Assembly (NCBI GenBank): GCA_000990325.1
Contig: LBPS01000001.1
Coordinates: forward strand, 1-57,543
Direction of reading: 5' to 3'
DNA: 57,543 bases
Source: Candidatus Nomurabacteria bacterium GW2011_GWE2_34_25
GTDB taxonomy: Bacteria; Patescibacteriota; Minisyncoccia; Phycocordibacterales; UBA9973
In this document: piece by piece, positions 1 through 57,543 of the stretch
Layout of the letters: the number at the start of each line of letters is the position of its first letter
Position numbering within the stretch: position 1 is the first letter of the stretch
The notes under the pieces: model-generated
What the model was told of the DNA's origin: nothing
Databases searched by the model: none
Seen by the model: only the letters and a program-made list of their open reading frames with translations
Made by a program: the position numbers and the translations under genes

Positions 1-150
1 ATTGTGTAGCTCAATTGACTACACAATGGACATTGATTTTAAGTCCTAAAAGAAATCTGACAACAAGGGAAAGACCTGTAGGACGGAACAAAAGAAAGAA
101 TGTTTAAATTAAATGGATACGTTAGAGATACAAAATATATATAAAATAGA

Positions 151-203
151 AATCAAAATCTCCCTACCAGCATTTTTAAAATTGCGGTGGGGAGATTTTG
201 ATT
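151..203 (+). terminator. Terminator-like hairpin, probably ending a gene that lies upstream of the window
   Basis: Long imperfect inverted repeat aatcaaaatctccctacc...ggtggggagattttgatt followed by a T-run. Confidence 0.45.
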
Positions 204-281
204 TTATGCACATCAACTATTGTTTTGTTTAGTACTTTAATGATACAATAACAGAGTATTTATTATTATTCATTTAATTTT

Positions 282-1799
282 ATGACAACACCAGAACTTA
301 TACAATTTGTAAAAAATGAAATTACAGCTGGAGTAACTAAAGATATTATTACTAACAAGATGAAGGCACAGGGTTGGAGTGACTTTGATGTTATTGATGT
401 GTTCAATATAATTGAACAAAAAACACCTATGTTTAATCAAAAAGCTCAAGAACCTAAAGTATTATTTGTTCAATCAAAAAAGAAATCCTTTAAAGTTTTG
501 TTATTTATAATTATATTGTTACTTATCGTAGGTGGAGGATTTGTGGTATATGCATCAGGATATTTTCTATCTCCCTCTAGATTGTTCTCACAAGTCATCA
601 ATTCTTCAAGAGATACCAACGGAGTTAATATTGAGTTACAATTTTTAGTGGATGCTTCCTCATTGAAATCATCAGAAAACACACTTAAAAATATTTTTGG
701 GACAGATTTTAAAACCCTTAATTTTGACATGAAAGGTTCTTTTGATTTAAGTGATAAAGAGAATCTCAAATCAGATACAACTTTTTCTCTTAAATCTGGC
801 GACATAGAAGCGGTTATGAATTCTCGGGCTATTAATGGCTCGCTATATATAAATCTGATAAAAATTTCCAATATGGACTTTGTTTCTTTAAAGCCATTTG
901 AAAATAAATGGATTGTTTTTCCTCAGAAATCTAATCTAGGTCAGTTGAGTACTAATCCACTAATGGCTTCATCGGGCTTTGGATCAAAGTTGGTAAATGA
1001 TTTAACTGATGAACAGAAGAAAAATATTTATAATATTACAGATAAGGCTCAATTTATAAAAATTACCAAGAAGCACTTGCCAGAAGTTATAGAAGGATCC
1101 CTCTCTTATCATCTTGATTTTGATTTAGATCGTGAAGGAATAACATCTTATTTAAAAGAGGTTATTAATTATTTAAAAAGTATTGATTCCCATAACGAAT
1201 TAGCATCATTGAATGAATCTGATTATATAGATACTATGAAAGGATTAGAGAATTTTCATGGTGAGATGTGGGTTGGAATTTTAGATAATCTTCCTCATAA
1301 AATAATTGTAAGTGGAGATATCATAAATAAAGAAAAGCTAGAAGATGGGTCCGTGAAGCTATCAATGACTATGATTTATAGTAATTGGGATAAAGTTATG
1401 GATATAGAAGTTCCTAGTGGAAGTGTATCTTTCGAGGAATTGATGTCTTCATTGTTTGGAAGCAAGGCGATAATAAACAACACAGGAATTGAATCAAGAC
1501 CAGAAGATCCAGATGATCTTAGTAAAAAAAATATCATGAGTAATATAGCATTACAAGCCGACACATTTTATTTAAGCAATGATAATTCGTACAAAGGGTT
1601 TTGTCGAAATAAAACAAATGGAGCTTATCCTTTTGCTATAACATTATCTGCAAATAGTGTTTACAAATGCAATGACGAAGTAGAAGTATGGGCATCTGGA
1701 GTTCAGTTAAGTACTAAAGATTACTGGTGCGCAGACGCTACAGGTTTCGCAGGAGTTTCGAATTCTTTGCCCAAGGGGACATCTTGTCCGATCCAATAA
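282..1799 (+). CDS. Membrane-anchored hypothetical protein (N-terminal ~45-aa domain, one TM, large extracytoplasmic part with Cys-containing C-terminus)
   Basis: 505-aa ORF. TM helix FKVLLFIIILLLIVGGGFVVYA. The N-terminus resembles that of ORF 6321. The C-terminal ~80 aa contain paired Cys. No family recognised. Confidence 0.7.
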   Translation: MTTPELIQFVKNEITAGVTKDIITNKMKAQGWSDFDVIDVFNIIEQKTPMFNQKAQEPKVLFVQSKKKSFKVLLFIIILLLIVGGGFVVYASGYFLSPSRLFSQVINSSRDTNGVNIELQFLVDASSLKSSENTLKNIFGTDFKTLNFDMKGSFDLSDKENLKSDTTFSLKSGDIEAVMNSRAINGSLYINLIKISNMDFVSLKPFENKWIVFPQKSNLGQLSTNPLMASSGFGSKLVNDLTDEQKKNIYNITDKAQFIKITKKHLPEVIEGSLSYHLDFDLDREGITSYLKEVINYLKSIDSHNELASLNESDYIDTMKGLENFHGEMWVGILDNLPHKIIVSGDIINKEKLEDGSVKLSMTMIYSNWDKVMDIEVPSGSVSFEELMSSLFGSKAIINNTGIESRPEDPDDLSKKNIMSNIALQADTFYLSNDNSYKGFCRNKTNGAYPFAITLSANSVYKCNDEVEVWASGVQLSTKDYWCADATGFAGVSNSLPKGTSCPIQ

Positions 1800-1805
1800 A
1801 ACCCA

Positions 1806-1854
1806 AAAATCCCCACCAAGACTTTCTTGAGAAAGAATATCGGCGGGGATTTTT
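1806..1854 (+). terminator. Compound hairpin terminator after ORF 282..1799
   Basis: aaaaatccccacc...ggcggggattttt with inner ctttc/gaaag stem, followed by T-run. Confidence 0.6.
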
Positions 1855-1858
1855 GTTA

Positions 1859-1929
1859 TGTGTTTTAGTCAGCGGGTGCTAACCTCCAACACAATTGCAT
1901 ATGTGAGTGCAGCCGCTGACTGAAACACA
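1859..1929. other. Isolated 17-bp stem with ~37-nt loop between two terminators; function unknown
   Basis: tgtgttttagtcagcgg (1859-1875) pairs with ccgctgactgaaacaca (1913-1929). The single non-Watson-Crick position is U.G on the + strand. Confidence 0.3.
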
Positions 1930-1973
1930 CAACGACTGCTTAAAATATTATATATTATATTAGTATAAAATAC

Positions 1974-2003
1974 AAAACCCCTCCGATTGCTCGGAGGGGT
2001 TTT
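1974..2003. terminator. Perfect 13-bp GC-cored hairpin (terminator-like) with no obvious gene to terminate
   Basis: aaaacccctccga ttgc tcggaggggtttt. Confidence 0.4.
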
Positions 2004-2126
2004 GCTATGCAATTGTGTAAGTCAAAGTAATTCTAGGACTTAACGTTGGAACTTAATCTCACTAAGCATAGTATAGCAAATATAAGTTCTATTGTCAAGT
2101 TCTACTGCTTCTGATATAGTATATAA

Positions 2127-2438
2127 GGTTTGTATTGGATGGATGCGCCTGCCTTATCGGTGGGTGAGGAAAGTCCGGGCACATATTCAAGCATTGCTTG
2201 ATTAAACGTAGCGGGTAATACCCGTCGCCTGTAAGGGTAGAGTTGCGAACAGAGACGAGCTGCAACATTAATGAAAATTAGTGTTCGGGTGAAACGGCAA
2301 AATACTTACGCGTGTGCAAGATCGTACTAGATGAGCAATCATCTTTTGAATCGCTTGAGGTGTAGAGTAATTTACATCCTAGATAAATATCTATTACCCT
2401 AGCAATAGGGAACAGAACCCGGCTTATAGATACAAACC
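2127..2438 (+). ncRNA. rnpB: RNase P RNA (bacterial type, compact ~310 nt)
   Basis: Universal P4 strands GAGGAAAGTCCGGGC (2166-2180) and ACAGAACCCGGCTTA (2412-2426). GGGTGAAACGG element present. P1 pairing ggtttgtat (2127-2135) / atacaaacc (2430-2438). Ends are approximate. Confidence 0.9.
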
Positions 2439-2446
2439 AAATATAT

Positions 2447-2486
2447 GAAAAACACCTTGTCCAAAGCATGGTGTTTTTCATTTTTT
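2447..2486 (+). terminator. Intrinsic terminator of rnpB
   Basis: gaaaaacacc ... ggtgtttttc stem followed by tttttt. Confidence 0.7.
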
Positions 2487-2853
2487 AAAAATACAGAATT
2501 AAAATGTTCTCGAGGGAACCCTTTCGCAGACCGACGGGGCGAGAAGAGCAAAATTTCAGCAGAAATTTTGATTCAGCAGAATCACCTAAGGGATAAAATA
2601 GTAGGTCCGAAAATATTTTAATGTAGTATTTTTATTTTCAAATAAATAAAATAAAATTTTTCACAAAAAATATTTTTTTGAAAAAGAAAAAAGTTATCCA
2701 CACATTTTGTTGAAAAAGTATTGCAGTTATTTCTTTTATGTTAGATAATATATGTGTGAGTGTGATTAATTTTTTTTACAAAAATATTTTTTTATAAATT
2801 TTGTAAGGTCGTGAAGTCACACATCTTTTAAAAATAATTAATTTTTTAAATAT

Positions 2854-2949
2854 ATGGCAGCAAAAAAGAAGGCTAAGAAAGCAGTTAAAAAAGTAGCTAA
2901 GAAAGCAGTTAAAAAAGTAGCTAAAAAGGCTAAGAAAGGAAAGAAGTAA
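2854..2949 (+). CDS. 31-aa lysine/alanine-rich basic peptide (histone-H1-like composition)
   Basis: ATG..TAA ORF below the track cutoff: MAAKKKAKKAVKKVAKKAVKKVAKKAKKGKK. It contains a perfect 24-bp tandem duplication (2872-2895 and 2896-2919) and is followed by its own hairpin terminator. Confidence 0.5.
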   Translation: MAAKKKAKKAVKKVAKKAVKKVAKKAKKGKK

Positions 2950-2972
2950 TTCTACCCTCACTTAATTTTTTA

Positions 2973-3002
2973 AGAAAATCCCCTCTCTATCGGGGATTTT
3001 CT
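2973..3002 (+). terminator. Hairpin terminator after the K/A-rich small ORF
   Basis: agaaaatcccc tctctatc ggggattttct followed by T-run. Confidence 0.6.
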
Positions 3003-3025
3003 TTTTGTGGTAAAATGAGCAATAT

Positions 3026-5497
3026 ATGAGTATATTAGAAAACATATTAGGAAATGAGAACGATAGGCAAGTAAGGAAATGGAGGCCTATAGTTGATAAG
3101 ATAAACGCATTAGAGCCTACAATGAAAGAATTGTCAGATGGGGATTTTGTTGCTAAAACTCAACAATTAAAAGATAAACTATCTCAAGGAAAAACCTTAG
3201 ATGACATTTTGCCAGAGGCTTTTGCTGCTGTGAGAGAAGCTTCTGTCCGAACATTTAGTCTCAGGCCTTATGATGTTCAAATGATCGGAGGCATTGCTCT
3301 TCACAATGGAGGTATTGCTGAAATGCGTACAGGTGAAGGTAAGACTCTTATGGCGACTCTACCCGCATATTTAAACTCTCTAACTGAACAAGGAGTTCAC
3401 ATTGTTACGGTGAACGATTATCTTTCTCGTCGTGATGCTGTCTGGATGGGTCCTCTTTTTGCAACTCTCGGCATTAGTTGTGCAGTTGTAAATTCTGAGA
3501 ATAAATCTTATATATATGACCCCACACATCAAGACAAAGAAAGTGAAGTAGGAGGAGAGATTAGTTCCTTTAAGGTCCAGTATGAATTTCTTAGACCTTG
3601 TTCTCGTAGAGATGCCTATGCTTGTGATATAACATATGGAACCAATAACGAATTCGGCTTTGATTTCTTGCGTGATAATCTAGCCAACAGTATTGGAGAT
3701 GTAGTTCAAAGGGGGCACCACTTTGCTATTGTTGACGAAGTCGACTCTATTTTGATAGATGAGTCTCGTACCCCACTCATTATTTCTTCAGCAGCAGAAG
3801 ATTCTGAAGATTTATATTATACATTTGCAGACATTGCTAAAAATTTAAAGAAAGATGAGGATTATGGTGTGGACGAGAAGCTCAAAGCAATTTCACTAAC
3901 AGATCAAGGTATTACAAAGGCTGAAGATTTACTTGGAATTAAAGATATATATACCCAGAAGGGTATTAAGTACGTTCATCATTTAGAGACAGCAGTTAAG
4001 GCCAGAGCATTATATGAGAATAATAAAGACTATGTTGTCAAAGATGGCGAGGTTATTATTGTCGATGCTTTCACTGGACGTATGCAGCCTGGAAGACGCT
4101 GGAGTGAGGGTCTTCATCAGGCCATTGAAGCTAAAGAAGGAGTAAAGATTGAGAAGGAGACTAGGGCTGTAGCTTCTATTACCTTTCAAAATTATTTCCG
4201 TTTTTATAAGAAGCTTTCAGGAATGACAGGGACAGCTGAAACTTCAAAGGAAGAATTTTTTAAAGTTTATGGACTAAATGTTATTGTTGTGCCAACTCAC
4301 AAAAATATCAATAGAATAGATCTAAACGATTTAATTTATCAAACAGAAAAAAGTAAGTTATTAGCTGTCTCTGGGAAAGTTAAAGAGCTCCACCTGAAAG
4401 GTCAGCCAGTCCTTATCGGTACTGTTTCAATAGAGAAAAATGAACTTCTTTCAGCCTATCTAACACAAGCTGGTGTCCCTCATACAGTCTTAAATGCCAA
4501 GAACCATGAACGTGAAGGAGAAATAATTGCCAATGCTGGACGGCTGGGGGCGGTCACCGTTGCGACCAACATGGCTGGACGCGGAGTGGATATCAAGCTA
4601 GGAGGCGTACCTTTTAAATATGAAGCATATGAAGAAGTGAAAGCTTTAGGAGGGCTTTTCGTCTTAGGTACGGAGCGTCATGAAGCTCGTCGCATAGATA
4701 ACCAGCTCCGAGGTCGTTCCGGACGTCAGGGCGATCCAGGAGAAACTCAATTTTATGTATCACTTGAAGATGATCTAATGCGTATTTTCGGATCCGACAG
4801 ATTGAAGAATATGATGGGCAAGCTCGGTATTCCCGAAGATCAACCAGTAGAGAATCGTTTTATATCAAATGCTATCGAAAGTGCTCAGGCCAAGATAGAA
4901 GGCTTTCACTTTGATTCTCGTAAACATACACTTGAATACGACAATGTCATGAATCACCAGAGAAATGTTATTTATAGTAGAAGGAGAGCCATGCTAGCTG
5001 GGGATTATGAAAAAATACAAGAATTCTTAGATGAGCTTGTAATTCTATACCCAAAGCTAATTGATATTATAAAAGAAAAGCGTCTTGCAGTAGGGGATGC
5101 TACTTTCTTTGAAACAGTTAGACGCATTATTCTATATATCACAGACAATCTATGGATAGAGCATCTAGAAACTATGGAGTACACTCGTTCTTCTGTGAAT
5201 TTACGTGCCTATGGTCAGAGAGAACCTTTGATAGAATACAAGAAAGAAGGACTCAGGCTTTTCAAAGAAATGGAAGTAATTTTTAAAGAACAGGTATCAT
5301 CTCTAATATCTACAATGAATGTGGGAGTTGAGAGATCTGACGAACAAGTTGTAGAAGAAAAGCAATCCTTAATCTTGAGTTCTAGTGAGTCAGGTGAAGG
5401 AACAACAAAAAGAGAAAGTCCTAAAATCGGCCGCAACGACCTCTGTCCTTGTGGCTCTGGCAAGAAGTATAAAGTCTGCCATGGAAAAGATAAATAA
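3026..5497 (+). CDS. secA: Preprotein translocase ATPase SecA
   Basis: 823 aa. Motor motifs MRTGEGKTL and DEVDSILIDE. C-terminal zinc-binding tail CPCGSGKKYKVCHG. Confidence 0.97.
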   Translation: MSILENILGNENDRQVRKWRPIVDKINALEPTMKELSDGDFVAKTQQLKDKLSQGKTLDDILPEAFAAVREASVRTFSLRPYDVQMIGGIALHNGGIAEMRTGEGKTLMATLPAYLNSLTEQGVHIVTVNDYLSRRDAVWMGPLFATLGISCAVVNSENKSYIYDPTHQDKESEVGGEISSFKVQYEFLRPCSRRDAYACDITYGTNNEFGFDFLRDNLANSIGDVVQRGHHFAIVDEVDSILIDESRTPLIISSAAEDSEDLYYTFADIAKNLKKDEDYGVDEKLKAISLTDQGITKAEDLLGIKDIYTQKGIKYVHHLETAVKARALYENNKDYVVKDGEVIIVDAFTGRMQPGRRWSEGLHQAIEAKEGVKIEKETRAVASITFQNYFRFYKKLSGMTGTAETSKEEFFKVYGLNVIVVPTHKNINRIDLNDLIYQTEKSKLLAVSGKVKELHLKGQPVLIGTVSIEKNELLSAYLTQAGVPHTVLNAKNHEREGEIIANAGRLGAVTVATNMAGRGVDIKLGGVPFKYEAYEEVKALGGLFVLGTERHEARRIDNQLRGRSGRQGDPGETQFYVSLEDDLMRIFGSDRLKNMMGKLGIPEDQPVENRFISNAIESAQAKIEGFHFDSRKHTLEYDNVMNHQRNVIYSRRRAMLAGDYEKIQEFLDELVILYPKLIDIIKEKRLAVGDATFFETVRRIILYITDNLWIEHLETMEYTRSSVNLRAYGQREPLIEYKKEGLRLFKEMEVIFKEQVSSLISTMNVGVERSDEQVVEEKQSLILSSSESGEGTTKRESPKIGRNDLCPCGSGKKYKVCHGKDK

Positions 5498-5509
5498 TAA
5501 CTAAAATTC

Positions 5510-5530
5510 CCCAAAGGCCCGGCCTTTGGG
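5510..5530. repeat. Palindrome family A, copy 1 (between secA and HUH gene 1)
   Basis: cccaaaggc ccg gcctttggg: 9-bp GC-rich stem in AT-rich DNA. The same sequence occurs at 5829 and 6251. Confidence 0.9.
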
Positions 5531-5559
5531 AAATTTTGATAGGGTGATATAATATAAAA

Positions 5560-6300
5560 ATGAGTATTCGTAAAACAACACTTGTTGAAGGTGAATATTA
5601 TCATGTCTACAACAGGGGTAATGGTAAACAGAAAATATTTTTAGATGATGAAGACTATGAACGTTTTATAAAACTTTTGTATATTTGTAATTCAGAAAAG
5701 AAAATAAATTTTCGAGAAGAAATAGTAAATAAAAATATTGATGCTTTTGAGTTTAAAAGAGGTCAACAGATTGTATCTATGGGTGCATGGGTTCTAATGC
5801 CTAATCATTTTCATGTCTACATTACAATCCCCAAAGGCCCGGCCTTTGGGGAAAATAAGAAAGAAGAAAAAAATAGTTTAAATACAATTTCATTATTTAT
5901 AAACAAAGTATGTACTTCCTATTCAATGTATTTTAATAGAAAATACAAGAGAACCGGATCTTTGTTTGAAGGGAGATTTAAATCTGTTCACATAAAGAAT
6001 GATAATCAGGCAAAGTATTTATTTTCTTATATACACTTAAATCCTATTAAATTAATTCAATCAGACTGGAAAGATATTGGAATTAAAAATAAAAAAGAAG
6101 CATTAGATTTTCTTGATAATTATAAATGGGGGAGTTATTTAGATTATTTATATATAGAACGCAAAGAGAGTAAAATATTAAACAGAGAGAATTTTTTGAA
6201 TTATTTTGATACGAAAGAGTTATTTCAAAAGGAAATACTAGAATGGATTTCCCCAAAGGCCCGGCCTTTGGGAGATTTAATGGATGATAAAATATTTTAA
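5560..6300 (+). CDS. HUH/Y1 transposase-like protein (RAYT / IS200-like, COG1943-type), paralog 1
   Basis: HUH motif MPNHFHVY and Tyr motif YIHLNPIKL. Paralogous to ORFs 12479 and 45232. The coding sequence contains two family-A palindromes, read as PKGPAFG and PKARPLG. Confidence 0.8.
   Translation: MSIRKTTLVEGEYYHVYNRGNGKQKIFLDDEDYERFIKLLYICNSEKKINFREEIVNKNIDAFEFKRGQQIVSMGAWVLMPNHFHVYITIPKGPAFGENKKEEKNSLNTISLFINKVCTSYSMYFNRKYKRTGSLFEGRFKSVHIKNDNQAKYLFSYIHLNPIKLIQSDWKDIGIKNKKEALDFLDNYKWGSYLDYLYIERKESKILNRENFLNYFDTKELFQKEILEWISPKARPLGDLMDDKIF
5829..5851. repeat. Palindrome family A, copy 2, inside the coding sequence just after the HUH motif
   Basis: ccccaaaggcccggcctttgggg, in frame (ITIPKGPAFGENKK). 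The corresponding segment is absent from paralog 2. Confidence 0.9.
6251..6272. repeat. Palindrome family A, copy 3, forming the C-terminal tail of HUH gene 1
   Basis: ccccaaaggcccggcctttggg. Paralog 2 ends at the equivalent of EWL/EWI, whereas this ORF reads on through the palindrome. Confidence 0.9.
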
Positions 6301-6320
6301 AGTGATATAATAAAAATATT

Positions 6321-7439
6321 ATGATAAATCAACAATTGTTAGATTTTATTAAACAACAATTATTAAAGGGGGTAGATAAAGAGACTATTACAAAAGAGTT
6401 GTTAGGGAGTGGGTGGCTTGAGCAAGATATAAATGAAGGATTTAATGCAATTAATACTCAAATGCAAGCTCCACAAAAGACACCAATGCCTTCTGTTGTT
6501 TCCATAAATACAAAAGAAAAATTAATTATCGAAAAAAAATCCTTCGTCCAGAAAATTAATTTATTTAATATATTTATGGCGATTGTTATGCTTTCTTTTA
6601 TTATTACCTCAAGTTATATAATTTCTGAAGTTGTATTCAATTTAAATAATAGTTTTGCGTACTCACTGCATGATCTTTATAGAATAGTACACTCTTTTAA
6701 TGGTATATTTTTTACTATAGGTTTAATATGTTTTATTTTGTATTTAATTATTTTTATTAGATTCAAATTTAAAAAAGATAGTATTAATATCATTAAAGCA
6801 AGGAAAAATTTTATTTGGTCAATAGTCTTGTTAATTATGTTAGTTCTTGAATATTTGATTCCGACCCTCTTTCTAAATTACGCTTATAAACCAGTTATAT
6901 ATCTATATCCCACTCAAACAAAAAATGTAAAAGTTGAACTAGATTATAAGGGTAAATTAATTGCTGATTATCCAGCGTATGATTATTCACAGAAAGGCTG
7001 GGCAGTAACCGCGTATCCAGATGGTAAAATAATTAATGGAGATGGAAAGGAATACAGTTATCTATTTTGGGAGGGGGAATCTTCTACTCCAATAAATTAT
7101 GACTTATCAACTGGTTTTGTTGTAAAAGGAGAAGATACGGTATCTTTCCTACAAGAAACCTTATCAAAAATAGGATTAACTCCAAAGGAATACAATGAGT
7201 TTATTGTCTACTGGTATCCGAAGATGAAGGACAATAAGTACAACCTAATTCACTTTGCTGATAAACAATACACCGACACAGCCCCTCTTACCATTACTCC
7301 TGGGCCAGACTCAATGTTGAGAGTGTTTATGGTATTTAAACAATTAAACAGGGGAATAGAAGTAAAACCTCAAGAAATTAAATCATTTAATCGTACAGGA
7401 TTCTCGGTAATAGAGTGGGGAGGTACAGAATTAAAATAA
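6321..7439 (+). CDS. Multi-pass membrane protein with C-terminal soluble domain, hypothetical
   Basis: 372-aa ORF. The N-terminal 45 aa resemble ORF 282. Several hydrophobic helices at 80-200 aa. No family recognised. Confidence 0.7.
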   Translation: MINQQLLDFIKQQLLKGVDKETITKELLGSGWLEQDINEGFNAINTQMQAPQKTPMPSVVSINTKEKLIIEKKSFVQKINLFNIFMAIVMLSFIITSSYIISEVVFNLNNSFAYSLHDLYRIVHSFNGIFFTIGLICFILYLIIFIRFKFKKDSINIIKARKNFIWSIVLLIMLVLEYLIPTLFLNYAYKPVIYLYPTQTKNVKVELDYKGKLIADYPAYDYSQKGWAVTAYPDGKIINGDGKEYSYLFWEGESSTPINYDLSTGFVVKGEDTVSFLQETLSKIGLTPKEYNEFIVYWYPKMKDNKYNLIHFADKQYTDTAPLTITPGPDSMLRVFMVFKQLNRGIEVKPQEIKSFNRTGFSVIEWGGTELK

Positions 7440-7829
7440 CTTTATTTTAAGTTAATACTTTAGAGTCAAGTATATTTAAGTTTAATATTTTAAAGAGATA
7501 TATCAAATATCCTTATAAATCAAGGTTTTTATAATACAGAAGGGGATTATTGTCAAAAATGGCAAGAAATCCTTGTATTTAGGGCTTATTTTGACACAGT
7601 AAATACAAGGTTGTCAATGAATAGTATACAAAATACCCTTATATAATAAGGGTATTTTGTATTTGACGAGTATGAAAGTTATGGTATAACCATTGACTTT
7701 TATATAGCTATGTGCTACTATATAGGAAGTTCCAAGTATATCGTCATTATAGATTGTATATAAGGAACTTTTTACTTTAGATCAAATCTTTGTAAAAAGA
7801 TAGATTCAAAGTAGAACCCTTAGGGGCGC

Positions 7830-8432
7830 TTGATGGCACGAACGCTATCAACTATGAGCAAACAAACAATAATACGTTACTTGCAGTCTATAGTAGCTAT
7901 TCCAATGTTAGCAGTGGCCATGCCACTTACAGGAATACAAAGCATACCAGACATGGCTCCAAGTATCGCAAATAGTGTTGAGGTTGCCGATTCTGTGATA
8001 ACCCCACAAGAAAAGGAGGATCTCAAAAAGAAAGCAGATGCTATTGATACATTCCTCACAAAACGCGGATCTGTGCTCGCTGGATATGGAGCTAAGTTCG
8101 TAGAGGAAGCAGAGAAGAATGATATTGACTGGCGTTTACTTGTTTCGATTTCAGGACGTGAGACAACTTTTGGAAGAAACATGTGTAAGAATCCAAAAGC
8201 TCCGAATAACCCATTTGGTTGGGGTTCATGTAAGATTGGCTTCAAGTCTATAGATGAAGCAATTGAGAAAGTTTCAGCAAGTCTTGGTGGTAACAGTGAA
8301 GGTACAGCCCGTCATTACACAGGTAAGACAACTCTTCAAATCTTGCGTAAATACAACTCAGTTATTCCTAACTATCCAAAAGAGGTAGAAAGACTAATGA
8401 ATATGATAAAAGTAGAAGAAGTTGTAAAATAA
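7830..8432 (+). CDS. Secreted putative peptidoglycan hydrolase (GH73 glucosaminidase-like)
   Basis: Signal/TM segment IVAIPMLAVAMPL. SGRETTFG and NNPFGWG resemble the glucosaminidase (A)LES..G / NN.FGIK motifs. TTG or ATG start. Confidence 0.5.
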   Translation: MMARTLSTMSKQTIIRYLQSIVAIPMLAVAMPLTGIQSIPDMAPSIANSVEVADSVITPQEKEDLKKKADAIDTFLTKRGSVLAGYGAKFVEEAEKNDIDWRLLVSISGRETTFGRNMCKNPKAPNNPFGWGSCKIGFKSIDEAIEKVSASLGGNSEGTARHYTGKTTLQILRKYNSVIPNYPKEVERLMNMIKVEEVVK

Positions 8433-8447
8433 TTTAGACATTAAAAT

Positions 8448-8479
8448 AAATAGCCCGCGACATACGTCGCGGGCTATTT
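8448..8479. terminator. Bidirectional terminator between ORF 7830 and dnaE
   Basis: aaatagcccgcgac atac gtcgcgggctattt: perfect 14-bp stem with A/T runs on both sides. Confidence 0.75.
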
Positions 8480-8487
8480 ATTTTCCA

Positions 8488-11400
8488 TTATTCCATCGGG
8501 CTTGGTCTTTTTAATCCTTCAATCATAATACTTTTTTCTCCATTTCTTTCTGTAATCTTGCCTTGATAGGCTATAATTGTATCTTTCACAAGTAATTCCT
8601 TATTGATTTCGAAGAGTTTACTAAATACCACTGCATCTATAGCCCCAGTGTAGTCCGAGACTTTTATAAATGCCATACGGTCATTCTTCTTTGTTGTGAC
8701 GATTCTAATATCTTCCACGATCACTATTGATTTGATAGCAGTATTTACCTTCAATTCCTCTTTTATTTTTTTAATGACGGTTCCAAACTTTTCAATTTTA
8801 TCTTTATAATTGTCTAGAGGGTGCCCTGAGATATATAAGCCTAGTAAGTCTTTCTCCCAAGCGAGTTGTTCTTCGTGTGTTGGTTCAACCTGGCTTTCTA
8901 AAGAGAGCTTGACCTCTATCCCACCAATAGAGCCGAAAAGGGATTCTTGAGTATCAGCTCCTCTCGTTTCCTTATTGAAAGCTAAAAGCTTTTCTAGGTT
9001 CCCCATAACCATATTTCTATGTGTTACAAATTCATCCATTGCTCCACACTTGGCGAGTGCTTCTATAGATTTTTTATTTAGATTTTTGTGGTTTATTCTC
9101 TCTAAGAAATCAGCCAGTGACTTGTACTTACCGTTTTTCTTCCTCTCTTCGATTATGGCATCGGCAATATCTACTCCAAGATTTTTAATATTATAAAATC
9201 CAAAGCGGATAGTTCTGTCAGTAGCATGGTCACTTCCTTTTATAACTGTGAAGCCACCGTAGCTCTCATTGATATTTGGAGGAAGGACTTTGATTTTTAT
9301 TTTCTCGCATTCGTGGATAATTTCAGCAACTTTCTCTATATCTCCTGATTCCGAAGTCATGATTGCTGTCATGTACTCTACAGGGTAGTTGGCTTTCATG
9401 TAGGCAGTCTGGTATGCCACAAGCCCATAACTTGCCGCATGGGCCTTATTGAATCCATAGGCTGCAAATGGTTCTATAAGTAACCAAAATTCCTGAGCTT
9501 TTTTCTCAGTCATTCCATTTTTAACGAAACCAGTCAAGAGTTTATCCTTTTCAGCTTCCATGACCTCAGGGATTTTCTTACCCATAGCTTTACGGAGCTT
9601 ATCTGCTTCAAGCCAAGAATATCCAGCAAGATTAATAGCGGTCATCATAACATCATCTTGATAGGTTATGACTCCAAAAGATTGATCCAAGATATCTTTA
9701 AGTCTTGGGTCAAGGTAAGTGATGAGTCGTGGGTTGTGCTTACGTTTAATATATTCAGGAATGGACTCCATTGGTCCAGGACGATATAAAGCCACCATTG
9801 CATTGATGTCGTGAATTGTAGTCGGTTTAAGTTCTTTTAAGTATCGAGTCATACCAGAACCATTAAGCTGGAAGAGTCCACTTGTCTCACCATTTGCGAG
9901 TAATTCAAAAGTTCGCTTATCATTTAGAGGAATATTATCGATATCGATATCAACTTTATGAATTATTTTGACTAACCTGACAGCTTCAGCTAAAATAGCT
10001 AAATTTCTTATTCCTAGAAAGTCGAATTTTGGAAGTCCAGCATCTTCGATACTATACATATCGTATTGAGTAATGATGTGTCCACCCTTTGGATCGTATT
10101 GTATAGGAGAGAATTCATAAAGTGGACGAGGGGCGATGACGACTCCTGCTGCATGCACAGAAATGTGTCTTACACAGCCCTCCATTTTCTTTGCAAGGTC
10201 TATTATTTTTTTTGTATCTGGTTCTGTTTTGTATGCAGTTTTGAGTTCAGGAATTATCTTCATTGCATGGTCTATCGTCATAGGCATACCTTGAGAGCCG
10301 AGAGGAATCATAGAAGAAATTCGATCTCCAATGTTGTATGGATAGCCTAGGGCACGTGCAACGTCACGCACAGAGCCTTTGGCCATCATGGTTCCAAAGG
10401 TACCTATCTGTGCCACCTTGTCTTCACCATATTTTCTTTTTGCATAAGCTATCACTTCATCACGACGATTATCAGCATAGTCCATGTCTATATCAGGGAG
10501 TGATGGACGCTCTGGGTTTAAGAATCTTTCGAAAGGGAGCTTGTAGGCGATAGGGTCAACCTTAGTAATACCTACAAGGTAAGTGGTAAGTGATCCAGCG
10601 ACTGAACCTCGGATATTTGTATAGATATCATTTTCACGAGAGAAGCGGAGTAGGTCAGAAACTACCAAGAAGTATGCTGAGTAACCTTTTTTTTTGATAA
10701 TTCCGAGTTCATATTCTAGTCTGTCGATGTATTCTTTAGTTTGCTCTAACTTTCTAAACAGGAATCCCTCATAAGCTAATTTACGTAAAACTTCATTGGC
10801 ATTTGTATCTAGGGGAATAGGGAAGTCTGGAAAGTAAGCAGTACCCAATTCTAGGTCATAACTTTCACACAAATCTGCAACTACCTTTGTATTTTTTACT
10901 GCTTCGGGAATATCTTTGAAATATTTGAGTGCTGTCTTCTCGTCTATAAGAGAAAAGTCATCTTCTGAGAATTCAAGCCCCGTTCCTTCCTTCCCGTCCA
11001 TAACTCCCGTGTTGACTGCTAGGAGAGTGTGGTGAGCATCATGGTCATCAGTACATAAGTAGTGAGAGTCTTGTCCGGCGACAACAGGGATACCCCACTT
11101 CTTTCCTAGAGCTACGATACCATCTCTTAGCTTTTTATCATTTTCAACGTGTGGGTGTGAGTGAACTTCTAAGAAATAATATTCCTTACCGAAAATTTCT
11201 TGGTGTTCTTTTATTAAAATTTCTGCTTTCTCATTATTGCCAGCAAGGACTGCTTGAGAAAGTTGGCTACCCATACAACCAGAAAGACAAATGATTCCTT
11301 CGGCATAAAGTCGGAGTACTTCTTTGTCCATACGAGGTTTATAGTAATATCCCTCCATGTTGGCAATGGATATAAGTCGCATCAAGTTTTTGTATCCTTG

Positions 11401-11706
11401 TTTATTGCGAGCAAGAAGGGTCAGGTGATAGCGTTTGTTGTCTACCCCAGGTTCTTTGTCAGCTCGTCCTCGTTCTGCTATATAAGCTTCTACTCCAATT
11501 ATAGGCTTTATTCCTGCCTTACGAGCTTCTTTATAGAGTTCTATGGCCCCGTACATGTTTCCGTGGTCAGTAATAGCTAGAGCGTTCATTCCATTCTTCT
11601 TGGCTGTTTTAATCATGTCAGGAATTTTAGAAAGTCCATCTAAAAGGGAGTAGTGAGAGTGAGTATGAAGATGTATAAACTCTGCATTTAGTTCCGATTT
11701 TTCCAT
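8488..11706 (-). CDS. dnaE: DNA polymerase III alpha subunit
   Basis: 1072 aa. N-terminal PHP domain HLHTHSHYSLLDG. Polymerase core and OB-fold C-terminus. Confidence 0.97.
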   Translation of the reverse strand: MEKSELNAEFIHLHTHSHYSLLDGLSKIPDMIKTAKKNGMNALAITDHGNMYGAIELYKEARKAGIKPIIGVEAYIAERGRADKEPGVDNKRYHLTLLARNKQGYKNLMRLISIANMEGYYYKPRMDKEVLRLYAEGIICLSGCMGSQLSQAVLAGNNEKAEILIKEHQEIFGKEYYFLEVHSHPHVENDKKLRDGIVALGKKWGIPVVAGQDSHYLCTDDHDAHHTLLAVNTGVMDGKEGTGLEFSEDDFSLIDEKTALKYFKDIPEAVKNTKVVADLCESYDLELGTAYFPDFPIPLDTNANEVLRKLAYEGFLFRKLEQTKEYIDRLEYELGIIKKKGYSAYFLVVSDLLRFSRENDIYTNIRGSVAGSLTTYLVGITKVDPIAYKLPFERFLNPERPSLPDIDMDYADNRRDEVIAYAKRKYGEDKVAQIGTFGTMMAKGSVRDVARALGYPYNIGDRISSMIPLGSQGMPMTIDHAMKIIPELKTAYKTEPDTKKIIDLAKKMEGCVRHISVHAAGVVIAPRPLYEFSPIQYDPKGGHIITQYDMYSIEDAGLPKFDFLGIRNLAILAEAVRLVKIIHKVDIDIDNIPLNDKRTFELLANGETSGLFQLNGSGMTRYLKELKPTTIHDINAMVALYRPGPMESIPEYIKRKHNPRLITYLDPRLKDILDQSFGVITYQDDVMMTAINLAGYSWLEADKLRKAMGKKIPEVMEAEKDKLLTGFVKNGMTEKKAQEFWLLIEPFAAYGFNKAHAASYGLVAYQTAYMKANYPVEYMTAIMTSESGDIEKVAEIIHECEKIKIKVLPPNINESYGGFTVIKGSDHATDRTIRFGFYNIKNLGVDIADAIIEERKKNGKYKSLADFLERINHKNLNKKSIEALAKCGAMDEFVTHRNMVMGNLEKLLAFNKETRGADTQESLFGSIGGIEVKLSLESQVEPTHEEQLAWEKDLLGLYISGHPLDNYKDKIEKFGTVIKKIKEELKVNTAIKSIVIVEDIRIVTTKKNDRMAFIKVSDYTGAIDAVVFSKLFEINKELLVKDTIIAYQGKITERNGEKSIMIEGLKRPSPME

Positions 11707-11735
11707 ATTTCCTTAGTATAGCAAATAAGGTATCA

Positions 11736-12431
11736 TTGTTCTATATGGCAAATAAAGACACCATAAAATACATAATTGGTATAGATGAGGTTGGTAGAGG
11801 TCCTTTGGCGGGGCCCGTGGCGGTCTGTGCATTTCTTATAAAAGATAGAAAATTTCTTGATGAGCAGTTTGCCATAGGCCTTGCCTATGGCAAACTGCCG
11901 AAGCTTAAAGATTCTAAAAAGCTTTCTAAGAAGCAAAGGGAAGAGTGGTTTGAATATTTAAAAGTCGCAAAAGCCGAAGGCTTTTGCGACTACTCTGTAT
12001 CTTTTGTATCACCTGAAAATATCGATAAATTTGGAATTGCGAAATGTATACAGAAAGCGTTGAATGAATCTTTGCAGAAAGTAACTTCGCAAGATTCTTC
12101 AAATTCTTCGCGCTTTACCCTAAAGGGCTCCGACGCGGCTCAGAATTTTAAGAACCTTGCTTCGTTCGGTGTTTATCTAGACGGTGGACTTCATGCACCA
12201 GCCCAATACGTTAATCAAGAGACAATCATAAGAGGGGACGAACTTCATCCTGTTATTTCACTGGCGTCCATTGTGGCGAAAGTTACTCGTGACGCTGTGA
12301 TGACCAAATATGCAAAAGAATATCCCGAGTATGGTTTCGAGCGTCACGCAGGCTACGGTACCAAAGCTCACTACGAAGCCATCAAAACTCACGGACAGAC
12401 CCCCATCCACCGTAAAACCTTCATCCATTAA
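11736..12431 (+). CDS. rnhB: Ribonuclease HII carrying three in-frame palindromic insertions
   Basis: Motifs DEVGRGPLAGPV, DSKKLS, SIVAKVTRD, GYGT and HRKTF. 35 aa separate the GRGP and DSKKL motifs, longer than I recall for E. coli RnhB. Confidence 0.9.
   Translation: MFYMANKDTIKYIIGIDEVGRGPLAGPVAVCAFLIKDRKFLDEQFAIGLAYGKLPKLKDSKKLSKKQREEWFEYLKVAKAEGFCDYSVSFVSPENIDKFGIAKCIQKALNESLQKVTSQDSSNSSRFTLKGSDAAQNFKNLASFGVYLDGGLHAPAQYVNQETIIRGDELHPVISLASIVAKVTRDAVMTKYAKEYPEYGFERHAGYGTKAHYEAIKTHGQTPIHRKTFIH
11864..11898. repeat. Perfect 16-bp-stem palindrome inside rnhB
   Basis: gcagtttgccataggc ctt gcctatggcaaactgc, translated in frame as QFAIGLAYGKL. Confidence 0.9.
11963..11991. repeat. Perfect 13-bp-stem palindrome inside rnhB
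   Basis: agtcgcaaaagcc gaa ggcttttgcgact, translated as VAKAEGFCD. Confidence 0.9.
12089..12160. repeat. ~72-nt composite palindromic element inside rnhB (28-nt core 12111-12138)
   Basis: The core cgctttaccctaaagggctccgacgcgg is identical to 41858-41885. It is flanked by the imperfect inverted repeat gcaagattcttcaaattct / agaattttaagaaccttgc. The length of 72 nt preserves the frame. Confidence 0.8.
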
Positions 12432-12459
12432 ATGCACTAGGTCTTGCCTAGTGCATTTA
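12429..12459. repeat. Palindrome family B, copy 1 (loop tcttg); contains the rnhB stop codon
   Basis: taaatgcactagg tcttg cctagtgcattta: perfect 13-bp stem. Confidence 0.9.
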
Positions 12460-12478
12460 ATGAATATATAATAAATAT

Positions 12479-13141
12479 ATGTCTATTAGAAAAGTAAATT
12501 TTGTAGGTGGTGAATATTACCATATTTACAATCGTGGAAATAGTAAACAGAAAATTTTTCACGATAATCAAGATTATCGTCGCTTTGTAGACTTATTATA
12601 TTTGTTAAATAATAGTCAAAATCTTAATGTATTTCATTTAAATAGAAGTAGTACTTTTGACGTGTATGAAACTAAAATTGATAATAAATTAGTTTCAATT
12701 GGTGCATATTGTCTAATGCCCAATCATTTTCATCTTTTAGCAACGGAAAAAACAGAAGGAGGTATAAGTAAATTTATGCAAAAACTAACAACTGCATATG
12801 TGATGTATTACAATAAAAAACAAGAAAGAACAGGGGGTCTTTTCGAGGGTAAATTTAAGGCGGAACATGCGGGGGATGACAGATATTTAAAGTATTTATA
12901 TTCTTATGTACATCTTAACCCTATAAAACTTATAGATAAAAAATGGAAAGAAGAGGGGGTAAAAGATAGAAATGAAGCTTTAAAATATTTGGGTGAATAT
13001 AAGTATTCTAGTTACCTTGATTATATAGGAGAAAATAGAATTCAAAATAAAATTTTAGATATGGATAGTTTCCCTAAATATTTTTCAACAGACAAAGCTT
13101 TTAAAAGTGAAATTTTTGAGTGGTTAAATTATAATATCTAA
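12479..13141 (+). CDS. HUH/Y1 transposase-like protein (RAYT / IS200-like), paralog 2
   Basis: HUH motif MPNHFHLL and Tyr motif YVHLNPIKL. Flanked by family-B palindromes in inverted orientation. Confidence 0.85.
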   Translation: MSIRKVNFVGGEYYHIYNRGNSKQKIFHDNQDYRRFVDLLYLLNNSQNLNVFHLNRSSTFDVYETKIDNKLVSIGAYCLMPNHFHLLATEKTEGGISKFMQKLTTAYVMYYNKKQERTGGLFEGKFKAEHAGDDRYLKYLYSYVHLNPIKLIDKKWKEEGVKDRNEALKYLGEYKYSSYLDYIGENRIQNKILDMDSFPKYFSTDKAFKSEIFEWLNYNI

Positions 13142-13171
13142 AATGCACTAGGCAAGACCTAGTGCATTTTA
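13139..13171. repeat. Palindrome family B, copy 2 (loop caaga, inverted relative to copy 1); contains the stop codon of HUH gene 2
   Basis: taaaatgcactagg caaga cctagtgcatttta. Confidence 0.9.
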
Positions 13172-13203
13172 AGCTTAATTGAATTATGTTATAGTTAATA
13201 AAT

Positions 13204-13779
13204 ATGGAAACAGAATATGAAGCTACTTATATAAATATTGATAAAGACGAAATAAGAGAAAGACTAAAAAATTCTGGAGCTGTTTTAGAAAGATCTGAAT
13301 TTTTACAGAAAAGAATTCCTTTCGATTTATCATACGAGAAACAAGCCTTACATACTTTTGCAAGAGTTAGAGACGAGGGAGATAAAATAACAATGAGTAT
13401 AAAATCTATAAATGGTGATAAAATTCATAATCAGAATGAGTTGTGTCTTACTGTAGATAATTTTGATCATGCCGTTAAATTTTTGGAGTTATTGGGGTGT
13501 AATCCTAAGTCATATCAAGAGAGTAAGCGTGAGCTATGGAGATTAGATGGTGTTGAAATAACAATAGATACGTGGCCATTTTTAGAACCATTTGTTGAGG
13601 TTGAGGGTAGGTCAGAAGAAGAAGTTAAAAAAGTTTCTAAAAAGATTGGTTTTGATTATTCTGAGGCATTATTTTGTGGAACTGATAAGATATATGAAAT
13701 GAAATACGGAATTTCTTGTGTAAAAGTTAATAACATTCCAAAAATAATTTTTGATATGGAAAATCCATTTATAAAATAA
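13204..13779 (+). CDS. CYTH-domain protein (class IV adenylate cyclase / triphosphate tunnel metalloenzyme-like)
   Basis: 191 aa. N-terminal acidic strand TEYEATYI, RVRDEGDKITMSIKS, and VEITIDTWPFLEPFVEVEG typical of CyaB/CYTH. Confidence 0.6.
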   Translation: METEYEATYINIDKDEIRERLKNSGAVLERSEFLQKRIPFDLSYEKQALHTFARVRDEGDKITMSIKSINGDKIHNQNELCLTVDNFDHAVKFLELLGCNPKSYQESKRELWRLDGVEITIDTWPFLEPFVEVEGRSEEEVKKVSKKIGFDYSEALFCGTDKIYEMKYGISCVKVNNIPKIIFDMENPFIK

Positions 13780-13809
13780 AATGCACTAGGCAAGACCTAG
13801 TGCATTTTA
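13777..13809. repeat. Palindrome family B, copy 3; contains the stop codon of the CYTH gene and abuts the pepN 3' end
   Basis: taaaatgcactagg caaga cctagtgcatttta, identical to copy 2. Confidence 0.9.
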
Positions 13810-13813
13810 TTTT

Positions 13814-16417
13814 TTAGTAATTTTTATTGAGCCAATTTTGGATTGATTTTTTGTCGTCTTTTAGCCAAGCTACATTTGATTCTATTCTCTCACATGCTTG
13901 CTTGAGAGTTTTCTCTGCGGCGGGGGCAGCATTTTTAGAAAAGAATTTTTGGGCGTCTTTTAAATCTTTTATTGTTGTGTGGTTACCTAGTATGAACATC
14001 ATTCTAGCTAACATAATTCCTCCTTCTCCATATTTTTTGAGTATTATATTCCAGTTATTTTTTAGAAACTGCCATGTAATATCTTGTCCAGATTTATTAT
14101 TCCAAGTTGAAGCTATTAAGAATGGTGCGAGATTATCCCTGACATCTTTTGATATTGCAAAATTAAGAGTTTTCTCTAGTAATTTGATGTTTTCAAATTG
14201 AGTCATAGCTCTGCCCAATCTCTCCTTCTCTTCGTCTAAGGTTTCTTCTTTGTATAGTTTTTCAAATGTTTTCCATTCTTTTAATCCACCGTATCTTGTC
14301 ACAGTGTTATAGATGACACCCCTCATATCAGGATCTATGGGCCGGAATATTCTATTTGAAAATATACCAATAGCCTCTTTTATTATTTCCTTATCTCCAT
14401 AAAATGCCGCCTGAGATATCAATAAATTTCTTAGAAGGGTGTATGAGCTATCTTCGTTTTTCTTCTTATCAAAGCCGATTTCTTTCGCTTTCTGGGAGAA
14501 TAATGACAGTGCATATTCTCTAAATTTATTTATATATTCTTCGTTATGAACAATATTATAAATTTTACTTATTCCATAGACTAATTCAGTCCAGACAGTG
14601 TAGCTGGTTTCATTTTTGTATGACAATGAAAATTCTAAAGCTTCGTCGGTACCAATATAGCCACTTTCGGCTAATGCGAATACATCTCTGATTACTCCCA
14701 GTCTATCCGTTACTGAAATATGATTTTCTTCTATGTTTTTCTTAATGGAGTTCAGAGTGTCTTTGTCATAACAGACTTTCATGAAGTTGCTTTCGTCCAC
14801 ATTTAATTTGTTCACAGACTTTTCTTTGAGAACAATGCCTTTATTATTAAGTAATATCTTTTTGCATTTATTTTCTGTTTTGTATAATACTGGAATTTGC
14901 CAAATTTTATTTGATTGGTTTTCTTCTTTTACTATTCTACTTGAGAAGAATTTTTCTTGTTTGAGGATGAACCCCTTATTTTTATTTTTGGTAAGAATAA
15001 TAACAGGGAAGCCCGCTTGCTTGGTCCAAGAATTCATTATTTTTCCTATTGGTTTTTTACTTATTTTTTCGAAGGCTTCCCACAGATCTATAGTTTTTGT
15101 ATTTTTGTAACTATGTTTTTTAAGATAGTATCTTAGACCATTTTTGAATTTATCTTCTCCTATATATTCACATAGCATTCTTATCATCGCTGTTCCTTTC
15201 TCATATGACACCATATCGAAAGTCTCATTTATCTCATCTGGATGATTTACCTCAACTTCTATTGCGTGCGTATTTTTTAATGAATCTATCTCGATAGCAT
15301 TTCTATATCTATTACTTGCTAAATATAAATCCCATACTTTCCATTCTGGGAAGAGTTCATTTGTGCATACTTTTTCCATATATGAAGCGAACCCCTCATT
15401 TAGCCATAAATCTGTCCACCAGTGCATTGTGACTAAATTCCCGAACCATTGATGAGCTAGTTCGTGTGCAACTGTCGTTGCAACCCATTGTTTATTTATA
15501 AGAGAAGAATGCTTCTCATCTATTAATACTGAAGATTCACGAAAAGTAATAGCTCCCCAGTTTTCCATACCAGCAGGTTCAAAATCAGGAATTGCAATTA
15601 AGTCTAAGTTTGGCATGGGGTAAGGTGTATCAAAATATTCAGCAAAGAATTCAAGTGATCTTATTGCTACATCGAGAGCAAAATGAGCTTGATGTATCTT
15701 GCCTTTAGTTGTGAATACTCTCACTTGTACTTTATTTTTTGTTTTGCCTTCTATGTATTCAAATTCACCAATTATAAATGCAAGTAGATAAGTCGACATT
15801 TTTGGTGACGGGGCAAAGGAGACTATTTTGTAGCCAGAACTATGAGGAGCGATATTGATTGGTAAAGTATTAGAAATTGCTGTTTGACCATCAGGTATTA
15901 CAAGTGACACTTCAAATATTGCTTTGTGTGCTGGTTCATCAAAGCAGGGGAATGCTCGTCTTGCATCTGTAGTTTCAAATTGTGTTGTCGCAATGTGTTT
16001 TTCTTTCCCATCTAGCATGTATTTGCTTTTATAAAAACCACGGAGATTATCGCTGATAACCCCAGAGAATACGATAGAGAGTTCAGCATTTCCCTTTAAT
16101 ACTTTATTTTTGAAATAAAAAGTAGTTGTTTCTTTTTGAATATCGTATGAAATTTTTGAAGCAAATTGTTTTATCTTTTGTATTTTTTTATTACCTGCTA
16201 CTTTCTGCTTGCTACTTATACTAACTGTTTCAATATCCAAATCTTTGCTATGAAGAGTTATTTCTTTTGCATCTTTATCAATTTTTATTTTAATTATTTC
16301 AATTCCAGAGAAAGTAGAAGACAGAATATCAGGATGAATTTTGAGTTTATAGTGAGTGGGGGATATATACTTAGGTAAGTGGACGGATATATCTTTGTTT
16401 TTTGAAAGTTTTGTCAT
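13814..16417 (-). CDS. pepN: Aminopeptidase N (M1 family)
   Basis: 867 aa. GxMEN motif (AGMENWG) and zinc site HELAHQWFGNLVTMHWWTDLWLNEGFA. Confidence 0.93.
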   Translation of the reverse strand: MTKLSKNKDISVHLPKYISPTHYKLKIHPDILSSTFSGIEIIKIKIDKDAKEITLHSKDLDIETVSISSKQKVAGNKKIQKIKQFASKISYDIQKETTTFYFKNKVLKGNAELSIVFSGVISDNLRGFYKSKYMLDGKEKHIATTQFETTDARRAFPCFDEPAHKAIFEVSLVIPDGQTAISNTLPINIAPHSSGYKIVSFAPSPKMSTYLLAFIIGEFEYIEGKTKNKVQVRVFTTKGKIHQAHFALDVAIRSLEFFAEYFDTPYPMPNLDLIAIPDFEPAGMENWGAITFRESSVLIDEKHSSLINKQWVATTVAHELAHQWFGNLVTMHWWTDLWLNEGFASYMEKVCTNELFPEWKVWDLYLASNRYRNAIEIDSLKNTHAIEVEVNHPDEINETFDMVSYEKGTAMIRMLCEYIGEDKFKNGLRYYLKKHSYKNTKTIDLWEAFEKISKKPIGKIMNSWTKQAGFPVIILTKNKNKGFILKQEKFFSSRIVKEENQSNKIWQIPVLYKTENKCKKILLNNKGIVLKEKSVNKLNVDESNFMKVCYDKDTLNSIKKNIEENHISVTDRLGVIRDVFALAESGYIGTDEALEFSLSYKNETSYTVWTELVYGISKIYNIVHNEEYINKFREYALSLFSQKAKEIGFDKKKNEDSSYTLLRNLLISQAAFYGDKEIIKEAIGIFSNRIFRPIDPDMRGVIYNTVTRYGGLKEWKTFEKLYKEETLDEEKERLGRAMTQFENIKLLEKTLNFAISKDVRDNLAPFLIASTWNNKSGQDITWQFLKNNWNIILKKYGEGGIMLARMMFILGNHTTIKDLKDAQKFFSKNAAPAAEKTLKQACERIESNVAWLKDDKKSIQNWLNKNY

Positions 16418-16445
16418 AGGTTTGATTATAACAAAATAGATTAAT

Positions 16446-16479
16446 TTTCTGAAATTTGGACTTTCTCAAATTTCAGAAA
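16446..16479. promoter_or_regulatory. Perfect 13-bp inverted repeat in the divergent pepN / ORF 16562 intergenic region (operator or hairpin)
   Basis: tttctgaaatttg gactttct caaatttcagaaa. Confidence 0.4.
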
Positions 16480-16561
16480 GCCAAAATGGCCTTATTTATC
16501 AGGCTTATATTACAAGGTGGGGGTATTGACAAAAGGTATACTTATATGATATAATACACGT

Positions 16562-17281
16562 ATGAAAAATAAAACATTAAAAAACTTAATAGCACTTGGC
16601 GCATTGGCTGTTTTTGTTTTGGGGTTTGATTTTGCCTCTGCTGCAGTATATGCATATCCTTCTTCTTGGACAATACCAGTGTCTTCAAATAGTATGCAGG
16701 ATTATTATCAGAGTGATTATAATTATTCAAATAATTACAATAATTATAATTCAAATCAATATGGCTATGTTCAACAGCAATCTACTCAGCAACCGTATTA
16801 TTATGTTCAGCCACAAGTAAAATACGTAACACAACCTACCACAACTCAGATTCAGTATGTTCCTCAGCAAACTGTACAATACGTCCCTTCACAGCAAACA
16901 GTTAAATACGTAAATACTGTTCCCAATACAAATAGCAATCTAGGAGCTTCAGTTGTAAGATCAAATACAATTACAACAGTAAATAAAAACACAGGAGCAA
17001 CGGGTAATACTGGTCAATATGTAAGTTATGATGCAAATAATCCAAATGTGATGTTGGCAAGTGCGTACGGAGCTTATAATGGACAGCAAGTTATTCAACC
17101 TCAGGTAGTCAACGATACTAACGGAGTAACTGCCTTAACAGTAAAAGGTTCTGGAGGTTTTATGCCTAGTTCAGTATTCCAATGGTTCTTGATAGTACTA
17201 TTAATCTTAGGAATTATAATAGTTGCCCGTATGGTAAGTAAATCATTCTCAAGGGATCCACATGGAACAGTAGCGCATTAA
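16562..17281 (+). CDS. Secreted Q/Y/N/T-rich low-complexity protein with C-terminal membrane anchor
   Basis: Signal peptide LIALGALAVFVLGFDFASA. YNNYN and QQ..YV repeats. C-terminal TM FQWFLIVLLILGIIIVARMV. Promoter TTGACA-18-TGATATAAT lies 6 nt from the ATG. Confidence 0.7.
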   Translation: MKNKTLKNLIALGALAVFVLGFDFASAAVYAYPSSWTIPVSSNSMQDYYQSDYNYSNNYNNYNSNQYGYVQQQSTQQPYYYVQPQVKYVTQPTTTQIQYVPQQTVQYVPSQQTVKYVNTVPNTNSNLGASVVRSNTITTVNKNTGATGNTGQYVSYDANNPNVMLASAYGAYNGQQVIQPQVVNDTNGVTALTVKGSGGFMPSSVFQWFLIVLLILGIIIVARMVSKSFSRDPHGTVAH

Positions 17282-17293
17282 TATAATTTTCAG

Positions 17294-17325
17294 AAAAGCA
17301 CCTCTTATAAAAAGAGGTGCTTTTT
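17294..17325 (+). terminator. Intrinsic terminator after ORF 16562
   Basis: aaaagcacctctt ataaa aagaggtgcttttt. Confidence 0.7.
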
Positions 17326-17367
17326 GATTTCATATATAAAAACAAATGGTCCATAGAAATGTAATTT

Positions 17368-17727
17368 CTATGGACCTAGATAAAATTGAAAGATTCTGTT
17401 CCAGTTTTGGAGGATCTTTTCCTCAAATACCTTGTTTCCAATTTTATATAGAAGTGCCATTCCTTCTTTATAACTATTAGGCGAATCGTTCCTCATTTCA
17501 TTAATAAAAAACAGAAACTCTGGTAGAAAATAGGAAGTTTTATTTTTTACGGAACCTTCTCCATAATACTCAATATCCTCCCTTATTTTTTCTCCATTTA
17601 ATTCTACGAAATGTCTGAGTTTTTCGTTTAGGTGGTAAGATTTAATTTTTAACTTTCCACCTGATTTTTGGGCCATAATTCTTGCTATTTGCAAGAATTC
17701 ACGAGTGAAATTAATATTTTCCTCCAT
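17368..17727 (-). CDS. Hypothetical protein
   Basis: 119-aa ORF with no overlapping longer ORF. No recognisable motifs. Confidence 0.5.
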   Translation of the reverse strand: MEENINFTREFLQIARIMAQKSGGKLKIKSYHLNEKLRHFVELNGEKIREDIEYYGEGSVKNKTSYFLPEFLFFINEMRNDSPNSYKEGMALLYKIGNKVFEEKILQNWNRIFQFYLGP

Positions 17728-17796
17728 TATGATATGTTTTTGTGAGACATTTTTCTTTTAGATTATTCCTAATTATATAGATTGTCAATGAATTCG

Positions 17797-17882
17797 TGCC
17801 AACGGGAAGATTCGAACTTCCAAGAGTTATTTAATTCCCCGTCCTGGTTTTCTGCCTTAAAATTTAAAGCAGGTACGTTGGC
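17797..17882 (-). ncRNA. tRNA-like element (perfect acceptor stem and canonical T-arm, non-canonical interior); possible tRNA pseudogene or non-standard tRNA
   Basis: Minus-strand 86-mer. GCCAACG pairs with CGTTGGC. T-arm GGAAG-TTCGAAT-CTTCC. Discriminator A. I could not draw a normal D-arm or anticodon arm. Confidence 0.3.
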
Positions 17883-18051
17883 CTATGTTTACCTGTATTT
17901 TACCATGATATCGTTTTGGATAGTCATTATTTGCTTCTATATCAATATTTTACTTTTTATCATATTTTTGATACTATACTTGGGTGAGTTTAGGTGTTTA
18001 GGGGGTACTTTAATAAAAGGTAAATAGTTAGATAACTGCACTCAATCTTGT

Positions 18052-18174
18052 TCCGTGGTAGCAGAGCGGTGGAGTGAGAACTGGGAAGGGACCCAGTTTG
18101 CAAGACTTTGAACGCTTTGTAATCAAAGTGTGAAAAGTGTACAGTCCCTGTAAGGGAATCGCCTGTAAGGTGAT
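18052..18174 (+). pseudogene. Degenerate partial copy of tRNA-Asn (5' acceptor/D-arm and anticodon-arm-like segments split by ~80 nt, no T-arm)
   Basis: tccgtggtagcagagcggtggag versus tRNA tccgtggtagctcagcggtagag. atcgcctgtaaggtgat versus tRNA anticodon arm atcgcctgttaagcgat. Confidence 0.35.
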
Positions 18175-18228
18175 CGCAAGTGAATAAACAATATAGTATG
18201 TATTAAGTTCCGCAATAAATAAACACAT

Positions 18229-18300
18229 TCCGTGGTAGCTCAGCGGTAGAGCGATCGCCTGTTAAGCGATTGGTCGTAGGTTCGATCCCTACCCACGGAG
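18229..18300 (+). tRNA. tRNA-Asn (anticodon GTT)
   Basis: Full cloverleaf drawn by hand: acceptor TCCGTGG/CCACGGA, D stem GCTC/GAGC, anticodon stem ATCGC/GCGAT with loop CTGTTAA, T stem GTAGG/CCTAC with loop TTCGATC. No encoded CCA. Confidence 0.92.
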
Positions 18301-19968
18301 CAAGATAGGACAAACGTCCCCAAAAACCTCATTTCGTTCTGAAGTATCAATGATATTTTCAGGTTCGAACTGAGGATTTTTTGTTCTTGCTTCATTTAGT
18401 CCATCAATGAGTTTCTGTATTGGTTCTACGTTGATAATATTAAGTATTTTCTCATTCCATACTAGGTTCGAACCAAGTTTGGTAAACATAGCTCTTTTGT
18501 CTTTTGTTAAACCATTTTTAATGATTTCAGATATTTCTGTTGTTAAATCAACCATATCATTAGCAATTTTATACCAATCACGATTTTTATTTTTAGGATT
18601 ATTTAATTCTAAAAGTTCTTTGTCTATTCCATCTATATCAGCTTTATAATCTGAAGCATTAATTTGACCATCAGCGAGCATTTGACGATACCTTCTTTTA
18701 CGTTCTTCTAATTGTTCTATCAATGGAGTTCTACTTGCAGATTCAATTAAATCGGTCTGAATCTCTTTGTCTTTAATTTCACTTATGTTACGTTTACACC
18801 ATTCAGCTAGAGATTGTGACATAACTAAGTTTTTCTCGGTGTATGAACGAAAATATGTCGTTATTTTTCCTTCCTCAATATACTTAACAGATTCTCTCTT
18901 TTTTCTCTTAGGTACATTGTAATAGTAAGAATAATTAAGATATTTAGGATTCTTGATTTTATTTATTGCTATTCCACATTTAGGACAATTAGTTTTGTTT
19001 TGACTAGCAAATTTATATTTACATTGGCATATTACTTGTAGCTTAATATCTGCTCCTATAAACTCACCAAATGGAGATTTTATAAAACCAGAATAAGTAG
19101 ATTCGTGGGTCTGTGTTTTAGGTAGTGTTCTACTGGATAACATTCTTAGTATTTTAAAATGGTCATCCTCAGTTATTATTCTAGGTAAGTCTTTTGAGAG
19201 TTCATATTTTGTATTTTGTTGATAAAATACTCCAGCATATATTGAGTCTTTAAGAATTGTATAAACTCTTGAGTAAGTAATTAAATTACCACCACTTCTT
19301 TTGTGTTTAGGTGTAGTTAGTTTAGCTGAATTTATAGCCCAGTCATAAATTTGTGTTCCAGAATAATTTCCTGACAGGAACATATTAAGCATCTCTTTAA
19401 TTATTGGTAGTCTTATTTCATCCACCATCCATTTGCGATTTCCTTTTTCTTCTGTTTTATCATTTAAGAAACCAAGAGTAGCAAGTCCGTGAGGATACCC
19501 CATAGATGCTTTTTTGGTTTGCCCACGTTTAACATTTACTGATAGTTCTTTTACAAATTGTTTTCCTTGGCTGAATTCAACTGACAAAACAATAACATTA
19601 TCCCAAGGATAAAATACTTTATCGTGTGTAATTATTGCCTTAATTTTTCCTGAACTTAGAAGGTCAATTATCTGTCCTCCTTCCGTCATATTTCTAGCTA
19701 GTCTGTCTGCTTTCCAGCAAACAATTGCATCTATCTCTCCCTTATCTATCATCTTCATCATTCTAGAAAACTCTGGTCTTACTCCTTCTGCTTTGGCTGA
19801 TTTTGATTCTTTAAATACTCCCACAAATGGTGAGAGTTTATAAAACTCTGCTATTCTTTTTGCTTCATCTGTCTGAGAATCAATAGAAAGCATCTGTCTA
19901 TCTTCATCTTCAGTAGATTTTCGATTATAATTTCCGATTTTTAATTTTGTAAAATCTATTGGGTTCAT
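18289..19968 (-). CDS. Large serine recombinase (integrase)
   Basis: 559 aa. N-terminal resolvase catalytic region YNRKSTEDEDRQMLSIDSQ. Recombinase domain. Zn-ribbon CQCKY..CPKCG. C-terminal coiled coil. Its last 12 nt overlap the 3' end of tRNA-Asn on the opposite strand. Confidence 0.88.
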   Translation of the reverse strand: MNPIDFTKLKIGNYNRKSTEDEDRQMLSIDSQTDEAKRIAEFYKLSPFVGVFKESKSAKAEGVRPEFSRMMKMIDKGEIDAIVCWKADRLARNMTEGGQIIDLLSSGKIKAIITHDKVFYPWDNVIVLSVEFSQGKQFVKELSVNVKRGQTKKASMGYPHGLATLGFLNDKTEEKGNRKWMVDEIRLPIIKEMLNMFLSGNYSGTQIYDWAINSAKLTTPKHKRSGGNLITYSRVYTILKDSIYAGVFYQQNTKYELSKDLPRIITEDDHFKILRMLSSRTLPKTQTHESTYSGFIKSPFGEFIGADIKLQVICQCKYKFASQNKTNCPKCGIAINKIKNPKYLNYSYYYNVPKRKKRESVKYIEEGKITTYFRSYTEKNLVMSQSLAEWCKRNISEIKDKEIQTDLIESASRTPLIEQLEERKRRYRQMLADGQINASDYKADIDGIDKELLELNNPKNKNRDWYKIANDMVDLTTEISEIIKNGLTKDKRAMFTKLGSNLVWNEKILNIINVEPIQKLIDGLNEARTKNPQFEPENIIDTSERNEVFGDVCPILLRG

Positions 19969-20000
19969 AAATAAAAATGAGGCAACAACATTATTTAATC

Positions 20001-20075
20001 GCCAGACTAAATGGTTGTTACCTCGTTTTTATCCACAAACCCTAATTGGGCTTATAGATTATCATTTAGTCTGGC
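20001..20075. promoter_or_regulatory. Perfect 13-bp inverted repeat upstream of the recombinase gene (operator or att-related site)
   Basis: gccagactaaatg (20001-20013) and catttagtctggc (20063-20075), 33-107 nt upstream of the recombinase ATG. Confidence 0.4.
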
Positions 20076-20531
20076 ACTTGTATTATAACACTTATTTTAA
20101 ATTTTAGATACAATTCACCCCTTTTACCTCTGATTCCTAGTTCGGTAATGGTTGTAATTTTATTTATTAATATCTTTTACAAACAAATGTAATTACCTCT
20201 GGAATTCATTCTTTGTAATCAATAATTAGGCTCAAATCAGATGGCACGGACAGAGGGGTCAACTGTTTTCCCGTGCTTTCGCATCTGAGTCCAATTAATT
20301 GGTTAAGTTTACAGGAGTGGTTTATACAGCGAACCCCTAAAGCTGTTTTAGATATTAAATTTTTAAAACACTTCTTCTCTTTAACCCTTGTCTATAAACT
20401 TCAAGTAGAAAACTGCCTATATGATTTAAATCATCATCACTCATCTTGTCTGAACTGTTTGAGCCAATTTCTAATTTTAAAGTTTCCCTAAGGTCTTTTA
20501 TCGCACTTGAGCTTATCTCCATCTTTTCTTT

Positions 20532-20786
20532 TTAAATGCTTCCTGAGTGAAATTTAGTGCAAAATTCGCCTTCCTCAGATGACTTACTAAGATTCTCTAG
20601 ATAACCAATTAGTTCCTTTTTCTCATTCTTTGCATATTCACTTTCTGGCATTAATTTACTGAATGCTTTTACTAGATATTTTCTAGAAAACTCTTTACCT
20701 TCAATTGCTTTAGCCAAACAGGGATATGTCCCAAGATTGGGATTGTGAGATTGAATTTTTTTATAACTTCTTTCTATGCTTCGCAT
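20532..20786 (-). CDS. Hypothetical small protein
   Basis: 84-aa ORF, lysine/glutamate rich, no motif recognised. Confidence 0.4.
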   Translation of the reverse strand: MRSIERSYKKIQSHNPNLGTYPCLAKAIEGKEFSRKYLVKAFSKLMPESEYAKNEKKELIGYLENLSKSSEEGEFCTKFHSGSI

Positions 20787-21518
20787 TTTATTAACACTAA
20801 CTTTTAAGAAAACAAAAAATCCTCTTATGGCTATGCAGGTTCACTGGTGGTGCGACCCACAAAGCCAAAAAAGGACTTTGTGTATTTTTACCAGTGATTT
20901 AAGCAAAGATATTTTTAGAATGTTTTTGAATACAAAATAAAAACACCTAACAAAGGTGTTTATTTTCGTTCTAAAACTAGACTAAAATAACAAAACACCA
21001 TAAGCATTTTTGTTATCTCGGTCTAATCTCGCACAATTAGTTGACGTCTGAATCCATCGATTTTTAAGAGGTTGATTTCCTCAACGTAACTAGCTAATTT
21101 CGCAATCTTATCCAAAATGTTATTTAGTTGAACCAGTTTATAGCTTTATTTAAACTGCACGCTACGCAGTAGTTGTGGCTAAATTTATTACAAGTAAGGA
21201 ACATCTACCCTATAGTATAGCATACATTTAAAAATCGATTTCACCCTTGTAAAATAATGATATTTTAAATAATGGAAAAACAGTAAAATCACCTATTTTT
21301 TTGAGAAATTTAATAAAGAATTGCTTTTATTTTATTATTCTCATATACTTGAATTACAACTGAATAGTGATGTATCAAGAGTGGCAATTAGAGATTTGGC
21401 TCAATGACTTGCCCAGCAACCAGTCGAAAGACAACGGTGCTTCCAATCCCGAATGGGAAAGATGCAATAGTCGTGTAAACATTTTTCCTCAATTATTATT
21501 GTAGGAATTTTTTATTTT

Positions 21519-21962
21519 ATGCAAATATGTAAAACATCAGACGAAATACATTCAGAAAATTATCCCTACTTAGTTATTAAGATTAAGGATGGTATCTATA
21601 TGCCAATGTATACAGACAAAGAATTAACAACATCAGAACTTATGATTGTCGGCTTAGAGATTTATGAGAAAAATAAATTAGAAAGCTGTATTGTATCTTC
21701 AAACGACTGTTCGTTCTATGTTAAATCTCATAATTATGTTGAGACTAAAAAAGAATGTCCAACAGGTGGAGTTTTAATTACTAATTCTGATTTTAAAGAG
21801 AAGATTGTCTATGAACACACAAATGAAGATATTAAGAAAATTAGAATAGCCATATCTCATAAATGGATATGGCAGAAGATGAATCAAGATGAAAAGGCTT
21901 TCTGCGTTAAGAGGTTTGTTTTCAATAATGGCACATATTACCCAGATTCAGAATATGGTTAA
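21519..21962 (+). CDS. Hypothetical protein
   Basis: 147-aa ORF after a ~730-nt non-coding spacer. No motif recognised. Confidence 0.5.
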   Translation: MQICKTSDEIHSENYPYLVIKIKDGIYMPMYTDKELTTSELMIVGLEIYEKNKLESCIVSSNDCSFYVKSHNYVETKKECPTGGVLITNSDFKEKIVYEHTNEDIKKIRIAISHKWIWQKMNQDEKAFCVKRFVFNNGTYYPDSEYG

Positions 21963-22174
21963 CAAAAAGCCTGAATATTGTTATAGTATACTTACAAATA
22001 AATAGTAGACCTAACCTTTAGAGATTCTCTCTAGAGTATGGTCAAAACCCCGTGAAGAATAAAGAACTCTTAGTCAGAGTTTTGCCTTCACGGGTCATAC
22101 TTGGAAACGAGTATGGGTGGCTTAAAAACCATCAATCTGGCTAGGAGCTTTTTGCGTTTTAGCCGACAAAATAT

Positions 22175-22423
22175 ATGAAAAAAGAAATAATAAATCAATT
22201 AATAATACTAGTTCTTGGATTCTTCTTAATTTTTACTATAAGAGAATTTCTGAAAGACAAAATTATAGTAGAAGCAATTCGTGTTCAATCGGAGACAATG
22301 ACAGCTAGAGCTAGCTGTTTTACTAATGCTGAAGATAAGGGTCTGAATAACACTTATTGTGATGCAATAGATACAACAGTTTTTAGGCTTTTACCAAGCA
22401 AATATCAACCACTATCTTACTAA
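22175..22423 (+). CDS. Small membrane-anchored protein
   Basis: 82 aa. N-terminal TM LIILVLGFFLIFTI. 4-nt gap to the next ORF suggests an operon. Confidence 0.5.
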   Translation: MKKEIINQLIILVLGFFLIFTIREFLKDKIIVEAIRVQSETMTARASCFTNAEDKGLNNTYCDAIDTTVFRLLPSKYQPLSY

Positions 22424-22427
22424 ATTT

Positions 22428-23090
22428 ATGAAAACTAAAAAATATATTTTAATTCTATTATTAATAACTTTTATCATTCCATCTATTACATCTGCTTCTT
22501 GGTGGAACCCATTGAGCTGGTCAAAAAATCCTAAACAAAGTATTGATGTAGTTGAATCAAATTCAGTTCAATTAACCGATGAATCTGTCTCAATACCTGA
22601 AACTAAACCCAAAGAAGTTATTAAACCTAAAGTTGTTGAAAAAATAGTAGAAAAACCAATAGTTAAAACAATAACAGTGCAAGACCCAGCACTTCAGATT
22701 AAAATAAATACACTTATAACAGAAAACGAATCTTTAAAAGCTCAGGTAATTAAACTTCTTGAATCTAATAAATCACTTAATAGTGAATTATTATCTTGTG
22801 AAGACAAACCTACTTCTACTTTTTCTGCTGATGACCAATGTGATTATGCAAAAGAATCTTTGGCTTCCTTTAATAGACAAATCCAAGAAATTACTCTTGA
22901 AAGAAGTAAGGAATTGGAGAGAATAAAAACAAATCCAACTGAGGCAGAAAGTAAATATAGAGATATCTATAATCGTTCGGGGTTAGCTTCAATGATTGGG
23001 AGTTTCAAGGCAGGAACAAGTTATGAACTTAAACCACTTGTTAAGGGTAGAGATTCTGCTCAATCAGCAATTGCTTTATATTGTAATTAA
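22428..23090 (+). CDS. Secreted coiled-coil protein
   Basis: 220 aa. Signal peptide ILILLLITFIIPSITSASW. KP/KV-rich linker and heptad-like region. Confidence 0.55.
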   Translation: MKTKKYILILLLITFIIPSITSASWWNPLSWSKNPKQSIDVVESNSVQLTDESVSIPETKPKEVIKPKVVEKIVEKPIVKTITVQDPALQIKINTLITENESLKAQVIKLLESNKSLNSELLSCEDKPTSTFSADDQCDYAKESLASFNRQIQEITLERSKELERIKTNPTEAESKYRDIYNRSGLASMIGSFKAGTSYELKPLVKGRDSAQSAIALYCN

Positions 23091-23131
23091 GATTTAAACT
23101 ATCTCCCAAAAGAATAAATTGATATAATAAA

Positions 23132-23467
23132 TTGATGGACGATATAGACAGAAAAATCCTAAATTATCTAACAGAAAAGGACTGGGCATCAGAATCAGCA
23201 GTTATTAACGAAACCTTCAATGGTTTTGGTATATCCAAAGAGCAATATATTGAAAGATTAAAAGTCCTTCAAGGTAAAGACCTAGTTCGTTACGAACGTC
23301 CATATAGGAATGGTGCGTTTGTTCGAATTACTGAAGAAGGAAGAAAGAAACTAAAACCATTTTTAAATAGAACTTTAAATTACTTTAAAAGTCATATTCT
23401 AGAGATATTAACACTATTGATTACAGCCACATCTCTTGTTTTAGGAATTTGGAAAATATTAGATTAA
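23132..23467 (+). CDS. Winged-helix (MarR/Lrp-like) DNA-binding protein with C-terminal TM anchor
   Basis: 111 aa. DRKILNYLTEK...LVRYERP...VRITEEGRKKL pattern of a wHTH. C-terminal hydrophobic helix ILTLLITATSLVLGIW. Confidence 0.5.
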   Translation: MMDDIDRKILNYLTEKDWASESAVINETFNGFGISKEQYIERLKVLQGKDLVRYERPYRNGAFVRITEEGRKKLKPFLNRTLNYFKSHILEILTLLITATSLVLGIWKILD

Positions 23468-23502
23468 TTATTTTCTTTCAATTTTTATCATTCTATAACT
23501 TA

Positions 23503-23579
23503 AAATCTTAGCAGAATCTTAGCATCCCAAAGTCTAAAACCTTGACTGAATCTTGATAAATCTCATCAGAATCTCCTCA
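23503..23579 (+). repeat. Five iteron-like ~11-nt direct repeats (RAATCTYNNCA) in two phased clusters
   Basis: aaatcttagca (23503), gaatcttagca (23514), gaatcttgat (23548), aaatctcatca (23558), gaatctcctca (23569). They lie between the wHTH gene and the 767-aa gene. Confidence 0.6.
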
Positions 23580-23761
23580 TTCATTTTCTAATTTACCCTT
23601 ATTCATCTATAGTTTGTATTTTGGGAGTATGATGAGGTATGAACCTTATAATTCATTTTTAAAAAATATAGATATTTTGTGAAATTTTTGATTATAATAA
23701 GGTGATGAAAACCAAAATCATATAGTGTTACTAAATATTTTGTGTTATAGTAAAAAATAAT

Positions 23762-26065
23762 ATGGCTATTACTAGTGTTGTAACTAAATACAAACCTCTC
23801 AAAATAGGATTTTTGGTTCGAGAGGGAGAGTTGGATGATATCCTTGAGGTTGCAAGGATTAATTCCTTTCTGGTTGGAGGAACTCATAATCTTATTATAC
23901 CAATAAATGAAAGCAATAATGAAGAAATTATCAAAATAATAGTAAACTCAGACATAGACATTTTACATCCAATTATCACAACGCCTGCGTTAAGTGAAAT
24001 ATTAAAAAATCTTCCTTATTTTAAGACTCCCCATAATTTTTCAGATGAGATGTGGGAAGAAGATTGGCGTGCTGATAAAAAGAATGAATTTATATACCTT
24101 GATGTATTTCATACAATCAAGCTAAAGAATGAAAAATATTTTCGTGGAACCCCAAAAAAAGAAAAAAGTAATGTAGCATATATAAGTTGGGAGGATGAAG
24201 ATATACTGAAAAATTGGCTTCTCTTATCCTTTGGAACATTTAAGTCGAATTATAATTTAAAAAAATTATTCGAAAAAGGGTTCGTGAATGGTTTAAGAGC
24301 AATTGATGTCAAAATTCTCCCGCAGGGGAAAATACCACAAATTATTTCCAAGAAAATAACGCCAAGAGTTTTCTCCACTATTGATTTAAAAAGTTATGGA
24401 AATATTGGTCTCAATGCTGGTATTTACATAGGAGATGAGAATAATTTTGATGACCTTGCAACTTTCTGGAATTTAAGAGCAATTGGAACTAGATTAATAT
24501 TTTGTCCAATTTTAAACTATGAAAGAGCGAAAGATTACCTTCAAGCTGAAATAACAGCTATGACACAAGGAGATGATGACACTATTTTTAATGCTAGTAT
24601 TTATTACTTATCAAGTAGGAATAAAGAAGAAATTGAACCTTTTGAAAAATTATTTACTGTAGCCAGACCTTTAATGTTAAGACCCATTTCAAAAGACACT
24701 ATTTTTAGCTATTTTGACGACCTTCCGATAGATTATCTAAATTGGGAATTTTCACAAACTATAGTAGAAAATGAGAACGGTGGGATTATAACTACCGTTA
24801 ACTTACCTAAAAAGAAATTCATATTTGATGACTCTGATGATATTCATATTCAAAAACAATCGTTTGGGGTATTCATAGATGAACTTGGCAAAATTGACTC
24901 AAGTTATTTTTTGAACCCTCCAAATATTAAATCTTTGAATGAATTTTATAGCAGGGAGATGTGTTTTGACCCGTGGAAAATTCGCGTTGGAAAAGAAGGT
25001 GTAACAGCGATAATTGACACAGAAGAGAAATATATAAAATTGAGACCCCTAGAACAAGGACTTATAATTCAAAAATTATTTGAAGACCTTGGAGTTTATA
25101 ATAAGTTAAGTCAGGCAGGGTTACTTTCCCAAAAAATTATAAATAAACTATCTTCAATAGAGGGTGCTCGAGTTTTCAAAATCGGTGGAGTTCGAGAACT
25201 ATTTGAAAGATTATCATCAACAACTTCTCTGCCGAACTCGACAATATTAGATATTATTAAGCAAAAAAATAATGGAGTAGATGGATTTGAAAAGCATAAA
25301 AATCTTTTTATAGAGTCTAGAGAAGAAAAACAGCTGAAACCAAGAATGGTTTTTGATTTTTTATTAAAGATGGGATTCTTGAGAGCAGGTCTTGAGTTGT
25401 ATTGTAAAAGCTGTAATCTGAAAAATTGGCTTAATTTAAAAGCAATTGATGATAATTGGGAATGCGAATACTGTGGTAATAAAAACTTAACATCTATCGA
25501 CCTTACCAATAGAGGTGACTGGAGATTTAGAAAAAGTGGGTTATTTGCAAAAGATAACAATCAAGAAGGTTCTATACCCGTAATTTTAACACTTCTTTAC
25601 TTTCAAAGAATTATCTCAGGCAGTTTTTTGTCATCGCCGTCACTAAAGTTAAACTTTGATAAAAAGGAGGTGGAAATAGATTTTTGCATTGTTCAATATA
25701 AACAACATCAAGGTAATAAAATTGAGGTGGCTATAGGAGAATGTAAAAGTGCAGGCGGGGTAATAACACAAGGAGACTGTGATAATTTAAAAAATGTTGC
25801 CAATAAGTTGCGGGAGAAGGGTTATGACGTTTATATAATATTTTCAAAAACCGCAGACAGATTTTTGCTTGAAGAAATAGAGTTATTTAAAAAACTTAAT
25901 GTTGAAAAATATAAATTGATTATTCTTACTAATAAAGAAATTGAACCTTATCATCCTTACTGGGAAGCTGATGACAAAGAAAAATTACCAACCAAATCAG
26001 TTATTAGCTTACAGGATGCATATAAAAATAGTTTTTATAGATACCTGCGAGATTTAAAGGAGTAA
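23762..26065 (+). CDS. Large hypothetical protein with C-terminal Zn-ribbon and PD-(D/E)xK-like nuclease module
   Basis: 767 aa. CKSCN-x17-CEYCG zinc ribbon, then EIDFCIV...KIEVAIGECKS (D...ExK spacing typical of the restriction-endonuclease fold). N-terminal ~540 aa not recognised. Confidence 0.6.
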   Translation: MAITSVVTKYKPLKIGFLVREGELDDILEVARINSFLVGGTHNLIIPINESNNEEIIKIIVNSDIDILHPIITTPALSEILKNLPYFKTPHNFSDEMWEEDWRADKKNEFIYLDVFHTIKLKNEKYFRGTPKKEKSNVAYISWEDEDILKNWLLLSFGTFKSNYNLKKLFEKGFVNGLRAIDVKILPQGKIPQIISKKITPRVFSTIDLKSYGNIGLNAGIYIGDENNFDDLATFWNLRAIGTRLIFCPILNYERAKDYLQAEITAMTQGDDDTIFNASIYYLSSRNKEEIEPFEKLFTVARPLMLRPISKDTIFSYFDDLPIDYLNWEFSQTIVENENGGIITTVNLPKKKFIFDDSDDIHIQKQSFGVFIDELGKIDSSYFLNPPNIKSLNEFYSREMCFDPWKIRVGKEGVTAIIDTEEKYIKLRPLEQGLIIQKLFEDLGVYNKLSQAGLLSQKIINKLSSIEGARVFKIGGVRELFERLSSTTSLPNSTILDIIKQKNNGVDGFEKHKNLFIESREEKQLKPRMVFDFLLKMGFLRAGLELYCKSCNLKNWLNLKAIDDNWECEYCGNKNLTSIDLTNRGDWRFRKSGLFAKDNNQEGSIPVILTLLYFQRIISGSFLSSPSLKLNFDKKEVEIDFCIVQYKQHQGNKIEVAIGECKSAGGVITQGDCDNLKNVANKLREKGYDVYIIFSKTADRFLLEEIELFKKLNVEKYKLIILTNKEIEPYHPYWEADDKEKLPTKSVISLQDAYKNSFYRYLRDLKE

Positions 26066-26138
26066 TCTAAGAATCTCCATTCAACTGAAATTCCATAATA
26101 TAATATATAAATTAAGAAATAAATAGCAGTTTTGTTAT

Positions 26139-27494
26139 TTATTTTTTTGATTTTACTTTAGATATTTTTTTATTTATCTTTTTCATTATTCTATTGAAAT
26201 TAATTTGCTGTTTAGAATGAGAAATATTTATTTTTTTATAAGCTCTTTTTGCGTAACTTACATAATTTTGTTTACCAAAACTAGAAAATCTTTCATAAAT
26301 TTTCCTTTTAAAGATTGGTATCTTTAATTCCTTAGCTTCCTCAACTTTTTTATATATAAATTTAGTCATCTTGCGTTCAAACTTAGCATAGCCTTTATGT
26401 CTTAGGTATGTATCATCACTACTCAAAACTATACCTAAATAATTTAATCTTGAATTCTTGTCATCTTCGTCTATGCAAATAAACTTATTGTCATTATTTT
26501 TAAAAAGTCTTTTTTCTGTTTTTGAATCTTGAATTTTCAGTTTTAACCCTTGAATAGTTTCTTTGGCAAAGCTCTCAATCTCAGCTAATTTATTTTGTGG
26601 GCAAATAATTATAATATCATCTGAGTATCTTCTATATAGACCACCTAAATTATTAATTTTGTTTAAAATTGCCTTATCAGAAGGCAACATATATAAATTT
26701 GCCAATACACAACTTATTGGAGTTCCCTGTGGTATTCCTTTAGCTTTATTTTTCTTTATTTTTTTATTGTCTCTTAAAAAATCTAGTGTTTTACTATTTA
26801 AAATAAATTTTTTATTTGGATAGATTTCTGCTATAGATTTTTTTAACTTGATAATTTCTCTTCTTCTTATATAAGAATATCTAGTTATGGACTTAAAAAC
26901 GTTAAAATGGTCATCTGGGAGAGATTTTACACCTAGATTATTTTTCCAACTATTTTTTAATATATCAAAATCTAAATTATCATAAAATCCTTCTATGTCT
27001 AGGGATAAAGAAGCACACTCCTTCTTCTTTTTTACAAAACCAAAAACCTCTAATGCAAAATCAATGTTTGATTTACCTAGTTTTCGATAAGCAATTACAT
27101 TATCATCTAACCCGCAATCTTTAATTTGTTTTTCGTAAAAAAATTCTAACTGATAGGTATACCAAGAGTATATTAAACTATCATAATGGGAGGGGTAGCT
27201 TATTGGTCTATCTTTCCATACAATCTTTTTTATATTTGTTTTAGGGTCTTTTTTATAAATACGATTACCTATGGGAGATTTAAATAGTGGATAAAAGGAG
27301 TGAGATTTTATTAATTCTGGATTAGTAATTTCATTTGCAATTTCTTCTGTTATTTTTACGATTGGCTTATCAAAATGCAAATAGCGTCGAGGTCGACGCT
27401 TTTGTATCAACTCATTTTGTTTTAAAATCCAACTATCTTTGAGTTGATTAAGTATAATTGGTTCCATAAGACACACACCCCACCTATCAGACAC
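26139..27494 (-). CDS. Stand-alone reverse transcriptase (defence-type/unknown-group RT; no fused effector domain recognised)
   Basis: RT motifs in order: RPISYPSHYDSLIYS, LSLDIEGFYDNLDFDIL, GIPQGTPISCVLANLYM, YRRYSDDIIII (YxDD), LKLKIQDSKTE, LNYLGIVL. K-rich helical C-terminus. The more likely start is ATG at 27467 (MEPIILNQL). Confidence 0.85.
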   Translation of the reverse strand: MSDRWGVCLMEPIILNQLKDSWILKQNELIQKRRPRRYLHFDKPIVKITEEIANEITNPELIKSHSFYPLFKSPIGNRIYKKDPKTNIKKIVWKDRPISYPSHYDSLIYSWYTYQLEFFYEKQIKDCGLDDNVIAYRKLGKSNIDFALEVFGFVKKKKECASLSLDIEGFYDNLDFDILKNSWKNNLGVKSLPDDHFNVFKSITRYSYIRRREIIKLKKSIAEIYPNKKFILNSKTLDFLRDNKKIKKNKAKGIPQGTPISCVLANLYMLPSDKAILNKINNLGGLYRRYSDDIIIICPQNKLAEIESFAKETIQGLKLKIQDSKTEKRLFKNNDNKFICIDEDDKNSRLNYLGIVLSSDDTYLRHKGYAKFERKMTKFIYKKVEEAKELKIPIFKRKIYERFSSFGKQNYVSYAKRAYKKINISHSKQQINFNRIMKKINKKISKVKSKK

Positions 27495-27759
27495 CTGGCA
27501 TCTTTAAAATATAACAGGGGGGCTAAAAGAGGTTAATCTCGACTGGCTAAAGCCTAAAAATCGTTTTCACGACCAGGAAAAGTGCATTGAAACATAAATG
27601 ATATGATTATTACAAACATAGTCGTAACCTTCAAATCTTTAATTGTTAGATTGTTTATCTTTCTTCTTTATTGCCTATGGCGACCCGAGGGTTGCCATAC
27701 AACTTTAAATGAGTTGACAAACATTAACACTCATCTCGTAGACGTATATCTCCACGAGC
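27468..27759 (-). ncRNA. Candidate structured non-coding leader / template RNA of the RT
   Basis: ~290 nt between a near-consensus minus-strand promoter and the RT ATG, with no listed minus-strand ORF. Hairpins at 27735-27758 (wobble consistent with the minus strand), 27676-27699 (GC-rich) and 27561-27572 (tcgt-GAAA-acga on the minus strand). Confidence 0.45.
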
Positions 27760-27765
27760 AACCTA

Positions 27766-27794
27766 ATTATAGCTCGATTTTATATAAAAATCAA
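27766..27794 (-). promoter_or_regulatory. Sigma70-type promoter driving the RT leader
   Basis: Minus strand reads TTGATT-17 nt-TATAAT (-35 = 27794..27789, -10 = 27771..27766). Confidence 0.6.
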
Positions 27795-27820
27795 TCTATA
27801 TTTTCAGACAGAATACTTTT

Positions 27821-27846
27821 CCGAACTTCGTCCCAAGCTCGGAGCA
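27821..27846. repeat. Island boundary motif, copy 1 (between the divergent RT and SLOG promoters)
   Basis: ccgAACTTCGTCCCAaGCTCGGAGCA. Related copies at 28980-29035 and 30042-30066. Confidence 0.6.
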
Positions 27847-27849
27847 TTG

Positions 27850-27877
27850 TTGACAAATCTATAAAATATGATATCAT
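27850..27877 (+). promoter_or_regulatory. Promoter of the SLOG operon
   Basis: TTGACA-16 nt-TATCAT with TG extension (tgatatcat). Confidence 0.55.
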
Positions 27878-27920
27878 ATGCAAAGTGATAGTTCTTTGAT
27901 ATTAGGATTTAAGTTACATT

Positions 27921-27971
27921 GATTGAATTATTTTTGTTTCTAAAAATTTTAGAGACGAAAATAATTCAATC
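27921..27971 (+). promoter_or_regulatory. Leader hairpin 1 (terminator/attenuator-like) in the 5' UTR of the SLOG gene
   Basis: 22+ bp stem gattgaattatttttgtttcta / tagagacgaaaataattcaatc. The two non-Watson-Crick pairs are U.G on the + strand. Followed by attttttaa. The 5' arm is identical to hairpin 2. Confidence 0.65.
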
Positions 27972-28000
27972 ATTTTTTAACTTATAAAATCCAAAACAAA

Positions 28001-28570
28001 ATGAGAAAAACATTAACGATCGGAGTAATGGGTCCTGGTGCAAACGCAACAGAACAAGAAATTTTACTTGCTGAAAAAGTAGGGAAAATTATTGCCAGGA
28101 AGGGTCATTATGTATTAACTGGTGGTTCAAACACTGGAGTAATGAATGCTGCTTTGAAAGGAGCAAAAAGTTATGATTCCAAGACTGGAACAATAGCAAT
28201 ACTTTCTCATAATGGAGAAATAGAAAAAACCTCGCCTTATGCAGATGTCTGTATTCCTACTGGAATGGGTGAAGGCAGAAACTATATGAATATAAGAAGT
28301 TGCGACATCATTATTTTTTGTTGTAATAATTTGTACAAATCAGCTGGAACATTTTCAGAGTTTGCATTTACGATTAAACACAGAAAACCAGTCATATTTT
28401 TACACCAAAAAGATGATCCCAATAACAAATTTAGAAAGATTTGGGAACAACTTTTAACTTCTATCTGTGAAGAAGATCAACACGAAGATCAAATCATCGC
28501 GGACAACATTCAAGATCTCGATAAGTATCTTGATATTATTATTGAAAAAATAAGTAATATTCACACTTAA
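28001..28570 (+). CDS. SLOG-superfamily protein (TIGR00725 / LOG-like Rossmannoid nucleotide-binding fold)
   Basis: IGVMGPG...GHYVLTGGSNTGVMNAALKGA...IPTGMGEGRNYMNI...AGTFSEF, matching the TIGR00725/LOG pattern as I know it. Confidence 0.7.
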   Translation: MRKTLTIGVMGPGANATEQEILLAEKVGKIIARKGHYVLTGGSNTGVMNAALKGAKSYDSKTGTIAILSHNGEIEKTSPYADVCIPTGMGEGRNYMNIRSCDIIIFCCNNLYKSAGTFSEFAFTIKHRKPVIFLHQKDDPNNKFRKIWEQLLTSICEEDQHEDQIIADNIQDLDKYLDIIIEKISNIHT

Positions 28571-28580
28571 ATTTACCGAT

Positions 28581-28892
28581 ATGGAAAAATCTGTTACCAG
28601 AAAAATTCTAAAAGGTTTAGAACTTTTTGAGAATTTACCTAATTTAAAGATTATAGAAGTTCTTGGAAAGAATTTTTATTTAATCTTAGACGAGGGTGAT
28701 GAAATTGAAGTAACTGTATGGTCGGTGGAAAAAAGACATGAATATAATTCTTGGACCTTAAGCGTCAGTATAAAATCAGAGAACACTGAAAATTTATTAA
28801 AAAGATTTACGCTCGCTTATAATACCCAAGAAAAGGAAGCCGAAATATATTTACCAAATAAAAACTACCAGGAGTTAACCTTTTTCACTTAA
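28581..28892 (+). CDS. Hypothetical small protein co-transcribed with the SLOG gene
   Basis: 103-aa ORF 10 nt downstream of the SLOG stop, followed by a hairpin. No motif recognised. Confidence 0.55.
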   Translation: MEKSVTRKILKGLELFENLPNLKIIEVLGKNFYLILDEGDEIEVTVWSVEKRHEYNSWTLSVSIKSENTENLLKRFTLAYNTQEKEAEIYLPNKNYQELTFFT

Positions 28893-28979
28893 AAAAGCTG
28901 TTTGATTTAATGTTTGTAAAAATCCTACCTCTCCATGAAGTTAAAGGATTTTTTTATTTTCTACTCAATATACTTATTA

Positions 28980-29035
28980 GAACTTCGTCCCATCCAGTAC
29001 CCAGTAGGTTATTTTTATAAATGAGGTTCGGAGCA
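28980..29035. repeat. Island boundary motif, copy 2 (split by a 33-nt insert)
   Basis: gAACTTCGTCCCA[33 nt]GGTTCGGAGCA. Confidence 0.55.
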
Positions 29036-29075
29036 AAATTTTGAGCCATATTTTATTATGGTTATTTTTGATGTA

Positions 29076-29104
29076 TTGACAGTAACCTAGATTAGAAGTA
29101 ATGT
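29076..29104 (+). promoter_or_regulatory. Promoter of the ORF 29137-29336 unit
   Basis: TTGACA-17 nt-TAATGT. Confidence 0.5.
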
Positions 29105-29136
29105 GAAGAAAATAGTAACCTCTAAAAATTGATATT

Positions 29137-29331
29137 ATGACAAAGATTGAAAAATTATTAGAACAATATGACCATGAATCAGCAGAGTATGTTGTTTTGC
29201 ATGCTGAAAACGAAAAGCGTCATGGGAGAGAACCATCACAGCCGTTTGCTGGAGAAAATGATCCTAAAAAAGCGTTACAAATTGCACTGTCTCTCGCTTA
29301 TTTACCAACTGATATAATCCTAACTATTTAA
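29137..29331 (+). CDS. Hypothetical small protein
   Basis: 64-aa ORF, 4 nt upstream of the next ORF. Confidence 0.45.
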   Translation: MTKIEKLLEQYDHESAEYVVLHAENEKRHGREPSQPFAGENDPKKALQIALSLAYLPTDIILTI

Positions 29332-29335
29332 AGAT

Positions 29336-29947
29336 ATGGATACTATCAACAAGAGAGACCATTTAAAATGGATAGAAGAAAATTTTGGTCCTCAGTATGT
29401 GCTTGAATATTTTGTTTGTTATAATTTAGAACAAATAAAAGAAGCTATAAAATATTTTGAGGTTCAAAAAAAACCATGGGCAGTTAGAACAGATACGACA
29501 GGTTCTTTTTTTCAAAAAGACAGCTCTCCTTTCTGTAAAGAAAACCCGTTAGAGGTTTTTAATATATGGGAGGAATATGGTACTAATTTATATTATATTG
29601 TTTGCGCAACTCAACCGAAGGATCTTATTTGCCAAGCAATAGCGTTTTATATAGATAGTGAACATATTGTTATTGAATTCAATGACATTGATCCAAATTC
29701 AACCACCATTAGAGATATGGATAAAAAACCTTATGATCAGTTGAAAAGAATAGGAGTTGGTCCTAATACAATGATCTTGCATCCACTTTACCCTACTCTA
29801 TTTTTACGCTCTTTTAGACCTGAACAAGTAACAAAATGGTCTTTTGATCGTATTTATTATTTAATGATGGATCAATTACTGTTAGGAAATAGTGTGAACA
29901 GGATAGAATTCACTGTAAAATCTGGGGGAGGAATAATTATTTGGTAA
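29336..29947 (+). CDS. Hypothetical protein
   Basis: 203-aa ORF. No motif recognised. Followed by a wobble-containing terminator hairpin (~29983-30025). Confidence 0.55.
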   Translation: MDTINKRDHLKWIEENFGPQYVLEYFVCYNLEQIKEAIKYFEVQKKPWAVRTDTTGSFFQKDSSPFCKENPLEVFNIWEEYGTNLYYIVCATQPKDLICQAIAFYIDSEHIVIEFNDIDPNSTTIRDMDKKPYDQLKRIGVGPNTMILHPLYPTLFLRSFRPEQVTKWSFDRIYYLMMDQLLLGNSVNRIEFTVKSGGGIIIW

Positions 29948-30041
29948 AAGCTGGTTTTATGTAATTTACTAGCTTAAAAAATTAAACTCGCTTAGGAAGA
30001 CCCAATCTTCATGAGCGGGTTTTTTATTTAATGTGGCCATT

Positions 30042-30066
30042 CAAACTTCGTCTCCAGTTCGGATTA
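30042..30066. repeat. Island boundary motif, copy 3
   Basis: cAAACTTCGTCTCCAGTTCGGATTA, directly 3' of the kinase gene stop. Confidence 0.5.
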
Positions 30067-30070
30067 AATT

Positions 30071-30592
30071 TTAAGAAATATTTTTTAATATTTTATCTAC
30101 TACAATATTAATTGGATTAATATTATTGATGACGATTGCACCTTTGTCTATTAGATTTTGAGGAAAATCTTTATACCAATTTAAAATATGTTCTTTCTCT
30201 GACTGATGTTTCCCAAATTGGTGGTCTTCTCTTTCATCAATTCTTTTTACTAATGTCTCGAGAGGGCACTGAAGAAGAAAAACTTTATCAAATAAATTCA
30301 GATATTCATCTTGATTTGCAGACACACCACAAACAAAAGAAATTTTTTCATTCTCATTTAATATTTTCTTTAATTTTTCTATATCACAATACCAATCATT
30401 AGCTTCAAGAAATTCTTTTCCTATACCATATTCAAACTTGGCATTCCTCATTGTTTTGTTGTGTTTCCAACTACAAAGACCATATTCTTTTGAATCTTGA
30501 TCTATAGCAAAAATACCTCGTTTGTTCAATTCTTTAGTAACAGTTGTTTTTCCTGTTCCACTCACTCCTGTTACATAATATATTTTCCTCAT
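30071..30592 (-). CDS. P-loop NTPase / small-molecule or nucleotide kinase-like protein
   Basis: 173 aa. Walker A GVSGTGKTT at residues 9-17. Size and layout resemble adenylate/shikimate/gluconate-kinase-fold proteins. Confidence 0.65.
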   Translation of the reverse strand: MRKIYYVTGVSGTGKTTVTKELNKRGIFAIDQDSKEYGLCSWKHNKTMRNAKFEYGIGKEFLEANDWYCDIEKLKKILNENEKISFVCGVSANQDEYLNLFDKVFLLQCPLETLVKRIDEREDHQFGKHQSEKEHILNWYKDFPQNLIDKGAIVINNINPINIVVDKILKNIS

Positions 30593-30655
30593 TTGTATAT
30601 TATATCATATTTTACAATGGTTATTTTGTCTTGTATTTTAACGAGTTCGAACCTA

Positions 30656-30684
30656 TTGACTTTACAAGTTGAAAAATGTAATGT
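30656..30684 (+). promoter_or_regulatory. Promoter of ORF 30803
   Basis: TTGACT-17 nt-TAATGT. Confidence 0.5.
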
Positions 30685-30728
30685 AAAAGAAAAACAGTTT
30701 TTTGAAATTGAATTTTGGGTTATGTTTG

Positions 30729-30773
30729 TTGAATTATTTTTGTTTCTAATATTTGGAAATGAGAATAATTCAA
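30729..30773 (+). promoter_or_regulatory. Leader hairpin 2 in the 5' UTR of ORF 30803 (paralog of hairpin 1)
   Basis: ttgaattatttttgtttc / gaaatgagaataattcaa: 18 bp with three positions kept paired only as G.U/U.G on the + strand. Same distance from promoter and ATG as hairpin 1. Confidence 0.6.
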
Positions 30774-30802
30774 TAAATCTTTAACCTTTAAACAAAAACA
30801 AG

Positions 30803-31207
30803 ATGAAAAAGAATGTTTCATTAATTATTTTAGGCCTAGTACTTGCTATTGCCTGTGTTTTCGTTCCTTATTTTATTGGTCTTAGTGATAACATAATTGG
30901 AGCAATTACGATGGGGTATTTTTGTGGAATTGGTATATTGATTCCAAAATTGTTAATCTTAAAAAATGTAACAAGTAAAGAAGATTATTGGCTGCAAATG
31001 ATATTAGGGCTAATTGTACTGTATATTTCATTAAGATTAATATTCAATATCGCGGGTCATATTTTTAATAAAACTTTCTTTGAAGAATCAGGGGAAGATT
31101 TCTTATTAGTTTCTTTATGTCTATTCATAGGGTACTTTATTGGGACAGGGTACAGAATATTCCTGTGTCACACAAAAGGAATTAATGAATATTACAAAGA
31201 ATCTTAG
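30803..31207 (+). CDS. Four-helix integral membrane protein, hypothetical
   Basis: 134 aa, four hydrophobic segments. Confidence 0.55.
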   Translation: MKKNVSLIILGLVLAIACVFVPYFIGLSDNIIGAITMGYFCGIGILIPKLLILKNVTSKEDYWLQMILGLIVLYISLRLIFNIAGHIFNKTFFEESGEDFLLVSLCLFIGYFIGTGYRIFLCHTKGINEYYKES

Positions 31208-31573
31208 TCGCTCGCCATTGTGAGTAATAAAGATCTGCCCTTTCTAGTGGAGATGAAATATTAATATCTAATTAATTTTATTTCAAAAAACTTAAAACCA
31301 ATCTGTCGGGAAATCATCTAAATTAAAAACAGTATTAATTTATGCTATTATTTTTGGGGTATTAATAGCTATGTATTATGTAAAACGATATTTTGGACTT
31401 GAAGGAATGGCCTTCCCAAAGTCGTAATATGGTTTTGAAAAAATATTAAAGGACTGGCTGTAATGGTCAGTCCTTTGTTAATACTCCCAACCATTGGAAA
31501 GGACTACTAGTATCTATATTTTTCAAAAGGTATACACTTAAGATAAATCTACACAAATTCTAAATTTAATCTT

Positions 31574-31804
31574 ATGAAAAATGTAACAATTTGCCTAGTC
31601 TGTTGGGATGTTTATTGTAATGGTATTTATGTATCGAGTGTTAGAGAAATGGCAAAATTATTATTAATTACGAACTCTAATACTACGGAATTCAATATTG
31701 TACGGCATATTTGTCATGGATGCTCCAGGTCTGTTTCTAGTGAATACATAGAAAAAATTAAGAAAAAATACTTAGAAAAAACACTAGAGCAAACTTCAGA
31801 ATGA
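31574..31804 (+). CDS. Small Cys-rich (zinc-ribbon-like) protein
   Basis: 76 aa. CLVC...C...HICHGC. Confidence 0.4.
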   Translation: MKNVTICLVCWDVYCNGIYVSSVREMAKLLLITNSNTTEFNIVRHICHGCSRSVSSEYIEKIKKKYLEKTLEQTSE

Positions 31805-31874
31805 AGTTTGCTCTTTCATTTTAATATAGTTTACCCATTCCATTTCCAATGATTCGCAAGGATTGTCCTTGCAA

Positions 31875-31910
31875 ATTAATAAAAGCCCTAAGTTAAGGGC
31901 TTTTATTAAT
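31875..31910. terminator. Bidirectional terminator
   Basis: attaataaaagccct aagtta agggcttttattaat: 15-bp stem between ORF 31574 and the YggT-like gene. Confidence 0.7.
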
Positions 31911-31918
31911 TAAAATAT

Positions 31919-32275
31919 TTATTTTTCTTGATCGTTCAACTTAACAGCAGCTTCTGGAGTTGAAACTGTCTTTCCAATAAGAAAGATTTTAATAATACCA
32001 ATAGCTAGCATCCAATACACCACCATTGCCAATAAGGTGGTCCATTCAAAGATACTTCCAGATACATTTGTTATTCTAAAAACATTGAGAAATGGAGTAG
32101 CAAAGATGTGCGTTATTTGATAAATCAAACTACTGAAACCAGCACCAGCATTTGCTCCTAGAAATTTTAGGACAAACCTAAATGCTAATAATACTTCTAC
32201 AACACCCAAAACGTACCAAACTATTTGAGTTCCTCGATATAGAGGCTTTGTACTGGGTGAATTTGTTGAGTCCAT
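31919..32275 (-). CDS. YggT-family-like membrane protein
   Basis: 118 aa, two or three TM helices, PFLNVFR...G.IFEW pattern reminiscent of YggT. Confidence 0.5.
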   Translation of the reverse strand: MDSTNSPSTKPLYRGTQIVWYVLGVVEVLLAFRFVLKFLGANAGAGFSSLIYQITHIFATPFLNVFRITNVSGSIFEWTTLLAMVVYWMLAIGIIKIFLIGKTVSTPEAAVKLNDQEK

Positions 32276-32493
32276 AAATTTAAATTTAAATTATTAATAA
32301 TATCTATAAACATTCTTACGACTTAATTCATTATAGTCCTATATGATAATAATAACTATTATATTAAACTTAGTCTGTTGACCTAGATATTAATAAAATC
32401 CCAATTTATTCCAGACCTAGAGCCAAAGAACCCTCTATAATTGGGGATTTTGAGAGGTTTACTGATCTAATTTTCATTGTTATACTAGATATT

Positions 32494-32703
32494 ATGCAAA
32501 AAATAGCAACTCGAGTTTTTATTTATTCATCTATCGTTTTTGGGATTATAGGTATTTTGGTTGTCATAACTGGTTCTGGGCCAGATACACCAGATTCTAG
32601 GATAAGTGAAATATTTATCAGGCTTCTATTTGCGACTGTATTTATTATACTGCCCTCATTTGCATTGAGTGTTGCTAGTAAGTATCTAAATGACAAATCT
32701 TAA
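32494..32703 (+). CDS. Small two-TM membrane protein
   Basis: 69 aa. Overlaps the start of the Nudix ORF. Confidence 0.45.
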   Translation: MQKIATRVFIYSSIVFGIIGILVVITGSGPDTPDSRISEIFIRLLFATVFIILPSFALSVASKYLNDKS

Positions 32704-33190
32704 TTCTCAACAGTACATGGCATATACTAAAAATAATAAACTTCATATTGTTTCAGCGGTTGCTGTTATTAGAAATAATGAAGGTAAATATTTAGTTCTC
32801 AAAAGATCAGATAGAGAAATTGCTTATCCTGGTATGTACACGTTTCCTGGAGGAAAAGTTGAAGACAATGACACCATAGAGGAAACTCTAGTAAAAGAAG
32901 CAAGGGAAGAAGCAAACTTGGATTTGAAATCTGGGAAAATTTTATTAAAAGATAAATCTTTCATAAGGCCAGACGATCAAACAGTCAAAGTATTCTCCTA
33001 CTTATGTGAAGTTGAAAATTCTGATAATATTAAAATTAGTGATGACTTTACCGACTACAAATGGGTATCTTTTGAAGATTTGGAAAATATTTCACACGTT
33101 GGTATAGAAGATGAATTGCTCCAAGCAGATAAGTTATATAAACTTAACATATCATTACAAAACTTAAATACTAAAAGCCTAAAGGGTTAA
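32690..33190 (+). CDS. NUDIX hydrolase
   Basis: Nudix box GGKVEDNDTIEETLVKEAREEANLD. Confidence 0.85.
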   Translation: MTNLNSQQYMAYTKNNKLHIVSAVAVIRNNEGKYLVLKRSDREIAYPGMYTFPGGKVEDNDTIEETLVKEAREEANLDLKSGKILLKDKSFIRPDDQTVKVFSYLCEVENSDNIKISDDFTDYKWVSFEDLENISHVGIEDELLQADKLYKLNISLQNLNTKSLKG

Positions 33191-33307
33191 TCTAGACAAA
33201 TTATTACTATTAGACCCCCCCATCTCAATACAGAAAATTGGGATTTGATATTTAAGAGTGGTATAATGGTCTATTATTAAAGTTTTTTTATTATTATAAT
33301 CAAATTT

Positions 33308-33835
33308 ATGTCTATTTTATATAAAAGTTCACCATTTGAAACATATATGTATTATGTTATCTATCCGGTGCTAATGGGGATCACAGCCTTTTTTATTTTT
33401 GGAATACTGTCATATGGTAGCCTTACTTTATTTACCACAGTTTTTATTTTTATTTTTGCATTTATATTTATTTTATCAGCAGAATCTTTTTATAGGTTGA
33501 AGTATATTGAAGTTACTGAAGATTATATTACAATTAAAGGGATAACTGGAAATAAAATTATAGAATTTAAGAATGTAGAATATGCATATAATTTTATAAA
33601 TCTAAATGGGAATTCACTTGTAATTTGGTATAAAGATTCTAAAACACAAAAGTCAAAGGTAATTTTAGTAAGGCCAGATGAAAAAAGTCCATCTCCACAA
33701 GTTGGTTTTCCTATTTACTCTTATGGCTCGGCTGAATTGGAGATAACAAAATTTATAAAAGAAAAAGCTATAAAAGCTAATCCAGGCTATTTATATACAA
33801 ATAAACCCCGTTGGATTTTCTTTTGTCTTAAATAA
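33308..33835 (+). CDS. Membrane protein, hypothetical
   Basis: 175 aa. Two N-terminal TM helices then a soluble domain. TATAAT lies 7 nt upstream of the ATG. Confidence 0.55.
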   Translation: MSILYKSSPFETYMYYVIYPVLMGITAFFIFGILSYGSLTLFTTVFIFIFAFIFILSAESFYRLKYIEVTEDYITIKGITGNKIIEFKNVEYAYNFINLNGNSLVIWYKDSKTQKSKVILVRPDEKSPSPQVGFPIYSYGSAELEITKFIKEKAIKANPGYLYTNKPRWIFFCLK

Positions 33836-33871
33836 AATTTTTATTTTAACTTATGCTATAATTAAAACATT

Positions 33872-34270
33872 ATGGGAGAAACTATGAATTTTGATTTTAA
33901 TAAGGGAAGAAAAACTGAGGTAAGTTCACCGGATGTTACTAATGACAATCCATCAGAGAAAAAAGATATAGATAAAAGTGCCGGTCTAACAGACAGAGAA
34001 AAAGAAATACAAAAATTAGCTGATCCATTTCTTAAATTTATAAGATTTGTTATTTCGGATAAGCATAAAAGATTTATGAATTTACAAGTTACAAAGCTAT
34101 CTTTTAACCAAGCAAGAGAAACAGTAAGTAAATATTCCAATGAAGAATTAATCAATTGGCTGATAGATCATGATGAAAGCGAATGGGTAGTAAAGCCCGC
34201 ATTTTATATGGCTGTTTACAGAGAAATGGAAGATAGATTACCTGAACGTTTTAAAAATAAATTAAAATAA
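33872..34270 (+). CDS. Hypothetical protein
   Basis: 132-aa ORF. The antisense ORF 33862..34155 is judged spurious. Confidence 0.5.
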   Translation: MGETMNFDFNKGRKTEVSSPDVTNDNPSEKKDIDKSAGLTDREKEIQKLADPFLKFIRFVISDKHKRFMNLQVTKLSFNQARETVSKYSNEELINWLIDHDESEWVVKPAFYMAVYREMEDRLPERFKNKLK

Positions 34271-34286
34271 TTTAAATCAGAAATAC

Positions 34287-34904
34287 TTAATTTTGTAATT
34301 CACTTTTTAATTTATGCATCATTTTTCCCCAAAAAAATGAGATTGTTATAATAATCATTATAAAGAAAATAATACTAAAATTACCAATTAGCTTATTGAT
34401 TGCTTGCCAGTTATCGCCAAAGAAATATCCAACTGAAGAGTAAAATAATACATTTGCAAATGTTCCTATAATTTCATAAGTTAAAAATTTCTTGTATTTA
34501 ATTTTACTAATTCCACATATAATATTTAATGTTATAGTTGAAATAACTTCAAAACGACTTAGAATAATAATAAATCCGGATTTTTTACTTATACCTTTTT
34601 CAACCAAAATAAAATCTTTTGAATTCAATACTTTGTTTATAAATGGAATATGAGAGAAAACTTTTTTCCCATATAGTTTCGCTAGTAAGTACGACAAGTT
34701 ATCTCCTGCTATGTTTGCAATGATAACTATTATTAATAAAGTAGAAATTTTAAAATATCCCTGGCTGGCGAAAGCAGATGAAGCAATAAGTAGAGTTCCT
34801 GCTGGAATAGGAATAAAAAGTGCTGAAAAGAATGTAACTACAAACAATGCCCAGTATTTGTAGAGTATTATATAAGGCAAAATGAGTTCGGTTAAGATGT
34901 CCAT
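34287..34904 (-). CDS. DedA/SNARE-associated (VTT-domain) membrane protein
   Basis: 205 aa. FIPIPAGTLLIASSAFA...ANIAGDNLSYLLAKLYGKK pattern of DedA. Confidence 0.7.
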   Translation of the reverse strand: MDILTELILPYIILYKYWALFVVTFFSALFIPIPAGTLLIASSAFASQGYFKISTLLIIVIIANIAGDNLSYLLAKLYGKKVFSHIPFINKVLNSKDFILVEKGISKKSGFIIILSRFEVISTITLNIICGISKIKYKKFLTYEIIGTFANVLFYSSVGYFFGDNWQAINKLIGNFSIIFFIMIIITISFFWGKMMHKLKSELQN

Positions 34905-35050
34905 ATATATACATCATATCAGCATTTTTATATTAATTATAATTATTATTAACACCCCAATACTGATTAATATATCTTTGCAATTTAGATAGCAATTTTT
35001 GTAAATTTAGAGTATAATACGCCTATCTTATTAATAACCAAATAAATAAT

Positions 35051-35191
35051 ATGGCAAAAAGAGAAACAGGGCTTAGTCCACATACAAAATCACCAAGATC
35101 TCACAAGACGGCAAAGCGTTTAGTGATTAAAAACACTATGCTTGCTAATAAAATTGATAAAAAGAAATCTGTTGCAAAGAGGGCAAAATAA
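35051..35191 (+). CDS. 46-aa highly basic small protein (unassigned)
   Basis: ORF below the track cutoff: MAKRETGLSPHTKSPRSHKTAKRLVIKNTMLANKIDKKKSVAKRAK. Confidence 0.4.
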   Translation: MAKRETGLSPHTKSPRSHKTAKRLVIKNTMLANKIDKKKSVAKRAK

Positions 35192-35311
35192 TACAACATT
35201 GATTAATGTATAAATTAGTGGTATTATAAAGATACAAAAGCTATTATCTGAAATAAGTCGATTTAGTAATTTCTATTTTGTACATTATTCATTTAATTAA
35301 ACTCATATAAT

Positions 35312-35524
35312 ATGAAAGGAACTATCAAAAAAATCGTCACTGACAAGCCATTTGGATTTATCACAGTCGAAGGACAATCAAGTGATGTCTTTTTTCACAA
35401 GGATAAAGTTGTTGGAGTTTCATTTGAAGATCTTCGTGAAGGGGACACTGTCACATTCACAATAGAAGAGAACGAAAGAAACGGTGAAAAGAAAACAAGT
35501 GCTGTAAATGTAGAGCGTGTATAA
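35312..35524 (+). CDS. Cold-shock-domain protein
   Basis: 70 aa. KPFGFITVEG...DVFFH...L.EGD.V.F pattern of CspA-like OB fold. Confidence 0.8.
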   Translation: MKGTIKKIVTDKPFGFITVEGQSSDVFFHKDKVVGVSFEDLREGDTVTFTIEENERNGEKKTSAVNVERV

Positions 35525-35540
35525 TATATACTATTCTCGT

Positions 35541-35576
35541 AAAGTAAAACGCTCCCTAAAAGGGGGCGTTTTACTT
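35541..35576 (+). terminator. Terminator after the csp-like gene
   Basis: aaagtaaaacgctccc taaaa gggggcgttttacttt. Confidence 0.7.
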
Positions 35577-35857
35577 TATAAAACAAGGGTTATAAATTTA
35601 TTTATAAAAATATGGAAATTATAGTATCTATTTTCTGTAAGAGGTTTATAATATAAGTAAGGTTAATCTCCTATATATTCTCGCGTGATGGAAGACTCAA
35701 GGAAGTGTGATTGGCATGAATGTACTTTTTGCTATGCATACCGAATAAAATTTACCTCACGAAAAGTTTTTAGGAATAACCTCCTGTCAAAAGCCTCCTT
35801 CCGGAGGCTTTTGCGGTAAGTGTTATTTTTTAATATTTTTTATGCTATTATAATAAT

Positions 35858-36232
35858 ATGAAAATAATTAAGAAAGTTATTAAGTTTTTAAATCATTTAA
35901 AAATTTTAGTTAGACACAAGCTTAGTCACTGGCCACTTTTATATGCTTTTATCGGCAGTGTGGGAGTTGTTCTTATTTGGAGGGGTGTTTGGCATCTTGC
36001 TGATGATCTAGGAATGTCCGGATTTTCATCTCTTTTTTGGGGTATGGTGATTTCTATAACTTCTGGTCTTTTTGTATCTTTTTTTGTGGGGGATAGTATA
36101 ATTATTTCAGGTATCAAGAGAGAGAAAAGGATTGACGAGAAGACTGAATCTGAGATTAAGAAGGAAGAAGTATCTCTTACCGAAATAAAAAAAGATTTGA
36201 AAGAAATAAAGGAAGATATTGAAGAAATTTAA
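35858..36232 (+). CDS. Membrane protein with charged C-terminal tail
   Basis: 124 aa, two TM helices. TGcTATTAT lies 6 nt upstream of the ATG. Confidence 0.55.
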   Translation: MKIIKKVIKFLNHLKILVRHKLSHWPLLYAFIGSVGVVLIWRGVWHLADDLGMSGFSSLFWGMVISITSGLFVSFFVGDSIIISGIKREKRIDEKTESEIKKEEVSLTEIKKDLKEIKEDIEEI

Positions 36233-36284
36233 TTTTTGATAAGATAGCTCATTATTAATTTAACAGATAAAGTAATATTATTGT

Positions 36285-37790
36285 ATGCATAATCTACCTA
36301 TTTTATTTTCTGTTTTACCTTTCCTTGTTTTTTTCTTTCTCTTATTTATCAAAAAGACAACCCTGCTAAAAGCTTCTGTTGTCACTTTAATTTTTTATAC
36401 TTTTTTAGCTGTCTTTTATTGGCAAATATTACCTCTCTTTTTGTATACTTCTTACGGTAAGGGATTTTTTGTCGCCTTAGATATATTCATTATAATTTTT
36501 GGGGCGATATTTTTCTTGGAAATTTTAAAAGATTTAAAAATAATAAAAAATATATCATATTATTTAGGCAATCTTTCAAAAGATTATAGAGTTTCCATAA
36601 TTATTATTGCTTGGTTTTTGGAATGTTTTATAGAAGGAACAGCTGGTTTTGGAACGCCAGCTGCTATTGCGGTGCCGATTTTAATTGGCTTAGGTTTATC
36701 CCCAATAAAATCTTTAATTGTTGGTCTTTTAGGCAATAGCGTGCCCGGTGTTTTTGGAGCTGCTGGGACTCCTATAAAAATGGGTTTTGTGGGGTTAAAC
36801 ATTGCTGGCGTTCCTCTTATTTCGGTTTTACTAAATTCGATTGGCTTTATTATTCCAGTCTTTATGCTTTGGGTTATAACTAGAGGTCGACTTAATCGAA
36901 AAAAAGAATTTTTTGATGCCTTACCTTTTGCTATTTGGTCAGGACTAGCCTTTGTCATTCCGTCTATTCTAGTTGTTTCTTTTGGGCAAGAATTTCCTTC
37001 TATCTTAGGATCAATCATTGGATTAATAATAATTATTATTTCTATCAAATTAAACTTTTTAGTACCGAAAGAAAAATTGTCATTAGTTACAGATAAAGAA
37101 ATAGAAACAAATCAGTCAACGATGTCACTATTTAAAGCCTTCTTACCTTATATGATTCTGGTGGTATTGTTAATAAGCGGTAAGATTATTTTAGGCAAAA
37201 TGGGAATTCCTCTAGCGTTAGGCTTCAAACATACTTTCAGTTTATTTAATCCCGGTTTTATTTTTGCAATTTCAGGTCTTTTAGTTATATTAATATGGAG
37301 AGAGAAATGGTGGACAATAACAAGCTCAATTAAAAAAGGTTTTGGTGGGGCGATTTATCCATTCCTAGTAGTTTTCTCGATGTTAGCGATGGTTCAAATC
37401 ATGATAAATTCGGGACACAATAATTCAGGAATTCTTTCGGCAATTAGCCTCATCACTGAAAGTTTTGAAACCGTTTGGCTGCCATTTTTTGCGCCGTTCA
37501 TAGGAGCCTTTGGAGCTTTTATGACAGGAAGTGTCACCGTTTCAAATATTATGTTTGGAAATTTATTTTATGTGTCTGCTTCAAACCTCTTTTTGAATAC
37601 AAGCGCTATTTTAGCTCTGGGTGTTGTTGGAGCGGGGGCTGGTAATATGATCGCCTTAGCCGATATTTTAACTGCTGAAGCTGTGACTGGACTAAAAAAT
37701 TCAGAGAGACAAGTTTTGAAAGGAGTTATTATTCCATGTCTTATTTATTTATCAATTCTAGGATTGATTGGGATGGTATTTTTTAGTTAA
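36285..37790 (+). CDS. lctP: L-lactate permease family (LctP) transporter
   Basis: 501 aa, polytopic. EGTAGFGTPAAIAVPILIGLG signature region. Confidence 0.75.
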   Translation: MHNLPILFSVLPFLVFFFLLFIKKTTLLKASVVTLIFYTFLAVFYWQILPLFLYTSYGKGFFVALDIFIIIFGAIFFLEILKDLKIIKNISYYLGNLSKDYRVSIIIIAWFLECFIEGTAGFGTPAAIAVPILIGLGLSPIKSLIVGLLGNSVPGVFGAAGTPIKMGFVGLNIAGVPLISVLLNSIGFIIPVFMLWVITRGRLNRKKEFFDALPFAIWSGLAFVIPSILVVSFGQEFPSILGSIIGLIIIIISIKLNFLVPKEKLSLVTDKEIETNQSTMSLFKAFLPYMILVVLLISGKIILGKMGIPLALGFKHTFSLFNPGFIFAISGLLVILIWREKWWTITSSIKKGFGGAIYPFLVVFSMLAMVQIMINSGHNNSGILSAISLITESFETVWLPFFAPFIGAFGAFMTGSVTVSNIMFGNLFYVSASNLFLNTSAILALGVVGAGAGNMIALADILTAEAVTGLKNSERQVLKGVIIPCLIYLSILGLIGMVFFS

Positions 37791-37801
37791 GAATATATAG
37801 T

Positions 37802-38023
37802 ATGTATATAAAAATTAAAGTTCAAGCTGGGGCAAAAAAAGAAAAGATTGAAAAGAAAAAGGACAATCAATACACCATTTCTGTAAAAGAACCCGCCGAA
37901 CGTAATTTGGCAAATGCTCGCATCAGGGAGATTATAGCTTATATTTATAAGGTCAATATTAAATCTGTGCGTATTATAAGCGGACATCAATCTCAAAGTA
38001 AAATATTATCAATAAATATTTAA
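37802..38023 (+). CDS. DUF167 (YggU-like) protein
   Basis: 73 aa. VKEPAERNLANARIREIIA...VRIISGHQSQSK pattern. Confidence 0.65.
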   Translation: MYIKIKVQAGAKKEKIEKKKDNQYTISVKEPAERNLANARIREIIAYIYKVNIKSVRIISGHQSQSKILSINI

Positions 38024-38071
38024 AATTATTTGGTATAATGTAAGTATTATTAGTAACTTGAAATCACAAAT

Positions 38072-38458
38072 ATGACCACAAATATAAAAGCAACAAATAT
38101 GGAATTAACTCTAGCTATTAGTAATTATGTAAACAAAAAATTAAAAGCTATTGAAAAAATTGTTACTAAGGGAGAGGACGTTAATGTTTATGTGGAAGTA
38201 GGCAAGACAACGAATCATCACAAGCAGGGTGATTATTTTAAAGCCGAATTTGATATAGAAATAGATGGAGAGAAATTTTTTACAACTTCCGAAAAGAGTG
38301 ATTTATATAAGGCCATAGATGAAGCTAAGGATCAGCTCGTTGACAAGATAGTAAATAATAAAAAAAGAAAGATAACTCTCTTTAAAAGAGGGGCGATTAG
38401 TGTCAAGAAAATGATCAAAGGAGTTTCAAGAAGAAATCCTTTTACTTCTAAATATTAA
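38072..38458 (+). CDS. hpf: Ribosome hibernation promoting factor / RaiA family
   Basis: 128 aa. N-terminal IKATNMELT.AI..YV.KKL and the HPF fold pattern. Confidence 0.75.
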   Translation: MTTNIKATNMELTLAISNYVNKKLKAIEKIVTKGEDVNVYVEVGKTTNHHKQGDYFKAEFDIEIDGEKFFTTSEKSDLYKAIDEAKDQLVDKIVNNKKRKITLFKRGAISVKKMIKGVSRRNPFTSKY

Positions 38459-39309
38459 TTCCACCTTAGGAATTCCTCATAACTCATTTCCTTTTTACCT
38501 TCAGGAATAACTCGTTTAATGATAAACGAGTTATTTTCATATTTAGCTTCGGCGATCTTAATTCTCATTAATCTCTCTCCCTTTTTAGTAAAGAAAAATG
38601 TTCCTGGCCAACCGTGATAAGCTCTGTATTTATTCCAATTTTCTATTGCATTACCACTTATGTCTATTTCTCCATATTCTTTTTTAATCTTTTTACAAAA
38701 AGTGGCCATTGATTCATCTTGGATTTTAGGAACTATCCCTTTTTTAATTATCAAAGGAAGTATGTCGCAAAGAGAATTTGCTCCAAGGTCTATTAATCTG
38801 TCTCGAAGTTCTTCTTTAGTATCATTTATTCCAACTTCAAGTTTTTCTTCTTTTAAGATTGGCCCACTATCGAGCTTGTATTCCATCTGTTGAATACTGA
38901 TCCCCGTTTCTTCATCTCCATTTAGTAGGGTAGCTTCAAGAGGGGAAGCTCCACGGTATTTAGGTAGTAGAGAATAATGAATATTGATAGTTCCAAGACG
39001 AGGGGTTTTTATCAGAGCTTCTGGTAGTATTTTCCCATAAGCAACAACTACAGAAAGTTGAAAGTTGAAAGTTGAAAGTTTTGAAATGAATTCCTCGTCG
39101 ATTTTTTCAGGTTTTAAGCATTTTATATTATTTTCTTTTGCCCAAATGGCTACTGGTGTCTCTGTCATAACCAGTCCTCGCCCACTAGGGGAGTCAGGTG
39201 AAGTGATGAGGAGTTCTGGTATATATCCTCGGTCCTTCAAAATGCCAAGTGTCTTGCTTGCAACATCTGGGGTTCCAAAGAATATAAATTTTAAATTATT
39301 AGCTGACAT
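38455..39309 (-). CDS. fmt: Methionyl-tRNA formyltransferase
   Basis: FFGTPDVA, NIHYSLLPKYRGASP. Immediately downstream of def. Confidence 0.9.
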   Translation of the reverse strand: MSANNLKFIFFGTPDVASKTLGILKDRGYIPELLITSPDSPSGRGLVMTETPVAIWAKENNIKCLKPEKIDEEFISKLSTFNFQLSVVVAYGKILPEALIKTPRLGTINIHYSLLPKYRGASPLEATLLNGDEETGISIQQMEYKLDSGPILKEEKLEVGINDTKEELRDRLIDLGANSLCDILPLIIKKGIVPKIQDESMATFCKKIKKEYGEIDISGNAIENWNKYRAYHGWPGTFFFTKKGERLMRIKIAEAKYENNSFIIKRVIPEGKKEMSYEEFLRWN

Positions 39310-39865
39310 TTTTATCTTTTATCGAGTTTATTTCATCAAAAGATTCATACATTTCTTTTGCTTTATCTGTAAATAGGATTCCATCTAAGTGGTCTGTCTC
39401 ATGCTGGAATATGTGTGCAAGTAAACCACTGCCTTCTTTGCTAAATTTATTGCCATTTTGATCATAAGCTTCGACAGTCGCACGGGTAGCTCGGCGAACT
39501 TTGCCATATATTGGTCTGACAGAGAGGCACCCCTCTGCCATCAGCTTTCTGTCTTTAGATATTTTTTTTAATACTGGATTGATGAAAACCAAATCAGGCT
39601 GGCGTGCCTTTTGATATAAATCAGCTTCTGTTGATCCTTTGCCTCGAATAAAATCCTCGTCAAAAATTCTACCAGAAACAACAAAAATACGCAGGGAGAC
39701 TCCTATCTGGGGAGCAGCGATAGCAACTCCATCATTTTGAGAATCTAAAGCAAAAATCATATCAGCTATAATTTTCTTTATTTTGGGTTTTGTGATTAGA
39801 GAGACAGCAACATCTTTTGCTATTTTGCGCAAAACCGGATTTTCACTTTGAACAATTTCAATCAT
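39299..39865 (-). CDS. def: Peptide deformylase
   Basis: GVAIAAPQIG, EGCLS, HETDHLDG. Confidence 0.93.
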   Translation of the reverse strand: MIEIVQSENPVLRKIAKDVAVSLITKPKIKKIIADMIFALDSQNDGVAIAAPQIGVSLRIFVVSGRIFDEDFIRGKGSTEADLYQKARQPDLVFINPVLKKISKDRKLMAEGCLSVRPIYGKVRRATRATVEAYDQNGNKFSKEGSGLLAHIFQHETDHLDGILFTDKAKEMYESFDEINSIKDKNVS

Positions 39866-39871
39866 AAAATT

Positions 39872-41170
39872 TTATTTAAGATTTTTAATATATTCAAGCA
39901 AGTTTGGGAGCTTTACTGTATCTTGAGATCGATTACTCATATCTCGGAAGATGACAGAATTTTCCATAGCTTCTTTTTGTCCAAAAATTATTGAATAACG
40001 CATACCAAGCTTTTCAGCAACGGCCAACTGAGCTCCGAGATTATCTTTGGATATTGATTGGGCTATCGGCACCTTACCTTTTCGGAGTATTTCAATAACA
40101 TTTAATGATTTCAATTTAGCGTCAAAACCAAGTTGAATGAAATATATTTTTGGTTTTTTTATGATACGAGGGGCTAGTTTGGAGAACCATGGAGCTTCGA
40201 CAACTCTGTCGACTCCAATAGCAATGCCAACAGCGGGAACATCTTTTTTAGAACCTAATTGTTTGGCCAAGTAATCATAGCGACCACCACCAGCGATTGT
40301 GACCATCTTACCGGTTTCTTCATCTTCTATCATTATTTCAATAACTGTTCTTGTATAATAAGAAAGACCTCGGACGAGACACTTGTTTATATTATAAGGA
40401 ATCTCCATTTTTTCAAGATATTCCAGAACTTCTTTGAAGTGTTTCTTGCAAGCAGAGCAAAGATGAGAAAGAGTATCGGGTGCATTTTGATTAAGTTCAA
40501 TAGTTTTCTCTTCTTTCGAATCAAGAATTCGGAGAGGGTTTGTCTTCAGCCTCTCACGATCTACAGCAGGAAGGGAAGCGATATTTTTCTTGTAATAAGA
40601 AACAAGCTCACGGATATAGCTAGCTCGACATTCTTTGTCACCTATAGAATTAATATCGACAGACAAATTTTTAGCACCAGCTTCTTCTAATATGGTCCAA
40701 GTGGTTTTTATAACCAATGCATCTAGAATACTTTTTTCACTTCCAAGGGCGTCAATATCAAATTGATAAAATTGACGGTACCTTCCTTTTTGAGGATTGT
40801 CGTGTCTAAAACTTGGTCCATAAGTATAGAAGAGTAATGGTTGAGGAAGAGATTGCATTCCATGTTCTATATAGCTTCTCATGAGTCCTGCAGTGTGTTC
40901 TGGTCGAAGGGCCAAATGATCTCCACCTTTTGTTTTGAGAGTATACATTTCTTTATCTATAATATCTGTTCCTTCTCCAATAGAGGAAGTAAATACTCCT
41001 TCTTGTTCAACGACAGGGGTCTCTATGGGCTTAAATCCGTAATAAACGGCTACTTCCTGAGCTTTTTCAAAGAAGCCCTGGAAATGATAATATTGTTCAT
41101 CTAAGATGTCTCGCATTCCTTTAATTGATTGAAAAGGATCTTTATTTTTTTTGTTTGCTTGAGGGTTCAT
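39872..41170 (-). CDS. hisS: Histidyl-tRNA synthetase
   Basis: 432 aa. Class II aaRS motifs including LRPEHTAG and FRHDNPQKGRYRQFYQ. Confidence 0.92.
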   Translation of the reverse strand: MNPQANKKNKDPFQSIKGMRDILDEQYYHFQGFFEKAQEVAVYYGFKPIETPVVEQEGVFTSSIGEGTDIIDKEMYTLKTKGGDHLALRPEHTAGLMRSYIEHGMQSLPQPLLFYTYGPSFRHDNPQKGRYRQFYQFDIDALGSEKSILDALVIKTTWTILEEAGAKNLSVDINSIGDKECRASYIRELVSYYKKNIASLPAVDRERLKTNPLRILDSKEEKTIELNQNAPDTLSHLCSACKKHFKEVLEYLEKMEIPYNINKCLVRGLSYYTRTVIEIMIEDEETGKMVTIAGGGRYDYLAKQLGSKKDVPAVGIAIGVDRVVEAPWFSKLAPRIIKKPKIYFIQLGFDAKLKSLNVIEILRKGKVPIAQSISKDNLGAQLAVAEKLGMRYSIIFGQKEAMENSVIFRDMSNRSQDTVKLPNLLEYIKNLK

Positions 41171-41175
41171 TTTAA

Positions 41176-41763
41176 TTATTGTTTATAGTTTCCTGGTAAA
41201 AATGACATTTCTTTCAGTGGTAGGAGTCTTAGGTAAGCACGACCAACCATTAAATTTTCAGGTAACACACCCCAGAATCGGGAGTCTGAACTTTTATTTC
41301 TATTATCTCCTAAAACAAAATATTCATTATCTCTCGTCTCATATTCTTTTCCTGTAAAGAATTTTTCATTTATATATGGTTCTACCATTTTAAAACCATT
41401 AGGGTTTTCTTTATTTATTATTGTGACAGATCCATCATTTATAATTATTTTCTCGTTTGGTAATCCGATAATCCTTTTTATGAAAAATCTTTTTGTGTCA
41501 TTGGGGTAACGAAAAATAACAACATCTCCTCTATGAGCATTCCCCACTATGTATGATATCTCATCAATTATTAAATATTGACCATTGTCAAATGTAGGAT
41601 ACATAGATTCACCAGATACTACAAATGGTTGTGCTACCCACATACGAATAGGAATAACTATAGCCAAGGCTATAATTGCAAACTTGATAAGATCCCAGCC
41701 TTCGGCTAGAAACTTCTTAAACTTAGAATTACCAAGTACTTTTTCATTAATATTATTTTCCAT
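41176..41763 (-). CDS. lepB: Signal peptidase I
   Basis: SGESMYPT, RGDVVIF, GDNRNKSSDSRFWG. Confidence 0.92.
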   Translation of the reverse strand: MENNINEKVLGNSKFKKFLAEGWDLIKFAIIALAIVIPIRMWVAQPFVVSGESMYPTFDNGQYLIIDEISYIVGNAHRGDVVIFRYPNDTKRFFIKRIIGLPNEKIIINDGSVTIINKENPNGFKMVEPYINEKFFTGKEYETRDNEYFVLGDNRNKSSDSRFWGVLPENLMVGRAYLRLLPLKEMSFLPGNYKQ

Positions 41764-41836
41764 ATGTGGCTTATTTTACCACACAAATTATCTTGACGGA
41801 ATATGATTTTGTGTGGTGTGATGATATTTTTGTTTC

Positions 41837-41909
41837 GTAGTTTATTAAATTTTTTCCCGCTTTACCCTAAAGGGCTCCGACGCGGATAAAAATTTTAAAA
41901 AACTACTAC
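41837..41909. repeat. Second copy of the ~72-nt composite palindromic element (core 41858-41885), intergenic
   Basis: The core cgctttaccctaaagggctccgacgcgg is identical to 12111-12138. It is flanked by AT-rich imperfect inverted arms gtagtttattaaatttttt / aaaaattttaaaaaactac. Confidence 0.8.
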
Positions 41910-41963
41910 ACAAAAATATTAGAGTTATTTCACGAACAACTTACATTATGGTATTATAAAAAT

Positions 41964-42551
41964 ATGATACTAATAGTGGGACTTGGAAATCCAGGGAAAG
42001 AATATGAGAATACTCGTCACAATACAGGACGAATTATTTTAGAGAAAATTGCGAAAGCAAATGATTTTCCAAACTGGAAGAATGATATGAAATTGAAATC
42101 TTTTCGATCAAAGGGTGAACTTGATGGCGAGAAGGTAGAATTTTTATTGCCAAATATTTTCATGAATAATTCAGGTAATGCTGTTTGTGGAATTATTGAT
42201 GACAAAAAGAAATTAAAAAATTTAGTAGTTGTGTACGATGACCTAGACTTGCCTCTAGGAAGCTTGAAAATTTCTTACGATAGAAGCTCGGGTGGACACA
42301 ATGGACTTGAATCTGTTATCAAGCGCGTCAAGTCAAAAGAATTCGTACGTATTCGTATCGGAGTTTCTCCTTCAACACCGACAGGTAAATTCCGAAAACC
42401 AAAAGGTGAGGAAGCTGTCCTCAAATTCTTACTCGGTACCTTCAAGGAAGACGAACTGAAAATTATAAAAAATATGTCCAAAAAGGTAACAGAAATTATA
42501 ACGATGGTTTCATCCGAAGGAAAGGATAAGGCTATGAGTGTGTTTAATTAA
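41964..42551 (+). CDS. pth: Peptidyl-tRNA hydrolase
   Basis: GLGNPGKEYENTRHNTG, GGHNGL. Confidence 0.93.
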   Translation: MILIVGLGNPGKEYENTRHNTGRIILEKIAKANDFPNWKNDMKLKSFRSKGELDGEKVEFLLPNIFMNNSGNAVCGIIDDKKKLKNLVVVYDDLDLPLGSLKISYDRSSGGHNGLESVIKRVKSKEFVRIRIGVSPSTPTGKFRKPKGEEAVLKFLLGTFKEDELKIIKNMSKKVTEIITMVSSEGKDKAMSVFN

Positions 42552-42590
42552 AAATTAATAATTACGAATTAAGAATTTAATATATGAATC

Positions 42591-42627
42591 AAAATAGCAT
42601 CGCCGACTTTGTCGGCGATGCTATTTT
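42591..42627. terminator. Bidirectional terminator between pth and rpsA
   Basis: aaaatagcatcgccgac ttt gtcggcgatgctatttt: perfect 17-bp stem. Confidence 0.8.
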
Positions 42628-42645
42628 GTAGTCAGTAATTCGTAA

Positions 42646-43767
42646 TTACTTCACTATATCTTCTAGGTGCACTAAAGTCATTCTCTGATCTTTTGGTTCA
42701 AATAGTGTTACTTGGAAGTTGTAAGTCTTTCCTAGTTCAAGAGTTTTCTTAAGTTTCTCTTCAGAACCGAAGCTTGAATTGTGGACAAGTCCAGCAACTC
42801 CTTGCTTGATAGACACTAGGGCTCCATGTTTGTTGAACTTGATAACTACTCCAGAAACGATGTCTCCCTTCTTAAGTGTTCCCTCAAATTCTTTCCATGG
42901 ATTCTCTTTAAGAGCTTTGATAGATAGAGAAATTTTTCCATCTTTGATATCTATAATCTTAGCTTTGATTTTATCTCCAACTTTAAACATTGAACGTGGA
43001 TCTTCTACTAGGCCCCAATCAATCTCTGAAATGTGCACTAGTCCTTCTAATCCTTCTTCAACTTTTAGGAATACTCCAAAGTCAACAATACCAGCGACAG
43101 TACATTCTATTTCATCTCCAATTCCGTACTTACCGATAATTTCCTTTCTTTCTTCAGGATTATTGTCTTTCTCAGAGAAGATAAGTTTACCTTCCTTTGG
43201 AAGAGCTGAAATCATAACTACACTAATACGTTTACCGACAAGCATTTTCAATGCCTTCAAAATTTTATCTTTATCGGAATCTTCTACTCGAGGGTAGTGT
43301 TCACTCTTAAGCTGAGATGCTGGAAGGAAGCCAGCAATACCTTGCCAATCAAGAATGAGGCCACCCTTGTTTGCTTCTTTAACAGTAAGTTCAAGTGCTG
43401 TTTTAGACTTGATAGCCTTATCAGCTTCACTCCATATAAGAGCTTGCTTAGCTTCTTTCAACGATAGTTCAATATAACCATCTTCGTTATCGGTATCTAC
43501 AACTTTAGCTTTAACAACGTCCCCAATATTTATTTTCTTGATTATATCTTTAGCGTTAATAAATTCACGCCCGTATATTATACCTGTTCCAAAGGGAGCA
43601 AGGTCAATATAAACAGAAGATTTTTGGATAGAAATAACTGGACCTTCTACAAGTGAATCCACTTGTGGTGGAAGTAGAGCTTTATCAAGCATTTTACCAA
43701 TACTTGAAAGTTCAATTTTTGCATGCTCTGCGATGCTTGAAACTACATCTTCATTTTCATTTTTCAT
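42646..43767 (-). CDS. rpsA: 30S ribosomal protein S1 (short, four S1 domains)
   Basis: 373 aa with repeated G..V.G.V....GA.V pattern (S1 OB folds). Confidence 0.85.
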   Translation of the reverse strand: MKNENEDVVSSIAEHAKIELSSIGKMLDKALLPPQVDSLVEGPVISIQKSSVYIDLAPFGTGIIYGREFINAKDIIKKINIGDVVKAKVVDTDNEDGYIELSLKEAKQALIWSEADKAIKSKTALELTVKEANKGGLILDWQGIAGFLPASQLKSEHYPRVEDSDKDKILKALKMLVGKRISVVMISALPKEGKLIFSEKDNNPEERKEIIGKYGIGDEIECTVAGIVDFGVFLKVEEGLEGLVHISEIDWGLVEDPRSMFKVGDKIKAKIIDIKDGKISLSIKALKENPWKEFEGTLKKGDIVSGVVIKFNKHGALVSIKQGVAGLVHNSSFGSEEKLKKTLELGKTYNFQVTLFEPKDQRMTLVHLEDIVK

Positions 43768-44124
43768 ATTTTTGTACTAAAAAAACCGCACTATGCGGCA
43801 CAGCTTGGATTTCTTTTATTAAATGCTTTAATAAAAAGGGTTAAATTCCAATCTGGCTGATAATTTAGTTACTATACTATATAAGGTAATATTAATCAAG
43901 TATGTTATTTTAAAAATATATTTATAATAATAAATTGATATATAGTATGCTATAGAAAATAAAAATAAAGAAGACACAGAGAGAGCTCTAGATATTGCTA
44001 TTATTAATTATTCCAACCACAAAGATTCAATAAGTGATGTTGGGTGTTTTTTTTGTAAATTGCAGTTGACAGTTTGCCTGAGGTGAGGGTATTATTGGTG
44101 TATTAGTATAATAAAATTAAATAG

Positions 44125-45144
44125 ATGCAAAATACCCAAAAATTGAAAGTTGTTGTTTCTCAAATGCCCCCTTTTGTTATGGAGTCAAATAATAAATATT
44201 CTGGGTTTGAAGTTGATTTATGGGAAATGATAGCGAGAGAAATGGGAGTAGGTTTTGAATATAAAAAATATAATTTTCAAGAATTAATTCCTATTGTAAA
44301 TAAAAGAGAGGCTGATGTTGCTTTTGCTTCGATAACTATTAATGAAAAAAGAGAAGAGATTATAGATTTTTCTCACTCAACTTTTAATTCTGGTTTACAT
44401 ATATTACTGTCAAAAAATCGTAAAAATATTAATTTTGGTAATACCATAAAGACATTTTTTGCTGAGGGTTATAAACAGTTTTTAAAACCGTTGCTTATTC
44501 TTCTTGGTATTATATTGATGCTAGGTACTGTCTTGTATATTGTAGAAAGAAATAACGGCTCAATGTCTCTCGCTTATTTTCCTGGAATTCTACAAGTAAC
44601 ATGGATATTTATGTGTTCAATGCTTGGATTAGATGGAGCTCTATTTGTGTACTCAGTTAGTTCTTGGATCGGAAGATTAATAGTTTCTCTGGGGCAATTA
44701 ATAAGTCTTGCCTTTCTTGGTTTATTTATTGGAGAATTAACTGCTTTTATTACAACCAAAAAATTTCGTTTAAATATTGAAGGAGCAAAAGATTTAGAAG
44801 GTAAAAATGTTGCAACAGTAGAAGGAACTACAAGTCAATCTATCCTTAAGGGTTTTGGTGCAATAGTAACTTCTGTAACAACAATAGAAGAAGCTTACAA
44901 AAAGCTTAAGAATAATCAAATAGACGCCGTTGTCTTTGATGCACCAGTATTAAAATACTATGTACTTAATGAAGGAGCAGAATGGGCAGAAATTACCGGA
45001 GAAGTATTTGATAAACAAGAATATGGATTTGTTTTACAAGAGGGTAGTCCACTTAGAAAAGACGTGAACCTAGCAATCTTGACTCTTCGAGAAAATGGTT
45101 CGTATGATGAATTGTACAAAAAATGGTTTGGAGAAATTGAATAA
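44125..45144 (+). CDS. Prokaryotic ionotropic-glutamate-receptor-like channel (split SBP_bac_3 ligand-binding domain with embedded pore)
   Basis: Lobe 1 GFEVDLWEMIAREMG. M1-pore-M3 insert with pore loop WIFMCSMLGLDG and M3 GRLIVSLGQLISLAFLGLFIGELTAFIT (compare the iGluR SYTANLAAF region). Lobe 2 ends in ...LYKKWFG. No M4. Confidence 0.75.
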   Translation: MQNTQKLKVVVSQMPPFVMESNNKYSGFEVDLWEMIAREMGVGFEYKKYNFQELIPIVNKREADVAFASITINEKREEIIDFSHSTFNSGLHILLSKNRKNINFGNTIKTFFAEGYKQFLKPLLILLGIILMLGTVLYIVERNNGSMSLAYFPGILQVTWIFMCSMLGLDGALFVYSVSSWIGRLIVSLGQLISLAFLGLFIGELTAFITTKKFRLNIEGAKDLEGKNVATVEGTTSQSILKGFGAIVTSVTTIEEAYKKLKNNQIDAVVFDAPVLKYYVLNEGAEWAEITGEVFDKQEYGFVLQEGSPLRKDVNLAILTLRENGSYDELYKKWFGEIE

Positions 45145-45174
45145 TATATTTAATTATTTTAATAATATAAAATA

Positions 45175-45203
45175 CCCAGATAGTGGCCTTGCCACTATCT
45201 GGG
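45175..45203. repeat. Palindrome family C, copy 1 (loop ctt), upstream of HUH gene 3
   Basis: cccagatagtggc ctt gccactatctggg. Confidence 0.9.
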
Positions 45204-45231
45204 GGATACTAAATATAGTATAATAAAAAAC

Positions 45232-45951
45232 ATGAGTACAAGAAGACAACCTTTAATAACAGGGCAGATGTATCATATTTATAACCGTGGGGTAGACAAG
45301 CGGGATATTTTTTCAGATAAAAATGATATTTATCGCTTTTTAGAAAGTATTAAAGAATTTAATAGGGAAGATAAAATAATAAGTCTTGCAAATATTCGTA
45401 AATTTAATCAGATAGAGGCCTTGCCTCTATCTGAGAGAGAAAATAAGAAGCCATTAGTAGAAATTATAGGATATTGTCTTAATCCTAATCATTTTCATTT
45501 TATATTGAGACAAGTTTCAGACAATGGTATTTCAAAATTCATGCATAAGTTACAAGGTGGATATTCTTATTATTTTAATGTAAAAAATACCCGATCAGGT
45601 TCTTTATTTCAGGGTAAATTTAAATCACAAATAATTGTTAATGAAAATTATTTTAATAAATTAATAGGTTATGTTAATAAAAATTATTTAATTCATAATA
45701 TTCCAGAAAATAAAAACCAGTTAGTTTTCTCTGGAGATTTCGAATATGAAAATAAGAAATTTGATATTATATCTAAAAAAGAAGGGGAAAGAATTTTAGA
45801 AATCTTTGGAGGTGTAAATAAGTTTAAAAAACATTGCGATGAAATAGTTTCAATAGTTAGGGAGGAAAGAGGGAAGAAATCCTTGCTTGAAGATGAGGAT
45901 TTGAATGTAATTATAGAAAGTCTTCCAGATAGTGGCAAGGCCACTATCTGA
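45232..45951 (+). CDS. HUH/Y1 transposase-like protein (RAYT / IS200-like), paralog 3
   Basis: LNPNHFHFIL (HUH). YVNKNYLIH lies at the Tyr-motif position. Shares the N-terminal YHIYNRG block with paralogs 1 and 2. Confidence 0.75.
   Translation: MSTRRQPLITGQMYHIYNRGVDKRDIFSDKNDIYRFLESIKEFNREDKIISLANIRKFNQIEALPLSERENKKPLVEIIGYCLNPNHFHFILRQVSDNGISKFMHKLQGGYSYYFNVKNTRSGSLFQGKFKSQIIVNENYFNKLIGYVNKNYLIHNIPENKNQLVFSGDFEYENKKFDIISKKEGERILEIFGGVNKFKKHCDEIVSIVREERGKKSLLEDEDLNVIIESLPDSGKATI
45408..45434. repeat. Palindrome family C, copy 2, inside the coding sequence, with compensatory stem changes
   Basis: tcagatagaggc ctt gcctctatctga. T-to-A in the 5' arm is matched by A-to-T in the 3' arm relative to copies 1 and 3. 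Read in frame as NQIEALPLSE. Confidence 0.85.
45926..45950. repeat. Palindrome family C, copy 3 (loop aag, inverted relative to copy 1), forming the C-terminus and stop of HUH gene 3
   Basis: cagatagtggc aag gccactatctg, followed by a that completes the TGA stop. Confidence 0.9.
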
Positions 45952-46035
45952 GGATTTTGGGAGTTTATGGTGTTTATATTACCTTTTTGACTGTTTTTTT
46001 CTTTCTTTTTTATTTATATTTGCTATAATATACTT

Positions 46036-46662
46036 ATGATTATCACATATTTCGGTAAACAGTTTTTCAAAATCGCACAGGGGGACTTAGTGGTGGCGGT
46101 TAATCCTATTAGTAAAGATTCAAAAGGAGATGTAAAGGGATCTCGCTTCGGTTCAGATATAGCCCTTTGTACGACTAATCATCCAGATTATAATGGTTTT
46201 GACATGGTAATGCATGGTGATAATGTACCATTTGAAGTTAAGGGTCCTGGAGATTATGAGATTAAAGATATTTTCATTAAAGGTATTATGACCGAGTCAA
46301 TTCTCAATGAAAAGAAATATATCAATACAATTTACTCTCTTACCATAGATAATATATCAATATGTTTCTTGGGTTGTATGTCCAATAATAAAATTTCAGC
46401 AGAAATTCGCGGAGATATAGGTAGTCCCGACATTTTATTTGTTCCAATTGGGAATCATGATTTGTTGGATCCTACAGAAGCTTACAAACTTGCTGTCTCT
46501 CTGGAGCCCAAGATTATTATACCTATGGATTATGACGAGAAGACATTGAAAGCTTTCTTAAAAGAAGGAGGTCAAGATAAAGTAGAGCCTGTTGAGAAAC
46601 TTACTCTTAAGGTAAAAGATCTTACTGGTCGCGAAGGTGAGATTATTGTATTATCAAGTTAG
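46036..46662 (+). CDS. Metallo-beta-lactamase-fold hydrolase-like protein
   Basis: 208 aa. MIITYFGKQFF...DIALCTTNHPDYNG layout of the UPF0173/UlaG-like family (weak, from memory). Confidence 0.5.
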   Translation: MIITYFGKQFFKIAQGDLVVAVNPISKDSKGDVKGSRFGSDIALCTTNHPDYNGFDMVMHGDNVPFEVKGPGDYEIKDIFIKGIMTESILNEKKYINTIYSLTIDNISICFLGCMSNNKISAEIRGDIGSPDILFVPIGNHDLLDPTEAYKLAVSLEPKIIIPMDYDEKTLKAFLKEGGQDKVEPVEKLTLKVKDLTGREGEIIVLSS

Positions 46663-46727
46663 TTAAATCAGTTTACGCTGTGCTTTAAAAGACATAAGCA
46701 CGACGTGTGAATTACCAAATTTGAAGC

Positions 46728-47081
46728 TTGGCAATTCTACTGAATCAAAATCACATGCGTACATATATAAAAAATCTACAAAAAAAAGAAGAAGGTAAGC
46801 GCAAGCAAATTTTTGCAGGGGCAATGATTGTTTCCATGTTTTTTGTTGGGGTTATTTGGATTTATGGATTGGGTGTTCGATTCGGAAATCCAGAAGTAAA
46901 GGAAAAAACTCGTGAAGATATAAAACCATTTAAACTTTTCAGTAATTCACTGTCTGATACATATAGTAACGTAAGTGCAAGTGTAGGTAAGGCCTCATCA
47001 AAAGATACAGTTAAAACAGAAACCGAACAAAAAGATGAAAAGCAAATAGATTTAATGCCAATAGAATACTCCAATCAATAA
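46728..47081 (+). CDS. Single-pass membrane protein, hypothetical
   Basis: 117 aa (TTG start; ATG at codon 10 is possible). [25 protein letters not shown]. Abuts gyrA. Confidence 0.5.
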
Positions 47082-47082
47082 T

Positions 47083-49545
47083 ATGTCAAAAGAAAAAGAA
47101 GAACCAAAAAAAGAAATAACAAAGGAACATATAAATGTTGTTAAAGTTGATATAAGTCGAGAAATGAAGGATTCATTTATTGACTATGCCATGTCAGTTA
47201 TTACTGATCGTGCTCTTCCAGATGTTCGTGATGGATTAAAACCAGTCCATAGAAGAATTTTATATGCAATGAACGAAATGGGACTTACCAGTTCAGCCCG
47301 CTTTCGTAAATCAGCAGCAGTAGTCGGAGATGTGCTCGGGAAATACCATCCACATGGTGATGTTGCGGTTTATGATTCAATGGTTGGAATGGCCCAAGAT
47401 TTCTCTTATCGATATCCACTTATTCATGGACAAGGTAACTTTGGTTCTATAGATGGTGATGGAGCAGCTGCTATGCGTTATACCGAAGCTAAAATGTCAA
47501 AACTATCATCTCTTCTGTTGCTTGATTTAGAAAAAGAGACAGTGGATTTTCATCCGAACTATGATCAGACTCGTAAGGAGCCGACAGTCCTTCCAACTGC
47601 TGTGCCGAGCTTGCTTTTAAACGGAACTTTAGGTATTGCTGTTGGGATGGCGACCAATATTCCACCACACAACTTATCTGAAGTTATTGACGCTACAATT
47701 CATTTGATAGACAACAAAGAGGCAACGACAGAGGATCTCATGCAATTTGTCAAAGGACCTGATTTTCCAACTGGAGGAATCGCTTATAATCAGGCTGATT
47801 TACTACATGCTTATTCTACTGGAAGAGGAGGTGTCGTCACTCGTGGTGAAGCTGAAATAGTTGAACAGAAATCTGGAACATTTCAAATTATAATTACCTC
47901 GATTCCTTATCGTGTAAATAAATCCAACCTCATAGAATCCATTGCTCTCTTGATCCAAGAAAAGAAGCTCGAAGGCATTAAGGGTCTCAGAGACGAATCT
48001 ACGAAAGACATTCGTATTGCTATTGATTTAAAGTCAGGTATTATTCCTGAGAAAGTTTTAAATTATATTTACAAACACACTCAGCTTGAACAATCTTTTA
48101 ACTTCAATGTTGTGGCTCTAGTTGACGGAGTACCTCAGACGCTTTCTCTCAAGAGTCTTCTGCTTGAATTTATTGATCATCGAGTAGTTATTGTCCGTCG
48201 CCGTACAGAGTTTGATCTAAGGAAAGCAAAGGATCGCGAGCATATACTCCTTGGTCTTAAAAAAGCTCTTGATCATATAGATCGAGTTATATCTGTGATA
48301 CGTTCTTCCAAAGATACAGCAACTGCTAAATTAAATTTAATGAAAGAGTTCAAGTTCTCTGATTTACAAGCGATTGCTATTCTTGAGATGAAGCTTCAGA
48401 AGCTTGCTGGTCTTGAACGTAAAAATGTTGAACTTGAATTAAAAGAAAAACAAGAGTTAATCAAAGGGTTAGAAGCTTTACTAGCAAGTCCGAAGAAAAT
48501 GCTAAAAGTGATTGGAGAAGAATTGCTTGAGATAAAAAACAAATATGCAGACGATAGACGCACTCGCATTATCAAGGGTGGTGTCAAGGCTATCAATGAA
48601 GAAGATTTAATCCCCGAGAAAGAGTCAGTTTTGGTTTACACCAAAGGTGGCTATGTTAAACGCACTGATCCCTCTGAATACAAGAATCAGAAGCGTGGAG
48701 GTGTCGGCGTTGTTGATATTGAAACAAAGGAAGAAGATTTTGTGACGATGTTCGTCTCAGCCAACACCCACTCGGATTTACTTTTCTTTACAAATCTAGG
48801 CAAGGCTTACCAGATAAAGATGTATGATATTCCAGAGGGCAAGCGTGCAACCAAAGGCAAATCAATCATGAATTATATGGCACTCGTTGGTGATGAGAAG
48901 GTGACTTCCATATTGCCAATAGACAAAGAAACAAAGAAGACAGTTGAACACTTAATGATGGTTACCAAAATGGGAGTTACCAAGAAAGTCTCAGCTGAAA
49001 GTTTCAAGGATGTGCGTCGAAGTGGATTAATCGCTATCAAACTTGATAAAGAAGACGAGCTTGAAGCAGTTCTTGCTGTTACAAAAGGGGATGATGTCAT
49101 GCTGGCTACGACTCTCGGTCAGTCCATTCGATTCAAAGAAAGCGATGTTCGAGAAATGGGAAGAAATGCAGGTGGAGTCCGTGCTATGAAATTAGGCAAA
49201 GGAGATTTCGTTATCGGCGTAGATCGTATTCCAAAAGGAGAAACGGCTTTGGCTCTGCTCACTCTTTCTTCAAATGGCTTAGGTAAGAAAACAAATATAA
49301 AGGAATACAAAACTCAAAATCGTGGAGGCTCAGGAATCAAAACCGCTAAAGTAACCCCAAAGACCGGTAAGCTTATCGTCGCAAAGATAGTTGGCGAGGA
49401 AAATGAGATCATTGCTGTATCTCAAAAGGGCCAAGTCATTCGTGTTGACTTAAAATCAATTCCAACTTCTGGCCGTCAGACTCAAGGAGTGACGATCATG
49501 AAACTTCATGCCGGAGATAGTATTGCATCTATCGCTTGTTTATAA
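47083..49545 (+). CDS. gyrA: DNA gyrase subunit A
   Basis: 820 aa. [17 protein letters not shown] (catalytic Tyr), C-terminal beta-pinwheel repeats. Confidence 0.97.
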
Positions 49546-49563
49546 ATATGATATAATATAAAT

Positions 49564-50091
49564 ATGTTTTCAAATCCAGAACAAAATGTGGCACAACTAG
49601 GATTAAGAGAAGGTATGCGCGTCGCAGACTTCGGAGCGGGTACAGGTGCTTATTCTTTAGCTGCTAGTAAACATGTCGGACATACTGGACACGTTTATGC
49701 TATTGAAGTTCAAAAGGATCTTGTGAAGAAACTTGAAAGTGAAATCAAGGAATCTATGGTTAAAAATGTTGAATGTATTTGGGGCAATATAGAAAAGATT
49801 CATGGCACCAAAGTTGCTGATCATTCCATGGATGCTGTTATTGTTGCCAATGTTTTATTTCAAGCCGATGACAAGCTGGGCCTACTCGACGAAGTACGTA
49901 GAATTTTAAAGAAAGATGGCAAGGTTCTCCTAGTAGAATGGTTGTCGTCCTTTAGTGGCATGGGGCCGAGCCCTGAACATGTAGTAGAACCTAACATGGC
50001 AACTGATTTATTTACTAAAAGAGGTTTTAGCTTTGTAGAAAAAATTACTACAAATCCTCATCATTATGGTATAATTTTCTCACATGAATAA
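49564..50091 (+). CDS. Class I SAM-dependent methyltransferase
   Basis: Motif I VADFGAGTGAYS. 175 aa. Confidence 0.8.
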   Translation: MFSNPEQNVAQLGLREGMRVADFGAGTGAYSLAASKHVGHTGHVYAIEVQKDLVKKLESEIKESMVKNVECIWGNIEKIHGTKVADHSMDAVIVANVLFQADDKLGLLDEVRRILKKDGKVLLVEWLSSFSGMGPSPEHVVEPNMATDLFTKRGFSFVEKITTNPHHYGIIFSHE

Positions 50092-51403
50092 TTTTCAAAC
50101 AATTCTGGTTGCAATATTTTTAGCCTTCTTTGTTGTTGGAGTTTTAATATTCTCCGGTCTCATTGATCTTGATTCTGGACCAGGACCAGACAATATTTCA
50201 GGTAAGGTTGTTGTATGGGGTACATTTCCAGACTCTTTTGTATCGACAGCTATTGGTATGGTAGATAATAATGATTTAAATATTAATTATGTGAAAAAAA
50301 ATGCCTCAACTTATCAACAAGATTTGATTGAAGCATTTGCAAATGGTAATGGCCCTGATCTCTTTATCATATCGCCAGATATGATAAAAAGGAATGATAA
50401 TTTTGTATACAAAATACCTTATGGAACTCTTCCTAAAGAATCATTTCGTAATTTATATATAGATGGAGCTGATATATATCTAGACAAAGAAGGTATTATA
50501 GGCTTTCCTATTGTTGTTGACCCTATTGTTTTGTATTACAACAAAGATATTCTAGCCAATGAAGGCATAGTCTCTCCTCCTAAGAGTTGGGATGAGTTAT
50601 TTGTACTAAATTCTGCCTTAACAAAAAGAGAATCAGTTGGAAGTGGCGTATTAAAACAGAGCATGATAGCATTGGGCCAATATACCAACGTGAACAATGC
50701 TAAAGACATCATAGCAACTCTACTCCTTCAGAATAGTAACCCAATCGTCAAGAGAGGAGAAGGAGGAGAAGGAAGTGAAGGCTACGTGTCCATGTTGAAT
50801 AGCAATGTTTTGAAATCATCTGTTTCTCCCATAGAGGCAGTCTTGGAATTCTTTATATCATTTTCTAGTCCTTCCGATACCTCTTACTCTTGGAATCGTT
50901 CGTTGCCAAATTCATTGGATATGTTTACTTCTGGGAAGCTCGCTTTTTATCTAGGTTATTCAAGTGAACTATTCAACATAGAATCCATAAATCCAAATTT
51001 GAGTTTTAATGTGACGGAAATTCCACAGATTAAAAATTCAACAACGAAGAGAACTTTTGGTGAGATATATGCCATTGCTGTGAATAAAAAGTCTGGCAAT
51101 CTCACCTCAGCGTTGGGTGTGGCCAATCTATTGAGTGAAGGAGAAGTAGCAAAGGAAGTCAGTATCTCAAGTTCACTGCCACCTGTATCTAGAACTCTCC
51201 TTTCTGATAAACCAACAGATGATAATTATTTGTTTACATTTTTTAATTCAGCCCTCATTTCAAGATCTTGGCTTGATCCTGATAAGGTCAAGACCAAGGA
51301 ACTATTTGGAAGTTTGATAGAGAATATATTATCCAATAAATTGTCGATGGGTGAGGCTATAAATAAAGCACAAGGTCAATTCGAGCTTTTACTTAGAAAA
51401 TAA
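50084..51403 (+). CDS. Membrane-anchored extracellular solute-binding-protein-like protein
   Basis: 439 aa. N-terminal TM. General family-1 SBP layout (weak assignment). Confidence 0.5.
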   Translation: MNNFQTILVAIFLAFFVVGVLIFSGLIDLDSGPGPDNISGKVVVWGTFPDSFVSTAIGMVDNNDLNINYVKKNASTYQQDLIEAFANGNGPDLFIISPDMIKRNDNFVYKIPYGTLPKESFRNLYIDGADIYLDKEGIIGFPIVVDPIVLYYNKDILANEGIVSPPKSWDELFVLNSALTKRESVGSGVLKQSMIALGQYTNVNNAKDIIATLLLQNSNPIVKRGEGGEGSEGYVSMLNSNVLKSSVSPIEAVLEFFISFSSPSDTSYSWNRSLPNSLDMFTSGKLAFYLGYSSELFNIESINPNLSFNVTEIPQIKNSTTKRTFGEIYAIAVNKKSGNLTSALGVANLLSEGEVAKEVSISSSLPPVSRTLLSDKPTDDNYLFTFFNSALISRSWLDPDKVKTKELFGSLIENILSNKLSMGEAINKAQGQFELLLRK

Positions 51404-51405
51404 TT

Positions 51406-51870
51406 ATGTTTAAAAAAATATTTATATTTATATTTGGTTTTATGATAATTTTCTCGCCATCTTTCTTGATGGTAGAATCAGCTGGGTTGGTTCCTAAGTG
51501 CAATACAATAGCTACTCCTGAAACTACCGAAGTTATAAATGGTGTTACTGTTAGTACGCATGCAGGCTTTAAGGATCCTTGTGATTTCAATATGCTAATG
51601 ACTTTGATCAACACAGTTATATCTTTCTTGTTGATAGACTTGGCTACTCCTATATTTGTCCTGATTCTCATATATGTAGCATGGCTTTATCTGAGTGATA
51701 TGGGTAGCTCAGAAAACATTTCTAAAGCCAAGAAGATTTTGAAAAATGCCTTCATAGGGTATATCATAGCCTTGGCCGCATGGCTGATTGTGAAGACTAT
51801 CCTCACAACCCTGGGGTTTGAAGGCGAGACATTCTTGAGTTCATCATTAATATTATCAACAATAATTTAA
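51406..51870 (+). CDS. TrbC/VirB2-like pilin-type small membrane protein, paralog 1 of 5
   Basis: Signal/TM, variable ectodomain, then a two-TM hairpin with charged loop (...YLSDMGSSENISKAKKILKNAFIGYIIALAAWLIV). Confidence 0.55.
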   Translation: MFKKIFIFIFGFMIIFSPSFLMVESAGLVPKCNTIATPETTEVINGVTVSTHAGFKDPCDFNMLMTLINTVISFLLIDLATPIFVLILIYVAWLYLSDMGSSENISKAKKILKNAFIGYIIALAAWLIVKTILTTLGFEGETFLSSSLILSTII

Positions 51871-51874
51871 AAAA

Positions 51875-52348
51875 ATGAAAAAATTTAAAGAAAAAAAATA
51901 CAGCATTTTATTAAAGATTTTAAAATATAGCTTTGTATTTATTTTAGGTTTTACTTTAGTTGCCAATTTTGCTTTTGCTGTTATGTGTCCAGATGGAGTT
52001 GATAGAGTTACTTGTTCAGCTGGTGGCGATGGCACTACTGATGAACAAGCTGGCTTTGATGGTACAAATATTACTACCAAGATAAACAATCCATTGGGTC
52101 CGAAGTTGACCAATATCCCTGCTTTTATACATGCAGTAGTGGAGATAGTTCTTGTGGTGGGTATTCCTATTATTGCTTTAGCTATTATATATACTGGGCT
52201 TCTGTTTGTAATGGCTCAAGGTAACTCTGAAAAGATTACCAAGGCCAAGAAAGCCTTGATGTATGTCCTGATCGGAGCGGCATTATTATTGGGGGCGTTT
52301 GTGATTGCAAATGCCATTCAGTCAACGGTCGATGAAATTAAAAATTGA
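51875..52348 (+). CDS. TrbC/VirB2-like pilin-type small membrane protein, paralog 2
   Basis: Same architecture: ...LFVMAQGNSEKITKAKKALMYVLIGAALLLGAFVI. Confidence 0.55.
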   Translation: MKKFKEKKYSILLKILKYSFVFILGFTLVANFAFAVMCPDGVDRVTCSAGGDGTTDEQAGFDGTNITTKINNPLGPKLTNIPAFIHAVVEIVLVVGIPIIALAIIYTGLLFVMAQGNSEKITKAKKALMYVLIGAALLLGAFVIANAIQSTVDEIKN

Positions 52349-52372
52349 TAATATTATTATTTTAAAAATTAT

Positions 52373-52753
52373 ATGAAAAAAATTGTTTTGTTTGGTAATT
52401 TTATTGGAGGATTGTTGATGTTTTCATTTGTTGGAGCAGAAGATACTACTGTAGCCAGAATTTGTACTGAAAATGATCTTCATACAGTAGGAGGTATTAT
52501 TAATTGGGTAAGTTGTCTTCTTTACAGAGCCGTAATTCCGTTATTGTTTGCTCTAGGGACAGCTGGATTTATATGGGGAGTTATTCAGTTTTATTTGAAT
52601 CCTGACAATGAAGAAAAGAGAAAGAAAGGGAAGAGTTTCATAGTAGGGGGATTGATTGCTTTGTTTCTTATGGTTGCCATGTGGGGGATAGTAAATGTTT
52701 TTACCAATACTTTTGATCTTCCAAATACTATTCCACAGCTTCCAGGACAATAA
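52373..52753 (+). CDS. TrbC/VirB2-like pilin-type small membrane protein, paralog 3
   Basis: FIWGVIQFYLNPDNEEKRKKGKSFIVGGLIALFLMVAMWGIV. Confidence 0.6.
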   Translation: MKKIVLFGNFIGGLLMFSFVGAEDTTVARICTENDLHTVGGIINWVSCLLYRAVIPLLFALGTAGFIWGVIQFYLNPDNEEKRKKGKSFIVGGLIALFLMVAMWGIVNVFTNTFDLPNTIPQLPGQ

Positions 52754-52888
52754 TAAAATGAGTAAAGTATTGTCATTTTTATGACGTTTTGTGATATAAT
52801 TAGAAGTATAAGTTAAGTTGTCTTTTCCACTCTGGTCGGTTGAAGAGACTAAATATTATAAGGATTATTAATTATTAAATTATTAAGT

Positions 52889-53260
52889 ATGAAAAAGATA
52901 ATTGCTTTAGGTTTTGTTTTAGGAGCTACTCCGCTTTTGGCCTTAGCTGCAGATACTGTGACCGCTTTTAGTATTTTGGCTAGGATTGCCCAATTGTTAG
53001 ATTTCGTTATGCCTATATTGATAGCGCTTGCTGTTGTATATTTTATTTGGGGCGTTATACAATACACTGTTTCTACAGATGAAGAAGCCAAGAAGGGTGC
53101 TCGTGGCAAAATCATTCAAGGTCTTATTGGCTTGTTCGTAATCGTTGCTTTCTGGGGAATTATTAGTCTTATTACAACAACATTCGGAGTTGGCCCTGAA
53201 AGATTAAATCCAAATTCTATTCCTTGTATTCCTAATCCATCGATAGGAGTTGTTTGCTAA
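52889..53260 (+). CDS. TrbC/VirB2-like pilin-type small membrane protein, paralog 4
   Basis: FIWGVIQYTVSTDEEAKKGARGKIIQGLIGLFVIVAFWGII. Confidence 0.6.
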   Translation: MKKIIALGFVLGATPLLALAADTVTAFSILARIAQLLDFVMPILIALAVVYFIWGVIQYTVSTDEEAKKGARGKIIQGLIGLFVIVAFWGIISLITTTFGVGPERLNPNSIPCIPNPSIGVVC

Positions 53261-53589
53261 TTACAATATTTATGACAATTATACCAATAGCTGAGGCGAG
53301 TGTCGTTACTCTCATGGGTAAGGTCAATGATGTTATTATTAATCCAATAATAATATTCGTGTTCGTCTTGGCTACGGTGTACTTTCTTTATGGTCTTATA
53401 CAGTATTTAATATCTCCTGACAATGAAGAGATACGTACGAGTAGTAAGTCGCATATGCTTTGGGGTATTGTAGGTATGTTTATTATGATTTCGGTTTTTG
53501 GAATTATGAATATTATACTCAATACTCTAGGGGAAGAAAATATTAAAATAGAATCTGATGGTAGTTATACTGTTGGAGATATTAAATAA
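53254..53589 (+). CDS. TrbC/VirB2-like pilin-type small membrane protein, paralog 5
   Basis: FLYGLIQYLISPDNEEIRTSSKSHMLWGIVGMFIMISVFGIM. The likely true start is ATG at 53272. Confidence 0.55.
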   Translation: MLITIFMTIIPIAEASVVTLMGKVNDVIINPIIIFVFVLATVYFLYGLIQYLISPDNEEIRTSSKSHMLWGIVGMFIMISVFGIMNIILNTLGEENIKIESDGSYTVGDIK

Positions 53590-53610
53590 AATATCAAATA
53601 AGTGAAAATA

Positions 53611-53640
53611 AAAAGCGTCTCCTAAAAAGGGGACGCTTTT
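53611..53640. terminator. Bidirectional terminator after the pilin array
   Basis: aaaagcgtctcc taaaaa ggggacgctttt. Confidence 0.7.
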
Positions 53641-53669
53641 GTTTTATTCAATGTGCAAATTATTTTTAA

Positions 53670-54689
53670 TTATTTCTTTAGTATACCTGCTAGTTCTACT
53701 AGTAGAAGAGATACCTCAGGACTAACGCCATAAGTCTGTTCGGAAATAGACTTAGGTGTTATCTTGAGCGCGACCATAGCAGCCTTTAGTTGTTCATTCT
53801 CATTTGATTTTGGTAAAAGTTGTTTACCTAAGTCAAGGAGTCTTGAACGAATTCTAGTAGCTTCTACGTCTAATCCATCCTGCTCAAGCCTTGTAAACTC
53901 TTTTTTGGCGAGTACTTTGTAGTACTCAGGTTCCAATTCAGTATCGCCTATAGTTACCTCGGCGTGTTCTGGAATTTCAAAAGGATAATGGTTATCTTTG
54001 CAAAATTTATTTATGGCCGTTTTCAATTCACAGCCTAATTTTCTGAGAGTATCTCCCTTATCCTCATCAAGTTGCAAAGGCTCCATTTGACCTATTTTGT
54101 CTAAAAAGAAGAGATTTACAAAAGATAAAATTCGATGTTTTATTGTTTCTTTTCCTCCCTCAATTTCAAACAATTGAGGTATTTGCTCCTCAATAATTTG
54201 AAGCATAATGACCACATTTTTTACTTTGGCCTTTATTCCTCGAGTTGCAGTATGCATTTCTGGAGTTTCTTTAATTTCGATCTCGAGCTCTTGCAAGTCA
54301 ATAGATGTATTTGCAATACCATCGATATTGGCTCTGAATTCTTCGTAAATTGGATCTGCCCAATTAAGACCGGCTTCCACCCGTCCTAAAAGTTGATTGT
54401 TGATTTTCGAGAAAACTCCTGAAACTGTTTTTAGGGCGACAGTCTTAGCTCCTGCACCTACAAAGCCCGAAGATATCAAAAGATAGATCGTTGGCCAAGT
54501 TGGGTCCAACTTTTCTTTTTCCATCGTTACAAAGATTAGAAAAATGAGAGAGAAAACGACCATTGCACTAATTCCTAAAATCAATGATGTTTTTAATTCA
54601 TAAGATATTTCAGGAATCAGGACTTTCAGTAATGATATTGCTATTATAAAGACCAGCAATATCGCGGTATTTAGAAGAAAACTTTCCAT
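53670..54689 (-). CDS. Membrane protein with C-terminal soluble helical domain, hypothetical
   Basis: 339 aa. About three or four N-terminal TM helices. No motif recognised. Confidence 0.6.
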   Translation of the reverse strand: MESFLLNTAILLVFIIAISLLKVLIPEISYELKTSLILGISAMVVFSLIFLIFVTMEKEKLDPTWPTIYLLISSGFVGAGAKTVALKTVSGVFSKINNQLLGRVEAGLNWADPIYEEFRANIDGIANTSIDLQELEIEIKETPEMHTATRGIKAKVKNVVIMLQIIEEQIPQLFEIEGGKETIKHRILSFVNLFFLDKIGQMEPLQLDEDKGDTLRKLGCELKTAINKFCKDNHYPFEIPEHAEVTIGDTELEPEYYKVLAKKEFTRLEQDGLDVEATRIRSRLLDLGKQLLPKSNENEQLKAAMVALKITPKSISEQTYGVSPEVSLLLVELAGILKK

Positions 54690-54699
54690 GGTTCTTTTT

Positions 54700-55197
54700 T
54701 TAGAAGTTTATATCACAATTATTCTTACTTACACAACGGCCAACCTTTACAGTCACCGTTTTTTTAGATTCATTTAGGAAAGCCACATTCATATTAGTCC
54801 CCTTAAGAGTGTCGGGACCTTTTATAAATTTGCTTCCTAATAGAACTCTCTTTCCGTTCGACGAATCGAACATTACCACTTGACTACTTGACCACATGGG
54901 GCACCAGTCGTTGGTAAGTTCAACTTGAGCTTTCTCATTGGGGGCCAGATCAAATTCCAAAATTTTTCCATATCCGATAATGGACATATCATACGATACG
55001 GAGTATGAATTTGAATTTTTTTCTGACGAATTACTGTCAGAAGATGAGTTTTCAGAATTGAGCCATGCGATTGTCATGGCGAGGAAAGAAACAACAAACA
55101 GGAAGATGATTATAAGTATCACCGCCTGTTTTGAACCTTTGACGTTGGGAGTAACTGCTCCTGGAGCAGGTGTTCCCGTTGGGGCTGGATTTGACAT
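54700..55197 (-). CDS. Membrane-anchored secreted protein, hypothetical
   Basis: 165 aa. P/T/G-rich N-terminus, TM AVILIIIFLFVVSFLAMTIAWL, Ser-rich linker. Confidence 0.55.
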   Translation of the reverse strand: MSNPAPTGTPAPGAVTPNVKGSKQAVILIIIFLFVVSFLAMTIAWLNSENSSSDSNSSEKNSNSYSVSYDMSIIGYGKILEFDLAPNEKAQVELTNDWCPMWSSSQVVMFDSSNGKRVLLGSKFIKGPDTLKGTNMNVAFLNESKKTVTVKVGRCVSKNNCDINF

Positions 55198-55423
55198 AGT
55201 TTTTGATATTTATATTTAAATTAATTAATTTGTTTATTTTAATATCTAAATGAAAATGGAGGGGGATAGGTATCAAAATAAACAAATTAATTAACAATAT
55301 TTTTTGTCAAAAAACTTAAATTTTTCCCTTATATTATATCATTTAAAGATACAAAAGTCAAGTAGTCATATTGACTAAGTAGTATAAATATGTCATCTAA
55401 AATATAAGGAATTAGAATTATTA

Positions 55424-56632
55424 TTATGATGGAATTGTATTATCTCCGATTAGGTACGTCTCTATGTTTTGTTGATGCTCTTCATAAGTCTTGGCACAAT
55501 GAGTCACTCGATTCTTGTCGTGCAAATAGTACAAACAATCAGTCACTTTTGGATTGAGAACTGCTTCTATGGCCGATATCCCAGGATTTGAAATAGGGTG
55601 AGGAGGAAGGCCCTTGTATTTATATGTATTGAAAGGTGAGTCAGTTTGCTTGTCAGCTACGGTAATAGGAGCCCACCATCCCTTCCCAATATCTCCTCGT
55701 ATATATTGGAGTGTAGCATCGACACTGAGAGCCATATTTTGATTCAGGCGATTCCAGAGAATACCAGCGACGAGTGGCATGTCAGATGTACCAGAGGCTT
55801 CTCTTTGAACAATTGAGGCCAAGGTTAGAGCTCGAGCCCACTTTATATTTTTGGCTGTAAATTGAGGTAAATAAGTCGAGAAATTTTCATTAAATTTCGA
55901 GATTAATCGCTTGGCAACGAGGGATGGTTCTTCATCTACAGGGATCAAGTATGTATCAGGATAATAAACTCCTTCCGTATATTCAGGACTTGTATTCGTA
56001 TCAACTTTTATCCAATTATTTTTTTGTTTTGAAGTCCAACCGAGAGTGCCAGATAGAATTGTCGCTATTTCTTCCTTGCGTAGTCCTGGTTTGATGACGA
56101 CCCATTTCATGTATGGTTTATTGTGTAGGACTTTGTTTATCTGTGATGGAGTCATCACTTTGGATAATTTATAAGCTCCGGGAGTGATGGCGACTTTTTC
56201 CTTATTCAATATCGTTATAAAACTTTCTTTATTAGCAATGAATTCAGCTTTCAGTAAATTACTTGCTATTTCTTCGTTGGTATTAGTCAGAGAAATTGTG
56301 AAGCGATCAGTGCCAACGGGTAATGGTGGTTCAGGGGGAGGAATATTGTCTTCTTTTTTAGGAGTTAGAGCTGTGGGTTCTACGGCATTGGTCTTTGTCT
56401 CTTCTGGGGAGTTTTCTGAGTTAAGAGCGGTTTCAGCGTCTTCTCTTTGAGGAATAATAACGTTTTTATTTAGTTTAGGATACAACAAATACCCACCAAC
56501 AGAGAAAATGATGAACATTACTGCGATTAATATGTTTTTTATCCATGATTGCATATTAGAATTATAGCATTTCTTACTTTTTTGTGTATTTGACAATGAA
56601 CAATAAAGTGCTAGGATGAAATAAATACTCAT
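55424..56632 (-). CDS. mltG: Endolytic murein transglycosylase MltG (YceG family)
   Basis: YYPDTYLIP, LTLASIVQREA, SVDATLQY, NTYKYKGLPPHPISNPG. The true start is probably the internal MQSWIKN. Confidence 0.88.
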   Translation of the reverse strand: MSIYFILALYCSLSNTQKSKKCYNSNMQSWIKNILIAVMFIIFSVGGYLLYPKLNKNVIIPQREDAETALNSENSPEETKTNAVEPTALTPKKEDNIPPPEPPLPVGTDRFTISLTNTNEEIASNLLKAEFIANKESFITILNKEKVAITPGAYKLSKVMTPSQINKVLHNKPYMKWVVIKPGLRKEEIATILSGTLGWTSKQKNNWIKVDTNTSPEYTEGVYYPDTYLIPVDEEPSLVAKRLISKFNENFSTYLPQFTAKNIKWARALTLASIVQREASGTSDMPLVAGILWNRLNQNMALSVDATLQYIRGDIGKGWWAPITVADKQTDSPFNTYKYKGLPPHPISNPGISAIEAVLNPKVTDCLYYLHDKNRVTHCAKTYEEHQQNIETYLIGDNTIPS

Positions 56633-56660
56633 TGTTTAACCAATACAAAAACAAAACGCT

Positions 56661-57026
56661 ATGGACGGAATTTTGAAAAGAAGGGGTAAAAACAAAGAAT
56701 CAGACCCTAGGTTCAGTATTCAAACGGCTAATGGTTTGATGGAAGTAAAACGGTTTTTTGTGGTCTGTAGTAGGCCACGGAAAGTAGTTGCTCTTGGTCA
56801 GGTTATAGACGGGGAAATTGAAGTCGATAATGCTGTCAGAATGGTTTCCTTGAATGGAGAAGAAACCTTAGAATGTACCGTTGCCAAGATTGAAAGAGAA
56901 AAGAAAAAAATTCTTTATGCTGTCAAAAATGAACAAGTAGGGGTTTGTTTAAAAGGAATTACAATTCACCAATTGAGACAGTTTAACGACAGTATCTCTG
57001 TCGTTTTGCCGGCTGCTGAAGGTTGA
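56661..57026 (+). CDS. Small protein resembling a stand-alone translation-factor domain-II beta-barrel (tentative)
   Basis: 121 aa. G.V..GEIEV.N.V.......E....V..I......I..A...Q.VGVCLKG pattern like EF-Tu domain 2. Confidence 0.4.
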   Translation: MDGILKRRGKNKESDPRFSIQTANGLMEVKRFFVVCSRPRKVVALGQVIDGEIEVDNAVRMVSLNGEETLECTVAKIEREKKKILYAVKNEQVGVCLKGITIHQLRQFNDSISVVLPAAEG

Positions 57027-57303
57027 TGATAGTGAGGGTGATGTTTTTAATAGCGAGGATCCATCTTTTTTAGGTGGATCTTTTTTTAATAAATTGAGAG
57101 TTTTAAATGAAAGTGTTGCACTTACTTATTGAACTCTCTCCTAAAAAAAAGGGGGGTAAAATCGGAATTAGGTTGTGGGGGAGATAAGGAAATTTGGGGA
57201 ATTGAGAATATAATCTATCTATTGACATTTGTGACCCTACGGGTAATTTATTGGAACTCCATTATAGATAATATCAAGAAATTTAATGAATTAAATATAA
57301 ATT

Positions 57304-57543
57304 CTACAAAGTTGGGTTAATTAAATTTGCTATTATTAGCACTATACCAGCTCCAATAAGACATCCAGCCATTTTACCAACAGATGAGCCTAGCATAGTT
57401 CTTGATTCTGATATATTACTCTCTCTTAATCGTTCTGCCATATGTCCTTCAAATACTCCAGCAATTCCATCTGTAATAGCGTTACCAACAACTCCTCCAA
57501 TAATCGCTCCAGCTACACCTGCAATAGAACCACCAATAACAGC
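57304..57543 (-). CDS. Partial (5'-truncated by window edge) glycine-zipper membrane protein
   Basis: Open frame read by hand from the window edge to TAG at 57306..57304: AVIGGSIAGVAGAIIGGVVGNAITDGIAGVFEGH...GCLIGAGIVLIIANLINPTL. Confidence 0.4.
   Translation of the reverse strand, partial: AVIGGSIAGVAGAIIGGVVGNAITDGIAGVFEGHMAERLRESNISESRTMLGSSVGKMAGCLIGAGIVLIIANLINPTL

Follow-up and report, generated by a model that had tools for sequence, protein, structure and literature searches.

Each RAYT has its own family of REP palindromes, and this pairing, the organization of such genes as REPtrons, and the co-evolution of REP and RAYT are established (PMC6006769, PMC8266576). The biochemistry of TnpA(REP) has been described on its cognate perfect-palindrome REPs (PMC8266576). 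In Escherichia coli (PDB 4ER8; PMC3479197, PMC8266576), the single-copy TnpA(REP)/RayT gene is flanked by cognate REP/BIME palindromes, which co-evolve with the protein; those REPs that are perfect palindromes are recognized through loop and stem. In this species, REPs have a bulge and the tetranucleotide GTAG, and hundreds of them are scattered over the genome; there is no internal copy, and a promoter role has not been described. In-frame REPs inside tnpAREP genes are already known for TnpAY1 subclass 2.4 (Bertels RAYT group 4), whose genes are low-copy and divergent, and whose proteins of about 194 aa carry the motifs NH[IFV]H, WQ, and YIxNNP; in modelling, the REP-bearing loop came out as an extension at the periphery (Quentin, Siguier, Chandler & Fichant 2018, PMC6006769). 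Di Nocera et al. 2013 (PMC3733652) reported intragenic REPs, often in replication or repair genes, as well as REPtrons in species that lack any dispersed family of REPs. Subclass 2.1 (Bertels group 1; the TIRYTs of the same authors, PMC3733652), in contrast, has been published as lacking nearby REP-like hairpins, its members being flanked by terminal inverted repeats (GGGGWSAS).

Outside the RAYTs, the TnpA of IS200/IS605 combines the HUH-Y1 fold with a hairpin at either end of a unit about 0.7 kb long, and its mechanism works on hairpins in single-stranded DNA. These elements have a Y-x3-Q motif, several near-identical copies per genome, imperfect one-strand hairpins, and guide tetranucleotides. 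In-frame palindromes in permissive loops of functional genes are also known as Rickettsia palindromic elements (RPE), which measure 100–150 bp and have no known cognate enzyme, and as intragenic REPs (PMC3733652).

In this study, we analyzed a 57.5-kb stretch of DNA (hereafter the window; 32% GC) with three HUH-Y1 paralogs, each of which has a private palindrome according to repeat and hairpin scans. Gene 1 is an intact, single-copy HUH-Y1 gene of the RAYT/TnpA(REP) type in the Patescibacteria (Paceibacteria-like) genome of an ultra-small bacterium from groundwater. It is probably organized as a minimal "REPtron", that is, a gene with its own cognate hairpin at three conserved stations. The paralogs are low-copy and divergent (34–49% identical to gene 1) and have their own flanking palindrome families, as expected of REPtrons. 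Our literature searches found no description of RAYT/REP in Patescibacteria. Like subclass 2.4, the genes described here are low-copy and divergent and can hold the palindrome inside the coding sequence. Unlike that subclass, they encode proteins of about 230 aa (217–254) with NHFH, F[EQ]G, and Y[IV]HLNP motifs and a helical C-terminal domain; their hairpins have no GT[AG]G foot or "double foot" and are apparently low-copy and local, and the host phylum is Patescibacteria. The proteins resemble those of subclass 2.1 in their NH[YF]H, FQ-type, and Y[IV]HLNP motifs, their length (about 238 aa), a C-terminal tail domain with an SS-type motif (KWSSY in most relatives), and about two divergent copies per genome. 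In place of terminal inverted repeats, however, perfect hairpins stand here at the promoter, at the gene end and, in some clades, in the interior of the ORF.

Gene 1, its paralogs, and their private hairpins

The features of the gene 1 locus, which directly follows secA (3026–5497), are as follows.

5503..5537, no strand assigned: private hairpin, 5' copy, in the gap from the secA stop codon to gene 1 (perfect core 5510–5530, loop CCG)
5526..5553, plus strand: promoter-like site TTGGGA-16 nt-TG-A-TATAAT (10/12 matches, TG before the -10 box)
5560..6300, plus strand: gene 1, an intact 246-aa class-2 TnpAY1/RAYT-like HUH-Y1 protein
5806..5814, plus strand: HUH motif H83-F-H85 within PNHFH (N82-H-F-H85), in invariant alignment columns
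5827..5883, plus strand: insert loop, residues 90–108, comprising the hairpin peptide and a K/E-rich linker; a gap in paralogs 2 and 3
5828..5852, no strand assigned: internal hairpin copy with an 11-bp stem, translated I-P-K-G-P-A-F-G-E
6028..6045, plus strand: catalytic tyrosine motif Y157-I-H-L-N-P, from the alignment and a motif survey of relatives
6252..6272, no strand assigned: 3' hairpin copy, read P232-K-A-R-P-L-G238 within the low-confidence C-terminal tail

The two other paralogs have the following features.

12479..13141, plus strand: paralog 2 (220 aa), with no internal hairpin
12426–12462, 13139–13171, and 13773–13813: private hairpin of paralog 2, AAATGCACTAGG-TCTTG/CAAGA-CCTAGTGCATTT, three copies
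45232..45951, plus strand: paralog 3 (239 aa), with a hairpin trio of its own
45175–45203 (5') and 45926–45950 (ORF end): private hairpin of paralog 3, CAGATAGTGGC-CTT/AAG
45408–45434: internal compensated variant CAGATAGAGGC, inside the ORF of paralog 3 and 5' of its HUH motif, reading QIEALPLSE

The initial annotation was right in recognizing a HUH/Y1 transposase-like gene. The HUH motif is invariant in alignments of 29 and 28 sequences and is present at 80/80 related loci, nearly all of which also have YIHLNP; the family motifs are NHFH, LF[EQ]G.FK, and Y[IV]HLNP. The gene 1 family thus carries the class-2 tyrosine motif Y-x3-N-P, gene 3 having YVNKNY instead, while the several near-identical copies per genome and the Y-x3-Q motif of IS200/IS605 are not found for gene 1. 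NCBIfam REP_Tyr_transpos (NF047646) was the top match of all three paralogs, at 48.2, 40.2, and 34.2 bits against an equivalog cutoff of 80 bits. Paralogs 2 and 3 matched Pfam Y1_Tnp (PF01797) with 39.4 and 32.7 bits (cutoff 23); gene 1 had no match to this profile at E ≤ 0.01 because its insert splits the domain. In a profile search of the PDB, E. coli TnpA(REP) (4ER8) was the sole match. An AlphaFold (AF2) model of the gene 1 protein, built from 29 sequences (pLDDT 82.8, pTM 0.82), places Y157 on a helix (148–165) that is followed by a helical tail (166–230), where gene 1 itself has KWGSY in place of the consensus KWSSY. The top Foldseek match of this model was 4er8_A, TnpArep bound to a REP hairpin (E 2.3e-6, TMt 0.63), followed by the TnpA of IS608, ISDra2, and IS200 (E about 4e-4). 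The gene 1 protein is therefore a class-2 TnpAY1/RAYT relative whose fold and catalytic motifs are those of Y1 transposases; it is closest to E. coli TnpA(REP), with which it nevertheless shares only about 12% sequence identity. The family is large, with more than 7,800 matches for gene 1 and about 2,600 for gene 3, and those that are named belong to Candidatus Paceibacterota or Nomurabacteria and are called "RayT" or "transposase".

The hairpin of gene 1 has the composition CCCAAAGGC-CCG-GCCTTTGGG. As an exact 21-mer, CCCAAAGGCCCGGCCTTTGGG, it occurs three times in the window (5510–5530, 5830–5850, and 6252–6272), in one orientation and on the same strand in 3/3 copies. The palindrome is private to gene 1, as had been claimed; the second and third copies start one base away from where the initial annotation had put them. 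The 21-mer had 0 matches in 100 dinucleotide-preserving shuffles, and chance alone is expected to give none. Among GTDB species representatives, which do not include the source genome, it was found in only two unrelated single copies: one in a GT2 gene of Saccharimonadales, where it reads PKGPAFG by chance, and one in a low-complexity region of Clostridia. Single-stranded DNA folding energies of the gene 1 hairpins range from -9.7 to -12.8 kcal/mol (5' copy -11.8, internal copy -12.8). TTC/ATC precedes the hairpin copies of the window, and Rfam and tRNA scans gave no match at the hairpins. Within the window, each hairpin family is confined to its own gene and was not seen elsewhere.

A palindrome inside an ORF is odd, and gene 1 has no Pfam match, so an assembly artefact or a decaying pseudogene might be suspected. 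Either is scarcely credible. The locus (5440–6340) is free of mismatches among five independent assemblies (NCBI GCA_003446925.1, ENA, Logan) and a sixth, shorter assembly has the same three 21-mers, which excludes an assembly artefact for the trio; the ORF is intact, with its catalytic motifs and a confident AF2 model, which contradicts a degraded gene.

The hairpins of the paralogs were overlooked in the initial annotation. Those of paralog 2 are placed 5' of the gene, at the stop codon, and after the next gene, with none in the ORF. Paralog 3 has a trio whose internal copy occupies a protein site different from that of gene 1.

Hairpin stations and concerted change among relatives

The distribution of hairpins was investigated at 83 loci (49–76% aa identity), namely 80 metagenomic loci, collected with relatives at 49–69% identity, and the three window paralogs, with hairpins counted at a score of at least 9 and frequencies taken per 80-nt window of the genes and flanks. 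Three stations stood out, at about -35 nt, at about +280 nt just after the HUH motif, and at the ORF end. A GC-rich hairpin was found just 5' of the ATG (-80..-1) in 80% of loci, just after the HUH motif (+240..319) in 51% (42/83), and at the ORF end (+640..719) in 84%. The background was 0–6% in almost all other windows and 16–17% in the two windows just outside the flanking stations. The second subfamily, made up of gene 3 relatives, also has hairpin stations. All 80 relative ORFs are intact (217–254 aa), with both catalytic motifs in nearly all. At the insert site of gene 1, the proteins of relatives have 7-aa palindrome-like stretches (PKGLSFG, PEGLAFG, HQGKTLG, and others), and in the protein alignment their C-termini resemble translated palindromes, e.g., SPKESPLG. 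In a rough NJ tree, the proteins without an internal hairpin form one block.

The copies at a locus change together. Of 140 hairpin pairs from within a locus, 77% agree fully in the apical 7-nt arm, versus 1.8% of 17,065 pairs drawn from different loci, and 37 distinct stems occur among 54 loci. For example, the secA-syntenic relative L003 differs from the window by one compensated A:T to G:C change in all three copies (CAAAGGC..GCCTTTG against CGAAGGC..GCCTTCG). The closest relative, L089 (75% aa identity), has CCCAAAGGA-CTT/CTT/AAG, with GGA-CTT-TCC in all three copies, and the secA-syntenic L091 (76%) has the stem of the window with the loop flipped in both visible copies. Gene 3 relatives with conserved synteny have trios of their own: CAGATAGCGGC-AAG three times, CAGATAGGGG-CTCAA/TTGAG, and CAGATAGCGC-TTTAG/CTAAA/TTTAG. 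At L007, L017, L040, L074, and gene 3, the internal copy differs from the flanking copies by compensated changes and is still a perfect palindrome, which indicates that palindromy itself is maintained, beyond identity between copies. Loop orientation is mixed for the CCG/CGG loop type, and for CTT-type loops the flanking copies are mostly inverted. Judged from these sequences, the occupation of the stations in most loci and the concerted change of the copies make the hairpin trio an old, maintained trait of the family.

The initial annotation had read the trio as the outcome of a particular event, in which the element was targeted by its own hairpin. A one-off, recent insertion of this kind into gene 1 would fit the complete identity of the three copies over 21 nt and the lack of the insert in paralog 2, but it is very improbable, since the internal station is occupied in 42/83 loci in clade-specific frames. 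The alignment of relatives, proposed as a way of dating the insertions, speaks for an old station: the closest relatives carry the internal copy at the same codon position, with their own stem.

It might also be proposed that hairpin, gene, and hairpin (about 760 bp) form an autonomous IS200-like insertion sequence, with the 5' and 3' hairpins as left and right ends and the internal copy as a nested end. Size and layout resemble IS200, the fold is common with IS200/IS608 TnpA, the three hairpin copies of gene 1 lie on one strand, and most of the 80 loci are in different gene neighborhoods, only 4/80 having secA upstream. We nonetheless regard this as improbable. Near-identical copies are absent, the window paralogs being only distantly similar and having their own stems; the tyrosine motif is the class-2 Y-x3-NP, not the Y-x3-Q of IS200 (PMC6006769); the flanking copies with CTT-type loops are mostly inverted; and there is no tnpB. 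Synteny is also retained across relatives, with the closest relatives of gene 1 sharing secA and those of gene 3 keeping an S1 protein and Lactamase_B_3 as neighbors. The mixed contexts were for this reason rejected as a sign of mobility, and most likely reflect many paralogous lineages, not recent transposition. Copies are few outside the stations: about five extra hairpin copies were found in 158 kb of locus flanks, and at other loci they lie within about 1.3 kb.

Translated copies and promoter overlap

That two of the copies are translated while the frame stays open was confirmed. The internal copy of gene 1 reads P91-K-G-P-A-F-G97 straight after the HUH motif, and the terminal copy, in another frame, reads P232-K-A-R-P-L-G238, followed by 8 codons. 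As had been noted, about 14 aa are inserted in gene 1, relative to paralog 2, on the stretch from the HUH to the Tyr motif. The suggestion that the terminal copy had replaced the native stop is roughly right for gene 1; among relatives, the stop codon lies before, inside, or after the 3' hairpin. Across relatives, all of frames 0, 1, and 2 are used for reading the internal hairpin, which lies 20–41 nt from the HUH motif; frame and offset are specific to the clade. The HUH-to-Y spacing is exactly 57 aa in proteins without an internal hairpin and 59–71 aa in nearly all proteins with one. Flanking hairpins are free of stop codons in three frames in 57% of cases at loci where the spacing is other than 57 aa (most, not all, of which carry the internal copy), compared with 27% in the clade without the internal copy. 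In the structure prediction, which had been proposed for placing the insert, it lies between the HUH strand (83–89) and the next helix (109–128), at the beta3-alphaC position, and residues 90–108 form a low-confidence loop with no secondary structure (pLDDT <50 for 96–105; block means 53 and 57 for 91–110). The C-terminal copy is similarly predicted with pLDDT <50 (residues 234–246). Considering both the reading in all frames and this low-confidence modelled loop, maintenance concerns the palindrome, with the peptide as its passenger.

The 5' copy overlaps a predicted promoter. In gene 1, the -35 hexamer is the 3' arm of the hairpin, and 6 nt separate the end of the -10 box from the ATG. At 62/82 loci, a TATAAT-like hexamer begins at position -12 or -13 relative to the start codon, so that neither a leader nor a Shine-Dalgarno sequence would fit in between; the gene 1 mRNA is probably leaderless. 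Of the 29 5' hairpins whose loop is CTT or TCTTG, 59% match TATAAT in 5/6 or more positions exactly 17 nt past the loop-derived TTGxxx, and at other spacings such matches reach at most 17%. The internal and 3' copies show no such -35/-10 spacing signal. The fixed spacing in 5' copies explains why nearly all of them have the CTT orientation. Internal or 3' copies as the -35 element of an antisense promoter were considered and rejected, as no -10 box enrichment was found at any spacing; a single case at gene 2 that looked convincing was discarded as an anecdote.

The hairpins could be primarily transcription or RNA elements, acting as terminator of the upstream gene, as the gene's own -35 element, as internal attenuator or RNase site, and as its own terminator, with gene conversion among these neighboring repeats keeping them identical and the enzyme not acting on them. 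The 5' hairpin of gene 1 is terminator-like on both strands in addition to its overlap with the -35 region, the 3' copy is located at the stop codon, many 5' and 3' copies have A-tract and T-tract feet like bidirectional terminators, and the general view of REPs is that they function at the RNA level, 3' of ORFs (PMC3733652). However, unrelated terminators need not share the stem of an intragenic site, as the within-locus pairs do, or change together with it. Loop flips (CCG/CGG, CTT/AAG) alter the RNA loop, whereas in DNA they give the same hairpin on the other strand. The association is also specific to the HUH-Y1 family, with each of the three window paralogs having its own stem. We therefore consider a primary RNA function unlikely.

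Possible roles of the hairpins and significance

On balance, we favor a reading in which the hairpins are putative sites where the encoded enzyme binds and cleaves single-stranded DNA. Identity of the copies would be preserved by the cut-and-rejoin or copying activity of the enzyme, or by short-tract gene conversion between copies. Binding of the enzyme at the promoter hairpin may lead to autoregulation, and the internal copy may persist because it has no stop codon in any frame and falls in a permissive loop. Several observations speak against such enzyme sites. No GT[AG]G tetranucleotide 5' of the palindrome, nor any other conserved guide, was found in loop-anchored logos of 126 hairpins; no dispersed high-copy family was seen in the 57.5 kb; the mixed CCG/CGG loop orientation is awkward for strictly strand-specific recognition; and all three paralogs score below the NCBIfam equivalog cutoff. 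Gene conversion alone, without enzyme activity, could also keep the copies identical.

More speculatively, the hairpin trio might form a functional control circuit of a self-referential kind, instead of being selfish DNA that is tolerated, although we consider this unlikely. The enzyme would bind its private hairpin in single-stranded DNA, e.g., at a passing replication fork; at the promoter copy, binding would shut off the leaderless transcript, and at the intragenic copy, it would cause a nick or a stall in the enzyme's own gene. Since this activity would also rewrite the whole trio, each paralog would keep a private protein-hairpin "code".

Considering the in-frame REPs of subclass 2.4 and the observations of Di Nocera et al. 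2013, there is already precedent for the central finding. The present case is set apart by a Patescibacteria clade with motifs of the subclass-2.1 type, no GT[AG]G foot, and an apparently low and local copy number. This analysis adds fixed stations, three-frame use, concerted change, and overlap with the promoter, and it brings in a second subfamily whose intragenic station is another one; the conserved station, the three-frame use, and the concerted change go beyond the description of subclass 2.4. The E. coli system shares with gene 1 a single-copy gene and cognate flanking palindromes; its bulged, GTAG-bearing, widely dispersed REPs set it apart. The IS200-type hairpins, imperfect and accompanied by guide tetranucleotides, likewise differ from those described here. 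Compared with RPE and intragenic REPs, whose hosts are often replication or repair genes, a host here is RNase HII; the main host is the enzyme's own gene, and the unit is only 21–35 nt.

In general, RAYT/REP is the best example of a domesticated bacterial transposase, and how its palindromes are recognized and spread is still poorly understood. The clade described here offers a very simple version, in which one gene is accompanied by two or three copies of one short perfect hairpin. It extends the hairpin association to a family reported to lack REPs, and to Patescibacteria, and it indicates that an ORF can retain a palindrome through deep time, whichever frame this is read in. The promoter overlap leads to a testable model of autoregulation, and the thousands of naturally occurring variants, whose stems have diverged along with the proteins, form a covariation data set for hairpin specificity. 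If the control circuit were real, these thousands of loci with co-varying stems would be a natural specificity map for HUH-Y1 enzymes, and would point to a domesticated role of RAYT-like genes in the reduced genomes of Patescibacteria.

Palindromic insertions in the RNase HII gene

The gene directly upstream of paralog 2, the second RAYT-like gene of the window, encodes RNase HII and carries two GC-rich, perfect hairpins.

Hairpins in the RNase HII gene
11736-12428, RNase HII gene
11864-11898, hairpin 1, GCAGTTTGCCATAGGC-CTT-GCCTATGGCAAACTGC, translated EQFAIGLAYGKLP
11963-11991, hairpin 2, AGTCGCAAAAGCC-GAA-GGCTTTTGCGACT

Both hairpins coincide with gaps in the alignment to a solved RNase HII (5y9p), which identifies them as in-frame insertions into a housekeeping gene. 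In stem sequence they differ from the hairpins of all three RAYT-like genes of the window. The same gene contains, in frame, a ~66-nt core (12092-12157) of a long palindromic element at 41.8 kb, and the protein has ~25 residues more than its homologues where this core is inserted. The element at 41.8 kb, whose GC-rich core is CGCTTTACCCTAAAGGGCTCCGACGCGG, looks like a MITE/RPE. It is listed here with the Rfam matches in the window.

Structured elements elsewhere in the window
41824-41919, long palindromic element of ~95 nt, intergenic; -19.4 kcal/mol as ssDNA, z -5.1
2127-2442, bacterial RNase P class A (Rfam)
18229-18301, one tRNA-Asn (Rfam)
22008-22133, LOOT RNA (Rfam, 80.9 bits)

Private hairpins outside their own genes

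A third copy of the paralog 2 hairpin is located at 13773-13813, 3' of the adjoining CYTH-domain gene (13204-13779) and between convergent genes, with A/T-tract feet as in a bidirectional terminator. Its position beyond the CYTH-domain gene shows that this private hairpin has spread locally past its own gene. In some related loci (L012, L039, L020, L030, and L073), the private hairpin forms tandem inverted doublets adjoining the gene, for example at +715..+762 in L012 and at -109..-55 and +696..+757 in L039; their arrangement is REPIN-like.

The 21-mer of gene 1 occurs once, identically, in another Patescibacteria lineage (L001 3837-3857; Saccharimonadales MAG DASSFC010000037.1). There it lies inside a glycosyltransferase-family-2-like gene (…AAPKGPAFGRNQGA…) and is translated as PKGPAFG, as in gene 1. 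An intragenic hairpin insertion is possible; the copy is probably a chance match within a conserved GT2 motif.

Expression and inheritance of the RAYT-like genes

The -10 box of gene 1 ends 6 nt 5' of the start codon (5548-5562; 82 related loci were also inspected), and no Shine-Dalgarno sequence was found in this region or in those loci. Judging from these start regions, the transcripts of gene 1 and of related RAYT-like genes are probably leaderless.

Relatives of gene 3 (45232-45951) in L093, L094, and L096 share 72-80% amino acid identity with it, and the Tyr motif of the relatives is YVNKNY rather than Y-x3-NP. In gene 3 and these relatives alike, the gene is preceded by one for an S1-domain protein and followed by one for a Lactamase_B_3 protein, and this shared neighbourhood indicates vertical inheritance.

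Follow-up and report, generated by a model that had tools for sequence, protein, structure and literature searches.

What are three related nuclease-like genes doing in a genome-reduced bacterium, each lying amid a family of short palindromes of its own? The question is raised by a window of 57,543 nt (contig LBPS01000001.1 of Candidatus Nomurabacteria bacterium GW2011_GWE2_34_25), which is the whole stretch of DNA analysed here; a further 9 kb past its end was also scanned. A preliminary description of this DNA had proposed three RAYT-like genes, each with its own palindrome family nearby, and had leaned towards mobile units of the IS200/IS605 kind. We found three families and three paralogs in the window (Table 1), as proposed. 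We conclude, with a probability of about 0.72, that the three units are REPtron-like and come from a large Paceibacteria/Nomurabacteria (Patescibacteria) clade of vertically inherited Y1/HUH genes, single-copy per class, that sit amid their own cognate perfect palindromes.

Table 1. Genes, hairpins and predicted promoter elements discussed in the text
Feature	Position	Strand	Remarks
Family A hairpin, CCCAAAGGC-CCG-GCCTTTGGG, upstream of paralog 1	5510-5530		imperfect extension 5503-5537
Paralog 1, Y1/HUH RAYT-like protein	5560..6300	+	246 aa; HFH residues 83-85, Tyr in SYIHLNP
Family A hairpin within paralog 1	5828-5852		in frame, TIPKGPAFGE, directly after HUH motif
Family A hairpin, C-terminus of paralog 1	6252-6272		translated
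Orphan hairpin with GGCCTTGCC tip inside rnhB	11864-11898		in frame, peptide EQFAIGLAYGKLP
Second perfect hairpin in rnhB coding sequence	11963-11991		KVAKAEGFCDY
Family B hairpin, AATGCACTAGG-TCTTG/CAAGA-CCTAGTGCATT, upstream of paralog 2	12426-12462		loop TCTTG
Predicted -35 hexamer TTGCCT	12444-12449		in loop region of family B hairpin 12426-12462
Predicted -10 TATAAT of paralog 2	12467-12472	+	17 nt after TTGCCT, 6 nt before ATG
Paralog 2, Y1/HUH RAYT-like protein	12479..13141	+	220 aa
Family B hairpin on paralog 2 stop codon	13139-13171		inverted loop CAAGA; first three bases are the stop
CYTH-domain gene	13204..13779	+	between two family B hairpins of same orientation
Third family B hairpin	13773-13813		A-run/T-run flanks; between convergent CYTH and M1 peptidase genes
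Family C hairpin, CAGATAGTGGC-CTT/AAG-GCCACTATCTG, upstream of paralog 3	45175-45203		
Paralog 3, Y1/HUH RAYT-like protein	45232..45951	+	239 aa; HFH kept, Tyr in GYVNKN
Family C variant hairpin within paralog 3	45408-45434		in frame, NQIEALPLSE, residues ~59-68
Family C hairpin at paralog 3 end	45926-45950		inverted loop; encodes C-terminus and two TGA bases

The paralogs are Y1/HUH proteins with intact catalytic motifs

Two of the three proteins matched the Pfam Y1_Tnp model (PF01797, cut-off 23), paralog 2 with 39.4 bits and paralog 3 with 32.7 bits. Paralog 1 gave no Pfam match at E ≤ 0.01; it shares 49% identity with paralog 2 and bears an in-frame insertion beside the HUH motif. Pairwise identities among the paralogs range from 34 to 49%. 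The best curated NCBI family for all three was REP_Tyr_transpos (NF047646), at 48.2 (paralog 1), 40.2 and 34.2 bits, scores that lie below its equivalog cut-off of 80 bits, and the IS200 NCBIfam models gave no match at E ≤ 0.1. The preliminary description had left room for the catalytic His and Tyr to be missing; on alignment, the HFH motif and the Tyr were present in all three paralogs, and H83-F84-H85 and Y143 (paralog 2 numbering) were invariant across 11 sequences. The motifs align with PDHVH of ISDra2 and with PEHMH and DYIYINPVK of E. coli TnpA_REP. With catalytic motifs intact and REP_Tyr_transpos as the best family, the label RAYT-like is appropriate. A weak alignment with E. coli TnpA_REP (4er8) brings the HUH motif and the Y-I-x-x-N-P-(I/V)-K motif into register, and in it the W-Q positions of the E. 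coli protein seem to lie opposite F-E of the consensus; the residues that read GT[AG]G (W94, Q95 and R104 of E. coli) are apparently not conserved in the clade proteins.

Fold searches were suggestive, not decisive, because the structure model was only moderately confident. An AlphaFold2 model of the RAYT-like protein (pLDDT 65.4) gave IS608 TnpA (2a6m) as the top Foldseek match (E = 0.055, probability 0.97), with IS200 and ISDra2 also listed and nothing at E ≤ 0.001. Profile searches against solved structures returned weak matches to ISDra2 and TnpA_REP (E = 0.27–0.93). A single-sequence PDB search with paralog 2 yielded lipocalin matches only, which we judged spurious. Paralog 2 has more than 7,900 homologues of about 219 aa, the best 120 of which are 63–76% identical, and paralog 3 belongs to its own separate conserved clade, with relatives 41–82% identical. 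No other paralog was found within the window; the open reading frames at 16562-17281 and 22428-23090 equal the paralogs in length and are unrelated to them.

Each family has three copies in the window

All the hairpins first described were present in their places as perfect palindromes. A scan of the window that allowed up to three mismatches found exactly three copies each of families A, B and C, for which shuffled sequences give an expectation of 0 copies. Folded as single-stranded DNA, the hairpins reach −11 to −20 kcal/mol, with z-scores of −4.5 to −9.7. The 9 kb beyond the window end held no copy of the three families, and over the ~66 kb of this genome covered in all they occur only at their own genes or within 700 bp of them. 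An Rfam scan gave no match at the hairpins; RNase P RNA, LOOT RNA and tRNA were found elsewhere.

The opposite loops around paralog 2 (TCTTG and CAAGA) and paralog 3 (CTT and AAG), the third family B copy after the CYTH gene and the compensated T:A to A:T change in the copy inside paralog 3 were all found as reported. Other points had to be amended. Family A does accompany paralog 1, in three copies that all share one orientation and of which two are translated; its internal copy and that of family C are in-frame parts of their genes. Stop codons in hairpin arms were found for rnhB (12429-12431), paralog 2 (13139-13141) and the CYTH gene (13777-13779), and for paralog 3 (45949-45951) with the first two bases only. 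The window indeed held no dispersed copies of the three families; it did hold an orphan with the shared tip, inside rnhB. This orphan is of a fourth class and is an insertion compared with solved RNase HII structures; the ~66 kb contain this one orphan and one copy at a neighbouring gene. The second hairpin in rnhB is retained in two related species via compensatory changes.

Hairpin positions are fixed across the clades

We compared about 190 related loci, with 88 genes of the paralog-2 clade, 71 loci of the paralog-3 clade and 16 of the paralog-1 clade among them. The layout is conserved clade-wide: one hairpin precedes the ATG, typically by ~35 nt, another overlaps the stop codon; two of the clades add a third, in frame and at a fixed site. 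In the paralog-2 clade, 80 of the 88 genes have a hairpin with the conserved tip on one side or both, and about 68 have it on both; the tip centre lies 34–37 nt upstream of the start codon in about 65, and the tips point inward in 67 upstream and 58 downstream cases. Stops built into hairpins, already remarked on in the window, are a conserved feature of this clade. Cognate palindromes likewise flank the genes of the other two clades, and the third, internal hairpin is found at residues 56–65 in 41 of 71 paralog-3-clade loci and at residues 88–90 in 11 of 16 paralog-1-clade loci. A tip-centred profile of the paralog-2-clade hairpins placed the conserved part at the apex (TAGG-YCTTG-CCTA) and the family-specific part in the lower stem. 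This profile contained no conserved foot motif, GT[AG]G included, and outside the palindrome we saw A/T richness only and no conserved cleavage or guide motif.

The mRNA of paralog 2 is probably leaderless, judging from the DNA around its start. In its clade, TATAAT lies at −12 to −7 and TTGCC, in the hairpin loop, at −35 to −31; the −10 element matched at no fewer than five of six positions for 51 of the 67 inward-pointing tips, against 4% at background positions. At paralog 1, TTGGGA (5526-5531; the right arm plus one base) stands 16 nt before TGnTATAAT (5548-5553). The upstream hairpin of the paralog-2 clade may double as −35 element in a leaderless promoter, and downstream hairpins may also act as stop codon and terminator in a very compact genome. 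An antisense promoter from the 3′ hairpin, which the window shows for both paralog 2 and paralog 3, was dropped because it is not conserved in the clade (6/58).

Hairpin class follows the protein lineage

Across the 88 paralog-2-clade genes, protein identity was 69.7% for pairs of the same stem class and 60.9% for pairs of different class, and none of 1,000 permutations reached the value observed for stem class against the protein tree. The cognate family per gene that had been suggested is thereby borne out: stem class tracks the protein tree, and copies of one locus are nearly always identical. Identical hairpin pairs made up 82% within loci and 3.8% between loci in the paralog-3 clade, and 87.5% and 7.8%, respectively, in the paralog-1 clade, and paralogs of one genome differ in hairpin class. 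Hairpins and protein lineages have diversified together. Copies within a locus stay identical, and copies of different loci differ.

Related genomes were also sampled by tip motif, in fetched stretches of up to 8 kb. Here 46 of 75 long-stem hairpins (~60%) were orphans, for which the stretch revealed no Y1 gene, and exact family B hairpins occur in the genomes of 10 other species, mostly remote from any Y1 gene. The absence of dispersed copies, previously taken as a trait of the system, does not hold for these relatives. Among orphans within 3 kb of a Y1 gene, 13 of 14 were of the local gene's class; distant orphans matched a Y1 gene sampled from their own assembly in 11 of 25 cases, against about 8% expected (manual tally). 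Some orphans overlap the stop codon of another gene, some are intergenic, and some lie in frame in RNase HI and HII, KsgA, Fpg and MnmA; pepN is also among the housekeeping proteins with hairpin-encoded peptide insertions. Hairpins at the same site of RNase HI and RNase HII orthologues have different, genome-specific stems in each species, and a lone neighbouring gene often stands between two cognate hairpins, in the manner of a cassette.

A possible mechanism can be sketched from family membership, on which binding, cleavage and copying by these proteins rest. Each enzyme would recognise its own hairpin extruded on single-stranded DNA, would nick and rejoin beside it through the HUH/Tyr centre, and would by this means copy or overwrite hairpins of the same class. 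Such copying or overwriting would account for both the orphans and the homogenisation within loci. Mobilisation in this genome can only be inferred, because copy number is very low and the families are confined near their own genes. More tentatively, and with the odds against it, we suggest that the enzymes replace hairpins, where these already stand, by ones of their own class, a site-directed and sequence-programmable form of DNA rewriting. This would explain why in-gene hairpins match the flanking copies of their locus, why orthologous RNase HI and HII genes carry genome-specific stems at the same site, and why single neighbour genes are bracketed by cognate hairpins. Template-switch repair, with no enzyme, could be the source of the perfect palindromy and the compensated changes.

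Expression signals, mobile elements or artefacts

Could the hairpins be expression signals only, that is, promoter or operator, terminator with stop, or attenuator, with a protein that is at most a self-regulator, orphans that are look-alike terminators and nothing mobilised? The conserved promoter geometry with a −35 element in the loop fits such a role, as do the very few copies in this genome and the overlap of downstream copies and of 20 of the 46 orphans with stop codons, often between A-run and T-run flanks. However, orphans share the exact family stem with a Y1 gene of the same genome far above chance, the 27-nt family B palindrome recurs in those 10 other species, and in-frame copies are found in unrelated housekeeping genes, in which termination would be harmful. 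Neither the genome-specific stems at the same site of orthologous genes nor the family to which the proteins belong, HUH/Y1 enzymes being hairpin-DNA nucleases (PMC6006769), sits well with a purely regulatory role, which we consider unlikely.

Alternatively, a gene and the hairpins at its two ends might together be an autonomous element of the IS200/IS605 type that moves as a unit via a single-stranded circle. In favour are the Y1_Tnp domain of the proteins, the hairpins at both ends of a compact unit (~750 bp), the several paralogs per genome and adjoining genes that vary among relatives, as in the CYTH slot beside paralog 2, which is occupied by different genes in orthologous loci. Yet the order rnhB, paralog 2, M1-peptidase, with the family B hairpins, is kept at the same chromosomal position in orthologues at 74–76% identity. 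dnaE is upstream in the window and in the P0004 loci and absent there in the P0002 loci. As far as synteny goes, which was examined for paralog 2 only, this gene is inherited vertically at a stable locus; the thousands of homologues, with the best 120 at the identities given above, suggest long vertical persistence. Moreover, the divergent paralogs of the window have no near-identical copies that we could see, the end hairpins are mostly inverted with respect to each other and not like-oriented on one strand, and the 3′ hairpin belongs to the coding sequence. The lack of an IS200 NCBIfam match counts against such an element too, and the genes called beside paralog 2 and its orthologues include none that is tnpB-like. 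Viral contigs yielded no relatives, and plasmids only matches below 35% identity. Because of synteny, divergence, hairpin orientation and the absence from viral contigs and plasmids, we reject the autonomous element as very improbable, and with it the mobile-unit leaning of the preliminary description.

That the palindromes arose by chance or misassembly is effectively refuted: palindromes can disturb assemblies, and one short contig (L002) starts at a 28-nt repeat and ends in a family B hairpin, but shuffling yields no copies, 18 of the 20 contigs examined that carry the paralog 2 protein have the same neighbouring genes, two sequenced ones have the same hairpins as well, and the architecture is repeated in ~190 loci from unrelated assemblies.

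A probable, atypical REPtron

The system is best classed as a REPtron variant and not as a new kind of element; it is atypical in having no GTAG foot, few copies and a fixed three-hairpin layout. As in the REPtrons (E. coli yafM; 12-subclass survey, PMC6006769), the gene encodes a Y1/HUH protein that bears the HUH and Y-I-x-x-N-P-V/I-K motifs and lies between its own, usually inverted palindromes, each family has one gene, a genome may hold several families, and the locus is stable and vertically inherited, with additional copies elsewhere, here in related genomes. Unlike canonical REPtrons, the hairpins have no GT[AG]G foot (PMC6006769) and, in the paralog-2 clade, are conserved at the apex; the palindromes are perfect and number a handful, against typically high REP copy numbers, and the proteins are ~220–245 aa long, are extended at the C-terminus and do not reach the NCBI RAYT cut-off. 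Their host, a genome-reduced Patescibacterium, is from a group absent from that survey (PMC6006769), and in the literature searched we found no description of such an atypical arrangement in candidate-phyla-radiation (CPR) bacteria.

The one-to-one gene/hairpin pairs had at first been set against classical REP/RAYT systems. This contrast fails: genomes with several single-copy RAYTs, of which each has a REP family to itself, have been published (PMC6006769, PMC3116915), as have REPs in frame in a RAYT gene, with the HUH motif on one side and the Tyr motif on the other (PMC6006769). The palindrome of paralog 1 resembles TnpA_Y1 subclass 2.4 in just this placement (PMC6006769). Unlike in subclass 2.4, the internal copy is clade-fixed here, at residue ~89 in the paralog-1 clade and at ~59, before HUH, in the paralog-3 clade, and it matches the flanking copies of its own locus (82–87.5% of within-locus pairs identical). 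Subclasses 2.6 and 3 also have atypical flanking structures without GTAG (PMC6006769), a likeness by description that assigns no membership. Pseudomonas fluorescens SBW25 likewise has three distinct single-copy RAYTs, each beside its own repeat family (PMC3116915). REPINs are REP doublets, described as able to reach hundreds per genome; the elements here are mostly singlets of very low copy number, and many lie on stop codons or inside coding sequences. A few loci here have REPIN-like inverted doublets (L038, L069 and L091).

With IS200/IS605 (IS608 and ISDra2 TnpA) the proteins share the Y1/HUH fold family, and these were the best fold-search matches; subterminal hairpins recognised as single-stranded DNA would be a further likeness. 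Unlike IS200/IS605, the units here show no multi-copy identical elements, their synteny is conserved, and their hairpins are inverted and overlap coding sequence. Rickettsia palindromic elements are short palindromic repeats that are tolerated in frame in housekeeping proteins. At ~100–150 bp they are much longer than the units here, which measure 20–40 bp and are paired with Y1 genes, and we know of no cognate nuclease gene for them.

Implications

This clade is an unusually clean natural data set on RAYT function and on REP recognition and movement. It offers several paralogs in a very compact, low-GC Patescibacteria genome, short perfect hairpins with few per class, fixed positions (promoter, in-gene and stop codon) and thousands of co-varying protein/hairpin pairs. 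If hairpins are overwritten in place, these thousands of natural pairs would amount to a readable recognition code of Y1 nucleases. The hairpin-encoded peptide insertions in housekeeping proteins matter for annotation and structural work. Genome-reduced CPR bacteria retain such systems and apparently depend on them.

Three Y1 genes, each with its own hairpin family

The window contains three Y1/HUH genes resembling REP-associated tyrosine transposases (RAYTs), here called paralogs 1 to 3, and three families of perfect-palindrome hairpins, A to C, cognate to them in that order (see the table). A preliminary description had proposed the paralogs from the sequence alone; alignment bore this out, in that the proteins are mutually 34-49% identical and the HFH motif and catalytic Tyr are invariant in all three. 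We found no fourth paralog within the window. Paralogs 2 and 3 match the Pfam Y1_Tnp family. For all three, the top curated NCBI family was the REP-associated tyrosine transposase, at 34-48 bits, under the cut-off of 80, and no curated NCBI IS200 model matched at E ≤ 0.1. A protein structure model was only moderately confident (pLDDT 65). The window has a GC content of ~32%, and its proteins have homologues in Paceibacterota, Nomurabacteria and other Patescibacteria.

Scanning the window for perfect hairpins recovered all nine copies in the preliminary description. Each family has exactly three copies there (allowing ≤3 mismatches), and 100 shuffles contained no copy. Folded as single-stranded DNA, the hairpins have energies of -11 to -20 kcal/mol (z-scores -4.5 to -9.7). 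Other details of the description also held: the loop orientations are opposite as described, the internal family C copy has a T:A pair changed to A:T with compensation, the tips share GG(C/T)C..GCC, and stop codons fall within hairpin arms. The description had overlooked that translation runs in frame through the internal copies of families A and C and through the C-terminal copies.

A good inward-facing promoter-like site is present in the 3' hairpin of paralog 2 and in that of paralog 3; the paralog-2 clade shows no conservation of such a site (6 of 58). Three further long perfect hairpins, each unique, lie at gene ends with A-run/T-run flanks; none of them is related to families A to C, and they are probably ordinary terminators acting in both directions.

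Features of the window
Feature	Position	Strand	Remarks
RNase P RNA (class A)	2127-2442
Family A hairpins	5510-5530, 5828-5852, 6252-6272		cognate to paralog 1
Paralog 1	5560-6300	+
Unique long hairpins	7626-7662, 8443-8484, 42590-42628		probably terminators
Genes around paralog 2			dnaE (-), rnhB, paralog 2, CYTH-domain gene, M1 aminopeptidase (-)
rnhB in-frame hairpin	11864-11898		GGCCTTGCC tip common to the families, fourth stem; peptide EQFAIGLAYGKLP
Second perfect hairpin in rnhB coding sequence	11963-11991		13-bp stem, GCC-GAA-GGC tip
28-nt exact repeat CGCTTTACCCTAAAGGGCTCCGACGCGG	12111-12138, 41858-41885		similarity over ~50 nt
Family B hairpins	12426-12462, 13139-13171, 13773-13813		cognate to paralog 2
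Paralog 2	12479-13141	+
Promoter-like TTGCCT-16-TATAAT	13155-13128	-	3' hairpin of paralog 2
Single-gene bracketing	13139-13813		also at related loci L015, L021, L022, L031, L061, L063, L070, L075, L076
tRNA-Asn	18229-18301
LOOT RNA	22008-22133
Gene directly upstream of paralog 3	44125-45144		SBP_bac_3 solute-binding and ligand-gated ion channel domains; product resembles a prokaryotic glutamate-receptor-type channel
Family C hairpins	45175-45203, 45408-45434, 45926-45950		cognate to paralog 3
Paralog 3	45232-45951	+
Promoter-like TTGCCA-17-TATAAT	45938-45910	-	3' hairpin of paralog 3
Five consecutive small genes	~51400-53600		T4SS pilin-like Pfam matches (PF18895), adjoining a solute-binding protein gene; mapped onto the window from reversed locus L325

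Hairpin architecture and predicted expression signals across the clades

Paralog 2 has more than 7,900 homologues (~219 aa), the best 120 at 63-76% identity. We sampled its clade as 80 loci from species-representative genomes plus other fetched loci, giving 88 unique genes. Of the 88, 80 have a perfect hairpin bearing the conserved tip on one side or both, and ~68 have one on both; in most cases the downstream hairpin and the stop codon overlap. Conservation is concentrated in an apical core, TAGG-YCTTG-CCTA. Positions +/-5 were A/T in 158 of 160 hairpins, though they lay outside the search pattern, and positions +/-6 to +/-12 vary between loci with pairing kept. Upstream tips point into the gene (67 versus 8), and downstream tips are inverted relative to upstream ones (58 versus 22).

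Paralog 3 belongs to a separate conserved clade (80 loci, 41-82% identity), most members of which have three hairpins: upstream, internal and at the C terminus or stop. The internal hairpin falls at residues 56-65 in 41 of 71 complete loci. In the paralog-1 clade (metagenome loci, 55-64% identity) it falls at residues 88-90 in 11 of 16 complete loci, directly after the HUH motif (~residues 81-84); locus L113 has the same arrangement. Six loci (L038, L069, L091, L080, L262 and L266) carry REPIN-like inverted doublets, joined by GTAC or a short spacer, and not singlets.

The paralog-2-clade consensus before the start codon reads aGG.cTTgCCta, 17 nt, TATAAT, 6 nt, ATG, with the TATAAT positions conserved in 54-75 of 85 genes. 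In a simple promoter scan, this site was also the one chosen for paralog 2 (TTGCCT-17-TATAAT); for paralog 1 the scan picked an analogous site, TTGGGA-16-TGnTATAAT. Because the -10 box ends 6 nt before the ATG, there is no room for a ribosome-binding site, which implies that the mRNA would be leaderless. The tip is not conserved solely for a promoter role, since downstream copies and orphans (copies without a Y1 gene alongside) conserve it equally. In E. coli, REPs near stop codons reportedly affect termination or translation, and by analogy the stop-codon hairpins here may do so too.

Each gene is paired with its own stem class

The apical 7-mer was identical in 82% of within-locus pairs in the paralog-3 clade, compared with 3.8% between loci, and in 87.5% versus 7.8% in the paralog-1 clade; the paralog-3 clade alone contained 39 distinct apical 7-mers. 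In a neighbour-joining tree of the paralog-2 clade, genes clustered by stem class (TGCGTTAGG, TGCACTAGG, AGCTAGG, CCGCTAGG, GTGCTAGG, TTGCTAGG, CGACTAGG, TGTGAGG, AACAGG and CCCATAGG). Same-class pairs were 69.7% identical and different-class pairs 60.9%, a difference reached in 0 of 1000 permutations. Paralogs of one assembly have different stem classes. The proposed one-to-one pairing of genes and hairpins is well supported because within-locus identity, the class-following tree and the differing classes of co-resident paralogs all agree with it.

Orphan copies in related genomes

The preliminary description saw no dispersed copies in the other 50 kb. This held for families A, B and C in the window and 9 kb beyond, where we found none distant from its own gene. 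Related genomes do have orphans. Genomes of 10 other species contain the exact family B palindrome at a total of 12 positions, only two of which adjoin a paralog-2 relative. Scanning for the 15-mer tip gave at least 120 loci; the matches listed were mostly from Patescibacteria; those in other phyla were scattered, and their stems end with the 15-mer. Among these listed matches, with window entries subtracted, 29 hairpins with stems of ≥8 bp lay at a Y1 gene and 46 were orphans, for which no Y1 gene was detected in the sequence retrieved around them, 8 kb at most. Stop-codon overlaps make up 20 of the orphans and coding-sequence positions 12, and the remaining 14 are intergenic or unclassified. 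Of 14 orphans located up to 3 kb from a Y1 gene, 13 shared its class; for distant orphans with a sampled Y1 gene in the assembly, the class matched in 11 of 25 against ~8% expected, by a manual tally in which the paralogs per genome are incompletely sampled.

Often a single neighbour gene is bracketed by a third cognate hairpin, which lies 0.5-1.1 kb from the Y1 gene. The bracketed genes are diverse (CYTH, EamA transporters at two loci, NADAR and proteins without a Pfam match), and the arrangement looks like a possible cassette.

In-frame hairpins in rnhB and other genes

Also overlooked in the preliminary description were two hairpins in rnhB, one of them in frame with the shared tip and a fourth stem. 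Both rnhB hairpins are insertions, because alignments to solved RNase HII structures gap exactly there. Two other species (L175 and L215) retain the second in their rnhB: double compensating substitutions, which also change the protein sequence, turn its arms AAAAGCC/GGCTTTT into AAAGACC/GGTCTTT and AAAAACC/GGTTTTT. Coding hairpins were found in RNase HII of the window genome and four other species (L175, L215, L108 and L117), and Pfam-confirmed RNase HI carries them in frame in four species (L121, L127, L162 and L167) at the same site with different stems. In both enzymes, in-frame hairpins recur at orthologous sites with genome-specific stems. RNase H genes account for 6 of the ~14 coding-sequence hairpins sampled; other Pfam-confirmed carriers are KsgA (two species), Fpg, MnmA (two insertions), DNA polymerase III delta-prime and an M1 peptidase orthologue. 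Hairpins of the CTAGG-CAAGA-CCTAG type have a single open frame per strand (x-R-Q-D-L-x on the strand shown); the other frames give TAG, which accounts for how often hairpins provide stops.

The CGCTTTACCCTAAAGGGCTCCGACGCGG repeat shows no relationship to families A to C. Of its two copies, one is in frame within the variable insert of rnhB and one is intergenic. A public short contig (L002) has this repeat as its exact start and a family B hairpin at its end, suggesting that the repeat is multi-copy in the genome.

Relation to known REPtrons and inheritance

The preliminary description contrasted this arrangement with classical REP/RAYT systems. The features that it found unusual are established, because they have been published. 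Quentin et al. 2018 described the REPtron, a RAYT gene flanked by cognate REPs, together with in-frame REP insertions between the HUH and Tyr motifs of subclass 2.4 genes, REP insertions in unrelated genes, and, in subclasses 2.6 and 3, atypical flanking structures that lack GTAG (PMC6006769). Bertels and Rainey 2011 described a Pseudomonas genome in which three REPIN families lie beside three different RAYTs, each single-copy (PMC3116915). No paper linking RAYTs or REPs to Patescibacteria appeared in the literature searched; the wider literature may hold one. The present system differs from known REPtrons in its host lineage, Patescibacteria; in a conserved motif that is apical and not at the foot, with GTAG lacking; in perfect palindromes; in the very low copy number in the window genome; in a fixed plan of three hairpins, the internal one at a site specific to the clade; in a predicted promoter embedded in the upstream hairpin; and in its sub-threshold similarity to curated RAYT models.

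Synteny was compared for paralog 2 loci only. Orthologues that are 74-76% identical occupy the position between rnhB and the M1 peptidase gene and have family B hairpins, with the loop changed from CTT to ATT at one locus; the slot after the gene holds CYTH, an 82-aa ORF or an AAA kinase. No relatives were found on IMG/VR viral contigs, and plasmid matches were below 35% identity. Paralog 2 is housekeeping-like in its behaviour, in keeping with the description of RAYTs in PMC5581495.

Quasi-palindromes are subject to template-switch correction, and this process may also keep the palindromes perfect. Beside the observed architecture, co-variation, within-locus identity, orphans, in-frame insertions and synteny, knowledge of the enzyme family suggests a mechanism in which each Y1 enzyme would bind its own hairpin on single-stranded DNA and its HUH/Tyr site would nick and rejoin beside it. 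Such nicking and rejoining would seed or overwrite copies of the enzyme's own class.

Follow-up and report, generated by a model that had tools for sequence, protein, structure and literature searches.

The rnhB gene (RNase HII; positions 11745–12431 of the + strand, 228 aa from its ATG) in the 57.5 kb stretch of DNA analysed here, hereafter the window, which comes from a tiny CPR genome of the Paceibacteria/Nomurabacteria type, carries three hairpin-forming inverted repeats, all of which are translated in frame. We consider it likely that two kinds of dispersed palindromic repeats lie in frame within this gene, at sites 1 and 3, together with a hairpin that was formed in place at site 2. Site 1 would hold a short REP-like hairpin, belonging to a superfamily that brackets the three RAYT-like Y1 (HUH) transposase genes of the window, and site 3 a 72-nt MITE- or REPIN-like long hairpin with a conserved 27-nt apical core and arms that evolve fast but always remain complementary. 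Two surface loops tolerant of extra residues would have taken up these two elements, while at site 2 an ancestral stretch of equal length would have been converted in place to a perfect palindrome. The DNA examined comprised the window and about 0.5 Mb of rnhB neighbourhoods.

Three hairpins in the rnhB gene

The rnhB product is a member of the RNase HII family by Pfam score, by fold and by its catalytic DEDD residues. It matched PF01351 (RNase_HII) with an E-value of 9.6e-35 (120.7 bits, cut-off 25.8), its PDB sequence matches were solved RNase HII sequences, and its AF2 model resembled the E. coli and T. maritima RNase HII, with Foldseek TM-scores of 0.64–0.78 to 3o3g and 7uwh. The catalytic residues D14, E15, D94 and D146 were invariant across an alignment of 69 RnhB sequences, in agreement with an earlier note on this DNA that had described the catalytic motifs as intact. 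The program-made list of open reading frames starts this ORF at a TTG at 11736, compared with the ATG at 11745. The exact RnhB protein of the window was found on 9 contigs, one of which is 249 kb in length.

The positions of the three inverted repeats, as well as their in-frame reading within a single ORF, had been proposed in the earlier note, and both were borne out, the former by the complementarity of the arms and the latter by the translations. The site 1 hairpin (11864–11898) has two arms of 16 nt (11864–11879 and 11883–11898) with 100% complementarity around the loop CTT, and reads QFAIGLAYGKL. The site 2 hairpin (11963–11991) has arms of 13 nt (11963–11975 and 11979–11991), also 100% complementary, around the loop GAA, and encodes VAKAEGFCD. 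At site 3, the element that we designate alpha (12089–12160, 72 nt) is an imperfect long hairpin, of which the 19-nt arms (12089–12107 and 12142–12160) are 89% complementary with 34 nt between them; the full 72 nt folds as a single long hairpin at approximately −25 kcal/mol and reads QDSSNSSRFTLKGSDAAQNFKNLA. The long spacing between DEVGRGP and DSKKLS, also pointed out previously, is an excess over the solved RNase HII sequences, in which this gap is 13–14 aa.

In the RnhB model, pLDDT fell below 50 only at the N-terminus and at residues 41–49, 118–138 and 163–166. Residues 41–49 and 118–138, which correspond to sites 1 and 3, have no counterpart in the aligned solved structures; these two sites thus lie in permissive loops, with the catalytic core intact. 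Site 2 forms a helix end, a turn and a strand, with a pLDDT of about 88. The location in surface loops that the earlier note had raised as a question was thus supported for sites 1 and 3; site 2 is well structured.

Dispersed repeats at sites 1 and 3 and the RAYT-like genes

Sites 1 and 3 are each a lineage-variable insertion of a dispersed palindromic repeat family in a low-confidence loop. Among 79 unique orthologs for which DNA was available, segment lengths were 19–38 aa at site 1 and 16–58 aa at site 3, with alpha present in some orthologs and absent in others. Relatives of both elements were detected elsewhere: alpha in an intergenic region of the window, its sister element beta in pepN, and short hairpins both in pepN and beside RAYT genes. 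The claim that all three palindromes are insertions was thus upheld for sites 1 and 3, and abandoned for site 2, with its constant length and lack of any other copy. Conservation of the extra segments among orthologs, which had been named as evidence against insertion, was absent at sites 1 and 3, while with respect to length it was effectively observed at site 2, the palindromic DNA there notwithstanding.

At site 1, an empty allele is conserved as FLENQKEKKLPKLK in many lineages, and a perfect GC-rich hairpin was found in 27 of the 79 orthologs. The tips of these hairpins differ (GGTCAGACC, GGCCTTGCC/GGCAAGGCC, AGTCSGACT and TGTCAGACA), some orthologs carry two hairpins in tandem, and the reading frame is not the same in all orthologs. 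The superfamily consensus is (TTT)SCC-AYAGG-YC-N-GR-CCTRT-GGS(AAA). Further copies lie within pepN, 3′ of rnhB and adjoining RAYT genes. The sequence TTTCCCACATGTC(A/T)GACATGTGGGAAA is present in both rnhB and pepN, a 27-mer is common to the rnhB of one genome (L092) and the pepN of another (L105) with only one flipped loop base between them, and in L035 a RAYT ortholog is flanked by a hairpin identical to the site 1 core TAGGCCTTGCCTA. The family C hairpins associated with a Y1 transposase gene (at 45175, 45408 and 45926) have the same tip as site 1, GGCCTTGCC, as the earlier note had stated. A CTTCG-type flank was looked for in this short hairpin family and was not consistent. In L004, L022 and L044, the site 1 hairpin is present without net change in length, suggesting that the apparent insertion may in some orthologs be a replacement or a formation in place. 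Decayed descendants such as RFDIKQEYKK and IFSPFPTWEK were also found at this site.

The apical core of alpha (12111–12137) is a conserved stretch of 27 nt, CGCTTTACCCTAAAGGGCTCCGACGCG, also written TTTACCCTAAAGGGCTCC, and is identical in the copies of L003, L001 and the 41.8 kb region of the window. This second copy in the window (41836–41903) is intergenic, has the same core on a different self-complementary stem, and carries GTAG at its start and CTAC at its end. Across copies, the mean identity of the core was 92%, compared with 52% at the third codon positions of rnhB; the arms showed 71% sequence identity, yet they co-vary, with compensatory changes in 13 of 24 stem pairs. Whole copies of alpha were up to 92–94% identical between genomes in which the third codon positions of rnhB were 42–48% identical. 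The sister element beta, with the core GGTCCTCGGATGAGGGAGGAC, takes the place of alpha in the rnhB of other species and was also found in frame in the pepN gene of L014, L025 and L026, where it is read in the +1 frame. In most pepN orthologs the site is empty and 9 aa long, so that filled and empty alleles are cleanly distinguished.

Alpha is flanked by a direct repeat of CTTCG on the + strand, directly 5′ (12085–12089) and directly 3′ (12160–12164), and CTTCG or CTWCR flanks were found in most copies of alpha and beta; such flanks could stem from duplication of the target site or could themselves be a target motif. In the pepN of L014, beta is flanked by a 9-bp repeat, ACCAAACTC, with nothing comparable in L025 and L026. 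The inverted arms, several copies and flanking direct repeats (possibly a target motif) of alpha and beta would suit MITEs. No parent IS with ends matching alpha or beta was found, and a scan of viral contigs gave no match to the alpha core. Strictly speaking, alpha is not a REPIN, since its arms (for example CAAGATTCTTCAAATTCTTCG) bear no resemblance to the short hairpins of families A, B and C or of site 1. A concatenated 112-aa query of alpha and beta in the frames unused by rnhB gave, among 5.8 billion proteins, 8 word-sharing candidates, none of which scored; a match of some 14 aa is too short to reach E ≤ 10 in a database of this size. A HMMER search with the 30-aa alpha peptide against 1.84 billion cluster representatives gave 3 hits (Ig-like repeats, a cadherin-like protein and a Ras protein with tandem repeats), which were rejected as spurious.

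Three RAYT-like Y1 (HUH) transposase genes are located in the window, all on the + strand, and each is flanked by hairpins of its own family in inverted orientation. Gene 1 (12479–13141) matched Pfam Y1_Tnp with 39.4 bits (cut-off 23) and is bracketed by the hairpins B1 and B2, of which the loops are inverted. B1 (12426–12462; 16-bp stem, loop TCTTG) overlaps the rnhB stop codon and lies 17 nt upstream of gene 1; it is a fourth hairpin at rnhB, absent from the earlier note. B2 (13139–13171; loop CAAGA) overlaps the stop codon of the RAYT-like gene, and a third copy, B3, is located at 13773–13813; the B copies carry copy-specific stem extensions. The B1 core also flanks the orthologous RAYT in L035, which is likewise preceded by a hairpin of the same kind, and was detected 3′ of rnhB in L128 and L133. 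Gene 2 (5560–6300, within the region 5510–6300) has the family A hairpins CCCAAAGGCCCGGCCTTTGGG on both sides, at 5510 and 6252, and in frame at 5828. Gene 3 (45232–45951, region 45175–45950) has family C hairpins at 45175–45203 (loop CTT) and 45926–45950 (loop AAG), and a further one in frame inside the ORF (45408–45434).

The motifs HFH and YxxxHxNP (Y..Y.H.NP) are visible in the RAYT-like sequence. Two of the three genes matched Pfam Y1_Tnp (39.4 and 32.7 bits, cut-off 23), and the three proteins scored 40.2, 34.2 and 48.2 bits against NCBIfam REP_Tyr_transpos (NF047646), all under its cut-off of 80 bits. A PDB sequence search with the RAYT-like protein detected no relative. Within the window, hairpins B and C are similar to canonical REPs in size and in their position at gene ends. 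A canonical REP is defined by the tetranucleotide GTAG or CGTC at the foot of the stem (PMC3733652, PMC6006769), and none of the hairpins A, B, C and site 1 carries this tag there. Both the missing tag and the scores below the NCBIfam cut-off weigh against a RAYT link.

We infer from the arrangement of these genes and hairpins that RAYT-like proteins may have been the movers of the rnhB hairpins. RAYT-like enzymes would spread the short hairpins via single-stranded DNA, and selection would spare only in-frame, stop-free copies in permissive loops. For alpha and beta, the 5-bp direct-repeat flanks (CTTCG) would be better suited to a DDE-type MITE than to Y1 mobilization, and no cognate transposase was found.

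Site 2 and the maintenance of the stems

Site 2 is a palindrome created in place, without insertion, and kept by one subclade, because its length is constant, its structure is confidently predicted and no other copy was found. The segment from DSKKLS to ID is 31 aa in all 79 orthologs, with or without the hairpin; an ortholog alignment, proposed in the earlier note as a check on lineage-specific insertion, thus spoke for insertion at the other two sites and against it here. Neither presence–absence variation of a segment nor dispersed copies of the hairpin were observed, the latter in the window and about 0.5 Mb of rnhB neighbourhoods. The hairpin is restricted to one part of the NJ tree, and its clade uses the codons TGC GAC, the remaining orthologs TGT GAT. 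Read as its reverse complement, the arm that codes for VAK(A/T) gives the one that codes for the conserved G(F/L)CD.

The two arms change in concert. The coordinated change GGAGCA/TGCTCC brings a D-to-S replacement, other concerted changes are AAG/CTT and GCC/GGC versus ACC/GGT, the loop GAA is inverted to TTC in L097, and in L086 and L089 a different, new 16-nt palindrome, AGAGGCACGTGCCTCT, occupies the site. Thus, equal length, concerted multi-base arm changes and loop inversion, as known for hairpins made by template switching, were all identified here by sequence comparison. Several codons within the stem are nearly fixed (GTC in 26 of 27, GCA in 30 of 30, ACC in 23 of 24), and the flanking four-fold codons have an entropy of 1.6–1.95 bits.

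Covariation was detected in the stems of all three sites. In the group of site 1 hairpins orthologous to that of the window, 94.8% of cells were paired, with double changes in 7 of 17 pairs; at site 2, double changes occurred in 6 pairs and 13 cells. The site 2 sample was restricted to sequences with 9 or more of the 13 pairs, a choice that raises the paired percentage but leaves the double changes unaffected. For both sites, none of 500 shuffles gave as many double changes. The loop of site 1 is found as CTT or AAG, its A/T tips also flip, and its stem reaches into host codons, where CTGC from the conserved K-L-P codons is paired with GCAG. The stem covariation together with the loop flips (CTT/AAG, GAA/TTC) points to hairpin-preserving template switching or selection. 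Template switching within or between strands during replication, selection for pairing, or the two together would keep the stems perfect, lengthen them into host codons and invert their loops; after this maintenance of pairing is lost, AT-biased mutation would turn the insert into ordinary loop-coding sequence.

Alternatively, the hairpins could be functional nucleic-acid elements under purifying selection rather than selfish DNA, with the protein merely tolerant of them, for example as signals for mRNA stability or processing, translation-pausing structures or single-stranded DNA sites of domesticated RAYT-like enzymes. The site 2 stem has long been retained through compensatory changes, with synonymous sites frozen and even a conserved motif altered from D to S, which is in line with such a function, as are the high conservation of the alpha core relative to third codon positions, the covariation at all three sites, the co-occurrence of all three hairpins in 11 of the 79 orthologs, and the view that RAYTs are domesticated (PMC5581495). 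Function rather than selfish spread could indeed be why the alpha core and the site 2 stem are so strongly conserved. However, the presence of the elements at sites 1 and 3 differs among close relatives, one site holds unrelated elements (alpha or beta, or many different short hairpins), the same elements occur in unrelated contexts such as pepN and an intergenic spacer, and decayed copies survive as plain coding sequence. Moreover, a hairpin need have no function for its synonymous sites to be frozen, as concerted conversion of the arms can do this when the protein sequence encoded by both is under selection. Rfam gave no match at the hairpins of the window under gathering and E-value thresholds, and a terminator and promoter scan gave no terminator-like or promoter-like signal at the intragenic hairpins. 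Altogether, we regard a functional role of the hairpins as unlikely. The Rfam matches elsewhere in the window were RNase P RNA, LOOT RNA and one tRNA only. The idea of site 2 as an antisense terminator was dropped, as the scan made no terminator-like call there.

A broader proposition, which we consider unlikely, is that in Paceibacteria a hairpin-preserving force acts inside essential coding genes, either as selection for a nucleic-acid function or as very frequent arm-to-arm conversion. If so, this force would be strong enough to freeze synonymous sites and to drive concerted replacements (V/D to G/S) of conserved-motif residues at site 2, and would also keep the 27-nt element core 92% identical across species with saturated synonymous sites. 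Were the force selection, the hairpins would be genome-wide cis-elements for multiple RAYT-like (domesticated HUH) enzymes or for another host process, and the rnhB coding sequence would hold a conserved structured element.

It is very unlikely that all three palindromes arose in place by template-switch mutation, with no mobile element involved and with convergence at similar loci. Such an origin agrees with the constant length and single occurrence of site 2, the new palindrome AGAGGCACGTGCCTCT of L086 and L089, the site 1 hairpins that replace sequence at constant length, the stems running into host codons, the copy-specific extensions of the B stems, and the loop flips. In contrast, identical or near-identical sequences of 27 to 72 nt at unrelated loci and across different genomes (the alpha core, beta, TTTCCCACATGTC(A/T)GACATGTGGGAAA and the B hairpin), the cleanly empty or filled pepN alleles, and the association of hairpins with three Y1 transposase genes are not accounted for, and the dispersed copies largely refute an in-place origin for sites 1 and 3.

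Perfect hairpins with a stem of at least 13 bp numbered 15 in the window against 0.075 expected from dinucleotide shuffles, and 2 in rnhB against 0.004 from synonymous-codon shuffles, so that a chance origin is excluded; a sequencing or assembly artefact in a gene truly uninterrupted or truly broken, for which nothing speaks beyond the general caution owed to metagenome-derived sequence and which the earlier note had mentioned as a risk, can be dismissed in view of in-frame hairpins at the same sites in dozens of independent assemblies from different projects and the nine contigs with the exact protein.

Relation to known palindromic elements

The parallel with Rickettsia drawn in the earlier note is apt. 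The Rickettsia palindromic elements RPE-1 to RPE-10 (Ogata et al. 2000, as cited in PMC3733652 and PMC10969869) are dispersed palindromes found in frame in housekeeping ORFs, and, as described in these accounts, they share with the rnhB elements their translation, their location in permissive protein regions, a reduced host genome and the presence of one family in different genes. The likeness is one of phenomenon, and homology is not expected between the phylum CPR and Alphaproteobacteria. Compared with the RPEs as these accounts present them, the short elements described here are perfect hairpins of 21–35 bp, much shorter than RPE-1, are associated with RAYT-like genes, recurrently occupy one site with different elements, and have documented strong covariation and loop flips.

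With REP/RAYT systems, or REPtrons (PMC3733652, PMC3116915, PMC5581495), the short hairpins share their GC-rich, repeated nature, the bracketing of Y1/HUH genes by their own inverted family, and the abutment of many copies on 3′ gene ends. Unlike REPs, they lack the GTAG/CGTC foot tag, and they are conserved at the base (TTTSCC...GGSAAA) as well as at the tip (GGYC-N-GRCC or GGCCTTGCC). The window also holds three RAYT-like genes in its 57 kb, where one or few RAYTs per genome is usual, and, unlike canonical RAYTs, the proteins score under the NCBIfam cut-off and hairpins lie in frame even within the RAYT-like ORFs. Alpha and beta are similar to in-frame MITEs (Coxiella QMITEs, PMC5896051; enterobacterial RU-1/2/3, PMC2759123; REPINs, PMC3116915) in being approximately 70–90 nt, non-coding alone and folded as one long hairpin, with dispersed copies, possible 5-bp flanking direct repeats and ORFs running through them. 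However, the conserved part of alpha is the apical core and not the terminal inverted repeats, which is the reverse of the pattern in a classical MITE, and its arms are not two short REP-like hairpins as in a REPIN. Site 2 resembles hairpins generated by template switching (PMC8794818) in the equal-length replacement by a perfect inverted repeat and in the concerted multi-base changes of its arms, and the rnhB hairpins share with them the loop inversions (GAA/TTC, CTT/AAG) and the stems extending into the flanks. This process was described at rRNA and microRNA loci (PMC8794818), unlike the protein-coding housekeeping gene analysed here, in which each arm is also bound by the encoded amino acids.

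In-frame REP and RPE elements, often in replication or repair genes, are already known from other phyla, and the novelty claimed in the earlier note is to be moderated accordingly; for CPR it stands within the literature searched, in that searches combining CPR, Parcubacteria or Nomurabacteria with palindromes, RAYT or in-frame, some of them loosely worded, returned nothing relevant. The findings extend the phenomenon of selfish palindromes inside proteins, best known from Rickettsia, to CPR, another lineage of ultra-small genomes in which little room for repeats is expected. Two genes read one element in different frames, and a single gene carries three hairpins of two origins. The succession of empty site, perfect hairpin, compensated variants and decayed coding sequence is a natural series illustrating how such DNA becomes a loop of an essential enzyme. 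As site 2 illustrates, a housekeeping ORF can be constrained by nucleotide pairing at its non-synonymous as well as its synonymous sites, and this bears on codon-based evolutionary models, gene prediction and alignment in CPR genomes. The hairpins beside the three RAYT-like genes offer a testable system for the interplay of HUH enzymes and hairpin repeats outside Proteobacteria.

Hairpins within the rnhB coding sequence

The rnhB gene (11745–12431, + strand) encodes a 228-aa RNase HII (Pfam PF01351, E = 9.6e-35). The best sequence relatives of its product among solved structures are RNase HII, and its closest proteins carry Candidatus Nomurabacteria or Paceibacterota (CPR) annotations. Inverted repeats in rnhB were recovered by a repeat search and an independent scan: a perfect 16-bp stem with the loop CTT (site 1, 11864–11898), a perfect 13-bp stem with the loop GAA (site 2, 11963–11991), and a 72-nt long hairpin (site 3, 12089–12160) closed by 19-nt arms of 89% complementarity (12089–12107 and 12142–12160). 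A fourth hairpin (12426–12462) overlaps the rnhB stop codon. The three palindromes described in an earlier note as translated in frame were all found at the positions and in the reading frame given there. In the window, with a G+C content of 33%, 15 perfect hairpins with stems of at least 13 bp were observed against 0.075 expected from dinucleotide shuffles, and rnhB held two against 0.004 under synonymous-codon shuffling.

For comparison, RnhB proteins were aligned (n=120, 65–84% identity), and rnhB DNA taken from 160 loci yielded 79 unique CPR orthologs in which every landmark motif was present, 11 of them carrying all three hairpins together. The gene order dnaE (−), rnhB (+), pepN (−) is kept across related loci; in the window, rnhB and pepN are separated by an inserted RAYT-like gene (a Y1 (HUH) transposase gene) and an inserted CYTH gene, and the RAYT ortholog is also inserted in two related loci, L007 and L035. 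Rfam matches above the gathering score in the window were bacterial RNase P RNA class A, tRNA and LOOT RNA (RF03000), in the regions 2127–2442, 18229–18300 and 22008–22133.

The AlphaFold model of RnhB (pTM 0.74) matched RNase HII of E. coli and T. maritima, the highest TM being 0.78. Its pLDDT fell below 50 only at the N-terminus and at residues 41–49 (site 1), 118–138 (site 3) and 163–166, and gaps in the solved RNase HII homologs fall exactly at sites 1 and 3.

Dispersed elements at sites 1 and 3

At site 1, the segment from the second strand to DSKKLS ranged from 19 to 38 aa among the 79 orthologs, and a conserved short allele, FLENQKEKKLPKLK, scattered through the family, is best interpreted as the ancestral state. 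A perfect GC-rich hairpin of at least 9 bp was present in 27 of the 79. These inserts follow a common plan, (TTT)SCC-AYAGG-YC-N-GR-CCTRT-GGS(AAA), with the tips GGTCAGACC, GGCCTTGCC or its flip GGCAAGGCC, AGTCSGACT, TGTCAGACA and GGACCGTCC; their reading frames differ (FAIGLAYGK, NLPQVRLVAKK), and some orthologs carry tandem pairs. Outside rnhB, the superfamily was found immediately downstream of rnhB, on either side of RAYT-like genes and, at several loci, in frame within pepN. The sequence TTTCCCACATGTC(A/T)GACATGTGGGAAA occurs in rnhB of one genome and pepN of another, and the core TAGGCCTTGCCTA of the window hairpin is that of the hairpin adjoining the RAYT ortholog in L035. The tip of the window hairpin is also that of family C, one of the hairpin families bracketing RAYT-like genes, as the earlier note had observed. 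The site 1 family also has short hairpins at pepN positions other than the beta site described below (L001 5922, L008 4960, L023 4892, L026 5650, L105 3916). Among nine same-register orthologs of the window hairpin, 94.8% of cells pair, with both-side changes in 7 of 17 pairs, a level reached by 0 of 500 shuffles, and decayed, AT-enriched descendants persist as ordinary coding sequence. The site 1 hairpin belongs to a hairpin superfamily with dispersed copies.

The site 3 segment varied from 16 to 58 aa among the orthologs, 49 of the 79 having a fold of −25 kcal/mol or lower, and in more distant relatives it is 21 aa long and lacks an element. The window element, termed alpha, has an invariant 27-nt apical core (12111–12137). 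A second copy lies between divergent genes (41836–41903), with the same core and different, self-complementary arms, its stem starting with GTAG and ending with CTAC. Among 14 alpha copies, compensatory double changes affected 13 of 24 stem pairs. Identity was 92% in the core and 71% in the arms, versus 52% at third codon positions in the conserved C-terminal half of rnhB; some pairs of copies are 92–94% identical, third positions of their genomes being 42–48% identical.

Exactly the same rnhB position is occupied in other orthologs by a second long-hairpin element, beta, which also stands in frame in pepN of three loci (L014 5590–5680, L025 6265–6345, L026 6415–6495), adding about 30 aa. The reading frame of the beta DNA differs by one base between the two genes, giving RSSDEGGRGARPSQ in RnhB and GGPRMREDEEPDHPK in PepN. 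The empty pepN site is 9 aa (EGKTKNKVQ) in most orthologs, including that of the window (13814–16417, − strand), and at that site L038 carries another hairpin insert, of 43 aa. CTTCG or a one-base variant precedes most alpha and beta copies and often also follows them (12085–12089 and 12160–12164 for the window alpha), representing either a target-site duplication or a target motif. Some alpha copies (L087, L096, L105, L130) contain a nested GC-rich hairpin, CTGCCCGACAATGCC...GGCAGGCGGGC, giving FTLKGSLPDNASYRQAGDTDKN, which is an insertion within an insertion. Site 3 is a dispersed long-hairpin element. Two AT-rich long inverted repeats (27920–27972 and 30725–30777) with the common arm TTGAATTATTTTTGTTTCTAA may form another small repeat family.

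A palindrome formed in place at site 2

The earlier note had read all three palindromes as in-frame insertions. This reading is correct for sites 1 and 3, with their variable lengths and dispersed families, but wrong in kind for site 2: the distance from DSKKLS to ID is 31 aa in 79 of 79 orthologs, and a search for copies of the hairpin other than at rnhB site 2 found none. The right arm codes the conserved G(F/L)CD at a strand start, and the left arm (VAK[A/T]), its reverse complement, stands in place of KEKE/KQKE of other orthologs. In the AlphaFold model, site 2 is a block of pLDDT ~88 comprising a helix end, a turn and a strand. In the NJ tree, the hairpin occurs in one part only and has a few secondary losses there.

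Both-side changes were found in six pairs (13 cells), with 0 of 500 shuffles as high, among input sequences preselected for at least 9 of 13 pairs. Among the coupled changes are AAA/TTT to AAG/CTT (synonymous Lys with Phe to Leu), GCC/GGC to ACC/GGT and, in L132, GTCGCA/TGCGAC to GGAGCA/TGCTCC, which replaces the conserved Asp by Ser. Most orthologs have the loop GAA; L097 has the reverse complement, TTC. In L086 and L089, the left arm has given way to another palindrome, AGAGGCACGTGCCTCT (encoding KEARASGFCDY), perfect in the former and with one mismatch in the latter, suggesting that palindromes formed repeatedly at this site.

Four-fold codons in the stem are nearly fixed (GTC 26/27, GCA 30/30, ACC 23/24), those flanking it have an entropy of 1.6–1.95 bits, and the hairpin group uses TGC GAC for Cys and Asp where other orthologs favour TGT GAT. 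Selection for a nucleic-acid function might keep the hairpins, an explanation that we consider rather improbable; conversion and protein-level selection alone could freeze synonymous sites, as no stem position is synonymous in both arms.

RAYT-like genes, mechanism and known systems

Three RAYT-like Y1-type genes lie within 57.5 kb (5560–6300, 12479–13141 and 45232–45951), each bracketed by its own family of perfect hairpins with inverted loop orientation (regions 5510–6300, 12426–13171 and 45175–45950). The families are A, CCCAAAGGCCCGGCCTTTGGG; B, AAATGCACTAGG-TCTTG-CCTAGTGCATTT; and C, CAGATAGTGGCCTTGCCACTATCTG. Two of the three genes carry an in-frame hairpin inside their own ORF (5828–5852 and 45408–45434). 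The B copies (12423–12465, 13139–13171 and 13773–13813) have copy-specific perfect stem extensions beyond the common core (CATT/AATG, TA/TA and AAAATA/TATTTT), that at 12426 entering the last rnhB codons; either B stems lengthen once inserted or existing palindromes serve as targets, with the element entering at their centre. By consensus match only, the loop and right arm of copies B1 and B2 give a −35-like TTGCCT hexamer 16–17 nt from TATAAT (12444–12472, + strand, just upstream of the RAYT-like start; 13155–13128, − strand).

We propose that the RAYT-like HUH enzymes would spread short hairpins by acting on single-stranded DNA, that only copies lying in frame and free of stops in tolerant loops would survive selection, and that replication template switching would create (site 2), extend, homogenise and flip hairpins. 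Template switching is known to create and alter hairpins in these ways (PMC8794818).

In-frame palindromic repeats are classical in Rickettsia (PMC3733652, PMC10969869), and in-frame MITEs are known in Coxiella (PMC5896051) and enterobacteria (PMC2759123). Literature searches found no CPR report of in-frame palindromic elements. Unlike canonical REPs, the site 1 hairpin and families A, B and C lack the GTAG/CGTC tag at the stem foot, and the RAYT-like proteins found with them score below the curated RAYT cut-off; the conservation pattern of the window elements, with tip and core conserved and arms covarying, likewise departs from those of REPs and MITEs. Even with these differences, the rnhB palindromes are not categorically new, because in-frame palindromic repeats and MITEs are known elsewhere. 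They are real and instructive: two dispersed palindromic families stand in frame in permissive rnhB loops, one palindrome formed in place, and pairing is kept at all three sites, with loop inversions present.

What the first reader, a model, noticed from the sequence alone, without database searches (positions are those of the whole stretch)
26139..27794. Compact stand-alone reverse transcriptase with a promoter-driven ~290-nt ORF-free structured leader: candidate RT-ncRNA defence system
The 451-aa ORF has all RT palm/finger motifs, including YSDD. I recognise no fused nuclease, nitrilase, primase, HEPN or maturase-X domain, and I see no group II intron RNA features around it.

On its own strand, a near-consensus promoter (TTGATT-17-TATAAT, 27794..27766) sits about 290 nt upstream of the likely ATG at 27467. 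That interval has no listed minus-strand ORF. It is unusually structured for this AT-rich genome:
- a hairpin at the predicted 5' end (27735-27758), whose wobble pair only works on the minus strand;
- an 11-bp GC-rich hairpin (27676-27699);
- a GNRA-capped stem tcgt-GAAA-acga (27561-27572);
- a possible long-range cctgg/ccagg pairing that brackets the last 90 nt.

An RT with an upstream same-strand ncRNA is the architecture of retrons and of ncRNA-dependent defence RTs such as DRT2, DRT3 and DRT9. The protein is too long for a typical retron RT, and I could not see retron a1/a2 repeats. It lies inside an integrase-bounded island in what looks like a CPR-type genome. This is my best candidate for an undescribed system.
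Basis: partly seen in the sequence, partly recalled or inferred. Interest (0 to 1): 0.85.

Follow-up and report, generated by a model that had tools for sequence, protein, structure and literature searches.

The report
DRT2 antiviral reverse transcriptase locus
This is a member of the already described DRT2 phage-defence family, in which a reverse transcriptase copies part of its own upstream non-coding RNA round and round to build a toxic 'never-ending' gene; here it sits in a tiny-genome Patescibacteria (CPR) bacterium and has some variant details.

Summary
There is a 442-aa RT (YSDD; true ATG at 27467, not the GTG at 27494). A conserved promoter sits about 290 nt upstream, and the leader is structured.

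It is not an undescribed system. The RT is DRT2: PADLOC Drt2 E=2e-126, full-length match to the solved K. pneumoniae DRT2 structures at E=6e-66, and NCBIfam Drt2 at 388.4 bits against a cutoff of 390.

The leader carries the published DRT2/neo signature:
- a 135-nt template (27594-27728) flanked by a direct GTT repeat;
- template lengths that are multiples of 3 in 16/16 homologs;
- one stop-free antisense frame, encoding a hydrophobic 45-aa repeat;
- a promoter, TTGACA-17 nt-TATGAT, that exists only across the repeat junction;
- a 5' handle hairpin and a 3' pseudoknotted scaffold.

It differs from canonical DRT2 in five ways. The jump motif is GTT or ATT instead of ACA. The junction sits elsewhere in the promoter spacer. 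Neo is read in the other permitted frame, and its only ATG lies inside the -10 box. The 3' scaffold is missed by Rfam RT-12.

Verdict: a new member of a known family, possibly a subtype. Interest is low to moderate.

The parts
27766..27794 (-). Promoter of the ncRNA-RT transcript: -35 TTGATT (27794-27789), 17-nt spacer, -10 TATAAT (27771-27766).
   Evidence: Found by the promoter scan. A -10-like box sits at the same alignment position in all 16 homologous loci.
27470..27760 (-). DRT2 ncRNA, about 285-290 nt. The ends are inferred, not mapped.
   Evidence: Conserved and covarying in 16 loci. Folding z = -2.9. The clade covariance model R1 matches 27470-27597 at 90 bits, its only match in the window.
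27735..27758 (-). 5' handle hairpin: 8-bp stem (27758-27751 with 27742-27735) and loop GAUAUACG.
   Evidence: 100% of cells paired, and 6 of 8 pairs have compensatory changes. Coordinates.
27726..27728 (-). GTT-1: the 5' copy of the direct trinucleotide repeat. It lies inside the template and is the inferred end point of each round of reverse transcription.
   Evidence: The two copies are identical in 16/16 loci (13 GTT, 3 ATT, changing together).
27594..27728 (-). Template region, 135 nt. Its reverse complement is one neo repeat of 45 codons: INDMIITNIVVTFKSLIVRLFIFLLYCLWRPEGCHTTLNELTNIN. The boundary is ambiguous by 1 nt within TGTT.
   Evidence: Template length is a multiple of 3 and one circular antisense frame is stop-free in 16/16 loci. 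It is the best solution of a relaxed scan of the leader, 11 of 12 promoter positions.
27714..27719 (+). -35 hexamer TTGACA of the neo promoter, near the 3' end of the repeat in neo sense.
   Evidence: Conserved as TTGACA, TTGACT, TTTACA or TTGCGA in 16 loci. It lies 17 nt from the -10 only across the repeat junction.
27602..27607 (+). -10 hexamer TATGAT of the neo promoter, near the 5' end of the repeat in neo sense. It contains the only in-frame ATG (27603-27605).
   Evidence: Conserved as TATGAT, TATAAT, TATGCT or TATAGT in 16 loci. The promoter scan lists no plus-strand promoter-like site here on the linear genome.
27676..27699 (-). GC-rich hairpin inside the template.
   Evidence: Predicted in the MFE fold. 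The apical 3 pairs (27692-27690 with 27685-27683) all show compensatory changes.
27591..27593 (-). GTT-2: the 3' copy of the direct repeat, just outside the template. It is the inferred landing site of the template jump. The plus-strand TGA at 27588-27590 closes the frame on the linear genome.
27494..27577 (-). Pseudoknot stem S1: CCUGG (27577-27573) pairs with CCAGG (27498-27494). It encloses two hairpins and crosses helix S2.
   Evidence: 97.5% of cells paired, and 4 of 5 pairs have compensatory changes. It is among the top-ranked covarying helices in an unbiased helix search.
27561..27572 (-). GNRA-capped hairpin UCGU-GAAA-ACGA.
   Evidence: 3 of 4 pairs have compensatory changes.
27545..27554 (-). 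Hairpin GGC-UUUA-GCC (consensus GGCUUAAGCC).
   Evidence: All 3 pairs have compensatory changes.
27479..27522 (-). Helix S2: 27522-27515 pairs with 27486-27479. Its loop holds the 3' strand of S1, giving an H-type pseudoknot. It ends 12 nt before the RT start codon.
   Evidence: 94.6% of cells paired; most changes are on one side only.
26139..27467 (-). DRT2 reverse transcriptase, 442 aa, RT domain only.
   Evidence: PADLOC Drt2 E=2e-126. NCBIfam NF041746 388.4 bits against a cutoff of 390. Matches PDB 9c0i (Kpn DRT2) at E=6e-66 over residues 25-431. The start codon is set by the homologs.
26616..26627 (-). Catalytic YSDD motif (Y281-D284).
   Evidence: Read directly from the sequence. The columns are invariant in alignment A2.

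Best explanation
This is a DRT2 (UG2, class 2 defence-associated RT) anti-phage system on the chromosome of a Patescibacteria bacterium.

Shown by sequence analysis:
- The RT belongs to DRT2.
- The roughly 290-nt leader is a conserved, covarying RNA with a 5' handle hairpin, a 135-nt template and a 3' pseudoknotted scaffold.
- The template is flanked by a direct GTT repeat.
- The antisense of the template, once circularly permuted, has one stop-free frame of 45 codons.
- A sigma-70-type promoter (TTGACA, 17 nt, TATGAT) is formed only across the head-to-tail junction.

Inferred from the published K. pneumoniae DRT2 mechanism:
1. One promoter (27794-27766) makes the ncRNA-RT transcript.
2. The RT binds the handle and scaffold. 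It reverse transcribes the template from 27594 towards 27728.
3. At GTT-1 the nascent cDNA 3' end (AAC) re-pairs with GTT-2, and copying starts again. This is rolling-circle reverse transcription, and it gives concatemers of 135-nt repeats.
4. Phage infection leads to double-stranded concatemeric cDNA.
5. The junction promoters drive a repetitive mRNA antisense to the ncRNA.
6. That mRNA is translated into a hydrophobic, stop-less Neo polypeptide that arrests the infected cell (abortive infection or dormancy).

Translation probably starts at the ATG embedded in the -10 box of a downstream repeat, without a Shine-Dalgarno sequence. That fits a genome in which 1 of 38 genes has one.
For: RT classification:
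- PADLOC Drt2 E=2e-126; the next best family is RT_UG17 at 1.7e-19.
- NCBIfam Drt2 388.4 bits, against Drt3a 51.8, retron 51.4 and group II 65.
- Full-length match to the solved Kpn DRT2 structures (9c0i and others) at E=6e-66.
- Homologs at 36-41% identity are named Drt2 by NCBI.

ncRNA:
- 16 loci align from the promoter to the ATG.
- 95.7% of cells are paired, against 28-46% in the slid controls. 23 of 33 pairs are compensatory, including the pseudoknot stem.

Neo signature:
- The flanking trinucleotides are identical in 16/16 loci and change together (GTT/GTT or ATT/ATT).
- Template lengths are 132, 135, 138, 147, 150 or 153 nt, all multiples of 3. The 3' domain lengths show no such bias (7, 5 and 4 loci in the three residue classes).
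- Exactly one stop-free circular frame occurs in 16/16 loci. Only 10% of shuffles of the window's unit have any.
- The -35 and -10 boxes are 17 nt apart across the junction in 16/16 loci.
- Neo GRAVY is +0.74, against -0.16 to -0.66 for ordinary proteins in the window and +0.85 to +1.04 for canonical Neo.

Controls:
- Positive control: the same extraction on enterobacterial and Vibrio DRT2 loci recovers the published 117/120-nt ACA-flanked units and the TTGACA-17-TATAAT junction.
- Unbiased scan: 74 of 168 DRT2 loci have a full solution antisense to the leader, against 5 of 168 on the sense strand.
- No conserved partner gene appears in the homologous loci.
Against: - Nothing here is experimental. 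No cDNA, transcript or defence phenotype has been observed.
- NCBIfam's curated Drt2 cutoff is missed by 1.6 bits.
- The conserved ACA-1/ACA-2 motifs of canonical DRT2 are absent.
- The Rfam RT-12 model, which hits the canonical DRT2 3' scaffold at 72-85 bits, does not hit this leader even at E<=10.
- I could not identify a basal stem (SL2) joining the template ends in a consistent register.
- There is no RBS plus start codon downstream of the -10. The only ATG lies inside the -10 hexamer.
- The exact jump site is inferred. A second repeat (ATGTT, 129-nt unit) exists in the window, but it gives an 11-nt spacer and is not conserved.
Confidence: 0.88

Rival explanations
1. It is a different ncRNA-dependent class 2 UG/DRT system, such as DRT9 (poly-dA synthesis), DRT3 or DRT10 (short tandem repeats). 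It would make a non-coding DNA product rather than a neo gene.
For: The architecture is shared: a stand-alone RT with an upstream ncRNA. There are weak secondary PADLOC hits to Drt9 (6e-16) and Drt3a (3e-13). The ACA motifs and the Rfam RT-12 match are absent.
Against: The Drt2 profile scores about 110 orders of magnitude better than any other DRT. The match to the DRT2 structures is full length. The multiple-of-3 template lengths, the stop-free antisense frame and the junction promoter in 16/16 loci have no role in those other mechanisms.
Confidence: 0.04
2. It is a decayed or inactive DRT2 relic, or the ncRNA now serves only as a 5' UTR or regulator of RT expression.
For: No experimental activity is known. 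The host has a reduced genome. The NCBIfam score is just under its cutoff.
Against: The RT ORF is intact with all invariant columns, including YSDD. Every ncRNA and neo feature is intact and matches the clade consensus. The identical protein is seen on 20 contigs.
Confidence: 0.05
3. It is a retron, a group II intron or a DGR reverse transcriptase with its cognate RNA.
For: It has a generic RT domain (RVT_1) and an upstream structured RNA.
Against: The retron model scores 51 bits against a cutoff of 235, and the group II RT/maturase model 65 against 300. No Rfam intron or retron RNA is found at E<=10. The 5'-3' pairing in the window's MFE fold lies in non-conserved columns. No template-repeat/variable-repeat pair exists nearby; the longest direct repeat is 59 nt at 76% identity.
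Confidence: 0.01
4. The 98-aa plus-strand ORF (27603-27899) is an ordinary small gene expressed from the chromosome, and the leader conservation reflects that gene.
For: The frame is open for 306 nt in 27% GC DNA.
Against: In homologs the frame stays open beyond the template for very different lengths, 24-114 nt. Only the template part is constrained. Covariation supports an RNA on the minus strand, including G-U pairs. No promoter is found upstream on the plus strand. The ATG lies in a conserved -10 box.
Confidence: 0.02

Closest known systems
DRT2 (UG2) of Klebsiella pneumoniae, the neo gene-synthesis system (Tang et al. 2024, PMC11100668; Wilkinson et al. 2024, PMC12039810; PDB 9c0i)
   Same: - A single-domain RT of about 430-440 aa, aligned end to end at E=6e-66.
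- An ncRNA of about 280-290 nt upstream, driven by a shared promoter.
- A 5' handle hairpin.
- A template flanked by a direct trinucleotide repeat, with length a multiple of 3.
- An antisense stop-free frame encoding a hydrophobic repeat.
- -35 and -10 boxes that come 17 nt apart only across the repeat junction.
- A 3' scaffold with the same order: stem S1 5' strand, two hairpins, then helix S2 whose loop holds the S1 3' strand (a pseudoknot).
   Different: - The jump repeat is GTT (ATT in 3 relatives), not ACA.
- The repeat unit is 135 nt (132-153 in the clade) instead of 111-129.
- The junction lies 9 nt after the -35 and 8 nt before the -10, against 6 and 11 in the canonical loci.
- Neo is read as TTG-ACA across the -35, against xTT-GAC-Axx. 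This is the other of the two frames that avoid TGA and TAA in the promoter boxes.
- The only ATG is inside the -10 (TATGAT), and there is no RBS.
- The catalytic motif is YSDD, against YCDD.
- The 3' scaffold is not recognised by Rfam RT-12.
- The host is a CPR bacterium that has almost no Shine-Dalgarno sequences.
Rfam RF03016 (RT-12 RNA), the 3' domain of the canonical DRT2 ncRNA
   Same: The position (immediately upstream of the RT gene, same strand) and the topology (pseudoknotted scaffold after the template).
   Different: No match to the window at E<=10 or to clade members L168 and L004 at the gathering score. Canonical loci L067 and L005 score 85 and 72 bits. A clade-specific model (R1) finds this scaffold only in the close clade and a few further metagenomic or CPR loci.
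Other ncRNA-templated class 2 DRTs (DRT9, DRT10, DRT3b) and retrons
   Same: An RT plus a cis-encoded structured ncRNA that is both scaffold and template. The function is abortive-infection-type defence.
   Different: Those systems make homopolymers, short telomere-like repeats or msDNA, and most need extra effector proteins. Here the template bears coding and promoter constraints. Profile scores for those families are far below their thresholds.

Membership tests
DRT2 (UG2) | The RT sequence belongs to the DRT2 family. | tested here: met
   PADLOC Drt2 E=2e-126. PDB Kpn DRT2 9c0i at E=6e-66, residues 25-431 against 10-419. NCBIfam NF041746 scores 388.4 bits, 1.6 bits below the curated 390 cutoff.
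DRT2 (UG2) | Stand-alone RT with no fused effector domain and no conserved partner gene. | tested here: met
   RVT_1 is the only Pfam domain. The alignment to the 425-aa Kpn RT leaves no extra domain. The neighbours differ in all 10 close homolog loci for which DNA was recovered.
DRT2 (UG2) | An ncRNA of about 280 nt directly upstream on the same strand, transcribed from a promoter shared with the RT. | tested here: met
   A conserved -10 box lies 5-7 nt before the first hairpin in 16/16 loci. The conserved, covarying RNA runs to within 12 nt of the ATG. The transcript itself has not been observed.
DRT2 (UG2) | 5' handle hairpin upstream of the template. | tested here: met
   8-bp stem at 27735-27758, 100% paired, with 6 compensatory pairs.
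DRT2 (UG2) | 3' scaffold with hairpins and a pseudoknot. | tested here: met
   S1 (27577-27573 with 27498-27494) crosses S2 (27522-27515 with 27486-27479). Two hairpins lie between them. S1 has 4 of 5 compensatory pairs.
DRT2 (UG2) | Conserved ACA-1/ACA-2 trinucleotides flanking the template. | tested here: not met
   No ACA pair is present. The position that aligns with ACA-1 of the enterobacterial loci reads AAT. The functional equivalent is the next row.
DRT2 (UG2) | [quoted passage not shown] | tested here: met
   GTT/GTT in 13 loci and ATT/ATT in 3 loci. The two copies are always identical.
DRT2 (UG2) | Template length is a multiple of 3, and one stop-free frame exists in the concatenated antisense strand (neo). 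| tested here: met
   16/16 loci, with 6 distinct lengths. The 3' domain lengths are unconstrained. Shuffles of the window's unit are stop-free in 10% of cases.
DRT2 (UG2) | -35 and -10 elements that form a 17-bp-spaced promoter only across the repeat junction. | tested here: met
   TTGACA, 17 nt, TATGAT in the window. The same geometry holds in 16/16 loci. No plus-strand promoter-like site is listed at the -10 on the linear genome. The junction sequence is absent from the window.
DRT2 (UG2) | RBS and start codon shortly downstream of the -10. | tested here: not met
   The only in-frame ATG (27603) is inside the -10 hexamer, and no SD is present. The host genome has an SD at 1 of 38 genes. Wilkinson et al. 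note that some orthologs lack the canonical start.
DRT2 (UG2) | Short basal stem (SL2) joining the template ends, with the second repeat copy in its 3' half. | tested here: inconclusive
   Duplex predictions between the linker and the post-template segment give no consistent register across the 16 loci. No covarying helix was found there.
DRT2 (UG2) | Production of concatemeric cDNA, neo mRNA and Neo protein, and phage defence. | not testable with these tools
   This needs experiments. See decisive next steps.
Rfam RF03016 RT-12 RNA | Match to the covariance model at the gathering score (44.2 bits). | tested here: not met
   No hit in window 25500-29000 at E<=10. Canonical loci score 72-85 bits.
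Retron | Retron-type RT plus an msr/msd RNA with a1/a2 inverted repeats. | tested here: not met
   The retron model scores 51.4 bits against a cutoff of 235. The terminal pairing seen in the single-sequence fold is not conserved.
Group II intron | RT/maturase plus intron RNA domains. | tested here: not met
   TIGR04416 scores 65 bits against a cutoff of 300. No intron RNA family is found at E<=10.

The most novel reading that the evidence does not exclude
The window may represent a distinct 'GTT-type' DRT2 subtype. It would be shared by Patescibacteria and some other uncultured lineages.

In this subtype:
- the template jump uses a GTT or ATT repeat instead of ACA;
- the junction sits at a different place in the promoter spacer;
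- Neo is read in the alternative frame that the promoter boxes permit, and starts from an ATG built into the -10 box;
- the 3' scaffold is a different RNA family from Rfam RT-12.

Tang et al. reported that Neo could not easily be annotated in divergent DRT2 clades and raised the possibility of alternative mechanisms. This analysis would resolve that for one such clade. It would also show that de novo gene synthesis operates in ultra-small CPR bacteria that translate without Shine-Dalgarno sequences.
Probability: 0.5. Interest if true: 0.4.

Novelty: new member of a known kind. Interest (0 to 1): 0.25.

Why it matters
The practical result is that this locus should be annotated as DRT2, not pursued as a new system.

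Its residual value is comparative. It extends the neo gene-synthesis mechanism to Patescibacteria. It also shows which features are invariant:
- a direct trinucleotide repeat flanking the template;
- template length a multiple of 3;
- a stop-free antisense frame;
- a 17-bp split promoter across the junction;
- a 5' handle;
- a pseudoknotted 3' scaffold.

And it shows which features are free to vary:
- the identity of the jump trinucleotide;
- the position of the junction within the spacer;
- the reading frame;
- the start-codon arrangement;
- the scaffold sequence.

That gives natural covariation tests for the template-jump model, and a covariance model for finding such ncRNAs that Rfam RT-12 misses.

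Tried and rejected
1. First template hypothesis. I took the template as the distance between the two ATGTT copies (129 nt in the window). This also gives multiples of 3 and a stop-free frame. I rejected it for two reasons. It puts the conserved TATGAT/TATAAT box only 11 nt from the -35. The AAT/ATG part of that repeat is also not matched in several loci, whereas the GTT or ATT copy 6 nt further out is matched in 16/16.

2. Other readings of the -10. GATTAT or TATTAC would give spacers of 14 or 17 nt, but these hexamers are less conserved than TATGAT/TATAAT. Rejected.

3. Rfam search of the region at E<=10. Only noise appeared (miRNA and snoRNA models). No RT-associated family was found.

4. 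Search for an SL2-like basal stem. Inconclusive.

5. AlphaFold of a four-repeat Neo.

6. Search for the predicted ccDNA junction in IMG/VR contigs. No match. Only one distant RT relative was found in viral contigs.

7. One close homolog (P0006) had no retrievable DNA.

8. Random 135-nt window segments are a poor null for a stop-free frame, because most of the window is coding (49% have an open frame). I used shuffles of the unit (10%) and the sense-strand control (5/168) instead.

9. The 767-aa neighbouring ORF gave no Pfam, PADLOC or PDB match.
Full report
**What is there**

The minus strand carries an ORF at 26139-27494. It has an RVT_1 domain and the motif YSDD at 26616-27627... corrected: 26616-26627. 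Fifteen close homologs all begin M[E/D/N]P(I/T) at the position of the ATG at 27467. The protein is therefore 442 aa, and the GTG at 27494 is not the start.

Such matches are not enriched in this AT-rich DNA (9 found, 12.9 expected). What makes it credible is that a -10 box occupies the same alignment position in all 16 loci.

The leader folds more stably than all 200 shuffles, z = -2.9.

**Classification of the RT**

- PADLOC's Drt2 model matches at E=2e-126. The next family, RT_UG17, is at 1.7e-19.
- NCBIfam's Drt2 equivalog scores 388.4 bits, just under its 390 cutoff. Drt3a (51.8 against 200), retron (51.4 against 235) and group II RT/maturase (65 against 300) are far below theirs.
- The protein aligns end to end with the solved K. 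pneumoniae DRT2 structures (9c0i and others) at E=6e-66. No extra domain is left over.
- Of 953 homologs, the proteobacterial ones at 36-41% identity are named 'antiviral reverse transcriptase Drt2'. The closest clade (44-64% identity) comes from metagenomes and Patescibacteria MAGs.

The RT is a DRT2.

**What defines DRT2**

Tang et al. (PMC11100668) and Wilkinson et al. (PMC12039810) describe these features:
- an ncRNA of about 280 nt with a 5' handle;
- a template of 111-129 nt flanked by ACA-1 and ACA-2;
- a pseudoknotted 3' scaffold;
- rolling-circle reverse transcription into concatemeric cDNA;
- a promoter (TTGACA/TATAAT) reconstituted only across the repeat junction;
- a stop-free antisense ORF (neo) whose hydrophobic product arrests growth.

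**Homologous leaders**

I collected 172 loci. I aligned the upstream regions of the window and its 15 closest relatives.

The leader is conserved from the -10 box to the RT start. A structure of seven helices is 95.7% paired, against 28-46% when the partners are slid by 1-3 columns. 23 of 33 pairs show compensatory changes. The helices include:
- the 5' handle (27735-27758);
- a GC-rich hairpin inside the template (27676-27699);
- the GNRA hairpin (27561-27572);
- a GGC/GCC hairpin (27545-27554);
- helix S2 (27522-27515 with 27486-27479);
- the long-range CCTGG/CCAGG stem S1 (27577-27573 with 27498-27494).

S1 crosses S2, so the two form an H-type pseudoknot.

The order of elements is S1 5' strand, two hairpins, then S2 with the S1 3' strand in its loop. 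This is the same order as in the canonical scaffold shown by the Rfam RT-12 alignment on an enterobacterial locus.

**The neo signature**

- A conserved block GTTAATGTTTGTCAAC follows the handle. Its reverse complement contains TTGACA (plus strand 27714-27719).
- A trinucleotide is repeated 9 nt 5' of TGTCAA and again just beyond the template. The two copies are identical in 16/16 loci: 13 GTT and 3 ATT, changing together.
- Taking the unit between the copies gives 135 nt in the window (27594-27728). Across the clade the units are 132, 135, 138, 147, 150 or 153 nt, all multiples of 3. The 3' domain lengths show no such bias.
- In all 16 loci the circularised antisense strand has exactly one stop-free frame. 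The junction places the -35 and -10 boxes exactly 17 nt apart.
- On the linear genome the frame is closed by a TGA at 27588-27590. The promoter scan lists no plus-strand promoter-like site at the -10.
- The Neo repeat is 45 aa (INDMIITNIVVTFKSLIVRLFIFLLYCLWRPEGCHTTLNELTNIN). Its GRAVY is +0.74. That is like canonical Neo (+0.85 to +1.04) and unlike ordinary proteins of the window (-0.16 to -0.66).

**Controls**

- Only 10% of shuffles of the window's unit have an open circular frame.
- The same extraction on enterobacterial and Vibrio DRT2 loci reproduces the published 117/120-nt ACA-flanked units. Their junction is TTGACAaactgt|tagaaacactgTATAAT.
- I ran a blind scan of all loci requiring good hexamers, a 17-nt junction spacer, a trinucleotide repeat, a length that is a multiple of 3 and an open frame. 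It finds a solution antisense to the leader in 74 of 168 loci, against 5 of 168 on the sense strand.
- In the window, the 135-nt unit is the top solution (11 of 12 promoter positions). The next best score 9 or less.

**Differences from canonical DRT2**

- The jump repeat is GTT or ATT, not ACA.
- The junction lies 9 nt after the -35 and 8 nt before the -10. In the canonical loci it is 6 and 11.
- The reading frame takes the -35 as TTG-ACA rather than xTT-GAC-Axx. These are the two frames that avoid TGA in TTGACA and TAA in TATAAT. The scan shows that the two classes use one each.
- The only ATG is inside the -10 hexamer, and there is no RBS.
- Rfam RT-12 hits the canonical scaffolds at 72-85 bits. 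It does not hit the window or its clade.
- A clade-specific covariance model (R1) finds this scaffold in the close clade, in one held-out member, and in four further loci. One of those is from a Falkowbacteria MAG; the other three are unassigned metagenome contigs. It finds none in the proteobacterial loci.
- I could not find an SL2-type basal stem.

Tang et al. noted that Neo annotation was harder in divergent clades. These differences may explain why. I cannot tell whether their supplementary data already cover this clade.

**Host and context**

- The window is chromosomal, with SecA, DnaE, HisRS, S1, GyrA and MltG.
- GyrA is 95% identical to Candidatus Nomurabacteria/Paceibacterota proteins. 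The CPR assignment therefore holds.
- The RT sequence is on record on contig DMBE01000011.1 of GCA_003446925.1, with matching neighbouring genes.
- A large serine recombinase (18289-19968) abuts tRNA-Asn (18229-18301). A copy of the tRNA 5' half lies at 18051-18077. This is consistent with an integrated island, but I did not find the far boundary.
- Only 1 of 38 genes has a Shine-Dalgarno sequence, and many have TATAAT 6-8 nt before the ATG. An SD-less neo start is therefore unremarkable in this host.
- Neighbours of the homologous RTs vary (restriction-modification genes, PrsW, PIN, recombinases). No partner gene is conserved.

**Verdict**

[quoted passage not shown] It belongs to a CPR-associated branch with variant jump motif, junction position, Neo frame and scaffold. 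No step of the mechanism has been observed here; all of it is inferred by homology. Decisive experiments are listed separately.

Noticed in passing
window, whole (e.g. 5560, 6321, 16562, 30592, 45232, 46036, 49564 gene starts): Only 1 of 38 long ORFs has a GGAG/GAGG/AGGA motif upstream. Many have a TATAAT box 6-8 nt before the ATG. This suggests widespread leaderless or SD-independent translation in this Patescibacteria genome.
   Followed up: partly
window 18051-18301 and 18289-19968: A large serine recombinase (Resolvase + Recombinase domains, minus strand) overlaps the 3' end of tRNA-Asn (18229-18301). An 85%-identical copy of the tRNA 5' half lies 177 nt upstream (18051-18077). This is probably an integration scar. 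The other island boundary was not found.
   Followed up: partly
window 23762-26065 (+): A 767-aa ORF converges on the RT gene. It has no Pfam, PADLOC or PDB sequence match, and it has a CxxC...CxxC segment near residue 540-570. It is not found next to the homologous RTs, so it is probably an unrelated, possibly defence-related, island gene.
   Followed up: partly
window 28001-29947 (+): A SLOG/LDcluster4 protein (E=2e-35) is followed by three small ORFs with no family match. It is transcribed divergently from the DRT2 promoter region, from a TTGACA-16-TATCAT site at 27850-27877.
   Followed up: no
window 27890-27969, 30696-30754, 27813-27835, 28970-28992: A 59-nt intergenic element is repeated at 76% identity 2.8 kb away. 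It overlaps a 20-bp AT-rich inverted repeat (27923-27969) that also triggers spurious miRNA-model hits. A separate 23-nt repeat is also present. Function unknown.
   Followed up: no
loci L001-L172 (upstream of the RT match): Across DRT2 loci the blind scan separates two designs. ACA-type loci have the -10 starting 11 nt into the repeat and the -35 read as xTT-GAC-Axx. GTT/ATT-type loci have the -10 starting about 8 nt in and the -35 read as TTG-ACA. These are the only two frames that avoid stop codons in TTGACA and TATAAT.
   Followed up: partly
window 27729-27896 (+): The neo frame stays open for 168 nt beyond the template, through the handle and the ncRNA promoter. In the homologs it stays open for only 24-114 nt. 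This is probably chance plus the conserved handle sequence, but it is unexplained.
   Followed up: partly
L081-L085 (junction region): In the more distant clade members the -10 is a perfect TATAAT, and an in-frame ATG follows 1-4 nt later. This would suit a leaderless neo mRNA. In the window's subgroup the ATG is inside TATGAT.
   Followed up: no
L166 5019-5460: A second RVT_1 gene lies about 2 kb downstream of the DRT2 homolog on this contig.
   Followed up: no
window 27383-27400: A perfect 7-bp GC-rich palindrome (AGCGTCGACCTCGACGCT) lies inside the RT coding sequence, about 70 nt after the start. It scores as terminator-like on both strands. It encodes the conserved RRPRRY segment.
   Followed up: no
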